Source: Gekko japonicus (lineage: Eukaryota). Taken from it: a DNA stretch of 64,000 bases. The first letter of the stretch is position 1. The number at the start of each line of letters is the position of its first letter. The notes below the pieces were generated by a model. It ran no database searches and was not told the DNA's origin. It worked only from the letters and a program-made list of their open reading frames with translations. The DNA lies in the NCBI RefSeq assembly GCF_001447785.1, contig NW_015163107.1, positions 711,326 to 775,325 of the forward strand, read 5' to 3'. The position numbers and the translations under genes were made by a program. Positions 1-64,000 of the stretch are shown in pieces.

Positions 1-77
1 AAAGATCATTTTGATATTCTTACTGAAATGACAGGTAATTTTAAAAATGCCCAACTCAGTACATGCAGATTACTCAC

Positions 78-329
78 CTCACTGTTGTGGCCCCTTAAAT
101 TAAAGTTGATTCTCTGGGGGGTGTTCCTGTCTCTTCTACAGTGGCTGGAGGTGAAGGTAACCCCTACAACTCCCCTGCCATTGCCTGTTGCCAGCCAGCC
201 TTCCTCATAATATCGCCTCCGGCACACAGGTTTCTCCTTTTCACTTTTAGGAACCCTGCCTTTCCAAGAGAGGCAGAGGATGTTGGAATCGCTGCAGAGA
301 ACAGGCCCATGCTCCACTGCTGCATACAT
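78..329 (-). CDS. TULP4: Tubby-related protein 4, first coding exon (codons 1-84); gene continues beyond the window start
   Basis: Translation MYAAVEHGPVLCSDSNILCLSWKGRVPKSEKEKPVCRRRYYEEGWLATGNGRGVVGVTFTSSHCRRDRNTPQRINFNLRGHNSE is the known TULP4 N-terminus; phase-0 donor GAG|GTGAGT at 78/77; ATG context AAAGCATGT (A at -3). Confidence 0.97.
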
Positions 330-2323
330 GCTTTGCTGTATTTTTCCCTTTTGACATAAGAAAGTACTATGTCTAGTGCAGAAAATGTAAATCAGTGTTT
401 TGTTTTATTGATAAGACCAAAAGTTTAGACAGATCAGAATACGAGGAAAGGGAGAGAAGGTCAGTTTTTATAAATATCCACCAAATGCATAGTGAAAAAT
501 TTCTCTATAAAAGATGATGACAGTTGGCTAAGAAAATGTAATAATTAAAAAAACCAAAACACATCAGGTTCATTTTGACTGAGTGTCAGTAGAGTGAGGG
601 TACACTTATCCTTTGGAGAAACAGCTACTTCAGAAGAGGCGTTCAAAGAAACGGCGAGCTGTCTTTTTGCTCAATTTGATATAGTCTTCGTACAGCCTGA
701 GATTTCCAGTATAGCATTATGCAATTCCAGAGACAAAGGTTTGCAGATGTGTAGGTTTCAAGTAACTTAAGGCTTTAAAAAGATTTCCTCCAGTTGGATT
801 TTCACACATACACATATAGGACATTCATGCATCTTTCCCCAAAGCTGCCCTCTGGCATATCTTCCCCACCAGACGAATTTCTGCTGCTAAAGCTGAAATA
901 GATTGCATAAAGGGAAAAAGGCACACAGACTGTGCGAGACCACAGACCAGAGCTTTGTGCAGTTAACAACGTGCCAGAACAGATGGGAAAACCCTCTCCA
1001 AACTTTACAGCTCACTATTCAACCCCAAGGTCTTTGCAATCCAAAGGCAGTCCCAGTTCCTTTGCAGCTGGTGGCTTCCCCACCATTTCCATTGGGGGTT
1101 CAGTTTATCACTTGGCTGCTTTCTTACCACTTGTTGCCGCTCATGAACACAAAAGCCCCTTTTCATTTAGCAGTATTTTTTTAAAATGTTCCAAAGAGTT
1201 TAAGCTTTTAAACCAGGTATGTTCACCTGAGGTGAACCATGAAGTCTCCTTCAAAACATTGGCCTGTTTCACACCTTTGACTTTTCCCTTTTTTCTGCTG
1301 GAACTCCCTTTTCATCCTCTTGTAAAAACAAGTACCAGATCGAAACACACATCAAGTAAGCAATTATTTGCAGATCTTGTAGGATTCAAGAAAGAATGGA
1401 AAACAGCCAATTAAAAATTGACATGGGAGCTGCACAGAAAATCCAACTTCTCCATCCTTCTACGGTTTTCTTTGATGTCTCCCTTGCTTGCTTTGTAAGC
1501 TCCTTCCTTACAGGTGCTTCTTTAGAGCACAGATTCATAATTCAAGCCACCACATTGGCAGCTCCTGAATGTGTTTCCTTTTAAGTGTTTCAGATGCTTT
1601 GAGTAATATTTATTACATCAAATGATTAGTCTTTGTACCATGTTACAAGAATAATGAAAATTAGGACATTCAGCTGGAAAACTCAACACAGGACAACATT
1701 TGAAAAAGTTCAGCTGTCAGATCTGTTCCACTGCAGCTGAACTCACTTTCTTCCAGTCATTACCACGCAATTAGTTTGTCACTATTTAATAGGCAAGCTC
1801 ATTGGATTTAACTGAAGTTTTCAGAGTTTAATGCAGAGAAGCACCAAGACTTGTGCATTATTCCTCTTTGACGTTTACAATCTCAATCTCCTCTTCATTC
1901 AGTCTGGGGTTTTTTTAGCTATAATTTCATAGAGGTATTTGTGTAGTTTATTCTGTGAGGAAGTCGTCTTTCTTCTTACATGTCTTGCAAAGTTTTTCTA
2001 CCTGCCTTGGACTGTATGGAAAGCTGACCACTAATACCAGGTGGTATTCCATGGGCTTTTGGTCCTTGTGCTGTCGGGATGCTCCGTCTGGTGCTTGAAT
2101 TATATCTCCATCAATTGCAAAAAAACCCCCAAAATCTCTAAAGTATGCAACTGTCAGTCTGTGTGGTTGCAAAACTGTGTTTGTGTATATTTACATACAT
2201 ACGGTATGCACAGGCTCTCTCTCAACTTGGCAATCAGGCTGCATCTGCCTGCTCAGTTTTAGCTATGGCAGTCTAGTAAGCCATCTGTCACTCAAAGTCG
2301 GGACTCCCTGGAAGCTTCCAATT
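330..2323 (-). other. TULP4: TULP4 5' UTR portion of a 2,246-nt exon (78-2323)
   Basis: Strong acceptor TAATTTTTGTTTTACAG|AATTGG at 2324/2323; no recognisable repeats in 330-2323; size agrees with the ~2.2 kb ATG-containing exon of mammalian TULP4. Confidence 0.8.
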
Positions 2324-5300
2324 CTGTAAAACAAAAATTAAAGAGTTATATTTATACATAGTGGAAAAGCAGGACTACATAACTATTTCATTTGGAGAAT
2401 ATGAAAGGGTAACTAGGGCAGCAATTCTCTTTCAGTACTCAGTACAGATGGTAAACTCTAAATTCTATCACTTCAATTAATCCAAATGATTTCAAGAGAT
2501 TTTTCAAAAGCTCCATACATTCAAAACTTATGCAATGAAGTCAGATTGAGTGTGGTAAAGGTAACACCAGCAGAAACAGCTTTATTTCAGCCTAGATGCT
2601 GGGATTAACATTTACATAAACAAAATGATACATCTCTCCTATAACTATGGGGAAAATTGGAAAGGATAAGATAGAATTGCTTCAGTGGAAAAACAGACAT
2701 ACAAATGCAGTGAGCATAGATTCTAAATAATGCATGTCTAGGAGTCTCCAGAAATGTATAAATGGGCTATCAACCTTCCAGCAGTGAATCTTGGGATCAA
2801 TACAACACAAAAGGAAAGGAGAGGACCAGAGATAATTACTTCAGACAGCAGAGAGCAGAAGACAAAATTCAGCTGTTCACTTCCCCATGGCAAAGTGTTT
2901 CTAAGAATTTGCTATCTTTCTGAAGATCCAACTTATTGGCTGCAAAAAAATTAAAGATCTTTTCCACATCATTCAACTGTAAGCACTGAATTCCATCAAA
3001 TCTGAATACTCCACTCTCCACTTATACCATTACTTGCTTACACCATCTGCTTTTTCATAATAGTAAATGAATTCACTCAAATATGCCTAGGATTAGAAAA
3101 GGGCACAATATTCCCATCTCTAATACGCATATATGTTCACAGTTTAATATAAAGAGGGGGAGAACAGCAAAAGGGTAGGAGTAATTTTCTGCAGTTGAAA
3201 CTGAGAAAATAATTCCTGAGCATCTCCATTTAACACACTGAAATAAAACTGATACAGATCAAACCAGGAAGATATGCCCATCACATCAGTTGACAGGTGC
3301 CATGCAAGATTCTCCCTGACCTCTTGCCTAAGAAGTCTGCACCACTTTCTTTAGAAGCAGAAGCACAGTGCTAGTCATCTTCTGCATTCCTCTTAAGAAT
3401 ACTATGGGTATGAATGATCACACTCACACATCCAATGCAAGTTTTCACTTCTTTGGTTTCCTTTCATCTACAATACAGAGGTCTGCTGCTGGCAGTCTAG
3501 CATTACACACTATCCCCAGTTCTGCAATACAACAATATAAACTACCATCCACTTATCCCTTTTTAGTTTCCCTTTTCAAGGCAATGAGGCTTGGAGAGTA
3601 ATTTCTTCATCTTAAAAAGCTAGGACTTAACATGCACTGAGAAACATGGAGATGCTGCCAGATTTTGACGGATTTTGAAGGATAAAAACTCAACAGAGGA
3701 ATGAATGTCTTTTTGCATGGCAGCCCCATGTTTCGTTTTTGTGAAGACACCATTACAACTGCAACAAAGTCATGTTCTTGAAACAAAAGAAGGTAGAATA
3801 ATGCACAAAAGGCACTCAAGTCTTTAACAGAATCTTGCCAGAAGATTAAAAATAAGTAGGCTAATTTTTATTCCCCCATCTAGTCTTAAAGAGTTCACGT
3901 GGTTAGGTAGAAGATGACCATCCTGGAAGGACTGGAAAACACTTTGTGAACAGCTTTCAGAACTATGAGATAGATCCAAACTGCTTCTTCTGATGAAAAA
4001 GGACTAGGAAAAAGGCTATGTTATGAATCATGGGACCTGCACGGAAAAATGCAATGTGAAATGTGGGCTATAATAAGGAGGCGATTGGGTGAGATTGAAA
4101 GAAAAGGAGGATTGGATCCAACCCTGTTTCCTCCTTCCCTCCAAAGATAGCCCAAACAAGGGGCAGCAAAAATCAGTGATATGTATGCCTTTGCACAATG
4201 TGTGACTAATTTAATTTTCCTCTCAGGAATTATTCATCTTTTCTTCAGATAAGTCTCCTTACATCAGTATTGTAGCACATCACGTGCTTGCAATACAACA
4301 TAAAACAATTTGACTCTGAAGCTGCTCAAGCACTAAGAGCCAAAGCATTGCAGAGTATGGAATTTTGGAGCAGAGACGAAGTTTCAAGTACCTGCTGAGT
4401 TGTGAAGTCTATAAATGGGCTAGGACAAGTCACCACCTGTCAGCATACCCCATTTATTTAAAAAACAAAGGAATAACAACCACCTATCTTCAAAGGCTGC
4501 TGTGACACATAAGACAAAGCTGCAAACAAAGATTTAAGATTCTCCTATTCTCAATTTATACCCTACAACATGCCACAGGGAATGAAGATCCTTAGCTAGG
4601 AAGAGAATTTATATATCAAATTTTCAGCAAGAAATAGGCTTAGAGAGGATTGGGGATTTAGGATAATAAAGGGATTGTGAGTCAGAGTAGAAAATTTGGC
4701 TGTGGTTGAACAGTTGTTGCACCTAGTATGTATGCCCTCCTGAGCTCCTTGGAGGAAAAATGGGATAAAAATGAGACATATCAAAAGGCAGATAAATGGA
4801 TATGTGGGAGTGGAATTGGCAATACAGTGCTTTGTAACGGTTACAGAGCCTTCATTCAAAAGGAAGGAGGATGAGACAGTATTAATCTTGCCTCTCCTGT
4901 GGCAAAACTTTTTGTTCAATTCTCAAACACTCTATAGGAGGCAAGCATACTGATCAATGGTTACTAATAAGTTTTTAATGGGAAAGACGGTTTTCATAAC
5001 TTCCTGAGGTATTCTGTAGGGCTAAATCTGCAGTGTGCACACTGTGGTTTCTTTGAGATTTGTGCTTTCAGGCACCTCAATGTGTAATTCTTATGAGACC
5101 ATACCAAGAATGCCATTCCCAGCAAAGCCAGCTGCAGATCTGAAAGGTACCCATGTTACTATGGTCCCTCCCTAGAAAGGCTGTGCAGTATAAGTATCCT
5201 AGACTGCTACAGTTTGGACTTGACAGTCTAGAATTTTTAAGATGCTCATCAGATAACTTCAAAACTATACCTCTATATTATATAACTGTTATTCCTTACT

Positions 5301-6289
5301 CTGTCCCTTCAAACCCCAAATTGAATATCCATAAATGAGCACAGGTACATTTAGGCAAAGTGCCTCTCATACAGGTTTCTTGCCTCTGCAATCCCCCTGC
5401 CAAGTGAAACGCTGGCAAAAAGTTAGAGACCTCGTTTTTGGTACGACACAAGAACCCACAGTGCTTACAAATTATCAACAGCTGGCTGGCACTGTTCAGA
5501 GGAATCCCACACAGTCACTTTTTGACATCAACTATCAATCTCATGACTGATCCCCACTAAAGACTCCTGGCTTTGGGCTTGTCTCCAGGATGGGGAAAAA
5601 ATAGACATATATTCTGTACATCTGTCTTTACAGTTTACTCAGTAACTACTTGTTTATTTCTCTTGTCAGCCAAAAGCAGCCATTCTGGTAGATAAAAAGG
5701 AAGTAAAGGATGCTTGTGTGTTCCTGGCACTCAGTGATTACTGGCAGTCTAGAAAATCATACATTTACTTTTGAGAGAGGGGACAATCCACTTGCCACTG
5801 AAAATGATCAGCGAATCTCATATCTGTCATGTTTCAGGATTGTGACCTGAAATTAACAAATGTACATATTTAGGGTTGAAGGATTAGGTTCTGTGCAAAA
5901 GAGATATTACATGCAACAATAAAAAATCGTACTTCTTCCCAGATATACTTTTCCCTCGTATACTCCATGGGACTAACAGTCAATACCCTATTTAATTCCC
6001 ATTCCCACGGAATGTTATGCTGTTGGCAATAATCCACTCAGCTAATTGGTTTGATAACAGACAAATTCCACCTCAAGAAACTAAAAACAAAGTATTTGAG
6101 AATTTCAATAATAAATCATTCTAAACAATAACATAACAAAACCTCAAACAATAAAACTATCACATAAAACTGATAAATTAAACATCATCAGAAAAACCTA
6201 ACATACAGTTTATATTAACCTCCAGAGGACGGGAATTCTACAACAGTGGAGTCTGACCCACACGGACTCAAGCATGGTGTGCATCAGCG

Positions 6290-6570
6290 ATGGCATTTTG
6301 AGCCAGCCCTCAATGGTAGGGAATAAGAAGACATGTATGGGAGAAAACACTCACTTTGGTAATCTGGACCCAGACTATCTGGGGTTTATAAAGGCCAAAA
6401 CCAGCACCTTGATATTGGGAAGCCAATAAAGTTGTCGGAGCATTGATAGTAGGTGCCCCGCTTGTTCACACCCTGGCAAGTGGGGAAAGCATTGACATTA
6501 CTGGATTACCTTTAAAGCAGCCCCATATATAGCACATTACAGTCTAATCTGGAAATACCGAAGGCATGGA
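6290..6570 (-). mobile_element. Old degraded L2 LINE 3' fragment
   Basis: Motifs CCAGCACCTTGA, GCAGCCCCAT and ATTACAGTCTAATCTGGA shared with the younger L2 copies in the window. Confidence 0.55.
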
Positions 6571-6605
6571 TAGTACCAGCCAAATATCTTTATGCCAGTA
6601 GTTGT

Positions 6606-6725
6606 CAATGTTCCCTCTAAGCTCCACAGTGTTGTGAGCAAAAATTCTACCTCATGAGAGAAAAAACCAGTAGCATTAAAGTTGTGAGTGAGTCTACATA
6701 TGACCAGCACCTAAATTAGTTTTTT
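6606..6725. mobile_element. Truncated hAT MITE (CAATGTTCCCTCTAAGCT family)
   Basis: Same left terminus and internal GTGAGC motifs as the complete copy at 32993-33198. Confidence 0.6.
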
Positions 6726-6859
6726 TAGATTATTTCCATAACTTTTTTAAAAACTCAGAATGAATTCTTTTAAACTATATTTTAAGAATGAGTCAAACAT
6801 TATAAGAGAGAACAGAATCAAGTCAAATTTCATTACAGAAAATGTTGTCCTCTGTGGGG

Positions 6860-6978
6860 GTAGACCAAACCTCTAGAGAACAGGTCTATCTTCCTCTTTC
6901 CACTATATTGGTAGATCTGGCCTCCAAAGAACAGGTCTACGTGCCCCAGTCCACTACATTAGTAGACCCAGCCTCAGA
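6860..6978. repeat. Degenerate 51-bp tandem repeat, ~2.3 copies
   Basis: GTAGAY at 6860, 6911, 6962; AGAACAGGTCTA and TCCACTA recur at 51-bp spacing. Confidence 0.7.
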
Positions 6979-7074
6979 CTGTCACCCTGTGCTGAACCTC
7001 AGAAAACATACCAACACGGGGGGAGACGGGACTCTTGCAGTCTACTTTGGGTTGTGGGTTTTTTTCGTGAAATA

Positions 7075-7220
7075 TTTTTAAAAAACTTTTATTTGATTTT
7101 CACTAATATATAGGACATTTTGGGAAGCGAAGGATATGGAGAAGGGGATAAGATATAAAGGAAAATTTCACATCAAGCTTATATAATAGCTGTTACAATG
7201 CAATTTCCATCTTAAATCCA
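7075..7220 (-). mobile_element. Probable L1 3' UTR end
   Basis: Minus strand ends ...AAATCAAATAAAAGTTTTTTAAAAA (polyA signal plus A-rich tail). Confidence 0.4.
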
Positions 7221-7314
7221 GATGACAACAGCCACCATTGTCCAGGTCCTTGCCAAGCTATTAGATGTTGATTTAGCGCTGATGTTGGTACTAGTATTGG
7301 TATTGGGGCCAGAG

Positions 7315-8068
7315 TCACGGCATTAGCGGTGGCACCCTAACCGTAGCCTGGTGGAAGAGCTTCGTTTTACAGGCCCTGCGGAACTGTAAAAGATCCCACA
7401 TAGCCCTGATGTCCTCCAGGAGCTCATTCCACCTATACGGGGCCACCACAGAGATGGCCCTGGCCCTCGTCACAGCTAGCCTGGCTTCTTTAGGACCTGG
7501 AAGGGCCAAACGGTGTTGGGACCCCGATCTTAGTGCTCTCTGGGGAATATGTAAGGAAAGGCGGTCCCTTAGGTAAGTAGGTCCCTGACCATATAGGGCT
7601 TTAAAGGCAAGAACCAGCACCTTGAACCGAATCCGTTATGCTATAGGCAGCCAGTGCAGTGGTTTTAGGGCAGGCTGGATGTGCTCCCGCATAGGGAGAC
7701 ACAACAACAGCCTTGCTGCTGCATTCTGCACCAGCTGCAGCTTCTGAATTTGGGACAAGGGCAGCCCCATGTAGAGAGCATTGCAGTAATCCAATCTCGA
7801 GGTGACCATCAAGGAAGGGAACCAACGGCTTAATCAGCCGCAGATGGTAAAAGGCAGACTTCGCAGTGGCTGCTACCTGGGCCTCCATCATTAAGGAGGC
7901 ATCCAGGAGCACTCCCCAAATCCTAACCTCCAGCGCTGGCACCAATGGTGCCCCATCAAAGGTCGGGAGAGGGATCCCTAACCTTGGCCCACTCCGACTC
8001 AGACACAGGACCTCCATCTTTGTCGGATTCAATTTCAATCAACTCAGTCTAAGCCAACCAGCCATGGT
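7315..8068 (-). mobile_element. L2 LINE 3' fragment (RT C-terminal region, disrupted)
   Basis: LKLNPTKMEVL...GVLLDASL...AFYHLRLI and VLAFKALYGQGPTYLRDRL peptides typical of L2 ORF2. Confidence 0.9.
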
Positions 8069-8490
8069 ATAAAAGCAATATATACTACTCAATCTGCAAA
8101 AATTATAATAAATGGTGATATAACCCAAAATATTAATAAATAAAAAGGCACGAGCCAAGGCTGTCCATTATCACCATTATTATTAATATTTACTTTAGAA
8201 ACGTTGAATGACTTAATACGTGAAAATAATCAGGTAAGAGGTCTTAATATAAAAAACAAGGAATTTAAACGACAAGCATTTGCCGATGACCTGGTTTTTA
8301 TAGTGGAAAAACCAATAACGTCTTTACCCTATCTCATAGAAACAGTCCAAGACTATGGGCAAATAGCAAGTCTTAAAATAAATTATAAAAAGACAAATAT
8401 ACTAACAAAAATTGTACACAGAAACAAGGAGAACAAATACAAAAATTAACATCTATGGAAATAGCTTAAAAAGTCAAATATTTAGGCATA
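8069..8490 (+). mobile_element. L1 LINE ORF2 reverse-transcriptase fragment
   Basis: A-rich strand; QGCPLSP motif near 8156-8176 and AFADDLVFIVEKP...LKINYKKT. Confidence 0.88.
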
Positions 8491-8492
8491 AT

Positions 8493-8690
8493 CAGGGCTC
8501 TCATTCAGCCGGAGCCCTCCGGCACGGCGCTCCGGAAGAGACCCGGGGGGGCAATCACATGGTGAAGCCCCGCCCCCTTCTTCACGCCACCCTCTACTTC
8601 CCGGCCGCGTGGAGCGGCCGGGAGGAGGCCCTCACCTCCCCCACCCCCGACATCTCCCCCCAGTTTGCTTGAGGGTGGCAAAACAAGTAG
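8493..8690. mobile_element. CpG-rich truncated DNA-transposon (hAT-like) fragment
   Basis: Starts CAGGGCT; abrupt GC/CpG rise; second terminus not found. Confidence 0.45.
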
Positions 8691-10217
8691 TCACAGACTT
8701 CTTCCCTGATTCTACAGAGGTTTTGCGGTTGATGCCGAGGCTGGTTTAGCCCAGATGGCTAAAGCTATGTCCTGTATCCCTTGCAACAGTGGGAGCACTA
8801 CAGGGCCCGAGGTGAGGCTGTACAAAACCTTCATTATATAGTCGGATGGTTGCAGCTCTGAAGCATTAAACTCTAGACCCAAGGCTTTCACCATTCGGAT
8901 CAACTGTTCCATATACATCTTAAGGTCCTCTGTTGGGGAGGAAGCCAATGGGTCAGTGACCATATCTTCTGGAGTGGTCTCTGAGTTTGCTTCTGAAATT
9001 TGGTAGAGTGCGTCCTTGGAATTGGAACCGTAATGGGGGGAACCCACGCCAGAGTGGTATTGGTGCCAGTGGTCCTGTCTGGATCTTGTGGAAGATTTTA
9101 CAGGTTGCCATGGGTATCAAGCCTGTGGGGGTGCCCACTGTGCCCACTGCAGTGGCATCATGAATGGAAACAGGCCCCATGGATTTTGCTGAGACGGCCA
9201 CTGATTCAGTGGCTGTATATCTGGTTGCCCTTTGCCTTGTGATGCTGGTAGGCCCATGGGAGGCACCTAAAAAACCTCATCTTCTGAGGAATCTGAGGAC
9301 CTTGATACCCTTCTTGATGGGGAGAGCATCTTCGGATGCAAACATGAGGCAACATCGAGCCCCAATGGTGAACTGTAGTGCCAGGGTGATTTTGATTTGA
9401 AGATCATTGGTGTCGATGCTCAGCTCCAAGTAGAGATTGATCATCGGAGTCAGGGTGGGGAGGATTGATGACCTAGACTGGGTGAGCTACAATTCCATGG
9501 TGATAGAGATCATCGATTCTGAGGGGGGCTTGAACAGCACCGACACAACAGCAATCTGGCTGGACTGTAATATGAGGGTTTGGTTCTCTTTTTAGCCTTT
9601 TTCTGAAGCAGTTTGAACACCAATCTCAGGGCAGAGACTTGAGTTTGTGGCTCTGATAATGAGGGTGTCACCAAATGGGCTCTTGCACCCTTATCCATTT
9701 GGGCCTGTTTGGGCCCGTTTTTCCCCGTGGGGATCCAGGGAGCCCAGAGCTTTCCCCCAAAGTGCAGCTTTAAGTCTTGCCACTCTCCCCCCATGTGCCT
9801 TAGGAGTAAGGTGTCTACAAACTGGGCATGTCGCTGTATTGTGGCCCTCTCCCAGACACAGGGGATATGAGGAATGATAATCACTTGGGGCCATTTTGCT
9901 TTGCACTCCCCACACTTCTTAAATAGAGCTGTCCTATCGATTTGTAGGTGAAAGTCTTCACTGTTCTCTGTGGAAAAACCTTGTTGTTTTATTCCTGAGG
10001 CCCCACGAAGCAGCCGCTTAGAAGCACATCCTCTCTTCATGGTGGCAAGGAATGCTCACTGTGCCTGTCCTGTGACACTTTGGGCGAGAAAGAGGGGAGG
10101 GGGAGCACTCCAGAGCCTAGAAGCTTCTTCAGAAAAGCTCGGAAGCTCTTCTCCATAGCTGGCCTGCAATCATGCAGTCCCCATGTGTGCCTGCACAGAA
10201 ACCACAATAATGAACAA
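8690..10217 (-). mobile_element. DIRS1-type tyrosine-recombinase retrotransposon, 5' terminus plus disrupted gag
   Basis: FKKCGECKAK / DYHSSYPLCLGEGHNTATCPVC / RVARLKAALWGKAL zinc-finger region and EDLKMYMEQLIRMVKALGL...LPLLQGIQDIALAIWAKP (LAP2alpha-like DIRS gag); terminus TTGTTCATTATTGTGGTTTCTGTGCAGGCACACATGGG. Confidence 0.8.
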
Positions 10218-10389
10218 ATCATCTCACCATCATCAATTCTATCTTGTCTAGATTGGGCTTCAATTCCTCCAGCCTTATTCCATCTATAACATCCTGTAAC
10301 CTCTGAATCAGAATACCAGATCATCACCTCAATCAGGTGGAAAGGAGACACAGAGTTAGGTGACAATAATGTCCTCTAACAATGTCCTC

Positions 10390-11100
10390 TAACGATGAGA
10401 CTGTAACCCAAATCTATAGATGACCTCTTCTAGAAGCTTTATATAAATGTTAAACAGTGAGTCAACAAATCTGAACCCTATGGTATACTACAGGATAAAT
10501 GTCACAAAGAGGAACAGTATATCCCCCTACAGTATCACCTTCTGGGATCTGCTCCCAGGAAGGACTAGAACTACCTCAAAACAGTGTCCATAGACCCAAA
10601 CCACTCCAAGATGTCCCAGAAGGATATGATGGTTGATGAAAGAGTCAAGACAATTCACAGAGTCAAAATCAGAGACTTTCACCAAGCCACCAAGTTCAAG
10701 GCAACCACCGAAGTTGTCTCAGTCCTAAAACCTAGTCTAGAATCTGTTCAAAATGGACTAATATTTAGCTTCATTCAGAAATGTATAGAGTTGGTCCACC
10801 ACAAAAAATGGTAAATCAGACACCAACCTACAGCAGGTAAGGTCAGTCTAGTTTAGGGCCAATTTTTTAAATGGAAGCCTAGCTACTGCCTCTTTCAAAT
10901 GCAGAGGTACCAATCTTTTGGATAAAGATGAATTGACTACATAACTGACTGAGGCAGTCAATTTCTCATGGATAGTTATCAACATTCTTCTGGACAACAC
11001 TGTGCACTGCAGACTCACAGTGCCAGTGCTGGGTACTAACCAAGGTTCAGCCAGAGCTTGCTCTGTAAACGTGAGTTTGAAATGGAGATGAATATCTGAC
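10390..11100 (-). mobile_element. Old L2 LINE RT fragment
   Basis: VNSSL...PLHLKEAVARLPFKKLALN aligns with LKEAVVVLLLKKPSLD of the L2 at 25501. Confidence 0.7.
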
Positions 11101-11189
11101 ACACAAGCAGTAAACATTCATTCAACTTGACTGCCATGTACAATGTACAGTGGTTCTTGCAAAGAACTAGTCAGAGAACATAATTATAT

Positions 11190-11390
11190 TTAGAACCATA
11201 GATTTGGAAGAGGCCTTATAAGTCACTGCATGCAGCCCACCTCCTCCCATGAAGGAAATCCAAAAACTAGAGCATCCCTGAGAGATGGCTATCCAGCCGG
11301 TTCTTGAAAACCTCCAGCAAGAAAGAGCCCACCCCTACACTCTAATTGCTCCGTTGTCAAACTACTCGTACAATTAGGAAGTTTCTAACA
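11190..11390 (-). mobile_element. CR1 LINE 3' end
   Basis: AGAACCATAGATTTGGAAGAGGCC...GATGGCTATCCAGCC...AAAACCTCCAG, reverse complement of the CR1 3' terminus. Confidence 0.75.
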
Positions 11391-13311
11391 GTAATTTAGA
11401 ATTAGTCACAAAAATTCTATCATATTAGCAACATTCAGCTCCAGCACCACATTTTTTCCCATGGAAATCTGAGCAATGGCCTTTCCTGCAATTATTGAGC
11501 AACCTCTTTCCCTCAGGATCATTCCATAATCTGCAAATAGCTTCAAAAGCCTGAGGCAATTCTGTGTGGTTCCTAATTATCTAATATCTGCCCACCACTG
11601 CTTAATGCTGCTCTTAGAAACAGGCATTCAAATATCTTCTTTGAGAGCTCCAATACAAAACAATCTTTTGTCTGGACCAGAAAATGTAAGGTTTGTAAAA
11701 GAGAGGGGGTGGGGGGAGCATAAAGTATCAGCTTTTCAAAACCTGAGACAAGTAGATAATGCATATAGTGTAAGTGCCATGATCGGATTTAAATGCATTT
11801 CCACTGAAAATGGAACCCTCATTTATTGTAAAATATTACCCAGAGCATAACAAGGTTCCACTAGACACCCCCCAAAAAAACCCTGCCTGTTAGACCTTTG
11901 CAGAATTGTCTGTAATTGTAGCTACAAATTGCTTATCTGTCACATTTAAAGATGGGTGAACCCCTCTGAGCTAAGTTGGAAAAGCAAACTATTTGCCAAA
12001 AGAGGGAGACATATACCACCCCGCAGGTCACTGGAGCCCAATTTCAAGGTCAGAAAGTCTCTCCCCACCACCCCAGCACAGATGATGTGGATACAGGACA
12101 ACGGTGGCAACAGTTGGCCAGTCAAGCAGGAAACTGGCCAGGCATGAAGATGATAGGCAGGTAAAGGGAATCTCACCTCACTTCCCGCCCCCAGCATCTT
12201 AGTGCATCCTGGGAAATGCAGTGCTCAGGGTACTGACAAAATATTATCCTAGGCATCTGTGAACACAGGAGGGGGCTTTTCTCCCCACTTTTTGGCTTGC
12301 TAACCCAGCAGCTCTACCCACAGAATATGCAAGGGGGAGGGAGAAGAGGAGGAAGGCAGAGAGAGAAGTTTGAGCCAGAGAAGAATTTGGAGCGGCAATG
12401 CTCACCTTTGAAGATAACCACTGTGAGAAGCTGAAGGACATATTTTTAAGCACAAAATTTAGTTTGGCGCCATCTCTAGTTTGGTACCCTTTGTACGAAA
12501 GGGTTTTTGCTTTTTTTATCCTCCCAATTCTTTTGTGAGATTGTTTAGGCTCAGGAAGACACTTAACACAAAATAACCATCATGGCTCAGCTGAACAGAT
12601 GTCTGAACTGGAGTTTCCTCAAATTCAAACCTAACATTCACCAGACCAGCTTTCTTATGTCCACCACATATTACTACGTGTGGACATAAGTGTCTTGCTG
12701 CACACTGTGCTCACTTCAGGGGTGAATTTATAAAAGATGAATTAGTCATTCACATAAAAAAAATTTTTTAGTAGGAATGGAAACTAACACAAGGTAGCCA
12801 ACCAGAATATTCCGAAGAATCTCTAGTTGGAAGAAGTTGACTGTCCATACCACTTCCTATGGACTGTCTGTTTTGTATGACTGATCTTGATTCCTTGAGG
12901 ATACCACCTCACCTCGCTCCAACTCAGTAAATTTTTTAAGCAAGTGCATCAAAATCAAGCTGCCCGGTACCTTCTTTCTTCAGAAACCAGGAAAGGAGAA
13001 AGGCTTCTTTACTTCCCTCCCCCCTTCCCTAACAGTCTGTTTCTGACATTTGTATGGCAGTTTACCACCTTCCTCTTTCAAAAAAGTTCTTCTTAAAAGA
13101 TGGAGATGGTGGGGCATTTCCAGAGAAGGTCAAAGTCCATCTCTCCTTTCCTTCACTTGTGTGACTACTTGTGAGCAGACACTGCAGTGAGACATCTCAT
13201 GTGCTGCTTTTTGTGCCTGCTGCTATACATGTAGAAAGACCAGGACAGGAATTTACCAAAGCAGCTGCAATATGGAAAATCAAGACAAAAGGAAGGTGGG
13301 CATATTAAGAA

Positions 13312-13815
13312 GTATGCGGATGACACCCAGCTCTATCTGCTGTTGGAAGGCCAGCCCAACTCCAAACTGGAAGACCTTAGCCGGGCGTTACAAGCCGTGG
13401 CTGGTTGGCTTAGGCTGAGCCAGCTGAAATTGAATCCAACAAAAATGGAGGTCCTGTGCCTGAGCCGCAGCGGTCCGAGGGTAGGGATCCTGCTTCCAAC
13501 CTTCGATGGGACACCATTGGTGCCAGCATCGGAGGTTAGGAGTCTGGGAGTGCTCCTGGATGCCTCTCTAACAATGGAGGCCCAGGTAGCAGCCACTGCC
13601 AAGTCGGCCTTTTACCATCTTCGGCAGATTAGGCAGTTGGTTCCCTTCCTCGAATGCGGCGAACTGGCAACAGGGAGCATATCCAGCCTGTGCTACAGGC
13701 ATTGCACTGGCTGCCTATATTCACTTCAAGGTCCTGGTTCTTACCTTTAAAGCCCTTTATGGCCAGGAACCTGCATACCTGAAGGACCGCCTTTCCCCAT
13801 ATGTACCCCAGAGAG
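13312..13815 (+). mobile_element. L2 LINE fragment with internal deletion
   Basis: YADDTQLY then LKLNPTKMEVL...AFYHLRQIRQL; closely similar to 7315-8068 and 37320-37715. Confidence 0.9.
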
Positions 13816-15264
13816 GTCAGGCTGGCGACGATAGGCTGATTTGGCCTAAGTATTTTCAACTGTTTAATTGCAATTAAATAATCAATGAACATTCTTCCTC
13901 ATTTTGGCTTGGGAATCTATTTGTACAACATTTTTAATGGATTTTATTGTCAAGCAAGATGCTGGAGAAATGGCATAATTTTTTCCTAAATAAATAAAAA
14001 ACACTATTAATTACTACTCCTGACAAAGACCTTCTCCCTCACTTGTCTAGGATGCACTGATCCTCTAACATATTAAGAAATCAGCTCTCTTTTTCTTGTG
14101 AGCTGGAGAGAACTATGAGTCGCACTACTCACACTCATTCAGCAAGAGTCCCATGCATCAGTGGTTGACACTTGAGTATGTGGTATTGTTTCCAAGTCTC
14201 AGGGCTGGTGTGTATGCGCAATTTACCCTGCAGCATCACAGTCAGCTATTCTGGATTAAATAACGGCTGCTCACCAGTCTCTCACAATTCCTCTTACAAG
14301 TCATCTTATACCTTTAAAATTCATTGTTAGGAGAAGCCCTCGGTAGCTTGAAAGGATCAATACACTTCAGGAACTTTATTCAAGCACTACAAATAAATGC
14401 AAACCAGACAATACCTATGGGGTGAAACGTTCTCAAAAATGATGTGAAGGTGCCTTATTCTTATTGATTTTTTCCTAAAGATATTAGGCAGCCTATTCCC
14501 AAGAAAATCTGACCACTCATTCAAAAAACAAACCACGACTTGCACTCAGGGATGCAATTTGTCAATCAGCTGGCATTAAAGTTCAATTCTCCCCTCCCAT
14601 TAAAAATATGGATTTTAAAAGAACTGTAGGTCTTGATTCTCTGCCTGTGTGTTTTCTAATTAGATACTGCATTTTTATTGTTCAGACTGTGAATTTTCAA
14701 TATTTTTGCAGACTATCTCATGGGCATCAGAAGCCAAATGATGGAATAAAAACATTTTATTAATAAATATTTAATGCTGGATGCCTGATAAAGAATATGT
14801 ATTAAAGCAGTCTTGAAAAACAATTGTAGCTTGTCTGAAGAAAAAGCCCTCAAACACACCCACAGGTTAGCTCAGGTGAAGGCAAGAACATAAAATGGCA
14901 AGAACTCTTCTACATAATAGAAGAATAGGTGATGGCACTTAAAAAAGACAGAGAAAAACAAAGCGACAACATCACAATGATCAGGAACAGACACAAATTT
15001 CCACTTTGTAATTAGTGGCCTACCCTAGAAAGACAATCAATATTGAAAGTCTAAGAAACAGGAATCTTATTTAAGGTTGATTCTCTCTCTCTTTCATACA
15101 CTGCAGTTCACAATGGCATTCAAAAAAGCAGGCATACAATAACATGAGGCCTCAAAGGAGCAAGCTTTGGTCATAAGGCACATGTTCTGAAAAAATGAAA
15201 TTCTAACCGAGGCTTGTGAACTTTGATTCTGTGCGGTTTATGAATTTTTTTTTGACAGATTGAT

Positions 15265-15338
15265 AGTGCAATCTATGCAGAGTTACACCCTTCTAAACCC
15301 ACTTACTTCAAGGATGTAACTCTGCTTAGACTGCATTG
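15265..15338. mobile_element. Short palindromic MITE (GTGCAATC...GAGTTAC / GTAACTC...GCA family)
   Basis: Inverted arms GCAGAGTTACA / TGTAACTCTGC; related copies near 21745, 43315 and 55070. Confidence 0.6.
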
Positions 15339-15384
15339 TTTCTCGCTTACTGGCCCATGCTCCTGTCAGCAGTTCTCTCTCTGA

Positions 15385-15544
15385 TAGGAATGCCAATTGC
15401 CTAGAGAAGAAAAACCTTAATGGGACATTATTTACAAGGTGATGTTATTTATGTCTATACCATGAAAGGCTTCACATGCTTTTTTCTACATCATAAGCCT
15501 ATATAAAATGGAAACATTTTTCTCCCGGCATATTGGCAACCCAG
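15385..15544. mobile_element. hAT MITE (TAGGGTTGCCA-type termini)
   Basis: Degenerate TIRs TAGGAATGCCAA / TTGGCAACCCAG; exact 8-bp TSD CTCTCTGA at 15377-15384 and 15545-15552. Confidence 0.8.
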
Positions 15545-16649
15545 CTCTCTGACCAGATGGGACAAAGAACCAGTGGCACAAGTATTAGAAGCTAAATGCC
15601 ACAGAAAGGAAAAGAGCCCTTTCAACACTGGGTGGGAGGGAATGATAGTGGACTGTGTTAAGGTGGGGCAAAGGGAGGGTTGTCATACACAGCATCTGCC
15701 CTGCTGATTAAAAAGAACCCAAAGTCTCTACGTCTTCACTTACATTCCTTTTCCAGGCACACCTTCTTTAATAGCTGGTTTCAGGGAGGAAGAGAGCAAC
15801 TGATGCCTGCTTGGTCTCCAGGGAAAGGAAGAGCCCTCCTGGATATCTCGGCTGGCAAAGAAACAGCTCTGCATGCACTAAGGGGTCAGTCTCAGCAATA
15901 GCAATTTGCCTCCAGTTTATTGTTATAAATGCAGATTACAATTATTCAGCACTGATGTAAGATTTTCAACACAAGACAGGTAGCAATCCTGGCCTTAGGT
16001 AATCAACTCCTAATGCCTGGACACCAACACTGCGGCCTTTTTACTGATTAACCTAATCAACCCCTCTAACCTACATGACAGGAACAGAGATGTTGATTAT
16101 GCTTATTAACATTCCTTGAGCTTGAAAGTGCTTTCTCCTCTTTTGTCAACCACACATTTCACATAAGTGTAAGTACTAAGAACTCTTGGAGGCTTCATAT
16201 TAACAATGATTCATTGATAACACAGAATTTTACACCAATAATTTTTGTGGGGTTTTCAGCAATCACATCTACACATAAATAGATCAGAAGACAGCCCTGA
16301 GGTAGAAGACTTTTCTCTCCTGCTCCACTTAAATATAGAAAAAAAAAATTAAAGGTTCACCAAATGACATGTGGACTTTATCCCTCTTTACTAATAAGAT
16401 TTCAAATAATATTCAACAGCTGCTATCTGACCAAATCTCAATGCTAAATTAATGGGAAATTACAATTGTTCTTCCTACAGTGCCAAATTTGAATACTCAA
16501 AAAACATGATCTACTTAATAAAAATGCTAGTTTCAGGGGAAGTTACTATACTGTGGCTGTGGTCACACGGAACATTAGCCATGCTAGAGAGACGGAAGAT
16601 AGGCAGATTTTCTGGACACGATCTCACCGCCACATCTGGGTGAGATCGT

Positions 16650-17235
16650 GAGCATAATGCTCTCCCAGGGACATACCTGAGGAGACGGTCCCGAAGATAC
16701 ACTGGTCCCAAACCGCTCAAGGCCTTAAAGGTCAATACCAACACCTTGAATCTGACTTGGTACTCCACTGGAAGCCAGTGTAGCTGGTGCAGCACAGGTT
16801 GTATATGTGCTGTCCGTGGCGTTCCCGTCAGGACTCACGCCACTGCATTGTGGATCAGCTGGGGTTTCTGGGTCAGTCTCAAGGGATGGCCAGCGTAGAG
16901 TGAGTTACAGTAGTCTAATCTGGAGGTGACTGTCAGATGGATTACTGTGGCTAGGTCAGGGTGCGACAGGAAAGGGGCTAATTGCCATGCTTGGCATAGG
17001 TGGAAAAACGCCAGACTGACAATATTCGTGATCTGGGCCTCCATAGTTAAGGAGGCATCCAGGACCATGCCCAAACCCTTGACAGACTGCACTGGTATTA
17101 GTGGTGCCCCATCAAGAGTGAGAAGTCTATGCCCCAGCCCTGATGCACCTCCCCCCAGCCACAGAACCTCCGTCTTCATTGGATTCAGCCTCAGCCTGCT
17201 CTGTTTTAACCATCCCACCACAGCCTCCATGCCCT
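16650..17235 (-). mobile_element. L2 LINE fragment (second subfamily)
   Basis: LRLNPMKTEVLWLG...[13 protein letters not shown]...LHQLHWLPVEYQVRFKVLVLTFKAL. Confidence 0.9.
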
Positions 17236-20200
17236 CGGCTTCATCAATTTCCTTCAGAAATGCTAACAATTGCTGCATCAATTTATCACACAGGTGAGAA
17301 GATGAGAAGCTCCTAATGGATTTCTTTTAAAAAGGGGGGAAACTATCATTGAAGATTAATATCATCCAGTCTATCAAGCTTTTTTTGAACTGTTAAATCA
17401 CAATTAACATCTGAAACAAGGTTGTTTCAAAAATCTCAAGTGTTGTAAACCACAAAGTACTGAGATCTTGCTTAACAATAATGAAGCCAACCAGTGAACA
17501 CCATGTTCTGCATTTAGCATATTTGATGTTGATTGTTTCTCAGAAACTTAGCTGGAGAAAGTTTACCGTGTAAAAAATACTACTGTATATGTTAATTTAA
17601 TATTTCTTAGGATTTTCATCATACATACTATTATGCTGAAGTTTTAGGAATTCATTTAGAACTAAGAGCCACTGTTTTGCCTTTCGTTAAACAGTCAAGA
17701 AATCTCACTTCAAGTGGAAACTGAACAAGGCCCAGCTTCTATACGTAAATGGCACAATAAACACAAGCCACAGCAGTGGTCCAGATGCCTTTATATACTG
17801 TGAAAGTGCCAATTTAACACAGAGGCATCTTTACAGCATGGTAAGCTAATCAATCATCAGAAGAAGACTCAACTAGTTATTCAGAAAAAGAGGCCAGATT
17901 ATGAATAGCTACTACAAGTTACTCCACTTTCAATATGTTTATCAACAATGACAAAAATAGCAAACCTTCAAGTTGTGACCCATATGTACACCATCCTATA
18001 GGTATCTCTAGGTATTGTTTTATGTGTATAATTTGCATGGGCATATATGAGCTCCTAGGGCATAAAATGATGAATATAAGAACACAATATATGTATAAGA
18101 AGAAAAGAAATCAAGATCATGTATGCTGGCTATTGGGAATAGAGACCATTCATAACATGTGATGTTAGCTCTGGTACTGAGTGGCTGGGAGAGGGGGTGC
18201 AGAATAGTGTTTCCAATAAATCTGGGATAAAAGCTTGACTGTACCAACGGTCAAACCATTATTAATCTGCCCCAAGTCCCCTGTGGGGAGAGGGTGTGGG
18301 GTATAAATGAAAAAAATAAATACATCCTCCTACCCAATTTATTTTTATTTTATTTTTTTCATTTATACCCCACCTTTTTTGCCAATGGGGATCCAAAGCA
18401 GCTTACCATTGTCCTCCTCTCCTCCAATCAATTGCATTACTGTCTTGCTTTGAATTTCGCTGGATGGGCTGCATACAACTTGATTGGTCACAAGCTGTAC
18501 AGTCCTGTTGGGGTAATATCTCTATCTACCAATAAGCTCTTTGCTTATGGTGCATATCTGAATGGAGAGGATTCATGTGGGGGCACTTCCAGCCAAACAA
18601 AAGAGGAATGTTTGTTTTTTTCCTTTTTGATAACACCATGCCAGCACTAAGACTCTTCAGAACTACTTGTACGTTATCTGATTCCCATACAAAAACACTC
18701 TGTCCATAACTAAACTGATTACACATGGAACAAAACTAGAGCATCCACGGTGGAAAACTTTGTTTGCTTCCACTCTCTCATTTTCTTTCTTTTCTATTTT
18801 TTCTGCCTGTACCCTACCCCTTGTCCCCTGTATCCTCAAATTCTGATTTTTAAACGTTCCTCAGCTCCCCCACTCCCCCTTTATTCCTGATCTCAGGAGT
18901 TTTACTTCTCTTTTCCACTCACTAAAGAAATAAATAGAAAAAGGAGGGGGAAATGCTACTTCTGCGGGGGGAGTACTGTGAATGGGTGAAGCAGAAGTTA
19001 CAGAGGCCAGAAAGCATGTACTGTAGTGGGCATTGACAGATGCTCCAGGGCTACCATGTCACTTACATTGCAGTCTCTCCCTCTGTGAGGCAGCAAAGCA
19101 GCAACCTCATACTGAAATCACCAGAAAGGAGAGAAATATTATTAGTTACACCTCCATTGATTCTGCTACTGTTGCTTCAACAAGGGGATTTTTCCAAAGA
19201 AACATAGGTGCCCATTATTGGTGAGCATAGTCATATTTTTTGAAAAGAGAAATAAAGCAGCAGTGCAATTGAAAAGGCTTTTCTCCATCTTTTCAGTTTT
19301 ACTAAGCTCAGAGAAGGGGACAGAAAAAAGGCCCTAGGAAGGGGTAAATTGAGAAGAGGAGATAGGCAATGGTTGCAGCCCTAACCCAGTGAAATAACAG
19401 CTCTAGTCAGGCCATCTCTGAAAGCTTTATTCTTTAATTGTGATGGATGATCTAAAATACAAAGACAGAAACCCATCACCAATCAGCATTTGATACCAAC
19501 AAGGAAAAGCCAATAATGCAACAGTTTGGGGAGAGAGGGCACCATCTGTATTCTCGGAAATAACAGACAGCAAATGGTGTCAACAGCTGCGGGACTGGGG
19601 TGTCAGCATGCTGGGTCATGCACCTCTTTGCATGATTCCTGAATTATATGCTCATGCATCTCCCAAAAGTGAAGTCTTTCAATATAAACTATTACATCAC
19701 TGGCACGCTGCTGCGACTGTTCTTGTCCACTCCATGAAATTCTCTTACCGCTTTACTAATACTTCCAATGGAAAAAACAATTCAGCTTGTAGAAAGCAGG
19801 AGGACCAGGCTGCATTAAAAAGCTTTGCATATATCTTCATCTTGCTTACAACTGTGTTCGTACTTGCAAAGCTTTTCAAAATCACTTAATAAATTCACAT
19901 CATTCCTTTGCAATTTGCAAGGTGCTCCAAAGCTGAGGACCCACATTAATGGCACTAGCACAATAAGCAGCACTTCAAAGGTTGTTGAAGACAAGGGAGT
20001 CCCTTGGCCACACTTGTGCAATGCATTAAACCTCCAGGACCATCTCTGGAAACATTTTTTGCTCCTATATGTAGTTTCTCAGCCATTAGAAGTGCCTGCT
20101 GAAACCCCACATGCTATTTCTGCCCAGACTACTTCACAGCTGGCAGCCTATGACTGGCACCATCATGGCTAATCAGGCTCTTTGCTAAGCACTAATGTAC

Positions 20201-20674
20201 ATCAGCAGCGGCCCTGCCAAAGAACACTGTACTCCTGCTCATCAGTGCAAAGCAGGGGACATGAAAGTCACACATGCTCATGTGGAGAAAAGCAGGTTTC
20301 TCAGACTGAGGAGCCCATTAGAAGACTAGCCAAGGCACCTTGTGTTAGAAATCTCCAAGCACTCATAGCAGGGGGATTCAGTTCCAGCATTTGAAGGAAA
20401 AGAAAAAAAGTAGGGAAATTTGAAGTAGGGACAAAAAAGGCAGAGAAAACACAGTTTTCTTTAAAAGCAACAAGAAAATGAGGGAAAATGTGACTCTAGG
20501 TAAAGGAACTGTGCACAGAAGTTGCTAGAATTGACTCAGAGCCAACAAGCATTGTTATGTATATTCCATCCCTCCCTGGTTTTCCCATACATGAGCAGAA
20601 TCTGGTATCTGATGCAGAATTTGACATTCCAAAAGTCTTTTTACTTTTGGGGGAAAGTAGGTTTAGAAACTTAT

Positions 20675-20775
20675 AAACCATAGAGTTGGAAGGGATCCCA
20701 AGAGTCATCTAGTCCAGCCCCCTACGGAAATTCACAGCTATCTCCCCCCACATTCCTCCAGTGACCTCTGATCTA
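20675..20775 (-). mobile_element. CR1 LINE 3' end
   Basis: AACCATAGAGTTGGAAGGGATCCC...TCATCTAGTCCAGCCCC. Confidence 0.7.
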
Positions 20776-21324
20776 TTTCCACAAGTTTGTAAGCCTTCTG
20801 CATAAAGAACAAGTCTGGATATACTGCGGGCAACTCAAAATACATGGGAAGGCTGAGCAAGACTTCTGGGAGACAATATGGGGAGACTTTGTTGCTCAGC
20901 ATCCCTTCGCTTCAATTTTTCCTTTGTGGAGAGCTGCCTTGGGAGCCCATTTTTTATAGCTCAACGCCTGGATATTTAAACCAAATGTAAAAGAAACAAA
21001 AAATATTTGTTCTGTCTTGCCCATGTGCCTTTTATGCCTTCCAATCAAGGATGTTCTCCTCTGATACTCTCTAGTTCTTGCCGGAAAACCACAAAACAAC
21101 CAGAAGAAGGGTAAATATGCCCAAACTTTATTGTGGAAGCAGACTAATATATGCAAAATAACCTGCCTAATCTGTATAATTCATTCAGATCAGTGAATCT
21201 TAGCTTTCTTAGAGCTGAATTTAAATTTGGGCCTGAACTCATAGCGACCTGTGTGCCAAAATAACAGAATATTTGCTCACACAGCCCCATACTATGCATG
21301 TTTACTCAGAAGTAAACCTCACAT

Positions 21325-21673
21325 GGAGCTGCGGTGGCTCAAATGGTTAAGACGCTGAACTGCAGGCTATGGAAGGTCAGTAATTCAGCAGTTCAAGACC
21401 CGGGTGCTGCATTATGGAGTGAGCTCCCATCTCTAGTTCCAGCTCCTGCCACCCTAGCAATTCGAAAGCAAGAAATTGCAAGTAGATATAGGTACCACTC
21501 CAGTGGGAAGGTAACAGCGTTCCATGCACCTTGGTGTTTAGTCATGCTGGCCACATGACCACGGAAACATCATCAGACAGCGCTGGCTCTTCAGCTTTGA
21601 AACGGAGATGAGCACCGCAACCCTAGAGTCAGATTCAACTGGCTTTCGAGCAAGGGAACCTTTACCTTTACCT
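21325..21673 (+). mobile_element. Full-length Sauria SINE
   Basis: tRNA-like head (TGGCTCAAATGG, GTTCAAGACC), typical body, (ACCTTT)n tail; 12-bp TSD TAAACCTCACAT at 21313-21324 and 21674-21685. Confidence 0.95.
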
Positions 21674-21774
21674 TAAACCTCACATCCTATGTATATTTAG
21701 TCTGAAGTGAATCCAGTTGTAAAATGGCAGGGGACTGTGGCCTTACAGTGCCATCCTAAACAGATTTACCATAC

Positions 21775-21836
21775 TACTTCTAAGCATATTGACTTGAACA
21801 AATTAATACTTCTAAGCATATTGACTTGAACAAATT
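21775..21836. repeat. 32-bp period tandem duplication inside a small MITE
   Basis: TACTTCTAAGCATATTGACTTGAACAAATT twice. Confidence 0.85.
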
Positions 21837-24783
21837 TAGAAGGGTTGGGATTACAGATAACTCCCCCATCAGGAAAATGGCATGGGGGAAGGCTGAAATC
21901 CTTTCCCCCAAGTGTTGCAATCCTGATCCAAGTTGGGGTCCCAGGTGCTTGGAAACTGAGTTCGCAGCAGGAAACCTGCAGCAGACATGGAAATTACTAA
22001 GCAAAAGTAGAAAAGAGCGAGAGTCCGGTAGCATCTTAAAGAGTAACAAAAAATGTGGCAGGGTAGGAGCTTTCATAAGTCACTGCTCACTTTTTCAGAA
22101 CAAAGTAAAAGTCAGGCTGGGAAACCAAGATGCAACCTGTGGAAAACTGTAACATGTACTTTGGACCTCAAATGCCCATTTTGTGCAACACTGCAGATCT
22201 TATTTCTTTTCTAGGCTATGGTGATTTACATAGAAATAAGAGGGAATAGTAAGATTTAGCACATAAGGGATAAGAGGGAAGAGCAAAAGCATTTGGTGCA
22301 GTACACTCTTTGTTGAGTCCCAAAAAAAGTCTTGTAGTAACAGGCCAAAGACTTCAGCAAATTCTTATCTTTATTCAGTTGTGCAAATGCTATGATCACT
22401 GAATTTCATGCAGTGCTACTGGAATTTTTAAAAAAGACATTTGGTTGAGATTTTCAGTGACAAAAAGTCCATGCGCTCTTGCTAAAAGCCCACTGAGGTC
22501 AGAGGGATACAGCTGTTCCCTGTAAATCCACATATTTGCTACCTAATATTCTTATTTACTGCAACACTGAAATATGTATGCCTTTAACACACAATCATAT
22601 TTCTTCTGGTCATTTTGAAATATTTTGAAAAAAATATTACAAACAATTTTCACTAACTTGTCAGAAGGACTGTTCTGAGATATTTCAGAAGACTTTCTCT
22701 GGAGGTTAGCTCCCCCCCCCCTCCAATAACTATTTATATTTCTATTTTAGACACTTTAAACAACATTGGGATATAAAACAGTGGTTTCTAATTAACTGTT
22801 GCCTGAGAAGCAGCACCACCACACACACAAATTATCCTATACTTACAGTAATTTGAAAAGCACCTGAGGAAGAAGGAATTAGAACAGCCTACCCACCTCA
22901 ATCTCCTAGTTTTTGAGAGCTTGTGACAGGTACGTGAGTGAAAACTCCTCCAACAATACAGGTGGCTGAACTGGCCGGTAGGAGCTGGGCACTGGGAAGC
23001 CGTTAAGATCTGACAGTTGGAGGTTTAGTCAGTTAGAGGTTGGGCTGCTGGAACTTTAGAGTGAAAGAGAAGGGTTGCTGAAGGGCTAGTTTAACTGGAG
23101 TGTGAATTTAAAAATCTGCAGAGGTAGCAGCTGTTTGGCTAAGTTCCCGTCTCTGGGTAACTGGGTGTACAAAGGTGTCACAATATTCCAGCAGGGTTTG
23201 CAGGATCTACTGGACACCTAAGCCTGCCTGGCAAACAAATTGTTACTTGGGCATGTACAGTTTAAAATCAGACACCCTACATCTCCTGGCTGATAGTGAA
23301 TATTTACCTCAGTTGTATATTTTCTTTCTTTCTGAATCAACTTTGTTCTTGTTTACATTATAAAGTAAACCCTTTTGTTCCTGTCAGTTTATCTCATTAT
23401 TCTTCAGTTATCAGTCCGGGCTTGGGTCACTTTATACCCATGCTGAGATTCTATCTCCTTGAACCTTTTAAATTCCCACTGGGAAATTCTGTGGAGTGAA
23501 ATAGGTAGGCAATTGTGAAAGAAAATCCTGTGGGATGCTACCTAGTCCAAAGAAAGCCATCACTCTAAGGCACCAGAAATTTCCACTATTTCCTAAAAGC
23601 AGTTTCTCATATGTTAACACAAACCTTAAAGGGCAGCCTGCACCAGGAAATTGGAACTGCCATAGCAGCCATTTATATAATTCTTGAACACTTGTGCAGC
23701 TGCAACCTAACCTAAGCAAATTTCCTACAGCCCTCTTGAGAGATGAAGGGGTCCCTGGAAAATAAATTTTTAAAACCCTTCAACTTTATGCTGTTTCGCC
23801 ACATTCAAAAGAGAACAGATGCTTCATTATTAAACATCTCCTGAATAATAAAAACAGGATTATGCTCTTCTGATACCGACTGGACCAGCCATTAAGAGCT
23901 GGATCTCTAGGGCTATTTATTCAATTATTCAGGGGCTAATGTTTCCAGAAGGCCTAGAAGGAATTGCCAGAAATCCAGTATTTGGGAACTACTGCTGAGA
24001 AACAGAAGTCAAGGCAGTGGTTATACAGCATCCCCATTTGCCTCTTTGGATGAAGACATGTGGGCATATGGAGACAAAATTATGAAGGCTGAGAGTTACT
24101 CATTTTGCTGGGGGAGATTTTCTAATTTTGACATTTGTCTTTTATTTTTTAACAGTTAGATAAGTTTACATGTGATGGAAATATATACCAGGGAGAAAAA
24201 CTGATTTAATCAATGCTTTCCCCTTATAGATGAACCAAGAAAAATAGTGTTTAATACATCTGGGAAAATCTGTTTGGGATGCTTGCTTGAATCATCATTA
24301 ATGGCCAATTTTATTACCCAGGAGTGAAAGATATGCATTAAGCAATTACAGTGGACTTCATTTTTGTACACGCTCATGCCCCCTTGCCAATGAATGATCA
24401 ATATAATCTTGCCACTGCTAAGTACAAAATGTGTCTGTCAGCATACTTTTTCATCAATATCCAGAAAACAGATGGCCCTTTGCTAGTTTTTCCATCACTG
24501 CTCAAGTGATGCTTACAATCACAAGCCTGTACGTTCCATTTTCAACTGGGTTACCAATATTACTTTTGATCCCCCCCCCCTCATTATTATGTTTCGGGTT
24601 GCAGCTCTGTGAATGCTGCTGCTCTGGCAGGAACATGTGATGCATAGCTGTACTAATCATCATTGTCATCGTCGTCTGGCACTGTGAATAGTACAGCTAG
24701 GAGATCCAAAGACAGCCTGGCTGCCTTAAGTTCTAGCCCATTAGTGTCATGCACCACTAGGCAGCAAGCTAGACTTATTTTTT

Positions 24784-24840
24784 GGGCTGAGAGAGCTCTG
24801 AAAGAGCTGTGACTGACACAAGGTCACCCAGCAGGCTTCA
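24784..24840 (-). mobile_element. Squam3-type SINE, part interrupted by L2
   Basis: GGGCTGAGAGAGCTCTG...GGTCACCCAGCAGGCTTCA; continues at 27151-27229. Confidence 0.75.
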
Positions 24841-27150
24841 AGGGTTCCAGAATGCTCTGCGGAATCCGATGCCTCCTGGGGCCTCATTAGATCTGGTAGG
24901 GGCCTGGAGTTCCTGTCTCTCTGAAGCCATTGATGAGGTTGCCCCCTGACATCCTCTACGCTCTTGTTTGAGATCAGCCCCCTGGAATACTGCAGAACGT
25001 AGGGGGATGAAATGAGAGCTTAGATGACTTGAGCGAGTTTGGCAGCGTACTCATGACGAAGTTACAAGAGCATCTTATAGGATGCTGATGAAATCCTATG
25101 AGATGGTGGTGAAGGCTGTGAAGAGAGAATTCCACTCAGCCTCCATTGCATCCGCTGGCTCTCGCCCAGCACAGTTATTTAGGGTGATTCGATCCCTGAT
25201 ATCTCTTATGGAGAGACACCAAAACAGATGCAGAAATTTGACTATTAGCGCTGAGGCATTTGCGAGCTTTTTCCGGAGAAAGTCTTGTCACTCTGCCATG
25301 ACTTACCTGCCAATGTTGATACAGTATGTGAACTAGAGGCCCCTTGGCCATCTTTGGATCCTGTTCTTGATTCTTGTAGCCTGCTCTCCTCTGCTGATGT
25401 TGACAGAATTCTGGGTGCTGTCAGGCCGACCACATGCCCCCTTGACCCGTGTCCCTCATGGCTGGTTAAAGCCAGTGGTGGGAAGATATGAGGCCCTCTG
25501 ATGGATATTGTACATCTGTCCCTGGAGACAGGGGTCTATCCAAAGTGTCTTAAGGAGGCCGTGGTAGTGCTGCTCTTGAAAAAACCATCACTGGATCCTT
25601 CAGATCCAGCCAATTACTGCCCAGTTTCAAACCTATCGTTTCTGGGTAAGGTGATTGAGAGAGCAGTGGCTGAGCAACTCCAAACTTTCCTGGATGACAC
25701 ATCGGAATTGGACCCATTCCAGTCTGGTTTTCACCCTGGCCTTGGGACAGAGATGGTGTTGGTCACCCTAATGGATGATCTCCATAGACAGCTGGATCAA
25801 GGCAGGTCGGCACTGCTGCTGTTGCTTGACCTCACAGCAGTGTTCGACACAGTCGATTATGATCTTCTGGCTCACCACCTTGCCGACATAGGAATTCGTA
25901 GGGTGGCCCTTCAATGGCTTCCCTCATTTCTTCAAAGTCGGGGAAAGAGGGTAGAACTGGGAGAGGATCTGTCCTCTAGGAAATCCCTGCTATGCGGGAT
26001 TCCACGGAGGCACTCCTCTCCCCGATGTTATTTAACATCTATATGCACCTCCTGGCCCAGCTGGCACAGAGTTTTGAGCTTGGGTGTCACCAATATGCAG
26101 ATGGCACCTAGCTGTATCTGTTGTCGGATAGCCACCTGTCTGTGGCCCCGCAAAATCTAGCTGAGGGTTTGGAGGCTGTGATGGGATGGTTAAAAAAGAG
26201 CAAAATGAGACTGAATCCAGAAAAGATGGAGGTTCTTTGGCTGGGAGGGAGAGCTTCAGGACTGGAGCCCAGGCTTCCACCTCTTGACGGGGCACCATTG
26301 AGATCGGCGCCATTCATCAAGAGTCTGGATGTGACTTTGGTTACCTCCTTAACTATGGAGGCCCAAGTCATGCATATTGCCAAACTGGCATTCTTCCATC
26401 TTCGCTAGGTACAGCAATTGGATCCTTTCCTGTCGCGCCCTGACCTAGTCACAGTAATCCATGCAACGGTCACCTCCAAATTAGACTACTGTAACTCGCT
26501 CTACGCCGGCCTACCCTTGAGGCTGACCCAGAATCTCCAGCTGATCCAGAATGCAGCGGCGCAAGTCCTGATGGGAACGTCATGGATGGTACATATTCAA
26601 CCAGTGCTGTAACAGTTACACTGGCTTCCAGTGGAATACCGAGTCAAGTTTTGGTATTAACCTTCAAGGACCGTTTCCTCCACTATGTCCCCGGGAGAGC
26701 GTTGCACTCTGCAGATAACAACTTACTGGTGATCCCTAGTCCCAAAGAGGCCCAGCTGTCCCTGGCCCTGGTCTTTTCGGTCCTGGCCCCAACCTGGTGG
26801 AACTCTCTGCCTACTACAGTCAGAGCCCTGTGGGACCTCATGCAATTCCACAGGGCCTGCAAGGCAGAGATGTTTTGCCAGGCTTTTGGTTAGGGACAGT
26901 GACAGTTTTCCAACATGGCTGGCACCCATCCCCCCGCAAAAAATGCCGTTTGCTAAATTTGAATTTGTTTTAAAATTGGTTTGATGTCATTAATTTTCTG
27001 ATATTTGATGTTTTTATATTGTATCTAAGGCTTAATACCATATTGTAAATTGCCCAGAGCCCGGCGCAAGTGAGGATGGGGCGAAATAATAATAGTAGTA
27101 GTAGTAGTAGCAGCAGCAGCAGCAGTGGTGGTGGTGGTGGTGGTGGTGGT
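24841..27150 (+). mobile_element. 5'-truncated L2 LINE (~2.3 kb, RT with stops and frameshifts) with microsatellite tail
   Basis: TCPLDPCPSWL, LKEAVV..LLKKPSLD...NYCPVSNLSFLGKVIER, FQSGF, LLDLTAVFDTVD, LDYCNSLYAGLP...QNAAA; 3' UTR and trinucleotide tail. Confidence 0.93.
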
Positions 27151-27229
27151 GCATGGTGGAGGAGTACGGAATCAAACCTGGTTCTCCAGATTAGAGTCTG
27201 TCGCTCTTAACCACTACACCATGCTGGCT
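27151..27229 (-). mobile_element. Squam3-type SINE 5' head (remainder of interrupted copy)
   Basis: GGAGGAGTACGGAATCAAACCTGGTTCTCCAGATTAGAGTC...AACCACTACACCATGCTGGCT. Confidence 0.8.
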
Positions 27230-27452
27230 TTATAGCTGTTACTTTTCAAACTTAACACAGACAAAAACTTGGATCCCACTAAGTGTACAGCTAGTTCCAC
27301 AAGTCTGGTCCTACTGCTTCAGAATCAAAGAACTCAGAGTACAGGAATGTGTAAGCCTCGAACGAGGGCTGTAGGGTTCAGCAATAATAAGTTTCTTGTT
27401 TGGCAATGTGAACCAGGACAGAGCCAGAGCCTCTCTCTAGTTAATCAGTATA

Positions 27453-27848
27453 GGCCCTGTTCATACGAGCCCATTTGGTCCGGAAGCGGGACGGAACGGG
27501 GGCGGAGCAAACCGGCGCGATCCCACCTCAACATCTGGGGAGCGTGCCGGATCCGTCCCGGTTCCGTCCCTTCCAGCGTTGCTCCGCGGCGTAAAAGAAC
27601 CACCTGCCGGGGAGAATGCGAAGGTGGGAAGGGGAGCCTGGCGAACTGCGCATGCTCACACATGCGCAGTTCGGCCAGGAGCCGGGGATGCGCCGGCGCA
27701 AGGACGCGCCGGCGATCCCACGGCCAGCGTTGCTGCGGCCCTTCAGAAAGAACCACCTCTGTGAGATCCCGCCGCGCCGTCCCAACTTTGCTGCGGCTCA
27801 CATTTGCCGCAGATCAGCCCTCCGTTTCCCTGCCGTGTGGCAGGGACC
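27453..27848. mobile_element. CpG-rich PIF/Harbinger-like MITE
   Basis: Imperfect TIRs GGCCCTGTTCATACG / CGTGTGGCAGGGACC; 3-bp flanking repeat ATA; sharp GC boundary. Confidence 0.65.
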
Positions 27849-28199
27849 ATAGACACCCAAACTGAAGGCAACCCAAGAGTGGCTTCTCCTAATATAAATA
27901 CTGGGAGTTGATCAGAAGGGGAATACACATTTAACAGGATAGTTCTGGTGTCCTGATGGTCTTTCTTCTGCTGCTGGTGTTTCCTGCCTGGCGGAAGTAC
28001 ATTCCCAATACCCATCAATTCCCATCCTTCAGTTTCTGTAACTTCCACAATCTCATGCCTTTGCTGTTTTGAGGCTCCTGCACTTCTCTGCCATCAAACT
28101 ATTCACATGTACGACCGACTGCACTTTTTAAGGGGCTTAAAAGTGCTGTAAATAAAAATACAGGACTGTGAAGGGTTAATACTTCACAGAGCCTTGACA

Positions 28200-28460
28200 G
28201 GAGGAGGAGGACGAGATTGATTTTATACTTTGCCCTTCACTATCGGAAGGAGTCTCAGAGCGGTTTACAATCTCATTTCCCTTCCCCTCCCCACAACAGA
28301 CACCCTGTGAGGTAGATGGGGCTGAGAGAGCGCTCTCAAGAGCTGCCCTTGAGAGAACAGCTCTAAAAGAACTTATGACTGTCCCTAGGTCACACCAGCA
28401 GCTGCATGAGGGGGAGTGGGGAACCAAACTCAGTTCTCCCAGATTAGAGTTCGTGCTCTT
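28200..28460 (-). mobile_element. Squam3-type tRNA SINE
   Basis: CCCCACAACAGACACCCTGTGAGGTAG...GGGCTGAGAG...TTCTCCCAGATTAGAG; similar to 30666-30950. Confidence 0.85.
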
Positions 28461-30665
28461 GATTGTTTGGTATCAGATGAGCAAAAAAAAAAGTCTTGTG
28501 AGAGCTAGATGCTAAGGAGAAGATTCAGATTCTTGCCTTAGCTGTGACGTGTCTAGCCATGACAGAAAAAGGGTTTAGTGCTGACAAAGTCAGAATTCAT
28601 TAGTGAGTGAATATAGTCATAATTCAGCACTAGCTGAACACAGACAGCGAACTGAGGTAAAGTTTGGCAAGGAGGTTAGGGTAAAATAAGAAGTCTCCCA
28701 TTCAGGCCAAAAGGAACAGGGGATATATCATCTAGGGAGAGAAGAAAAATCCCTACCCAGTCAAACAGGGAGAGTTATCTTTGAGGAGTAGAGATTCCCT
28801 GGTCTAGTGTGATTGGATACTGCTTGTGGAGGCTTTAAAAATCAGTCAAAAACTCAAGAAGATTTCTGGTGTTCCAAGAGAAGGGGTTTGGATACTGGGA
28901 AGAGGGTACCAGCCTTCTGGGCACCAAAAGAGTCTGTTACTATACAAATAAAGTATATTTATATAAAGTATATTTATTTTGTACTATACAAAATAAAGAA
29001 CAATAGTAACTGAATAATTCAAGACACTCTCACTAGTCTGAGCTTTCAGAATAAGAGTTTGTGCTTATACTATTTTACCTCAGCATTTTCAACCCATGAC
29101 TTCACCTAACCTTTCCCCTTGATGTTAAATAAAATCTTCTACAATTTTTGAACTTTCATGTTGCAATCAAAATAATAACTCCCAAGTGACTCAAGTGCCA
29201 TTTTCTGTCATTTAAGTTAAAGGGAGACCCATCCCTAACCCTTCCCTCAGGTCCGGGGCTGAGCAAATAGCCATCACATATTATGGACACAGGGTGGGAC
29301 TGCTAAAACTACACGTTACCAGGGCTGCTCAGTCAGTGAAGAGACACAAAAAGAAAAATGGAGGGAAAACCTTGCCTCTGAGGGAGGGAAGTTGGCGGGG
29401 TCTGTCATAACACCCCTTTTGGATTTTAATTTGGCTACTGTTTCTCCCTTGCTGCTGTTATTTTGATTACCTGCCTTTGACCCACTCAGTGACTGCAGCT
29501 GTTCACAGAACAAAGTGGAGCACAGAGAGGAAGACAAGAGTACTGCAGAGAACTTTACCCTCTTATAAACATGCCTGAGGCCCATCTGGTTTCTAAGCAC
29601 TTTTTCTTAAACCTGTATGTTTATTGTGAAGCAGAGCTCTGTTCAAAACCAAACTCTATAACTCATTTGGGGTACAAACACAGGTGAATAGAATTTTGTC
29701 TGCCTCCCCAGACCGGTCGTTTGCTGCATGCTCTTCTACTGATCACAGCACCAGCAGCTGACACAGTCTGCATCCGGTCTTGCATTGGGTCCCCAATCAC
29801 CACTCAACTTCCTGATTTCACTGCACAAAATGTTATACCTCATTACAGAACTATCAACCTTTAAGCGATTAGTCTGGATGTTAAGTCTCACAATGTTTCC
29901 CTTGCTGGTCACTGGTCCCCTTCCTCTCTTTGTAGACTATTCTCCATTTATTTAGAAACAATCAATTCTAATCTGCACTACTGATGGTGGGTAGAGATCC
30001 AGGAGCTGCTCTGGATTAAGTGATAAAAAAAATGGTACATTACATAAAAAATTAGAGGGAGGAAATTGGCTTCCAAGCTCAGGAACCAAACTTTTACCAT
30101 CCCATGCCTATTCAACTCCCTCCAACTGGAGCGGTATTTCTCACTTTCTGAATTCCTACAATATCTTTCCTTGCACGCAGAACGCACAGCACACTTTGGG
30201 GGCTACTATTTTGATCGCAGCATGAAAGAGTCCACACTCTTGTTGCCCTTGACATATAATGGAACTCTTAGTCCAAACAACACTGACACCGTAAGCAATA
30301 GCTGTCTTGTTTTAAATTAAACTACTTCACAAAAGTTTTTTAAAAATCCACAAATGAATTAACTTCCAAATGAAAGTACACCATTTCCTTGTTGCAGCTT
30401 CATTTCTTTCTGTAAACAGCCACTTATCTGGTCTGCTGTGGTAAACAAGAATCACCTCTGGATAGGTAAGCTGACAGTGCAGTCTTAATAACTCTGTCTA
30501 GAAGTACACTGTGAAAGATGGTTCATTTAGTTTCCTTTCAAGCTACCAACATGCCACAAAATGACTAACATCGGTTCTGGACATGTAAGGCAGTAAAACG
30601 CATATGTGAGATAGTAACCTGCAGGGACTTGGAGTGCAAGGCTGCCTTCTTTCAAATCTTTTTTC

Positions 30666-30950
30666 AAGAAGGAAGAAGAAGAAGAGATTGGATTTATACC
30701 CCACCCTTCACTTGGAGTCTCAAAGCGGCTTACAAACTCCTTTCCCTTCCCCTCCCCACAACAGACACCCTGTGAGGTGGGTGGGGCTGAGAGAACTCTG
30801 ACACAAACTGCTCTTTTTCAAGGACACCTGTGCCACAGGTTGTGACTGACCCAAGGTCACATCAGCAGGTGCAAGTGGAGGAGTGGGGAATCAAACCCGG
30901 TTCTCCCAGATTAGAGTCCACGCACTTAAGCACTACACCAAACTGGCTCT
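30666..30950 (-). mobile_element. Full-length Squam3-type tRNA SINE
   Basis: Minus strand begins AGAGCCAGTTTGGTGTAGTG, B-box GGTTTGATTCCCC, ends (TTC)n. Confidence 0.88.
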
Positions 30951-30985
30951 CCCTACACCAAACTGGCTCTCTACACCATGTCCTT

Positions 30986-31068
30986 AACAAAGTCTGAGTC
31001 CAGTGGCACCTTTAAGACCAATGAAGTTCAATTCAAGGTATAAGCTTTTGTGTGCATGCACCTTTCAT
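30986..31068 (-). mobile_element. Penelope-like terminal repeat remnant
   Basis: AACAAAGTCTGAGTCCAGTGGCACCTTTAAGACCAA...GGTATAAGCTTTTGTGTGCATGCAC, homologous to 34928-35055. Confidence 0.7.
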
Positions 31069-31431
31069 ATTTCAGTATTTCCCATCAAGAGAAAGGTAAT
31101 TCCTATTCCAAGCATTGTTCTTAGCTTAATGGGTCCCTCTACAGACTGTATCAACTGAACTTACAGCTTGAAAGTCCTGTCGTTCAACTGAGCCCTCAAG
31201 AAAAGGTGGTGTTATGTAGCCTAGTAAGCACCTAACAAAATACCTAAAGAGAAAGAGTGCACAGAAGAGTGCTGAGGGGAAATGTATGCTTACAAATAAA
31301 TGCACCATTAAAAACAACAACAACAGTGAAGGACTAATAAGAGGGAATGAGAGCTTGACACAATGAACTCCTTTAAAGAACAGATGCCAGGAGGTCTTCT
31401 GCAGCACCAAGAAATAGGACTTAGAATAATC

Positions 31432-31538
31432 GTGGTGGAAAGTGCTGTCAAGTCACAGCCAATTCATGGCAACCCCATAGGGTTTTCAAGGCAAGAGACT
31501 ACCAGAAGTGGTTTGCCACTGCCTGCCTCTGTGTGGCA
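31432..31538 (-). mobile_element. Retroposon 3' end (SINE/LINE, family uncertain)
   Basis: GTGGTGGAAAGTGCTGTCAAGTCACAGCC...AGAAGTGGTTTGCCA; related copy at ~38725-38945. Confidence 0.55.
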
Positions 31539-31708
31539 CAGGCCCGTAGCTACAGTGGGGCATCGTGGGGCCTGGCCCCCCAACCTACTGCCAAGGCCCC
31601 CTGACTTCCCATCCAGCCCAGGCCCCCCAACTTCCAATTTGGGTGTGTGGGGTGCCACCCAACCTATTTAAAGGCCCCCTGAATTCAAAAATCCTGGCTA
31701 CGGGCCTG
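31539..31708. mobile_element. hAT-like MITE (CAGGCCCGTAGC family)
   Basis: Perfect 12-bp TIR CAGGCCCGTAGC / GCTACGGGCCTG; same termini as 48419-49467 and 62448-62717; TSD not clear. Confidence 0.8.
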
Positions 31709-32849
31709 TTGGCCCCTCGACCTTCCTCTATCACTGTCACCCACCCACCCACGTGCTGGACTGGCCCTTTTCAGAACAGGCGGGGGGAGCACTGTATGCT
31801 CCGTGGACTCCACAGTGTGGAGGGCTTCTGTCCTTTGGTGGGCCTTGCACCAATACCCTGAGGCCCTTCAGAGCGACGCTTTAAAGGCAAGATTAATCTC
31901 AATATTTGCGCACATGGCCTCCGAAGGTCAAGTTTGGGAAGGGAGCTGATCCAGTAGCACTGCTGCTCAGAGCGCCCTGCCCTAACCCAAGGGGTGGTCA
32001 GTCTCTCCTCTTGATTGGAAGGGACTTTGCACGAAAGATGGCAAGGAGGGCCTTACCAGTTAATAAATCAGAACTATATACTCCAATAATGAACAAGAAA
32101 CCTCCTTGCGGGAAGAACAGAGGGAGAGAGACTCGTGGGCTCTTGGGGAAAGTAGCAGCTCAACCTAGAAAATATGTAGCAAATGCCAAAAACACATCTT
32201 CCTTTTTTTGCTGCACATGAAATACATAATAGTTTATTTTTTTAAAAAACCACTACAGAATTCATTACTGGTCATCAGAAAGTGGGATTCTCACAATGAA
32301 CCACCCACTATCTATTTAAAAGTGGGGGGGTCATATTAATTTCAAAACCCAGAAATAAATTGGTGCTAAAGAGATTTTTTTCACAGGAAGGATGGGGATT
32401 GGATTCCAGTGAAAATGATTCAATGTTAATAAAGCATCTAAAATTAGAATAGCTGAAAAATGTTGAAACTGGTGGCTCATCCTCCCACACACTACATTAT
32501 CCAAAGAGGTTGCCTGCTATTAACTCTACCAGCCTTTGAATGTGTTGAGTGTGTGTCTTTGTCTCCAATACTGCAGTAGGAGCAATGTTACTACAGACTT
32601 GCAGCTCGACTAGCTGCTCTCAGGCTGCTGCCCGGGCTGCCTAAGCCCAGCTCTAGTTTATTGGTTCTTGTACTACCTTCCAAAAGGCTAGTTTTTGTCT
32701 TTTTCTAGGTAGTTCTCCCAAACGACACATTCACCGGTCCTTTAAATAAGCTACAGGAGTAGAGAGGAATACCTTCAAGATGATGACAACTGCTGGAGCC
32801 AATGTTCCCTCTAAGCTGTGAAGTCTTGCGAGCAATAATTCTACTTTGT

Positions 32850-32945
32850 TTTTGTTTTTTTTGTAAATCTTTTTATTTCGTTATTTTACAGTATCATTAC
32901 ATCGTTTAACACTTATTTATATACCTCCCTACAAGAAGATATATC
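32850..32945 (-). mobile_element. Short L1-like 3' end insertion
   Basis: Minus strand ends AATAAAAAGATTTACAAAAAAAACAAAA; flanked by a ~94-bp direct repeat. Confidence 0.6.
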
Positions 32946-32992
32946 GGAGTAGAGAGGGATACCTTCAAGATGATGACAACAACTGCTGGAGC

Positions 32993-33198
32993 CAATGTTC
33001 CCTCTAAGCTGTGAAGTCTTGCGAGCAATAATTCTACTTTGTGAGCTATTGGCATGAAGGTTGTGAGCGAGCGATTTGGCTACTGTGTAAATTAGTTTGT
33101 CCTGGAGCCCTCCTTCCTGAGCCAAGACAAAAATGTGTGAGCCGGAGGCTAAAAAACTGTGAGCTAGCTCACACTAGCTCAGCTTAGAGGGAACACTG
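32993..33198. mobile_element. Complete hAT MITE, 206 bp
   Basis: 19-bp TIR CAATGTTCCCTCTAAGCTG / CAGCTTAGAGGGAACACTG (1 mismatch); exact 8-bp TSD GCTGGAGC at 32985-32992 and 33199-33206. Confidence 0.93.
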
Positions 33199-34538
33199 GC
33201 TGGAGCATGTTCCGTCTCCCACCTTGTGGTATGAGGTCCCTGAGGATGTGAGAGTGGCCTCGTTTTTAGAAGGCCTGTAAGACCACTTTCTTTATTTGCA
33301 AACGTTTTTAATGAGGTTTAACATGCAGACGTTTTCTTGCATGGGGGGGTGTTGTATTTTGTATGTTTTTAATATTGGGATTGTAAACTTTATGGGAAAT
33401 ACAGGGTACAAATCAATTAATTAAAAAAAAGAGTTTTAGTCAAGCCACAAAAAGGGTCTCCTGTCATCCCTAGTAACTCTATCCCATGCTACCTTTACTC
33501 TTATGCTGTTCTTTCATTTCATTAACCTTTAAAACCCTATGATGAAGGACCACATGCTTTACTGTGAGCCTCTCTTTATACTTAGATTGTCTGAAAAAGC
33601 CCTGCTCCATATGATACCACTTAGAATGTGATACCACTTAGAAGTTCAGTCAGTAGTTACATATGGCAGAACCTTCTCAGTGTTGCCTCCAAGACTGTGA
33701 AACTCCCTTCCCCATGAGATAGATCTGGATCCATCTATCTATTCTTTTAGGACAATGATTGAAGAAAATTATTTTCATAAGATTTTTGGTTTAAACTCAT
33801 AGTTTGATGTCAGGTTGCTGCTGTTTTTGGATTCTGCTATGAGGACAGTTTTTAGAGGTTATCGCAAACTAGATTTGAATGTTGCTTTATTCATGCCCTC
33901 TGCTGCATTTTCACTTTACTGATTATTTTTACTGTGATTCTAAATCGTATTTTGTAGTTTTATATCTGATTTTACTTGTAAAATCCCTGGCAGCATCTTA
34001 TGTTGAAAAGCCGGCACCAAGTATTTTAATTAATAAATAAGACATGGAATTTGAATGTTGGGTGCTGCATTTGCCAGACTTACAAGCAAAGAGCAATTCT
34101 CTCACTGCAGCAAGATCCTAAGTAATGCAGAGAAACAGAAGTCCACCACATGCTCACTGTTTAGAACTAGATGTGAAAATTTGTACAAAAAGAGTAAAAC
34201 TTTACTGCTTTGCTCCAATCACTGGCTTCCTCCCAAGTTTCAGATAACTAGTGTTGCAACCTTTAATCGGTTTAATCAGGGGATTAATCAACTAAAGATT
34301 TAGGAACAATTTCAATCAGTGAGGGTCAGGTCTAATTGCTAGGGCTGAAAATTAAGGGCACACCTTTTGAGGCTATTTTGGTTCTGGTTTGTTACTGTAA
34401 TAGGCAATGAAAAAGGAAACATTAAAAGAAAGGCTCTCCTTCTAACCATGACAGTAACATTTGTCCATTTAAATTTGAGTTGTACCACATTTCCATTAGC
34501 ACTTCAAAAGACTAAGATACTGGATTTTCAGTTTAGCA

Positions 34539-34796
34539 TAGGGCTGCCAAGCCGCGGCGGGGGATTTGCACGTCTTCACAGGATCCCTGCCGCGGGGGAC
34601 AGCGATATGCGTTGGACCGCCGTCGCCAGGATGTGACACTACGCGTCGCTCTGGCAACGGGACTCCAAACAGCCCCGTTGCCAGAGCAACGCGTAGCGTC
34701 ACATCCTGGTGACGGCGGTGCAACGCATATCGCTGTCCCCCATGGCAGGGATCCTGTGAAAACGTGCGGATCCCCCGCCGCGGCTTGGCAGCCCTA
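34539..34796. mobile_element. Fold-back hAT MITE, 258 bp
   Basis: Whole element is a near-perfect palindrome, termini TAGGGCTGCCAAGCCGCGGCGGGGGAT; TSD GTTTAGCA / GTTTAACA. Confidence 0.93.
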
Positions 34797-34927
34797 GTTT
34801 AACAAGATTACTGAACTTTAACCAACTGATTAATCAATTAAAAGCCAAATAGTAATCAACTAACAATGCTTTTCAGACAGCCCTAAATTTAAAATGTCTA
34901 GATTTTTGGCACACTATTCATACAAAT

Positions 34928-35055
34928 AGATTCAAGTGGGTAGCCGTGTTGGTCTGAAGCAGCAGAACAAAGTTTGAGACCAATGGCACCTTTACGACCA
35001 ACAAAGTTTTATTCTGGGTATAAGCATTCATGTGCAAGCACACTTCTTCAGATAC
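34928..35055 (-). mobile_element. Penelope-like terminal repeat with degenerate minimal hammerhead ribozyme
   Basis: Minus strand GTAT-CTGAAGA-A-GTGTGC-TT-GCACAT-GAAT-GC-TTA-TAC at 35055-35018; 8-bp direct repeat ATACAAAT at 34920-34927 and 35052-35059. Confidence 0.78.
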
Positions 35056-35256
35056 AAATGTAAGGTGTACATATGAGGCATGCACTGCAGTCATCTTATT
35101 TTATTTGTAAACAATCTTTCTAGCTCTCATGGCTAATAGTAAAGCTTCACATTTATATAGATAGTGCTTTCAGTGTTCAAAGCGCTTTATGCATTATCCT
35201 GATGCAATCCTTCAAAAGCCCTTCAAGATAGGCCAGTACTGAGGACTAGTGTGATA

Positions 35257-35572
35257 TAGGGTTGCCAAATAGAAAAATCTTACCGGCTGGGGAGCGTCCT
35301 GTCGCTCCGGGAGCCGGCCGGGGACGTGCGCGCGCACGCTTCCGGAGTGTCACCGGACGTGACGTCACACGCTGGGCGGGGCCACGCCCTTTGTGGGGAA
35401 AACCCTTTGTTTTCCCCTCAAATGGCGTTGCCCCGCCCCCAGCATGCGACGTCACTTCCAGGTGACGCACACGCGGGGTTGGGGTTTCCCCCGGGCCCCG
35501 ATTCCGCAGGAGCGGGAATCGGGGCTCGAAACCGGGGGGAATTTCACCCCCTGGGGGGATTTGGGAACCCTA
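35257..35572. mobile_element. CpG-rich hAT MITE, 316 bp
   Basis: TIR TAGGGTTGCCAAAT / ATTTGGGAACCCTA; exact 8-bp TSD GTGTGATA at 35249-35256 and 35573-35580. Confidence 0.93.
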
Positions 35573-35929
35573 GTGTGATATAACAGAACTCCCCCAGCCA
35601 CTGGGTGACTTTGGTCAAGCCACTCACTCTCTTTTATCCTAACTCTATCTCACAGGGTTTCTATTGTGATAAAATGAAGAAAGGGAGAACCGTGTGCATT
35701 GGCCTCCTTAGAATAAGGGCAGAAGAAAATGTAACAGATATATTATTATCCACACACTGAGACGGGAGCTCCATTCAAGACTATCAATAAAACAGGAACC
35801 TCAGGACAGAGTCCCAATGTTTAGGACATTTGACTATGATCAGCTTGATTAGAGTGCTTCATACTGTGAGCAGCAAATTCAACTTTCAAAAGGCCCTTTG
35901 GACTGTTCTATGGTGGCTGAAATATTTTT

Positions 35930-36142
35930 AGAGCCAGTGTGGTTTAATGGTTTAGAGTTCTGGAGTACAACCAGGTTCAGGTTCCCACTCTGCCATGAAG
36001 CCTGATGAGTGATTATGGGCCAGTCACTCTCTCACAGCCTAGCGTACTTCACAGGGTTGTGGGGGGGAAATGGGGGCAAGGAGAACAATGTAAGCTGCCC
36101 TGAGTTCATTGAAGGAAAGGAGGGATAAAAGTGTGACAGATA
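35930..36142 (+). mobile_element. Older tRNA-derived SINE (Squam3/MIR-like)
   Basis: AGAGCCAGTGTGGTTTAATGG head, GGGCCAGTCACTCTCTC, CACAGGGTTGT core. Confidence 0.65.
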
Positions 36143-37319
36143 GCTAATCATTCCCAGAACTGCCCGCTCACTCTTTTATTCCCTTGTGAATGCTGCTTAA
36201 TATTTTAAAATGTATATCCCACATCTGTCAAGGGTTCAAGCTAGCTTACATAAATCAATAATAAAAAATACAATACACAAACAATAACACATTAAGTCAA
36301 TGGATCAACCCTGTAAAAAAACTCTCATAACAATTTCAATCAACTGCCCTTCAAGGTGAAGCAACCTTTTAGACCCCCAGAATCAATAATTATTTTAATG
36401 TGGCCTTCTAAATAGAACAGTCTTGTGTGCTTGTTTAAAAGAAATAAGGGAAGGAGAAACTTGGATTTCTTCCACAATGCTATTCCAAAGGGTGATGCCA
36501 TGATGGCGAAACACCATATCCTAATGGGAACCCATCACTCTTGGCAAACAGAGGGAATAGCCATTAGAAATTATTAGGTGACCTAAAATGGCAAGTGGGA
36601 TGATGATAAGAAGAGACGGTCCCTTGGGTAAGCAGGCCCAGACTGCATTTTGCACAATGCTAACTTTCCACATTGGTCAACCGCTGTCACTGGAACAGCA
36701 AAACCCACCACATACTGCACCTTTATGTCTAAAGAGATAGCCAGGTTAGTCTACTGCAGCAAAAAATAAACAGGAACATGACTAACCAAATTTTATTCCA
36801 ATATAAGTTTATATGCTGACCCGTTCTTCAGACATGAATGGATCCTCACTACGCTACCATTTTGAATTTTACTTAATTACATTTCACCTTGCATGCCTGC
36901 ATCTTATGGCTCCGTGATCACACCATTTGTTTGTTTTTCATACCTCAAACACAAAATGAGAACATAATTCCCAGGTGGGGAAAGGAGAGAGTCTGACATG
37001 TGAAAATATGGCTAAGTCAATCCAGGCCACCATTCTCAAATTATCAGCTATTTTTGATAATTTGCAGACAAGTATATTGTCTGCACATGACCGGAATCTC
37101 AGATATAAGTTGTCCCCAATGAAAAGGAAGGGATCTTCTTCATTTTTTGATGGTTCATTCCACCAAAGAAAGTTTAGTTAAATGGGATCTGTTGTCATGG
37201 AGTGACTGATAGAATGAGCCATGATCTGGGAAGTCCCTGGTTCAATTCTCACCTCTACTGCGGACTCATTAGGTGATCTCATAAAAGCCACTTGCTCTCC
37301 TTGGCTTCAGAACTCGGCT

Positions 37320-37715
37320 TCAGGCTGGATGTGCTCCTGGACTGGGAGTCCCGTCAACAGCCTGGCTGCAGCATTTTGCACCAGCTGCAGCTTCCGTATT
37401 TAAGACAAGGGCAGCCCCATGTGGAGAGCATTACAGTAGTCCAATCTCGAGGTGACCACTGCATGGATCGCTGTTGCCAAGTCGTTGCGTTCAAGGAAGG
37501 AAACCAACTGCCTAATCAGCCACAGATGGTAAAAGGCTACCTTGGCAGTGGCTGCTACCTGGGCCTCCATTGTTAAGGAGGCATCTTGGAGCACTCCCAG
37601 ACTCCTAACCTCCGACGTTGGGACCAGAAGTGCCCCATCAAAGGTCGGGAGCAGGATCCCTACCCTTGGACCACCCCGACTCAGGCAAAGGACCTCCGTC
37701 CTCATCAGATTCAAT
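37320..37715 (-). mobile_element. L2 LINE fragment
   Basis: TEVLCLSRGGPRVGILLPTFDG...[16 protein letters not shown]. Confidence 0.9.
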
Positions 37716-39509
37716 ATACATGTTGGAATTTACATCTGTTAACTGAAATAAAGATTACCTACATCACAGGATTCTCCAAGCATATTAAAAAACCTTGTTT
37801 ATTTCATTTCTAAAGTCTGCACAAAATGCACGGCTGTATAGAATCATATATAATAACTATTACTCTCATTCTTCATGTATTTAGGATTTTGGCAGTTGCT
37901 CTCACAAAAGTTGATTCATACATACCAATTATTTTCTGAATCACTTAATTCAAAAATTTTCTGCACTGTGCTTATGGAGTGAAGGTTGCCCATCGTAACC
38001 ATGACACAGAATATGTGAAGTTGTATTCATTATTGGATGAACCCATTCCCATTCAGATGTTTTGTGAGATTTCAAACCTGTTCCTGAACAGATATTCAAA
38101 GCAAAATAGAAATAAGATCTTGTTACATACCCAAGTTAACTGTCTGCTTGTCTGGGTTTACTGCCTTGATTACAGGTTGGACCTGTGAAATTCACTTTCA
38201 ATTGCTTCCCCATGACATTTGCTCTACATAGCAACATACATACAACACCCCATAAAATACTCATGTTCGTTGGGAGGAGGGGGAATCATCAACTCGATAG
38301 GACAACCCCACAGCACACATGGTTTGCTGCCTGCTGCCATTATGGCAGTTTAAGTTTGCCATCATGAAGCTGCACATTATTTGCTCCCCAATTTTGGACA
38401 ATATAGATTTTGACAAATTTGACTGGGAGACCGTATCTCAAGCTAAATATAAAATAATGCTGTTTAGCTAAAAGGTCGAACCTGTCACTCCTATCAAAAG
38501 GAAAAGTTTGTCCTTGCAAATTAATGTTTTGGTATGCTGTATATTTAACACATGTTTTGCTAGCATACACACACACTTGATCTTAGCCAAAAGGCCGAGA
38601 AGCTGCACATTCATGTGCATTGGTTCTACAAAAGGCAAATCACGGGTTGTTATGCCTTACCCAGAAAAAGTGATTGGGGTTCAAGCTTCAATGAGCCCTT
38701 CAGAAACAACACAGTAACTTTCGAATTGGTGGTGGTGGTGGTGAGTACAACAAATCGCAGCCAATTCACAACAACCCTGTAGAGTTTGCAAGGCAAGGAT
38801 CAAACAGAAGTGGTTTGCCATTGTCTGTCTCCACACTGCAAATCTGGACTTCCTTGGCAGTCTCCCATCCAAGTACTGCCCAGGGCCAACCTTGGGTAGT
38901 TCCTGAGGTCGGAGAGATCAAGTTAGCCTGGGCCATCCAGGACAGAGGTAGTTGAATTGATACCTCTCGTTATATTAAGATTGCTTTGAATCCTAAGCAA
39001 ACAATCAAGAAATTAATGCAAGAAGAATATTTATTGACTTGCCAATTCTAACTGGATGTTGCCTTGCAGCTGGCCTAACAAGGCTTGCCATCTTACCCAC
39101 CACCCCTTCAGTCTACATTAATTACATATTTCATGCTGCTAAAAGTGTGGGAAAGATTATGAGATGCATTAAATGTCCTCCATCTCTCTTGCTAGCTCAA
39201 CAAACCAATCAGGAGGAGGGAGGTAACAAGTGTTTTAAGCTGGATCATCATGGTGCTAACCTGCCACAACGCATAGAACTGCCCATGCAACTCCATAGTG
39301 GATGAGAGGAAGAATGGGGAGCCCTGGCAAAATAATAAAAATGTCTGCGACACTGGAACCAATCATAGCATGCCAGGGATGACAAGACCTGAACTACAAC
39401 CATGTGGGGGCTGTATGTGCTCAGGCATCACAGGTCTCTTCAGGTGCAGAACAGGAGAACCTTGTGCCTCCTGTACTTCAAATACCAACTTTATCCAGGA
39501 GAGAAGCCA

Positions 39510-39975
39510 TGAATTAGCAGCTGAGCACATGCTTTGTATACAGAATGTTCCAGAGTCAATTCCCAGCAACTCCAATTAAACCATCTCAGGAAACAGGTGT
39601 TAGGAAAGACTTCCCTTCAGACCTTGGAGAGCCACTGCCATTCGGAATAGACAAGACTGAGACTGATTTCGCACAAGGAGCTGCGCCGCCGTCGCACCTC
39701 CCTTTGCCCCGTTTCCGTTGGTCAATTTCCCACTTGAAGCCGCGCGGCTGCATTTTGACCTGCGGCTTCACCCAATTTTCCCCGCGGTTTCCTGATCGTC
39801 AAAAAACAGGATCACGAAATTGCAGGGAAAATCGGGCGAAGCCATGGGTCAAAATGCGGCCGCGCGGCTTCGAGTGGGAAATTAACCAATGGAAACAGGG
39901 CAAAGGGAGGCGCGACGGCGGCGCAGCTCCTTGTGTGAAATCAGCCTGAGTAAAAGGAATCAATAGTCAGACTCA
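39510..39975 (+). mobile_element. tRNA-derived SINE interrupted by a Harbinger MITE
   Basis: GAGCACATGCTTTG head and GAGAGCCACTGCCA...TAGACAA body; related tandem copies at ~59595-59995. Confidence 0.6.
39661..39946. mobile_element. Fold-back PIF/Harbinger MITE, 286 bp
   Basis: Near-perfect palindrome, termini GACTGATTTCGCACAAGGAGCTGCGCCGCCGTCGC / GCGACGGCGGCGCAGCTCCTTGTGTGAAATCAGCC; 3-bp TSD TGA. Confidence 0.92.
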
Positions 39976-40734
39976 CTGCCTTCATTCCACTGGAGCATTT
40001 CTGGGGACAGAAGGATTTCCACATCCACAGAGTTCAGTTTTCTCACCTACCCCTCCTACTACCCACTAAAATGCTGCAGCATATTAGGGTCATTTTGGGC
40101 TGCAGTGGGAAGGGTGAGAAAGTTGCGCTCCTCAGATGTGGAAATGGTCCAGTACAAGTCACTCTCATATGATAGTCTCCTGAACACAAGAATACAAGGA
40201 TGGAATATGCCTCTTCCAAGTCTAGATTTGGGTGCCGACACCCACTGCCTGGTCTGGACAGCATGTCTCATTTAAGGGGAGCAGAGAATTCAGAGCTTGT
40301 TCACTGCCCCGTGGCTAAATAGTTACCTCCTTGTGGTTTCATGTGGGAAACAAGGCATGATTCAGTCACACCCCACATTTCCCACATTTCTCCTACTCTT
40401 TTCAAAGCACGGATCAGCATCATTGGGATGATGTCAAAATCAAACCCTCAGAGATGTAAGGCAACCAAAATCAGCAGCAAAGGCATCTGTATTTTTTAAA
40501 TTTTAAAAATTCTAATATGCAAATTTGACTGCCCAAATACCCAATCAATTATTTAAACATGAACAACTGCCTTATTAAGCTCTTTGTCCCGGACTCACCC
40601 CTCATTCACATATGTCATCACATTTTCCAATTTGGTGATGTCTTGACAAATCAGCTTTCTCAGTATGTAAGAATGTACTCAGTATTTCAGGTAGCAGGGC
40701 TGAAAATACCTGTGCCTGAGGCTTTGGAAAGTCA

Positions 40735-41460
40735 CTCTACTCAGAGTAGACCATTTGGGGGCATGGTCTAGCATGACTCAGAAGGCTGCTTCATTTGTTC
40801 ACAGCAAGACTGGCATCTGAGCAGGGCCGACCCCAGCTTATTTTGCACTAGGCGAGGATCCCTTCTGGCACCCCCCCCCATGTGCCGCCCCCTCCCCCTG
40901 TGCACTTGGGTGCTACCGCCAGTGGCCAGAGGATTTCCGCACCGACTGACCCACTTTGCCCAGCTGCTGCCTCATCCAGCTGCCCAGCGCCTTTCACGGC
41001 CCCTGCCAGTGGAGCCTCCCACGAGCTGGCAGGTCACAGGAATGGGCTGTGCTGGGTAGGGGGGCTTTTGGTGGGGGGGGCAGGTGCAGTTTGGCGGCCC
41101 TAAGGGCCGGCTTGCTGTAGGTGAATGCCTAGTTCGCCTAGTGAGCGAGCCGGCCCTGCATCTGAGGATGAAGCCAGTTCTCCCAGCAGGGCATTTTTGG
41201 AGATGGGACCAAGGCCCAACCAGCTCCATCTAGTGGGACATAAATATTTAAAATAAAACAAAACATAATTAACATTTATTTGGAAGACGAGCCTCGAACT
41301 GAATATATTTTATGAACACATGTCCCACACTTCCAACGGCACCTGGCCTGACCACACAACTGTCAGGTATTGCAGTGGGACAAGCGGCACAGGCTGTATC
41401 ATTTGTCCAGCTGGCTCCTAAGGTCAATGTGAGAAAAATGGAATTGCCTTTATTGGCAGA
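40735..41460 (+). repeat. Local duplication copy A (contains MITE)
   Basis: Aligns over ~390 bp with 43586-43974 once the MITE is removed. Confidence 0.92.
40822..41158. mobile_element. hAT MITE, 337 bp
   Basis: TIR CAGGGCCG / CGGCCCTG, subterminal CACTAGGCGA / TCGCCTAGTG; exact 8-bp TSD CATCTGAG; empty site present at 43671-43678. Confidence 0.95.
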
Positions 41461-42647
41461 TCTTTCCAACCTGAACCATGGGCAACCGTTTTCTGGATGT
41501 ATTCACCGATTTGTAAATATAGAGTCCAGGAGTTAGGTCAAAGATTATAGTAATTTGACGCCGATATAAAAATAACACAGACCTCACCATGGGTTTGGTT
41601 TACAGTAAGGGCAGTAATTTACAGTGATTTGGTGTGGCCCCCAAAATTTTTTTGAATGTGTCCATTAGGCTGATGCTTAATGAAGGTGTGATGTTGACAT
41701 CTAGGAATCTGAACTGTCTGTCTAGTAAACTGCACTAGACAAACACTCTTGCTGATTCAGGTCATTCTCAAGTCCTTGTGTGCATGTTCTAAAGTCTACA
41801 TACATTTAACACCCTCAATGTGTCTCACTTAAGTACACTTACATAAATAAATATACTGAATAAAATAGTGTCTACATAATACATCCAATGTGGAATAGAG
41901 GGAAGACACAACCCCATTATCAGGATCTTATCCAGATTTTTTCTCAGTTACCATAAATTTCACATTTGCTTCTGTACCATGAAAATGTAAGTATAAATAT
42001 CTAATTTACTACTATTGCCTTCCCACTTTTATCTAATGGAAAGGAATAGATGAAACTAGCATTCTAATTAGCATTATTATCTATTCTAAGTAAATCTTGT
42101 CACAGAAGAAAAGAGACAGACAGGGCTTTCCACAATTGCTACACCAATAATAATAACAGTATTATTACAATATATAGTTGTATAACATGTTTCCTAAGGG
42201 TCCAAAGAATTAAGATATGCCCGCTTAATCACCTTAATAAAATCCACAGAACGTATGCCAGTCTTATTATCCGAATTATACAAGCAGGCCTGACGAAATG
42301 GGTTGTCTAAGACCACCAAACAAGTTCACAGCTGAGGTGAAACAGCCAGGAACCAGAAATGACCTGGCCCATGGCTCATTCTAAAGCCCTGTGCTCCATT
42401 CCCTAGAGTTTATACACAATAATTAAGCATGTATTGAAACCTCATTAAAAGTTGCCTGTTTTAGAAAGAGAACACTGATGAAAACATTTAAATAGCTCGA
42501 AAAATCCCAAGAACCTGGTCATCTGGCACCTTAAAATTTGATGTGCCCCCCCCACATTTGAATGTTTCCCAACCTCTTAATGAAGGTGTGATGTTGGCAT
42601 CTAGGAATCTGAACTGTCAGCCTAGGCTTCAATGCCCAGTAACAATT

Positions 42648-43057
42648 TCTAACCATTCTGCAAGTGTAGCTCTGCAGCCCCTTTACATAATATGGAAGTA
42701 AATAATCTTCAAATTAATGGGACTGGTTTGCAAGGAAAGAATAGCAAGGCTCAGGCTGTTTGTGACTAAGCTTGAATTTGTTTTATTCCTTTTCCTCCTT
42801 TTATAGATGTAAATATAGTAGGTATTTCCACAGCTCCACCTGGTTTTTTTGCTCTAACCATTTTGCAAGTGTAGCCCTGCAGTCCCTTTACATAATATGG
42901 AAGTAAATAAATCTTCAAAGTAATGGGATTGGTTTGCAAGGAAAGAATAGCAAGGCTCAGGCTGTTTGTGACTAAGCTTGAATTTGTTTTATTCCTTTTC
43001 CTCCTTTTATAGATGTAAATATAGTAGGTATTTCCACAGCTCCACCTGGTTTTTTTG
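42648..43057. repeat. 205-bp tandem duplication
   Basis: TCTAACCATT...CCACAGCTCCACCTGGTTTTTTTG starts at 42648 and 42853, few mismatches. Confidence 0.95.
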
Positions 43058-43585
43058 GTTTTTAATCACATGGTGTTTGGTGGATAGACTTTGCTTCATG
43101 TTGAAAGTTCAGCTGCTATATTAGGGGTTAGGGAGAATCTCCCCCCTTAAGGGAAAACTGCCCTTTTTTGCCTTTCTTTGTAACATGCAGCTTGGATCTC
43201 TCACCTGAATCATCCAAATCGTTCAAGAAGTTATCTAAGAACACCAGCATGAGCTGCCTTCTTCAGTCCACTTCCCTGCCTGCAGTCCTCTATAACCCAC
43301 ATAAAATACATTAGCAATGCTATCCTAAGCAGTTTTATTGACTTCAATGGGCTCAGAAAGGTGGGATTCTGCTTAGGATGGCACCATAAACCTGCAAGGA
43401 GGACTATTCATAGCTGAGCATGGGTTGGGATCTGCAGAATCTTGCTTTGAGGCAGAAACTGGATTAGATTATCACTGGGTCCTTTTTTGGTTTTTATTTC
43501 CACATAGCCATGTAAGAAAGGAATCCAGTTGATTTTTAACACAGGCAGGAACACGTTTATGGCTAGTCAAGGGGACCAAGACACT

Positions 43586-43974
43586 ACTCTACTCAGAGTA
43601 GACTATTTGGGGCTACATCAAACGACAGCATGACTCAGAAGGCTGCTTCATTGGTTCACAGCAAGGCTGGCATCTGAGGCTGAAGCCAGTTCTCCCAGCA
43701 GGGCATTTTTGGAGATGGGACCAAGGCCCAACCAGCTCCATCTAGTGGGACATAAATATTTAAAATAAAACAAAGCATAATTAACATTCATTTGGAAGAC
43801 TAGGCTGGAACTGAATGTTTTTTATGAGCACATGTCCCACACTTCCAACGGCACCTGGTCTGACCACACAACTGTCAGATATTGTTCTGGGACAAGTGGC
43901 ACAGGCAGTCTCATTTGTCCAGCTGGTTTCCGAAGACCAGTGTGAGAAAAACAGAATTGCCTTTACTGGAAAGA
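43586..43974 (+). repeat. Local duplication copy B (no MITE)
   Basis: Long identical runs such as TGAAGCCAGTTCTCCCAGCAGGGCATTTTTGGAGATGGGACCAAGGCCCAACCAGCTCCATCTAGTGGGACATAAATATTTAAAATAAAACAAA shared with copy A. Confidence 0.92.
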
Positions 43975-44529
43975 CACCATCAACATTCAAAAAAATGGTG
44001 GCTTTCACAGTATCACTCACTACCAAACAGGGTTTTGACTGAATGAAGGCTTCTTTTATCCAGATTAACCTAGGATGCAAAGCAGGGTACCAAATGCATT
44101 ATAATAGAAAGAATCCTGATCATGTAACCATCTTGGGAGCTTATAGAAACAATACATTATATAGTGGCCCAACCACTCTTATTTTGATGATTCATATTGA
44201 AATTTCATTAAACGGGGACTTTTCTAGCTCAACATCTTAAACTTCATACACCAGTCTGACAAAGGCTGGCATTTAAAGCCAATCTTGTCAGTTTAGTGAT
44301 GTTGCATCTCTTGTGTGTGTGTGTTTTAAAGGACACCATCCAGTTCTTTCTGGATGGCCCTTTACATCCTCTTGGCTATATAGTTAAAGTATTCCTGCAC
44401 TTTTCAGGAAGGCATAAATGAATACAGAACATCATTGAAGCAGCAGAAATGTTCCACCAAATTAAAGGGGAGAAAAGAGCAACCTTGCCAGTAAATTACT
44501 AGATCTCCTGTTTACACGAAAGACACGCG

Positions 44530-44553
44530 CACACACACACACACACACACACA
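44530..44553. repeat. (CA)n microsatellite
   Basis: Direct reading. Confidence 0.9.
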
Positions 44554-44685
44554 AAAGCTTCCGGATATGGATTCTGCTTATTAAGCTATCACACTTTCTG
44601 TGATTAGTTATTGCAAACAAACCTCAGAAAACACACTCTCTCCATTACAGTCTCCAATTCATTTGTGTTTCTGGGTAAAAGCTTT

Positions 44686-44818
44686 AAAGGTAAAGGTTCC
44701 CTTGCTCGAAAGCCAGTCGAATCCGACTCTAGGGTTGCAGTGCTCATCTCCGTTTCAAAGCCGAAGAGCCAGCACTGTCCGAAGATGTTTCCGTGGTCAT
44801 GTGGCCGCCATGACTAAA
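44686..44818 (-). mobile_element. Sauria SINE 3' fragment
   Basis: Reverse complement of ~21537-21669 including (ACCTTT)n tail. Confidence 0.9.
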
Positions 44819-45729
44819 ATAACTTATCAGCTTAAAAATTAATGTACATTGGCCAGATCATAAGATGTACCATATCACTGACCTAACAAGTCAATGAAAT
44901 CAGTATTTTTAGTCAACAACTAAAGCCCCTCCTCTCCTCACCCAAATGACACAACTACTCCTAGATCCCACTTAGTAATGCTGGACATGGCCTCTCCACG
45001 GTTATCTGAGAGAAGAGGACTAAACATCAAATTTCTTCGATGGTGACAGACAGGGAGGAAGCACACTGAAAGTGTTTTAGAAGAGGAAAGAGAGATGATT
45101 TGCTGCAAACTCCTCCCCCACACACACACAAACCAAGGGGCTTCATTCCAGTCACTGCTTTCTCTCCCATACATCCTCCTGGCTGAATGACAGAATGTAG
45201 GCAAAAACACACACGAGAGGGGAAAATCAGGTGATCCATCAGAACAAAGGAAGAACACACAGAAAACCACCTGGCTCCGTGCATGTCACATACACACCAT
45301 CTTCACATCCATCCACCACCCAACCACCCCGCAACCCCAATCACTTCCACCCACCCCTTATTCCACACCTCTGGGCAAGCTTGCATTTGCCGATTGCTGC
45401 CCCCCTCCTCCGTGGATCTCCCCCTCCCCACTTTCACCACAAGAAATCTCTGCTGAGCAAGAAATCCTCTTCCTTACCAAAAGCAAAACACACACACACA
45501 CAGTAGTTCAATATGCACAAATAGCCAGAGCATCTGAGATAAAGGGGTGCTGGTATTTACAGCTATCAGCAGCTACAAGGTTTCCCTGCCTATTACACAC
45601 AGATCCTGCATCCTCCCGTGGAGAAAGGAAAACACCACCCGAAGGGGTGGGGGAAGATTCAGTTTTTCACACAGCGACTTAGCTGATCGGAGGTGGCTGC
45701 AATTCAGTGGGAACAGGCCAATGGCTTAC

Positions 45730-46300
45730 CTCTCCAGGGAGCAGCAGAACAGACAGGCAGAGCCAGCAGCAGCCACTGGAACTCGTCCTGGGTGGCTTCC
45801 GCCCAGCCAGCCAGCCAGCCAGCCTGCCGTCGTGTGTCCCGACAAGCCCAGCGTCCAGCGTCTGCCTATGTCTCCGTCTCTCGGTCGTGCCGCCGCTGCT
45901 GGGCCTGACTCCCCTTTCACGTGATGCAACCACATGACCCAAAACATTACTCTCCCCCCGCCGGCTCCTGATCTGTCCCCTCCTCTTCTCTCGTCTTCTG
46001 CAGTAGGCAAAGAACCGAAATCAAAAAATAAAAAATACAGATGGGCACGCCAGAACCGTTTCAATGCCAGGGCTGACAGCCCCAGGAACAGAGGAAAGAC
46101 TAAAACGAAGACAGTGTCTCTAAGCACGTGCAGAGCGTCCCGGCTGCTCAGCGCAAGGTAATTGCTTCCGTCTAGGATCAAAGGCAGTGTCTCCAGATCA
46201 AAGAGTTCGGCTTACAGATCCTGGCGGGATGACTGTTCTTTTAAGGAAAAGAAAGGATGTTATTACTTGGTTGTCTTCTATCAGGATGTTCCTGATACCG
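45730..46300 (-). other. TULP4: Probable TULP4 non-coding first exon and CpG-enriched promoter (5' boundary uncertain)
   Basis: Consensus donor GAG|GTAAGC at 45730/45729; local CpG enrichment not explained by a MITE; E-boxes CACGTG at 45918-45923 and 46125-46130; position between TULP4 coding exon and GTF2H5. Confidence 0.65.
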
Positions 46301-48406
46301 TTTGGACAGGGACAAAATACCCGCAGGATTTACTCCAAACGTTCCTAAAACGCTAGTATTCTCACAGTGAAAGACTGGCAGGTCACCTTTTACAGGAGAG
46401 GCCCAGCACAAGTAAACAACAAAACAACACTGATTGTCACCTACAGCTCTCAGATTAACCTCCCCAGTGTATCATTACAAATCTACAGCCTGTTCTGGAT
46501 CCATCCCTCTCACAGGCCTTGCATAGGGTATCAGTCTTTGCTTGCAGACAGCTCCCCAACCTGAAGCAACTACTGGCCAACAACAATGGACCACCCGATT
46601 AAGACACAACTCCAGGGATTAGTCTATGTAATAAATTTTGTCCCCATAGTAAGCAATATCATAGACCCCAATGACATTAGTTACCAGGGGCTCATTCATT
46701 TGTATATCCTTAAACACAATATATTCTATTAGATGCCAGCAATGCCCTTCCACTACTTAAGCTGGACTAGGCAGTCACTATAGAAGCCTCAAAACAGGTA
46801 TTAACAATGGAAATGTTCATTTCAGCCTCCCTGGACATCAGTAATAGACTTAAAAATTGCACTACTTCAACAACCAGATTTCAAAGGAATACACCAAGGA
46901 TAAGCTGCTGACTTGGAATTTATGTATCAATCTGATACCATCAAACATGAACTCAGTAGGAACTCGGGGTGGTTACCTCATTATAAAAAGTAATTGTTCC
47001 TCCTTAACAGGTTAATGTACATGGTTCAGGTTCATCATACACTGCCAATCCATCATTATCTGGGAGTGGTTCATGCTGAGTGGATTGTTTACTATTTGAC
47101 TGGATCTTGTTTTTCATCCATGTTCTGCAATGTTTTTTTTGTGTTGGGAAACAGTAACTTATGATTAGGCACTGTATGTGGCAGTAGTCCATATTATGTT
47201 TCTTGTAATAATGCATAATGTTTTCACAACTATCAGGCAGCAAAAGTAGTCTGAAGAGGGGAGTTTGGAAATAGTGTTCCCCCCTAACTAGTAATTCTGT
47301 TAGTGCCATTTGAACTGTGGTTATATAGTGCCTATTGGCTTGTGCCTGTATCCTCATGTACAGTAATACATTCCTATGTCTCCTCCAACCCCAACTGTAT
47401 CCCTGCAGCAAGAATGCTCATCTATGCATGTACAACTGAAAGACAATTCTTGATTGATGGTCTCTCTATCACAGCAAACTTTTGCCAATCATAGAGCTAT
47501 TTGTTTTCTATTTCGTTTTAGTTTATGCACATTTCCTCTATGGTTCTAGACCTCGTATGTGTAGAAAAAAAGAATGGCTTCAATACATCCTACACAGCAA
47601 AGTCTATACCCCTCTCAGCAGAACCAACCTGCCCTTTGGCCATCCAACATGAAGGGATGGTATATGCCATTCCCCCACCCCCACTATAACACTTGTGTCT
47701 GGCTCTTCCTCACTCCAGGACCTCCTTTCCATGCCTCAGGAAGGGTCTCAGAATTTAGAGAGAAGGGGGATTGGCAACACCCTTGGAGCGTCTGTCTCTA
47801 ACCAGCCAACATGGGACAGATCTGGCATTTTCTTCTTGGCCTTCCCTGGGCTGGCCTAATAAAGGATCCTGTACATGCCCTTCAAGGTTGGACTCATGAT
47901 GGTTGAAGGGAATCTGAGCCACGCTGCCCAGAAATGTGATGGCAGCAGCCTCAGAGCCTGGCAGGCCCAGCACATGCCTCAGATGGAGGTGGGGTTCAGG
48001 CAGCAGGCTACACTTGGGAACAGGCCAGAGGAGGAAGCCAGCAGCGATTGGGGCCTGTGCAGGCAGAGCAGCTTCTGGGGAGGGTGGAGCAGGAGAGAGG
48101 AAGGCTGGTGGCCTCTTGTTGGGCTGCCTGTGCTAGGCTGTCCCCTGCCGGCATCTCCTCTGGTGCGGATGAGTACTGGGGTGGAGCTGCAACCCCCGGA
48201 CAAATTGTCCACAGTCAATAATTATTAAATTCAAAATTTATGTGTGCAGTCATCCACTGTAAATGGGATATGTGCCACACTAGTAATAACAGATCATGTG
48301 AGAATTCTGCTAAGCGGTGTAAGGTACATATTTTTATGTACAATGCAGTGAACCACATCATTGCTATTCTTCCATGACTTCTTGACCACGTTCCATCCTA
48401 CTTTTT

Positions 48407-49649
48407 AGGGTTGCCAAGCAGGCCCATAGATACAGTGGGGCCTCTCCCCCCCCACCCGATTTCCAATTTTTAATTTTATTTATTGCACTTATCACCCTGT
48501 ATTTGATGTAAGTACACTTAATACAACCCTCTCTGTCGCTTCTCACTGGTCATGGCGGCTCTCTCTCATTGCCAGCAAGCTGGCAAGAAGTCAAGCCCTG
48601 CGCCGCCCTCCAATCACATGCTGCTTTCTTGCCAGCTGCAGCTGCTCTCTCTCATCACCGGCAAGAAGTCAACCCCCACTCCACCCTCCAACCCCACACT
48701 GCTCTGTCACCTGCCAACTATTGGCAGCAGGAACGCCAGCCAAAAGCCGAGTGGGTACCAGTGGAGGGGACATGCGCATGCCCACTCTGGTTCTCCCCAG
48801 CTGCCATTCAGCCACAGCTGGAGGAGGAGAAGCAGCCTTCAGTGTCAGGAATGGGGGGAGGAACTGTCATGGCAGCAGGCAGGCAACGAAGTCCACCAGC
48901 AAGCCCCGTGCCGCCCTCCAATCCCACAACACTCTCTGTCACCTCTCACTGGTCATGGCGGCTCTCTCATTGCCAGCAAGCTGGCAATAAGTCAAGCCCT
49001 GCACTGCCCTCCAATCACATGCTGCTTTCTTGCCAGCTGCAGCTGCTCTCTCTCATCACCGGCAAGAAGTCAACCCCCACTCCACCCTCCAACCCCACAC
49101 TGCTCTGTCACCTGCCAACTATTGGCAGCAGGAACGCCAGCCAAAAGCCGAGTGGGTACCAGTGGAGGGGACATGCGCATGCCCACTCTGGTTCTCCCCA
49201 GCTGCCATTCAGCCACAGCTGGAGGAGGAGAAGCAGCCTTCAGTGTCAGGAATGGGGGGAGGAACTGTCATGGCAGCAGGCAGGCAACGAAGTCAGCCTC
49301 CTTGGTCAGGCTCACTGCTCTCCTGCCCTGGCAGCCCGCCAGTCTGCCACAGGGAAGGGGAGGAGCAGAGCTGCTCACTTGGGTGTGTGTGTACAGGGTG
49401 TGTGCAGGGGTGCCCCTGACTTATTTAAAGGCCCCCCAAATAGAAAAAAATCCTGGCTATGGGCCTGTTGCCAAGGCTAGATTAGGAAATTCCTGGATAT
49501 TCGGGAGTAGAGCCTGGGGAGGGTGGAGTTTGAGATGGGGAGGGATCTCAGCAATAGAGTCCACAGTCCAAAACAGCCATTTTTTTTCAGGACAACTAAT
49601 CTCTGTTGTCCAGAGATCAGTTGTAATTCCAGGAAGTTGGCAACCCTAC
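48407..49649. mobile_element. TAGGGTTGCCA-type hAT MITE split by a nested element
   Basis: TAGGGTTGCCAAG at 48407, body resumes at 49468 and ends TTGGCAACCCTA. Confidence 0.8.
48419..49467. mobile_element. Non-autonomous hAT element (1,049 bp) with internal ~401-bp tandem duplication
   Basis: TIR CAGGCCCATAG / CTATGGGCCTG; exact 8-bp TSD TTGCCAAG at 48411-48418 and 49468-49475. Confidence 0.92.
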
Positions 49650-51674
49650 TACTTTAGGTCCTCTCCTATCCATATGGACCATGACTTTATTGTTATATTA
49701 ACATCTTGGAAGTGCCAGATTACTGTTAAACTGTGATGGTACAAAGAGACAATTTCTCGCTCTTCATCTTTCAGAATAGATTAATCTTAGAAGTTGTTTG
49801 TGGCTAACATCTAAACCCCTTACTCATTAACACATCTGCTTAAGACACACGTTTCACTTGCCAATGCACAAGTAAGTGCTTGGGAATAAAGAGCATTTCA
49901 AAAAGTTTTTCTGAAGTCTAGAACAGGGACATTCTTATTAAGTAAAAATGTGGCATTTTAATGAATAGAATGTATAACAAACAATCAACATCTCTTACAT
50001 ACTCCAAGATCTATCAGGGATGTTCCTGTGTAGACGAGGAACAGAGGGTAAGCAAACAATTACTTGCCCAAATTTGTCAGTCAACACCTGACTAAACAAA
50101 GATTGGATTCTGGTTTTACAGGTCATTACCAGACAGTAGATATTTGATAACAGTGGTATAAACAGTGACTTTCATTTCAGCTCAATAGAATAAAACATAA
50201 CTAATAAAGGGACATTTTAATAGCCTAAGACTGTGCAAACGTTTCACTTAAACATTTACTTTCCTCATTGTCTTGAACCATTGCAACTCAAAATCTTGTG
50301 TACTCTTATCAACCAAAGGGATTAAGTGATTTTTTTAATGGTCAAGGTGGGAACCCTTCCACAAAGGAGAGTGTCTCCTAAAGGTTGCATAATCTTACAT
50401 TTAAAGGTTGTTACAAACTAAGCTTTGTATTAACTGCAATTTTTCTCATGCTTCTTTGAATGATGAATACTTGTATTCATATACTCTAGGACATGTCATG
50501 GTATTTTGAGGTGATAGTCTCAGATCCTTTGTGTATGTCACAATACCACGTAACAACATAACCTGGAATAACTTTGATTTGAGACGGTTGTTGCAAAGAC
50601 AAAATGGTTCACTCCCATATATACTATCCTAAACTATATGGAGTAAGGATAGGCTATAAACGTGAGAAAATTAACACAAATGCCTTTTTTAACTTAAACT
50701 GGTCCAGTCAATTTATGCCTTGTATGAACTGTAGTTCTTACATAAACACAGTGCTAACTACAGTCTTTCAGAGAAGGGATTGAATGCAAAATCATCACTC
50801 TCCCCTACCCATCCATGGATGATCCCAGTTTCATTTTTACCTGTCCTATCAGTTTTATCAACATCTCACTAATCCTGTCTGTCCTTTTCTCTTTTTTTGT
50901 AGCTGGATTATTTCAAAACTTGGACAGAGTAACTAGCCTAATATACAGTGGTATCGTGTTACTACTTCTGCAGACGCTGAAGTAAGCAGTCCTCTGAAAA
51001 GCATTATTTCTACTTACTGGATCACACCCAAGAGTTATTTCCCTGACCAAAAGTCTTGTCAGCATTTATATCCATGTCTACGCACAAGTCAGTCACAGGA
51101 AAGCTGAGAAACTCTGAGTGCATCAGCATGCCTGTGATATCAGATCCTCAGTAGCAGATCCTTTTTTGTTTTCATGCGAGTGATTTGTGAGTGCCCTCCT
51201 GTGAAAGCAAAGAGTACTGTCACAGACAGTGTAGAATTGGCGATCACAGTCTAATAACTTCGTCATCTAAACTGATATAATAGATCAAATAACAACTACA
51301 GAAATTGTAACATTGCACAATATATTCTGCTTGTGGTAAACTTCAAGAATATGGCTTCCTAGATCAAGGCTTGTTGATATATGGAAAACCTATATCTCAA
51401 CATACAAGCAAGAAGTTTTGCTGTGGGCTCCTATTAAAAAAGACCATTTTTGTCTTATGAAAGCATTTGCCTCGAAGCAAGTAAGCATTATATATACGGA
51501 GTTCATAGAACTCCCCCCCCCCAAAAAAAAAACAGGATACTGTATCCAGCTCAGCTGCACCTACCTTTTTGAACAGCAGGATGCGAAATAAATGTTATTC
51601 TTATTACTAGTGCCTCACTTCTCTGTGAGTCCATATGATGCCTAATTTTATACATCTCTATCCCGTTGCCTTTT

Positions 51675-52080
51675 TAATGATTTTGTACATTTTTATCCCA
51701 CCTTTCCTCAAAAGAGCTCAGGGCAGCAAATATTGTTTTTCCCTCCTCCATTTTATTCTCTGAACAACTACGTGAAGTAGGCCCATGATCACCCAGCAAG
51801 TGGGTTGCCAGGTCCCCCCTGGCCACCAGTGGGGGGATGGGGTAGGGTTGCCAGATCCAGGTTGGGAGACTTCTGGAGATTTGGGGGTGGAGCCTTGGGA
51901 GAACAGGGACCTCAGTGGGGCACAATGCCATAGAGTCCACCCTCTGAAGCATCAATTTTCTCCAGAAAAACTGATCTCTGTAGTCTGAGATGAGCTGTAA
52001 TTCCTGGGGACCTCCAAGTCTCACCTGCAGGCTGGGTCTTCCAAATCCTGGTCAGATACTCTGATCACTACACTGCACTA
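51675..52080 (-). mobile_element. tRNA SINE interrupted by a TAGGGTTGCCA-type MITE (~51801-52030)
   Basis: TTTTTATCCCACCTTTCC tail, ACCCAGCAAG, CACTACAC head; inserted GGGTTGCCAGG...TAGGGTTGCCAGATCCAGGTTGGG body. Confidence 0.6.
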
Positions 52081-52129
52081 GCTATGAACAGAGCTGGGGC
52101 TTCAAGCCTCTTGATAATTATGGTGGCTC

Positions 52130-53560
52130 TCTTTTGTATCTTTTCCAGTGCTTTGTAATCCTTTTTGAGAGAAGGTAAGCAGAACAGTACATTCTATCTA
52201 AAATGTGGCCACTCCATAGATGTTTGTGTGTGTGCCTTCTTACACAGCCTTAGAGAAGGCAAGCAGAACAATACATTCTATCTAAAATGTGGCCGCTCCA
52301 TAGATTTACATACATCTTTTTTCCTATTAGTTTGCAACAATGACTGTCACTGCTCACAGTGAGATGATATTTCAACAAGCATGATCCCTTAAGTCTCTTT
52401 CCTTGATATTCACAGCCAGTTTAGACTAGGAACAGTCTGCCAGTTCAGCTGATGACCTGTTCACCAAAAAAGGACCTGATTTTTCATTGGAGGGTTTTTC
52501 TGTTTGTTAACCCATTCATGGCTATTTGGCAGATTGCTTCACTATATTCCTTCCCTACAGCGCAGTACATAGCAATTGTTTGTGTGTGTGCCTTCTTACA
52601 CAGCCTGATTGAGTTCTTCCCTTCTTTACTGTGGAGCTGGCAGGCAATTTTTAAAGTAGGTTGCTCCCTACCCCCCCCCAGGGTTTTTTTTTAGGCTATA
52701 TTCTAATAATCTAGAATTAAGTAACCCTTATATCTCTGCAATGAAAAGGGCTAGAGACACACTCTTTTTAAAAAATTAAAGCTAGGAACTCAGAGAAGCT
52801 AGCAAATCATGGCAATAAACTGTTAGAATCCTAGTTCACATTAATGCAATAGTGATTGCTGGTTGTTTTTTTACAAAGCCCTCCAAGTGTATCCATAGAC
52901 AGTCAAATTAGTCACAAATCACATAAATTGGTCATAAATATAGAGGGTTGTAAAATTCTATTGTTTGGTGTTTGTCTAAGTAGTTCTTAGCAACATTAAT
53001 GGCTGGCAATATGTTTGATCAGCAGTGTTGGGCATATGTTCAGGGTTTTTTTTGGGGGGGGGGGGAAACACCTGATGTAAACCTACAGCAGGCATTCAGG
53101 TATTCTATGCAAATTGAGCAGACCCAGTCATCAGCTCATGTTTGGTCACCACAGTTCAGCACATGGTTGAATGTTGAACATATTCAACATGAAATGCACA
53201 GCATGCCTAGTTCAGATCAAATCAAAGCATACATATGGTTAGTATTTTTCTTCCATCACTTTGAGATTACTTACACTGAATGCCACTTGAGATTCTTTTG
53301 GAGTTCTTTACACTATGCTTTAGATTTTAGCACCTCAGATGATTAGGCATCACTGGCAAATCAGGAAACGTGTCCTATTATCCTGTGGTTGCTAAATTTA
53401 CTTAAGAGCTTTGGTAAAGGACTTTGTTAAAAGTTTTTGGGAAGTCCAGGTATGTAAAGTCCCCTGTTTATGTGCTTCTTCCCATTCCCAAAGAATTCAA
53501 GAAATGTGAAGCAGGTCATCCCTTTTCAGAAGCCATACCGTTTTTGTTTAGCAAGGCTTA
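52130..53560 (-). mobile_element. Old fragmented CR1 LINE RT region
   Basis: 53417-53462 reverse-translates to a YLDFPKTFNKVL motif (CR1 YLDFxKAFDKVP); 52160-52310 resembles the CR1 ORF2 3' region. Confidence 0.55.
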
Positions 53561-56500
53561 TTCTTCTTATGTGTTTAACAATTCTATTTTTAATCATTCA
53601 TCCTACAATTAACGAACGTGCAACAGATCTATTACTGTTCAGATTCTCTGTTTGTTTTTTTATGTGTTATACTGGCTGCTCTTCAATATTCTGATTAATC
53701 AGGAAGCTGGTTTTAATTACAGTACAGTGCGATTTTTTTTTGTTGAAACATCAGAAATGCCACCCTAGATGCCTTTAAGAACTATTGGGTGAAAGCCTTT
53801 CAGCCCTCATAATCAGTCAGACTCTAAAATATTCATTGTCAATTCTAATTAACAATGGGGATATGTTTATAGAAGTATTACAGTGTCTATTTTATATAAT
53901 ATGAAGTATCACAGCATCTATTTTATATAACAGGAATCCTTAGAAGAATATTAGAGGTTTGCCAGACAACCTTAGGATCTCCTGGCTATTCTAGACATAA
54001 TGCCATACGATAATTATTATTATCCATCATGAAAGACAATTATTGCAGGGAATGGTGATAATAGTTATCTTCAAGCTATGAAAAACATCATGGTGATTTT
54101 AATAGATCTGCTCCTAAAACCATGGGAGAGACAAGGATGGCTTTTCTGGTCAGCTAGCAACCCTTGTGGTCATCTGCTAGCTAGTACTACCAATGATGCT
54201 GTGCCAATAGGGTAGGTAATTTCCATGAGAGAGCCACCACTGCACCTCTGCCAGTGAAAAGGTTTATGACAAAGCCAAGGTGATAGCTGGGATCCACCAG
54301 ACTGTTCCCACAGGAAGGAGGATTTCTGCCCACGGAGCATGATTTTCTCAGCTCTCCTTCCTATTACAGCCCCAAACGCTATTCCTTGGTGTCACATTAT
54401 ATCATCGTGGGCCTCAGACCGGGGTCCTTGGCCTCTTTCAGTGGCTGCAAGGTTCCCCTTTTCTTGCTGTTCCTCCCCTCCCCCAACCCCCCTTTCCTCA
54501 GGCTCCACTCCCAAATTTCCAGGAATTTCCCGAACTTGAGCTGGCAACCCCAGGGGAGACCTAGGTTCAAATTCTCATTCAGCCATGAAGTTCAGTGGGT
54601 GACCCTGGGCTACTTACGTTAAAAAGCTGTAAAAATAAATTCGGAAGGAGAGAAATGTGTTTGGCACCCTTCTCTTGAGGAAAGGGCAAGATAAAAATGT
54701 GGTAGCGTTGAAGAACAGCACCCTTACATTTTATGGTAAAACATGTTGAAAAGAGTCCGCCTTATCAGCATGATTTCTCACTGCTTTTCAGACCAGTCTG
54801 TACATGTTTGATTCAAAGCAGAATGAAGGAGAATTTTCTTAGGAAATTACAAGCTTATAAATGGGAGGGACACTTGCTCTGTTCCTAAACTTCATGTTCT
54901 TATTTCTTTTTCCCATAGCAAGAAACAGAAGTTCAGGAGTCAGAAATATTTTGCCAAAAAGATTTTGGAAGGCGGGAGGTCGAGTGAAGAGCTGATATAC
55001 AGCTTTGAACTGTGACCTCCAGTGGCCACTCTACTCACAGAATGACTCTGTGGTTTTAAGCACTGAGCAGCCTAATCCTATGCACATTGTCTGGAGAGTA
55101 AGCCCAGTTAGTTCAATGTAATTCCCAAAATAAGAGCGCATATAAGATTGAAACCTTAGCTTCACGTATATACACTGAGAAAAGTGTTGACTTACTGCAT
55201 AAGGCTTAAACATTACAGATACAGTAAAAATACACTGAAAATGGCTCATTTATGCTATTATCATGACCTGTTCAACAAACAGCATGTTTTTACATTGATG
55301 GGAAGATATTTGTCTCAGAGGAAGCTGGTGCAAGAAGTATATTATTATTACAAACAATTGTTTACTTCCCTTCTTTTCTCTCTCCCAGGGCTGCTAGGAT
55401 ATTCCACATATGCCTGTGGCACAAACACTATTAAATTCCCCAAAGACAGCACATTCAGGTCTTTGCAGAAGGCACAGGGAAGTGGAATCAGAATTTACCT
55501 TTCTGGTAAATCAGGAGACATTTAGTTGCCAAAGGAAGAGCGGAAAGGTTATCTAGTGTCATTTGCTATTGTGTTGTGCTGAGCTAAACTAGACAAGAGG
55601 GAAGTTATGCCTAATAGGCAATTAATGTGTTTGTTTATTCATTGAACTTCTAGCTTGTCATAACATTCAGAAAGTCTAAAAAGGCCAAAAATCTCAGCAA
55701 AATCCCTTAATATAGCCTCTGAAATCTCACATCAGTAGATTGCTTTTGGATGACACCCAAGCGCTGATTTGGCAGGCTCCTAAAGAAAGGACTCCAAGAG
55801 CTGGGGATCAGATATTGAGAATGCCAATCTTCATGCCTTGGCACCTATTCTTATTTGATGGATTGAGGGCACCACCAAGTGGGTGCTCTTGGTTGGCTAT
55901 GGCAATTGTGATTAAATGTGGCGAAGATGTACCACTTTGAAAATACATTCTGAGTTATCTAAAACTGCTGGAAATATTTAGCCACATCTCTAAAATAAAA
56001 CATGCTCTTTCCACCAGAAGCTCTACAAGGGCACACAAAGAGCCAAGGGAACTAACTAGTCTGTACAAATAGGGTCAGATTTTTGTGAAATCAAAAACAA
56101 GTCTTCCCCTAATTAGCATTAACAACAAAACTGTCTTTTTGTGAGTTCTTCTTTGACTTTTGCTTGGCAGCAAATCCATGCAGCTGTGCAGATAGTTGAC
56201 AAAAGGAGAGGAGTTGACTGGGTAGGCAAAGCCTTGAACAGAGTAGCTCTGAAATGCAAACACAAGTGTTTGAATATACTGATTGGGTGTTTTTATTCAG
56301 TCCAAGCCAGGCTATCTACCTGCTTTAACAAGCAGCAGTTTATACTACACTCTCCAGCCGATATTCAGTTATTATGGGTGATGGATATGGATACTTTTAA
56401 ATGGAAATAAATGGAAATAAAGACCATGGAAGCAGCATTTCTCCAATAATCCTCCCCCCCCACACACACTTATATCATGCAAGGTCTTTCTCGCCATCCA

Positions 56501-57569
56501 GCATTCTCTGACTGATAACCCCATTCCATAAAAGACATATTCTCTTACCCACATAAAGAGGAAGGTCATGGACTGAAGAGGTTGCTTGCTTGTCTATCAC
56601 CAAGCATCATTCAACTTTAGTGGATGACATTCATTTAACCACTCCCTATTTAAAAAAATCCTCATGAGATCAGCCTAATTTACCTCACAAGGTTCTTCAG
56701 ATGCTAAAATGGAAGAAGGGAGAACAATGAAAGCTGCCTACGTTGAAGTTAGCCAGAGACTTAGGGATCTCAGGAGAGCCTTGGGAGCCAGAATGGCAGT
56801 GCTGTTTATTCCTTAGCAATCTGGAATGAGAAGGGATTGTTAGGGACAACTGGCAAAATTGCTCCTTGATGCTGTTTTTCCTCATTTTGTAGATTACTAG
56901 CTCTTTGGTATATTGTCCTTAAAAGACATTAAATGGATTGAGACACAGCTAGAGTGACATTGGCAGAAGATCCAATCTGAGTCAGGCCACATGGAGTCGC
57001 AGGAAAGGCTTTCTTCACCACCATTATTACATCACCAGAATCTTCTCAAGTAACACTTTTCAGGATGATCTGAAATCCTTCAGCCTCTAGTTGATCTTCT
57101 AGCAAAGGAAACAGTTATAGCTTTCTGTAATGTATTTCCTGGGTTCTTTGCTTTTGAAGTTGACCTAACCTGGCCTGCCTTAGATGCCAGTTCAGACACA
57201 CAGATTCTGTATCAGCCACCATCTGTCTTTTGCAGTTGCTGAATCATTTCAATTGTTCTTCTTAACCAATGTTGACCACTGGCCTGAAGTTGTGATGACC
57301 TGGAGTTGTGAAGACCACCACTTGCAAATTAATCCTTTCACCATCATGGTCAAGTCTTATCAAAAGGATATAAGAAACTTACTGGCCCAGGATAATTAAC
57401 ACATCATTGTTTGATGAAGCATTCCCTTAAACTACACAGCTACTATCTTATGGAACATTCCACTAAAGAAAGTACATAAAGCACTCACACTAGAATTCTT
57501 TTTGTTGGGATTTTAAAACTTATGTTTGGAGGGATTTCAATTAATTAGCAGGCAGTCCTTCTGTTGTAT

Positions 57570-57575
57570 TTTATT
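57570..57575 (-). terminator. Candidate GTF2H5 polyadenylation signal AATAAA (alternative ATTAAA at 57846-57851)
   Basis: TTTATT on plus strand ~310 nt downstream of the stop. Confidence 0.45.
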
Positions 57576-57886
57576 ATACCAGTTCTATATACTCTAAATA
57601 AAAATGTGAAAATGCAAATGGATACACACACATGTATGCTGTAAGATCATCTTCTCTATTATAGATAATTACAATGAAGAGTAACAGAAAACTGATTTCC
57701 CCTAGACAGAAAACATAAACTCAAAACTAGTAAACTCTGAAATCACTTGTGGTGACCGCCTTTTACTGGCTGCCATCAAAATCGCTGTTTACAAGTATGG
57801 TCAGTATCTTCCACACTGAAAACAATCAAAGTGAATTCATGAAAATTTAATTTAAATAAACAGTTCAATTATTACAGTGACCATGT

Positions 57887-58145
57887 CTACTCAAATTCCT
57901 CCAAATCAGTGACAGAAAAATACATATCTACTGACTCCAATTTGACAAAGATAATCCCAGTTCCATTGTCTATTTCTGTGTAATAGGGAAAATGGTCCAT
58001 TAACTCTCCCACTTTCTCCTGAAGGCAGTTAACCATCTCAGCTAATACAAAGACATGTGTTTCATCCAAGTCTTGTATGATAAACTTCTTCCCCAGGGCA
58101 TTGGACTCATCCAAGTACAGCAGGAACTGCTTCATTGCTGGGTCA
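57887..58145 (-). CDS. GTF2H5: General transcription factor IIH subunit 5 (p8/TTDA), last coding exon; C-terminus frameshifted as sequenced
   Basis: Acceptor TTTATTTGTATCATTGCAG|TGACCCA at 58146/58145; translation [50 protein letters not shown] matches GTF2H5; ancestral-type end FPITQK-TAG (stop 57970-57972) is out of frame, in-frame stop is 57887-57889. Confidence 0.93.
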
Positions 58146-59181
58146 CTGCAATGATACAAATAAAATTATGGTCACATCAGAGGACATATCTGTGAATTAT
58201 GGCTGTATTGCTAAAACAGGCTTTTCTCTAATTCTAATGGAATTTGATTTTATTAATGCATTAAGGTGTCAATATTCTAGTAAGCTTTAATTTACTTGTT
58301 TTACTATATACTGCTTTGCACAGCAAGGAAAGGTGATATAGAAAATACAGTAGACAAATAGGGGTGTGTATGCATGCACATTAATTATTTGTAACATACC
58401 TCCATAGTCCTGGACACTGATAAATCTTTGGAAGAAGAATTAACAATTAAAAACTCCAGGGAAGTGTAAGATTAATTGTAAGGTTAGGAAGCTTTGGAAA
58501 GAGATAAAATATTAATTTATTAAGAATCGCTGCATAGTAAAAAAGATGCTGCTATTGGATTCGGATCTAACTGTTCTATTGCAAACTATGACAGCTGCCC
58601 TCTGAAATGCATATCAGATGCTCCTCTGAAAAACAAAGAATTATTAACTATACCACAGAAAATGTTACCTTGCATTAAAAATACACACAGATAACACTTA
58701 TACTCAAACTTACAATGAAAGAGAGTGTAGCATATAGAGTTCAGCTATGCTACAGAAAATATGACAGATATTTTACATACTGTTTTTAGATTTATAACAC
58801 ACTTTTTAATCTTACATCCTTAAAAGCAGCTTACACTTTAAAATGCAATCAGAATGTCTTCTCTACCTGCTACTCCCTCTATATTATTTTCATTTGGCGA
58901 GCCTGAATGGCACTTTGTTTGGTGGTGCACACTCTAGCCCTTCTTCCCAGGACAAAAATTTTCACATCACAACTATAACTTGGTCACTAATTCCTACAAC
59001 CTGGACTTAGAATATTGTAGATTGTAAAACACCAAACAGTATGCAGAATCAGACATCCAAGTCCAAGACTTGTGCTGCCCAAAGACATCTAGTTCACATT
59101 CAGCTCCTGTCTTCTTCCATTCCTTCTGTCTCTCAACAGTGTCAAAACTTTACAGTAGTAAAACTACCATCTGGCCTATCC

Positions 59182-59425
59182 TAAGGGTCCCCAACCTGTT
59201 TGAGCCTGTAGGCACCTTTGGGATTCTGACAGTGTGGTGGGCACAGCCAGCCACAAAATAGCTGCTATAGCTTACCTTTAGTCACACAGTACTGCACTGT
59301 GGCGCTACCAAAAGGAATGTCTTTAAAAATCTGCATGGCCAATCTCATTTTCAGAGGCCAGTTCTAAGGCCTTCTGGGCAAAAGCCCACTTTCTAAAAAA
59401 CACTTGGAGGGCATCAGGAAAGGTT
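59182..59425. mobile_element. hAT-Charlie-like MITE remnant in GTF2H5 intron 2
   Basis: Left terminus AAGGGTCCCCAACCTGTTTGAGCCTG. Confidence 0.5.
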
Positions 59426-59472
59426 ACATAAAGCATACTGCACATCTGGGGTAAGAAAGCAGTTCTACTTAC

Positions 59473-59507
59473 CATTCTATAAGTATTCCTTTTAAGACAT
59501 TCACCAT
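59473..59507 (-). CDS. GTF2H5: GTF2H5 first coding segment (35 nt) in exon 2 (59473-59527)
   Basis: ATG GTG AAT GTC TTA AAA GGA ATA CTT ATA GAA TG = MVNVLKGILIE(C); donor TG|GTAAGT at 59473/59472; acceptor CTCTGTACCTTAG|G at 59528/59527; phase 2 joins exon 3 to give TG|T Cys. Confidence 0.96.
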
Positions 59508-59594
59508 CCTTGCAACACTATCAAGCCCTAAGGTACAGAGAAGGGTAAAAAAAATGAAACACTTAACTTTCATAAAATCATGATAAAGTTTTAG

Positions 59595-59995
59595 CAGGTG
59601 TGGTTATGGCTCTGGGTACAGCATTTGCTTTGAACGGAGCAATCCCTGAGTTAAAATTCTGACCACTCCCATTTAAAAGGATCAGGTAGTAGTAGATGTA
59701 AAAGACTGCTACCTGAGAACCACTACCAGTCAGAGAAGACAATAATGACCTTTACAGACCAACAGTCTGACTCCGTATAAGACAGCTTTATGTGCTAAAG
59801 CCTAGTAATAGAGCACATACTCAGCAAGCAAACAGTCCCAGGTTCAATCCCCAACAATTCATAAAAAAATCTCAAGAAATAGGTGTCAGTAAAGACCTTT
59901 CTCAGCCTGAAACCCCTGGATAGCCAATACCAGTCACAATAATGATCTAGATGGATTCATGGTCTGATTTGGTATAAAGCAGTTTTACCTGTTCA
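59595..59995 (+). mobile_element. Two tandem old tRNA-derived SINEs in GTF2H5 intron 1
   Basis: Two successive units with AAAGAC...CCAGTCA...GTCTGA...GTATAA...CAGYTT similar to 39510-39975. Confidence 0.55.
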
Positions 59996-60800
59996 TGAGG
60001 AAGCTAAGGGAATATGGCTTGTCTAAAGCAAAGTGATATCTGAATTAGGGCTTGGAGTTCATTTTCTAACTGGAGTGCTCACATAGAACTTGGAGCTTTC
60101 TGCATGCAAAGCAAATTCTGTACCGTGAGCCACAGCCCCACTTGCTAAGCCATGCTGCCTCCTAGAAATATCCTTGTAATAATAATACTGGTCTCTTATA
60201 AGGATATTGTAAATACTGGAACATGATAATACACATGAATAACTGAGTGTTGAATATACACACTGTTACAGTTATTCTTTCAGTACCATACTATAATGGC
60301 TTCCTCTCTGGAATTTGCTGCAGTTCAGTTCCTTTATTTTCCTACATAATTTTAATGTATTCCTTTGTTGTCGTTTTCAGAGATAAAGACAACTAGTGGG
60401 TGGGATGAGATGGAGTATGCTTCTCTCTGGTGAGCGTACATAGATGCATAAGCATATGTTGCACTATATGAAGGTGCCACTGGGACTCTTCGTTGCTTTG
60501 GAAGCAAGAGGCTCAATGAACGGGCATACTGCTGAAAACAGCTCAAAACAGAGTATCAGCACATGATTTTTTCTAACTAAATAAATAGTGATAAGGCTGG
60601 AGCCCAGCTCTTATCGGCCTAATTCGTTCTCATCCTTTAGATTTAGCTGCAACGTCAAATCAAGCGTTCTATACGAATGCAAAAGGCACTGCGGGCTGTG
60701 TGTAATTTGGGGAGAAGGGTAGAAGCGGGGGGAGAACACCATCAGAAGCCACGACAACTTAATCTACCCAACTGAGACCTACACCGGCCGGCCCCTTCAC

Positions 60801-60900
60801 CTGAACAGCAACGTCGCCTTGACGACGAAAAGGCTTCGCCACCTTTCTCCAGTCACCGGAAGCAGTAGGCTCAGACGAAACACCGAGACCAAGACAGCCC
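60801..60900 (-). other. GTF2H5: Probable GTF2H5 non-coding exon 1 (5' end approximate)
   Basis: Donor CAG|GTGAAG at 60801/60800 on the edge of the CpG island; GTF2H5 has a non-coding first exon in other vertebrates. Confidence 0.6.
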
Positions 60901-60989
60901 CTACAACAGAGCACGCGCCACTTAACTCGCTATCGGATTGGCTGAAGCTCGGGAGGTGCGCGTGCGTATTTGAGAATGGGGCGGTAGTT

Positions 60990-61062
60990 GGCGGTGTCGC
61001 CGTCACTCCAGAGCGTAGGCGGTGTCCTCGTTGAAAGCTGGGACGGGAACAGAGATGGACAG
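60990..61062 (+). other. SERAC1: Probable SERAC1 non-coding exon 1 (5' end approximate)
   Basis: Donor CAG|GTAGGG at 61062/61063; SERAC1 is head-to-head with GTF2H5 in other vertebrates; identity from synteny only. Confidence 0.55.
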
Positions 61063-61145
61063 GTAGGGGGGATGAGGAGGTGTCCCATCCTTGTGGAGGG
61101 GTGGAGGGAGGGAATCCGAAATAAGTTTGTGGGAAAGAAATTACT

Positions 61146-61331
61146 GACCTGTTCCGTACTGTCATTTTTGTCACTCTTTTGTCCCTATTGCTTTGGGTAC
61201 CCCCCCCCCCTCCATCCACATGTGTTTTCTTCCTCTGGGACTACTAGAGAGTCCAAAACACATTGGGGGGGAGGGGAAACCCTGAAGCAATAGGGACAAA
61301 TGAGTGACAAAAATGACAATGTGGAAGAGCC
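61146..61331. mobile_element. Fold-back MITE (Harbinger-like termini)
   Basis: Inverted arms TGTCATTTTTGTCACTC..TTTGTCCCTATTGCTT / AAGCAATAGGGACAAA..GAGTGACAAAAATGACA. Confidence 0.75.
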
Positions 61332-62447
61332 CGTTGTGTTGTGGAAGTTTATATGCAAGTACTGTAAGATCTGTGTCATAGCTAATGGTCTGGACTCTTT
61401 TATTGCCTGGGATTATTAATTTACAGAGCATGCTTTACTAAAGTGGCTAAGAGTGTCGTTCTATGTGCACTCCTTTGGGAGAAAGCCCAATTGAACTGAA
61501 AAATAAAGTGTGATGGGATCTAAACGACTAAGAAAATGCCGCTGCCCTCCTGCTTATTTTTTTCATTGAGCTGACTAATGTCTCTAAAACTCTGGGATTA
61601 CTTGATGTCTGTGGAGCATATTTCCAAGTAAACAGGCAAAGGGATGGAAGAATTCATTCCTTGCTTCTAAACTGAGTAAAAATCTGCCCTCTGAATAAAT
61701 TTACCTACGTCACTAAAAAGAAATTAGAATGAGTCAACACTTCCATACGTTACAGTGGGCTTTTCTGCATACTTGATTTACTCCTGATTTTCTTGGCAGC
61801 CAGTCCACAGGTACTGGAATTGGTCTGGACATGGTTCTTCCAGACATCGGCCCTCCCTCTGCGTTTTCACACTTGTGGAGTCAGTTTATTTTCTTACACA
61901 GGCACCTTAAATAAACCCAATTTTCAAGGGAGGATGCTGTCATTATTGGTGTCAGAGCACACACACACACTTTTATTTTTGCGCACACTTAGATTGGTAC
62001 ATTGATGTTATGGCTGATTTTTTAAGATTGAAAATGAACACAGGCTAGAGCTAAAGTGAGAGAGCACCCAGGCTCCATTGACACCTGCAAGACTGCTGGA
62101 GGGCAAGGGTAGCTTTCTCAGGGCTGGGGGCTAAAGCTGGCTATTGGGAGGGTCAGTGCCTTTCTACAGGGAAGCCTAATATGGGAGCAGCTCTGCCACC
62201 CATCTACTTCTGAATGAAGTGCTGTGTCCCTTTCAAACTGCACTGCTTTTTTTCTAGCACCAGAAGTGGCCACCCTCCACATACCGTAGTTATATCTGTA
62301 TACTGTTTTAATTATAGGTTTAGGGGATAAAGGAAAAAGACATATCTCTGCCAGGAAATGAGTTAGAGGCTTTTTAAAAAATGAAATCTGGGAACTGAGC
62401 AAATCTGCTACTCATCATTACAATGGAATATCAATATAACAATCAGT

Positions 62448-62717
62448 CAGACCCGTAGCTACAGGGGGGTGTTTTGGGGCCAGCCCCCCCCCCCGACATA
62501 CCACCCAGACCTCCCAACTTCCCAACCAGCAGGTTTATTTTATTTTTCTTGCATGCCACAGCTTTGCCGTGCTGAGCTGTTGCCCTGCCCGCCAGCAGTG
62601 TACCATCCCTCTCTTGTAGCGTTCCCCCCCTTTAATTTTACTCTCATCACTCCTGACACAGTGCCCCTCAACTTATTTAAATGTCCCCCAAAGTCAAAAA
62701 TCCTGGCTACGACCCTG
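62448..62717. mobile_element. hAT-like MITE (CAGGCCCGTAGC family)
   Basis: Termini CAGACCCGTAGCTACAG / AAAATCCTGGCTACGACCCTG as in 31539-31708. Confidence 0.75.
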
Positions 62718-64000
62718 ACTATAAGGGTTGTATTTTTTTCAAAATCTAAAATGAAACCACATGTCTTCAGGGCAGGTTTGACGATGATGGCTGTCCAATC
62801 ATCAACAAGTGGGCTGGAGGTGGGTGGGAGTAGGTGGAACAAAGAAAACAGACAGAAACATTGTGCATTGAGGTGACTCAAAATCAGCTTCCAGAAAAAG
62901 ATTGGGGTAAAAGTGGTCTCAAAAGAACCGAGGGGAGTGGGAGGAGAAACGAAATGAAGCAAAAACTGAAGGCACAAAAATGCATGTGGAAATCAGGGGA
63001 TAAACTGAAGCAGCATGGGGCCAGAACTGATTTAAAAAACCATACAAAAAAAGCCCAGTGTGTTTTCAAGATGGAACAGCAGTTAACTTGGTTTACATAC
63101 TCCTGCAAAACCTTTGCTAACACAGGTATTCTTGCTTTGAGCCACAACTGACTGCCTCCCTGATCTAATTCATAGGAAAACTGTAACATTGGCTAGAGTA
63201 TACAAATGGCTAATGGTTCTCTTCCACTAAATTCCACCATGTTCAATGGGGCTTCCTCTCAGGTTAAGTACGCATAGGATTCTAATTGGCATAAGCCCCA
63301 CCAAGTTTAGGACTTCTGAGGAAGCATGCATAGGATCAAGAGGGTACATTGAAATAAACCCAGTCAAATAAATGGCACCTGCCTCCAAATAAACTGGTTT
63401 AGAATTTTCAGTTGTGCAAATAAAAAATTACAAAAATGCAATTCTGTATCTTATTCTTATTGTGCTGCTGCCAAACCCAAATGGCTTTCAAACAGCCTTG
63501 TCACCCAGAATTCTAGCCAAATAATTCCCAAACTGTGTGATGAGACATAGTGGTGTGAGGTAAGAACCAATCAAAGATTCTTTGAGCCCAACATACAAAT
63601 ACACCAAGGTGGTTTGCATGATACATCTCTGTATGATTTGCTGCCCTGGCCTTGCTTTCTTCCAGCCAGCTTCTGCATCCAGTATGATTGGATCCCTATG
63701 CAGAAATGCAGCAGAGGTGCCCACTCCTAGAGGAGTCTGCACATCCTGCATGTCACCTCTCTGGTCTTTCCACCTTCCAGTCAAGATGTACAGAGTTTCA
63801 GGATAAGTAGAAACTCAAGCAGCAGATTCCACCAAGTGTGATTAATTCTTGTAGTTGTAAGAATGCCTCCAGTTCCGAAGTATCAGATGTCTGGAAATAA
63901 CAGCATAATTCTTTCAAGCTATCAAAAAGGATCAGTAGTTTTTGCCTATAATGAAGGCTGTAATCTGCCCATGCAAAATATATTTCAAGTCACAATGATC

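Follow-up and report, generated by a model that had tools for sequence, protein, structure and literature searches.

The window analysed here, a stretch of 64,000 nt of gecko DNA, contains the gene for p8 (GTF2H5, also named TTDA), and after codon 62 of this gene the assembly is five bases short, which leaves the conserved last nine residues of p8 out of frame with 35 others in their place. We suggest that this shortfall is probably, though far from certainly, a consensus error of a fragmented assembly, and we consider it highly probable that the species makes an ordinary p8; the weights given to all readings are a matter of judgement and were not computed. If the consensus is at fault, the p8 of this animal would be the usual 71-aa protein with the end QNSFPITQK, as in other geckos, and the sequencing reads would be expected to disagree with the assembly, probably because the consensus had been mis-joined or gap-filled locally where a short run of T occurs. 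The p8 protein would then pair with the C-terminal domain of p52, stabilise TFIIH and support XPB in nucleotide excision repair as usual, and the tail would be 3' UTR read in a frame that is absent in vivo.

GTF2H5 consists of two coding exons on the minus strand, with the ATG at 59507, 35 coding nt and a GT donor at 59472, and these are joined by a GT-AG intron whose AG acceptor lies at 58147-58146 (Table 1). The last exon starts at 58145 and the frame ends at the TAG at 57889-57887, giving 12 + 85 = 97 amino acids as assembled. The product of the last exon matches Pfam Tfb5 (PF06331) at 62.4 bits against a cut-off of 23.5, over profile positions 13-64 of 67, and human p8 chains in the PDB match it with an E value of 5e-25. 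By inspection, residues 1-12 from the first coding exon are those of residues 1-12 of a gecko p8 record, and residues 1-62 are identical with the p8 record of Paroedura picta and Heteronotia binoei. The p8 of Gekko kuhli agrees with the window across the last exon and that of Sphaerodactylus townsendi differs there at one residue, and both end in QNSFPITQK. The original prediction had named the gene as the p8 subunit of TFIIH and described a folded core that is intact, followed by a 35-residue tail with the stop at 57887-57889, and all of this agrees with the matches and the translation. When the assembly was searched with the protein, the family and the DNA of the 3' end, each search returned one match; a hidden intact copy, haplotig or retrocopy was found by none of the three, the counts being lower bounds. 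The locus is thus the orthologous p8 gene of the genome and its only one, and not a retrocopy. The gene thus shares residues 1-62, the Pfam match, the single copy and the downstream neighbour TULP4 with the known form of this TFIIH core subunit (Tfb5 in yeast), and differs from it in its C-terminal end. Nonsense-mediated decay is expected to be escaped, provided that this exon is the last one. The 20 nt of exon ahead of the ATG (59508-59527, minus strand) are open in frame, and equivalent N-terminal extensions are present in several lizard p8 records, including that of S. townsendi. A CpG-rich stretch at 60750-61100 likely marks the promoter that GTF2H5 shares with the gene upstream of it.

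Table 1. Positions of the features discussed, numbered within the window except for p52, which is numbered on contig C11810
Feature	Position	Strand	Basis or remark
TULP4 first coding exon	75..329	minus	lies downstream of GTF2H5, same strand; used as synteny marker and as frame control
GTF2H5 first coding exon	59473..59527	minus	ATG at 59507, 11 codons + 2 nt, AG before and GT after; sequence
GTF2H5 last exon, intact portion up to D62	57995..58145	minus	sequence, Pfam Tfb5 and PDB p8 matches
Lesion, including the T4 run 57992-57989	57989..57994	minus	sequence against relatives
Usual end FPITQK-stop, unaltered but in another frame	57970..57990	minus	frame-1 translation; gecko records end in the same residues
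Frameshifted 35-codon tail and new TAG stop	57887..57994	minus	sequence; no homologue
Candidate polyadenylation hexamers	57851, 57575 (57570..57851), third at 56810	minus	sequence motif
p52/GTF2H4 last two exons, C-terminal domain intact	C11810:656422-657635	minus	open frame, stop just past the domain

After the codons for M61 and D62 (58000-57995), the window has 4 nt (57994-57991) where relatives carry the three codons for Q-N-S, a net loss of 5 nt as had been described from the letters alone. In order to model the lesion, all 24 Q-N-S codon sets were placed between the flanks of the window. A single 5-nt deletion yields the observed bases in 0 of the 24 sets, so the one clean deletion originally proposed does not hold. 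A 5-nt loss with one substitution explains the lesion in 8 of the 24, two separate deletions in 12, and a 6-nt loss with one extra T in 8. On this modelling the lesion appears compound, needing two edits from any Q-N-S codon set unless the third residue of the species had already changed, and such a pattern fits either a consensus fault or one deletion-insertion event. The argument that a loss outside homopolymers is a less typical sequencing error is also weakened, since the lesion is compound and lies on the T4 run 57992-57989; this coincidence is itself weak evidence because runs of at least 4 nt cover about 9% of the window bases. The site is AT-rich and without a tandem repeat. No second copy of the junction 8-10-mers was found within about 2 kb of the site, and a templated insertion was rejected for want of such a local template; a micro-intron was likewise rejected, 4 nt being presumably too short. 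The six old codons and the old stop are unchanged, indicating that the event, if real, is very recent.

The end of p8 was compared with that of its relatives at the protein level. The set comprised 145 relatives, namely the best 120 of 318 matches and 25 cluster members, of which 144 were informative and one was a fragment that stops short. All 144 informative relatives keep the normal register and have F or Y at the fourth residue past the position of D62, and 129 of them stop exactly nine residues after that position. The remaining 15 have a longer end, which in every case begins in the normal register and in none carries the tail of the window; 10 of these 15 come from assemblies and show W where the stop is expected, the gene caller having likely read TGA as Trp. 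The ordinary ending is in frame in four named gecko species (P. picta, H. binoei, G. kuhli and S. townsendi). A record from an elephant seal labelled 'GTF2H5-like', which heads a 71-member cluster, diverges from the normal end past the conserved F and is possibly a retrocopy.

Of the 35 tail codons, nine cover the old ending and the other 26 follow its stop. When the bases of this stretch are shuffled, an open run as long as the tail arises with a frequency of 0.10; local shuffling gives 0.19 and random starts in the window give 0.26-0.28, and the length of the tail is therefore at chance level (P 0.10-0.28). Asp and Glu make up 6 of the 26 free residues, with P about 0.009 under three nulls for a feature picked post hoc, and the joint P for acidity and absence of Cys and Trp is 0.001-0.004, likewise post hoc; the entire tail of 35 residues has 8 Asp/Glu and no Cys or Trp. 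C-termini rich in Asp/Glu and poor in Cys/Trp are linked to stability, the trend in aberrant tails being the opposite (PMC12976096). The acidity is the sole departure of the tail from chance and, chosen after the fact, is a hint only. No protein bearing the tail was present in the best 120 of the 318 p8 matches, where one would have ranked top, or in the nearest cluster, all 7 of whose 7 members were examined. The tail gave 0 matches against 1.84 billion representatives, in which a tail-bearing p8 could be hidden inside a 50% cluster. The search of longer proteins with the tail alone was also empty and is a weak negative, as it failed to return longer lizard p8 records in which the first 11 residues of the query are present. 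A motif spanning the site gave 0 matches in metagenome contigs, a result that was expected and is uninformative.

The assembly is in 191,500 pieces, and local signs of poor assembly, such as gaps, repeats or other broken exons, are absent at GTF2H5. There is no run of N in the window, and of the five runs in the 264 kb around GTF2H5 the nearest is 44.5 kb off. The neighbouring TULP4 is unbroken: all 1566 residues of a bird TULP4 are covered by 14 in-frame matches and all 1486 of a monitor-lizard TULP4 by 12 matches, without stops or frame breaks in either case. With the nearest gap at this distance and TULP4 unbroken, the region is not generally noisy, which counts against an error; a single fault within some 5 kb of coding sequence would nevertheless be compatible with a clean neighbourhood. 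In the mouse, TULP4 likewise lies downstream of GTF2H5 (PMC3630102). A conger eel gene model joins a Tfb5 domain with the first coding exon of TULP4; these are likely two genes fused by the annotation, in line with the same order of genes. On the other side of GTF2H5, exon-like ORFs on the plus strand resemble SERAC1, which would then stand head to head with it, although searches did not confirm the name. A CpG-rich stretch at 45500-46200 is likely the promoter or first exon of TULP4. Long plus-strand ORFs at 48430-49736 contain one set of peptides in two copies about 470 nt apart, a recent tandem duplication of a unit that is non-coding or a repeat; the ORF fragments at 7601-8038, 13235-13750, 16835-17326 and 25492-26160 resemble pieces of LINE reverse transcriptase.

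Region 57500-58300 is partly present in 20 of the 24 sequencing runs listed, 16 of them under one species label, with 0.43-0.89 of 79 sampled words found. These shares cannot separate the alleles, because the lesion would cost only about 3-4 of the 79 words. The highest share is 0.89, and two runs of whole-genome size reach only 0.59; either several differences between the assembly and other animals in this region or patchy contigs of the runs may explain the low shares.

Based on these observations, we favour a consensus error for several reasons. First, the genome has only this one copy of the gene, and mouse embryos that lack it die (PMC3630102). Second, the register is normal in all 144 informative relatives, and the four gecko species have the usual end. 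Third, the old ending is unchanged, two edits are needed to explain the lesion, the length of the tail is that of chance, and no tail-bearing protein was found. Finally, the assembly is fragmented and p52 has no compensating change. False frameshifts are a documented class of error in older assemblies, defined by at least 80% of reads disagreeing, and the cases described in draft vertebrate assemblies by Kim et al. (PMC9516821) resemble the present one in being lone indels below 10 nt whose length is not divisible by three, located in conserved single-copy genes of fragmented assemblies. By contrast, those errors cluster in GC-rich 5' regions, while the site in the window is AT-rich and lies at a 3' end; frameshift errors are also far fewer in Illumina-based assemblies (PMC9516821). 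We count this rarity against an error in case the present assembly is Illumina-based, together with the lack of a nearby N gap, the clean TULP4, the AT-rich site without a tandem repeat and the acidic tail.

A tentative alternative to the consensus error, distinctly less probable, is that the lesion is a real private or rare allele of the sequenced animal, likely in the heterozygous state. One deletion-insertion would have put one base in place of about six, and this allele would have been retained in the haploid consensus. The clean local assembly is in keeping with such an event, the unchanged old ending fits its very recent date, and a single deletion-insertion could give the compound pattern. 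The resulting protein of 62 + 35 residues would likely still bind p52 and be neutral or mildly hypomorphic, with its effect masked by the normal allele. The reported genetics of p8 are consistent with this: Ttda-null mice are embryonic lethal, heterozygous null mice have no obvious phenotype, and the human R56X protein, which lacks 15 residues, is partly functional, still gets to damage sites and is compatible with viability (PMC3630102). Since R56X is viable, lethality cannot prove an assembly error and leaves room for a real allele. The human TTD-A alleles R56X and E55X (PMC3630102, PMC8617094) are likewise changes in the last exon that remove the C-terminus of p8 and are partly functional and compatible with life, but they cut 15-16 residues and cause disease, whereas the form in the window replaces nine residues and adds a tail. 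The severity implied by the original prediction was accordingly overstated, given that these truncations are viable and that C-terminal tags are tolerated. In the available parts of the TTD-A literature on R56X and E55X, we found no published human p8 allele of the window's form. Among the matches listed, the literature on GTF2H5 frameshifts and trichothiodystrophy variants had no title on a reptile, and supplementary tables of patient variants could hold similar late frameshifts; a search for literature on GTF2H5 in geckos found none. Two points speak against a private allele. The protein collection, which extends to assemblies of sequencing runs, yielded no protein with the tail, though a rare allele need not be represented in it, and about 2 kb of surrounding sequence contains no template for the junction.

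It is unlikely that the tail is a fixed extension of the species, in which a 97-aa p8 would have its conserved last nine residues replaced by an acidic tail that is tolerated in the way a tag is, its content of Asp/Glu and lack of Cys and Trp keeping it stable, although the composition does match the pattern of stable C-termini in PMC12976096. Added sequence at this end can be tolerated: TTDA that carries GFP at its C-terminus complements null cells in full (PMC3630102, PMC1457016), a C-terminal V5 tag on GTF2H5 rescues TTD-A cells (PMC12618060), and UV survival is normal in C. elegans with a C-terminal GTF-2H5::AID::GFP knock-in (PMC8617094). However, these tags are added to the native end, which the lesion in the window removes. 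The interface with p52 is formed by strands 1-3 of p8, and the contact of p8 with XPB is about 516 square angstroms (PMC7708078); from the family fold, strands 1-3 would fall in the retained N-terminal part, which favours a functional extended protein. The p8 chain record of PDB 8EBT appears, from its match, to keep residues to about 69, and the residues lost here may therefore be ordered. The p52 protein is unchanged, and compensation by a truncation of p52 like that of XP-J (PMC12618060) was rejected because the C-terminal domain of p52 is intact in the assembly. In addition, the extension is absent from the four named gecko species and all 144 informative relatives, the old frame has not decayed, and at least 16 runs under the same species label contain the region, yet no tail-bearing protein was found. 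The tolerated lineage-specific extension offered in the original prediction is thus disfavoured.

It is still less probable, and in our view very improbable, that a real in-frame loss of two codons was combined with a one-base over-call of the T run by the assembler, because, although one T fewer at 57992-57989 puts FPITQK in frame again to give a 69-aa p8 with its usual end and a clean 6-nt deletion is then obtained from 8 of the 24 Q-N-S sets, two independent rare events would be required at one site, none of the 144 relatives has lost residues there, and the position on a T run carries little weight as evidence, given the share of window bases that lie in runs of at least 4 nt.

Most of these outcomes are ordinary, and specialists would have reason for interest only if the form were fixed in the species. 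If the preferred reading of a consensus error is right, the GTF2H5 model of this assembly is not to be taken as a gene loss or a novelty, and if the lesion is a private allele, it would be one further segregating variant, probably a mild one. If it were fixed, the conserved last nine residues of p8 would be dispensable in a whole vertebrate, which would mark a boundary between the truncations that cause disease (R56X, E55X) and changes that are tolerated. A fixed extension would also provide a natural test of the role of the p8 tail in XPB regulation and UV repair, and would be a case of coding sequence arising from a 3' UTR in an essential gene, caught in a snapshot.
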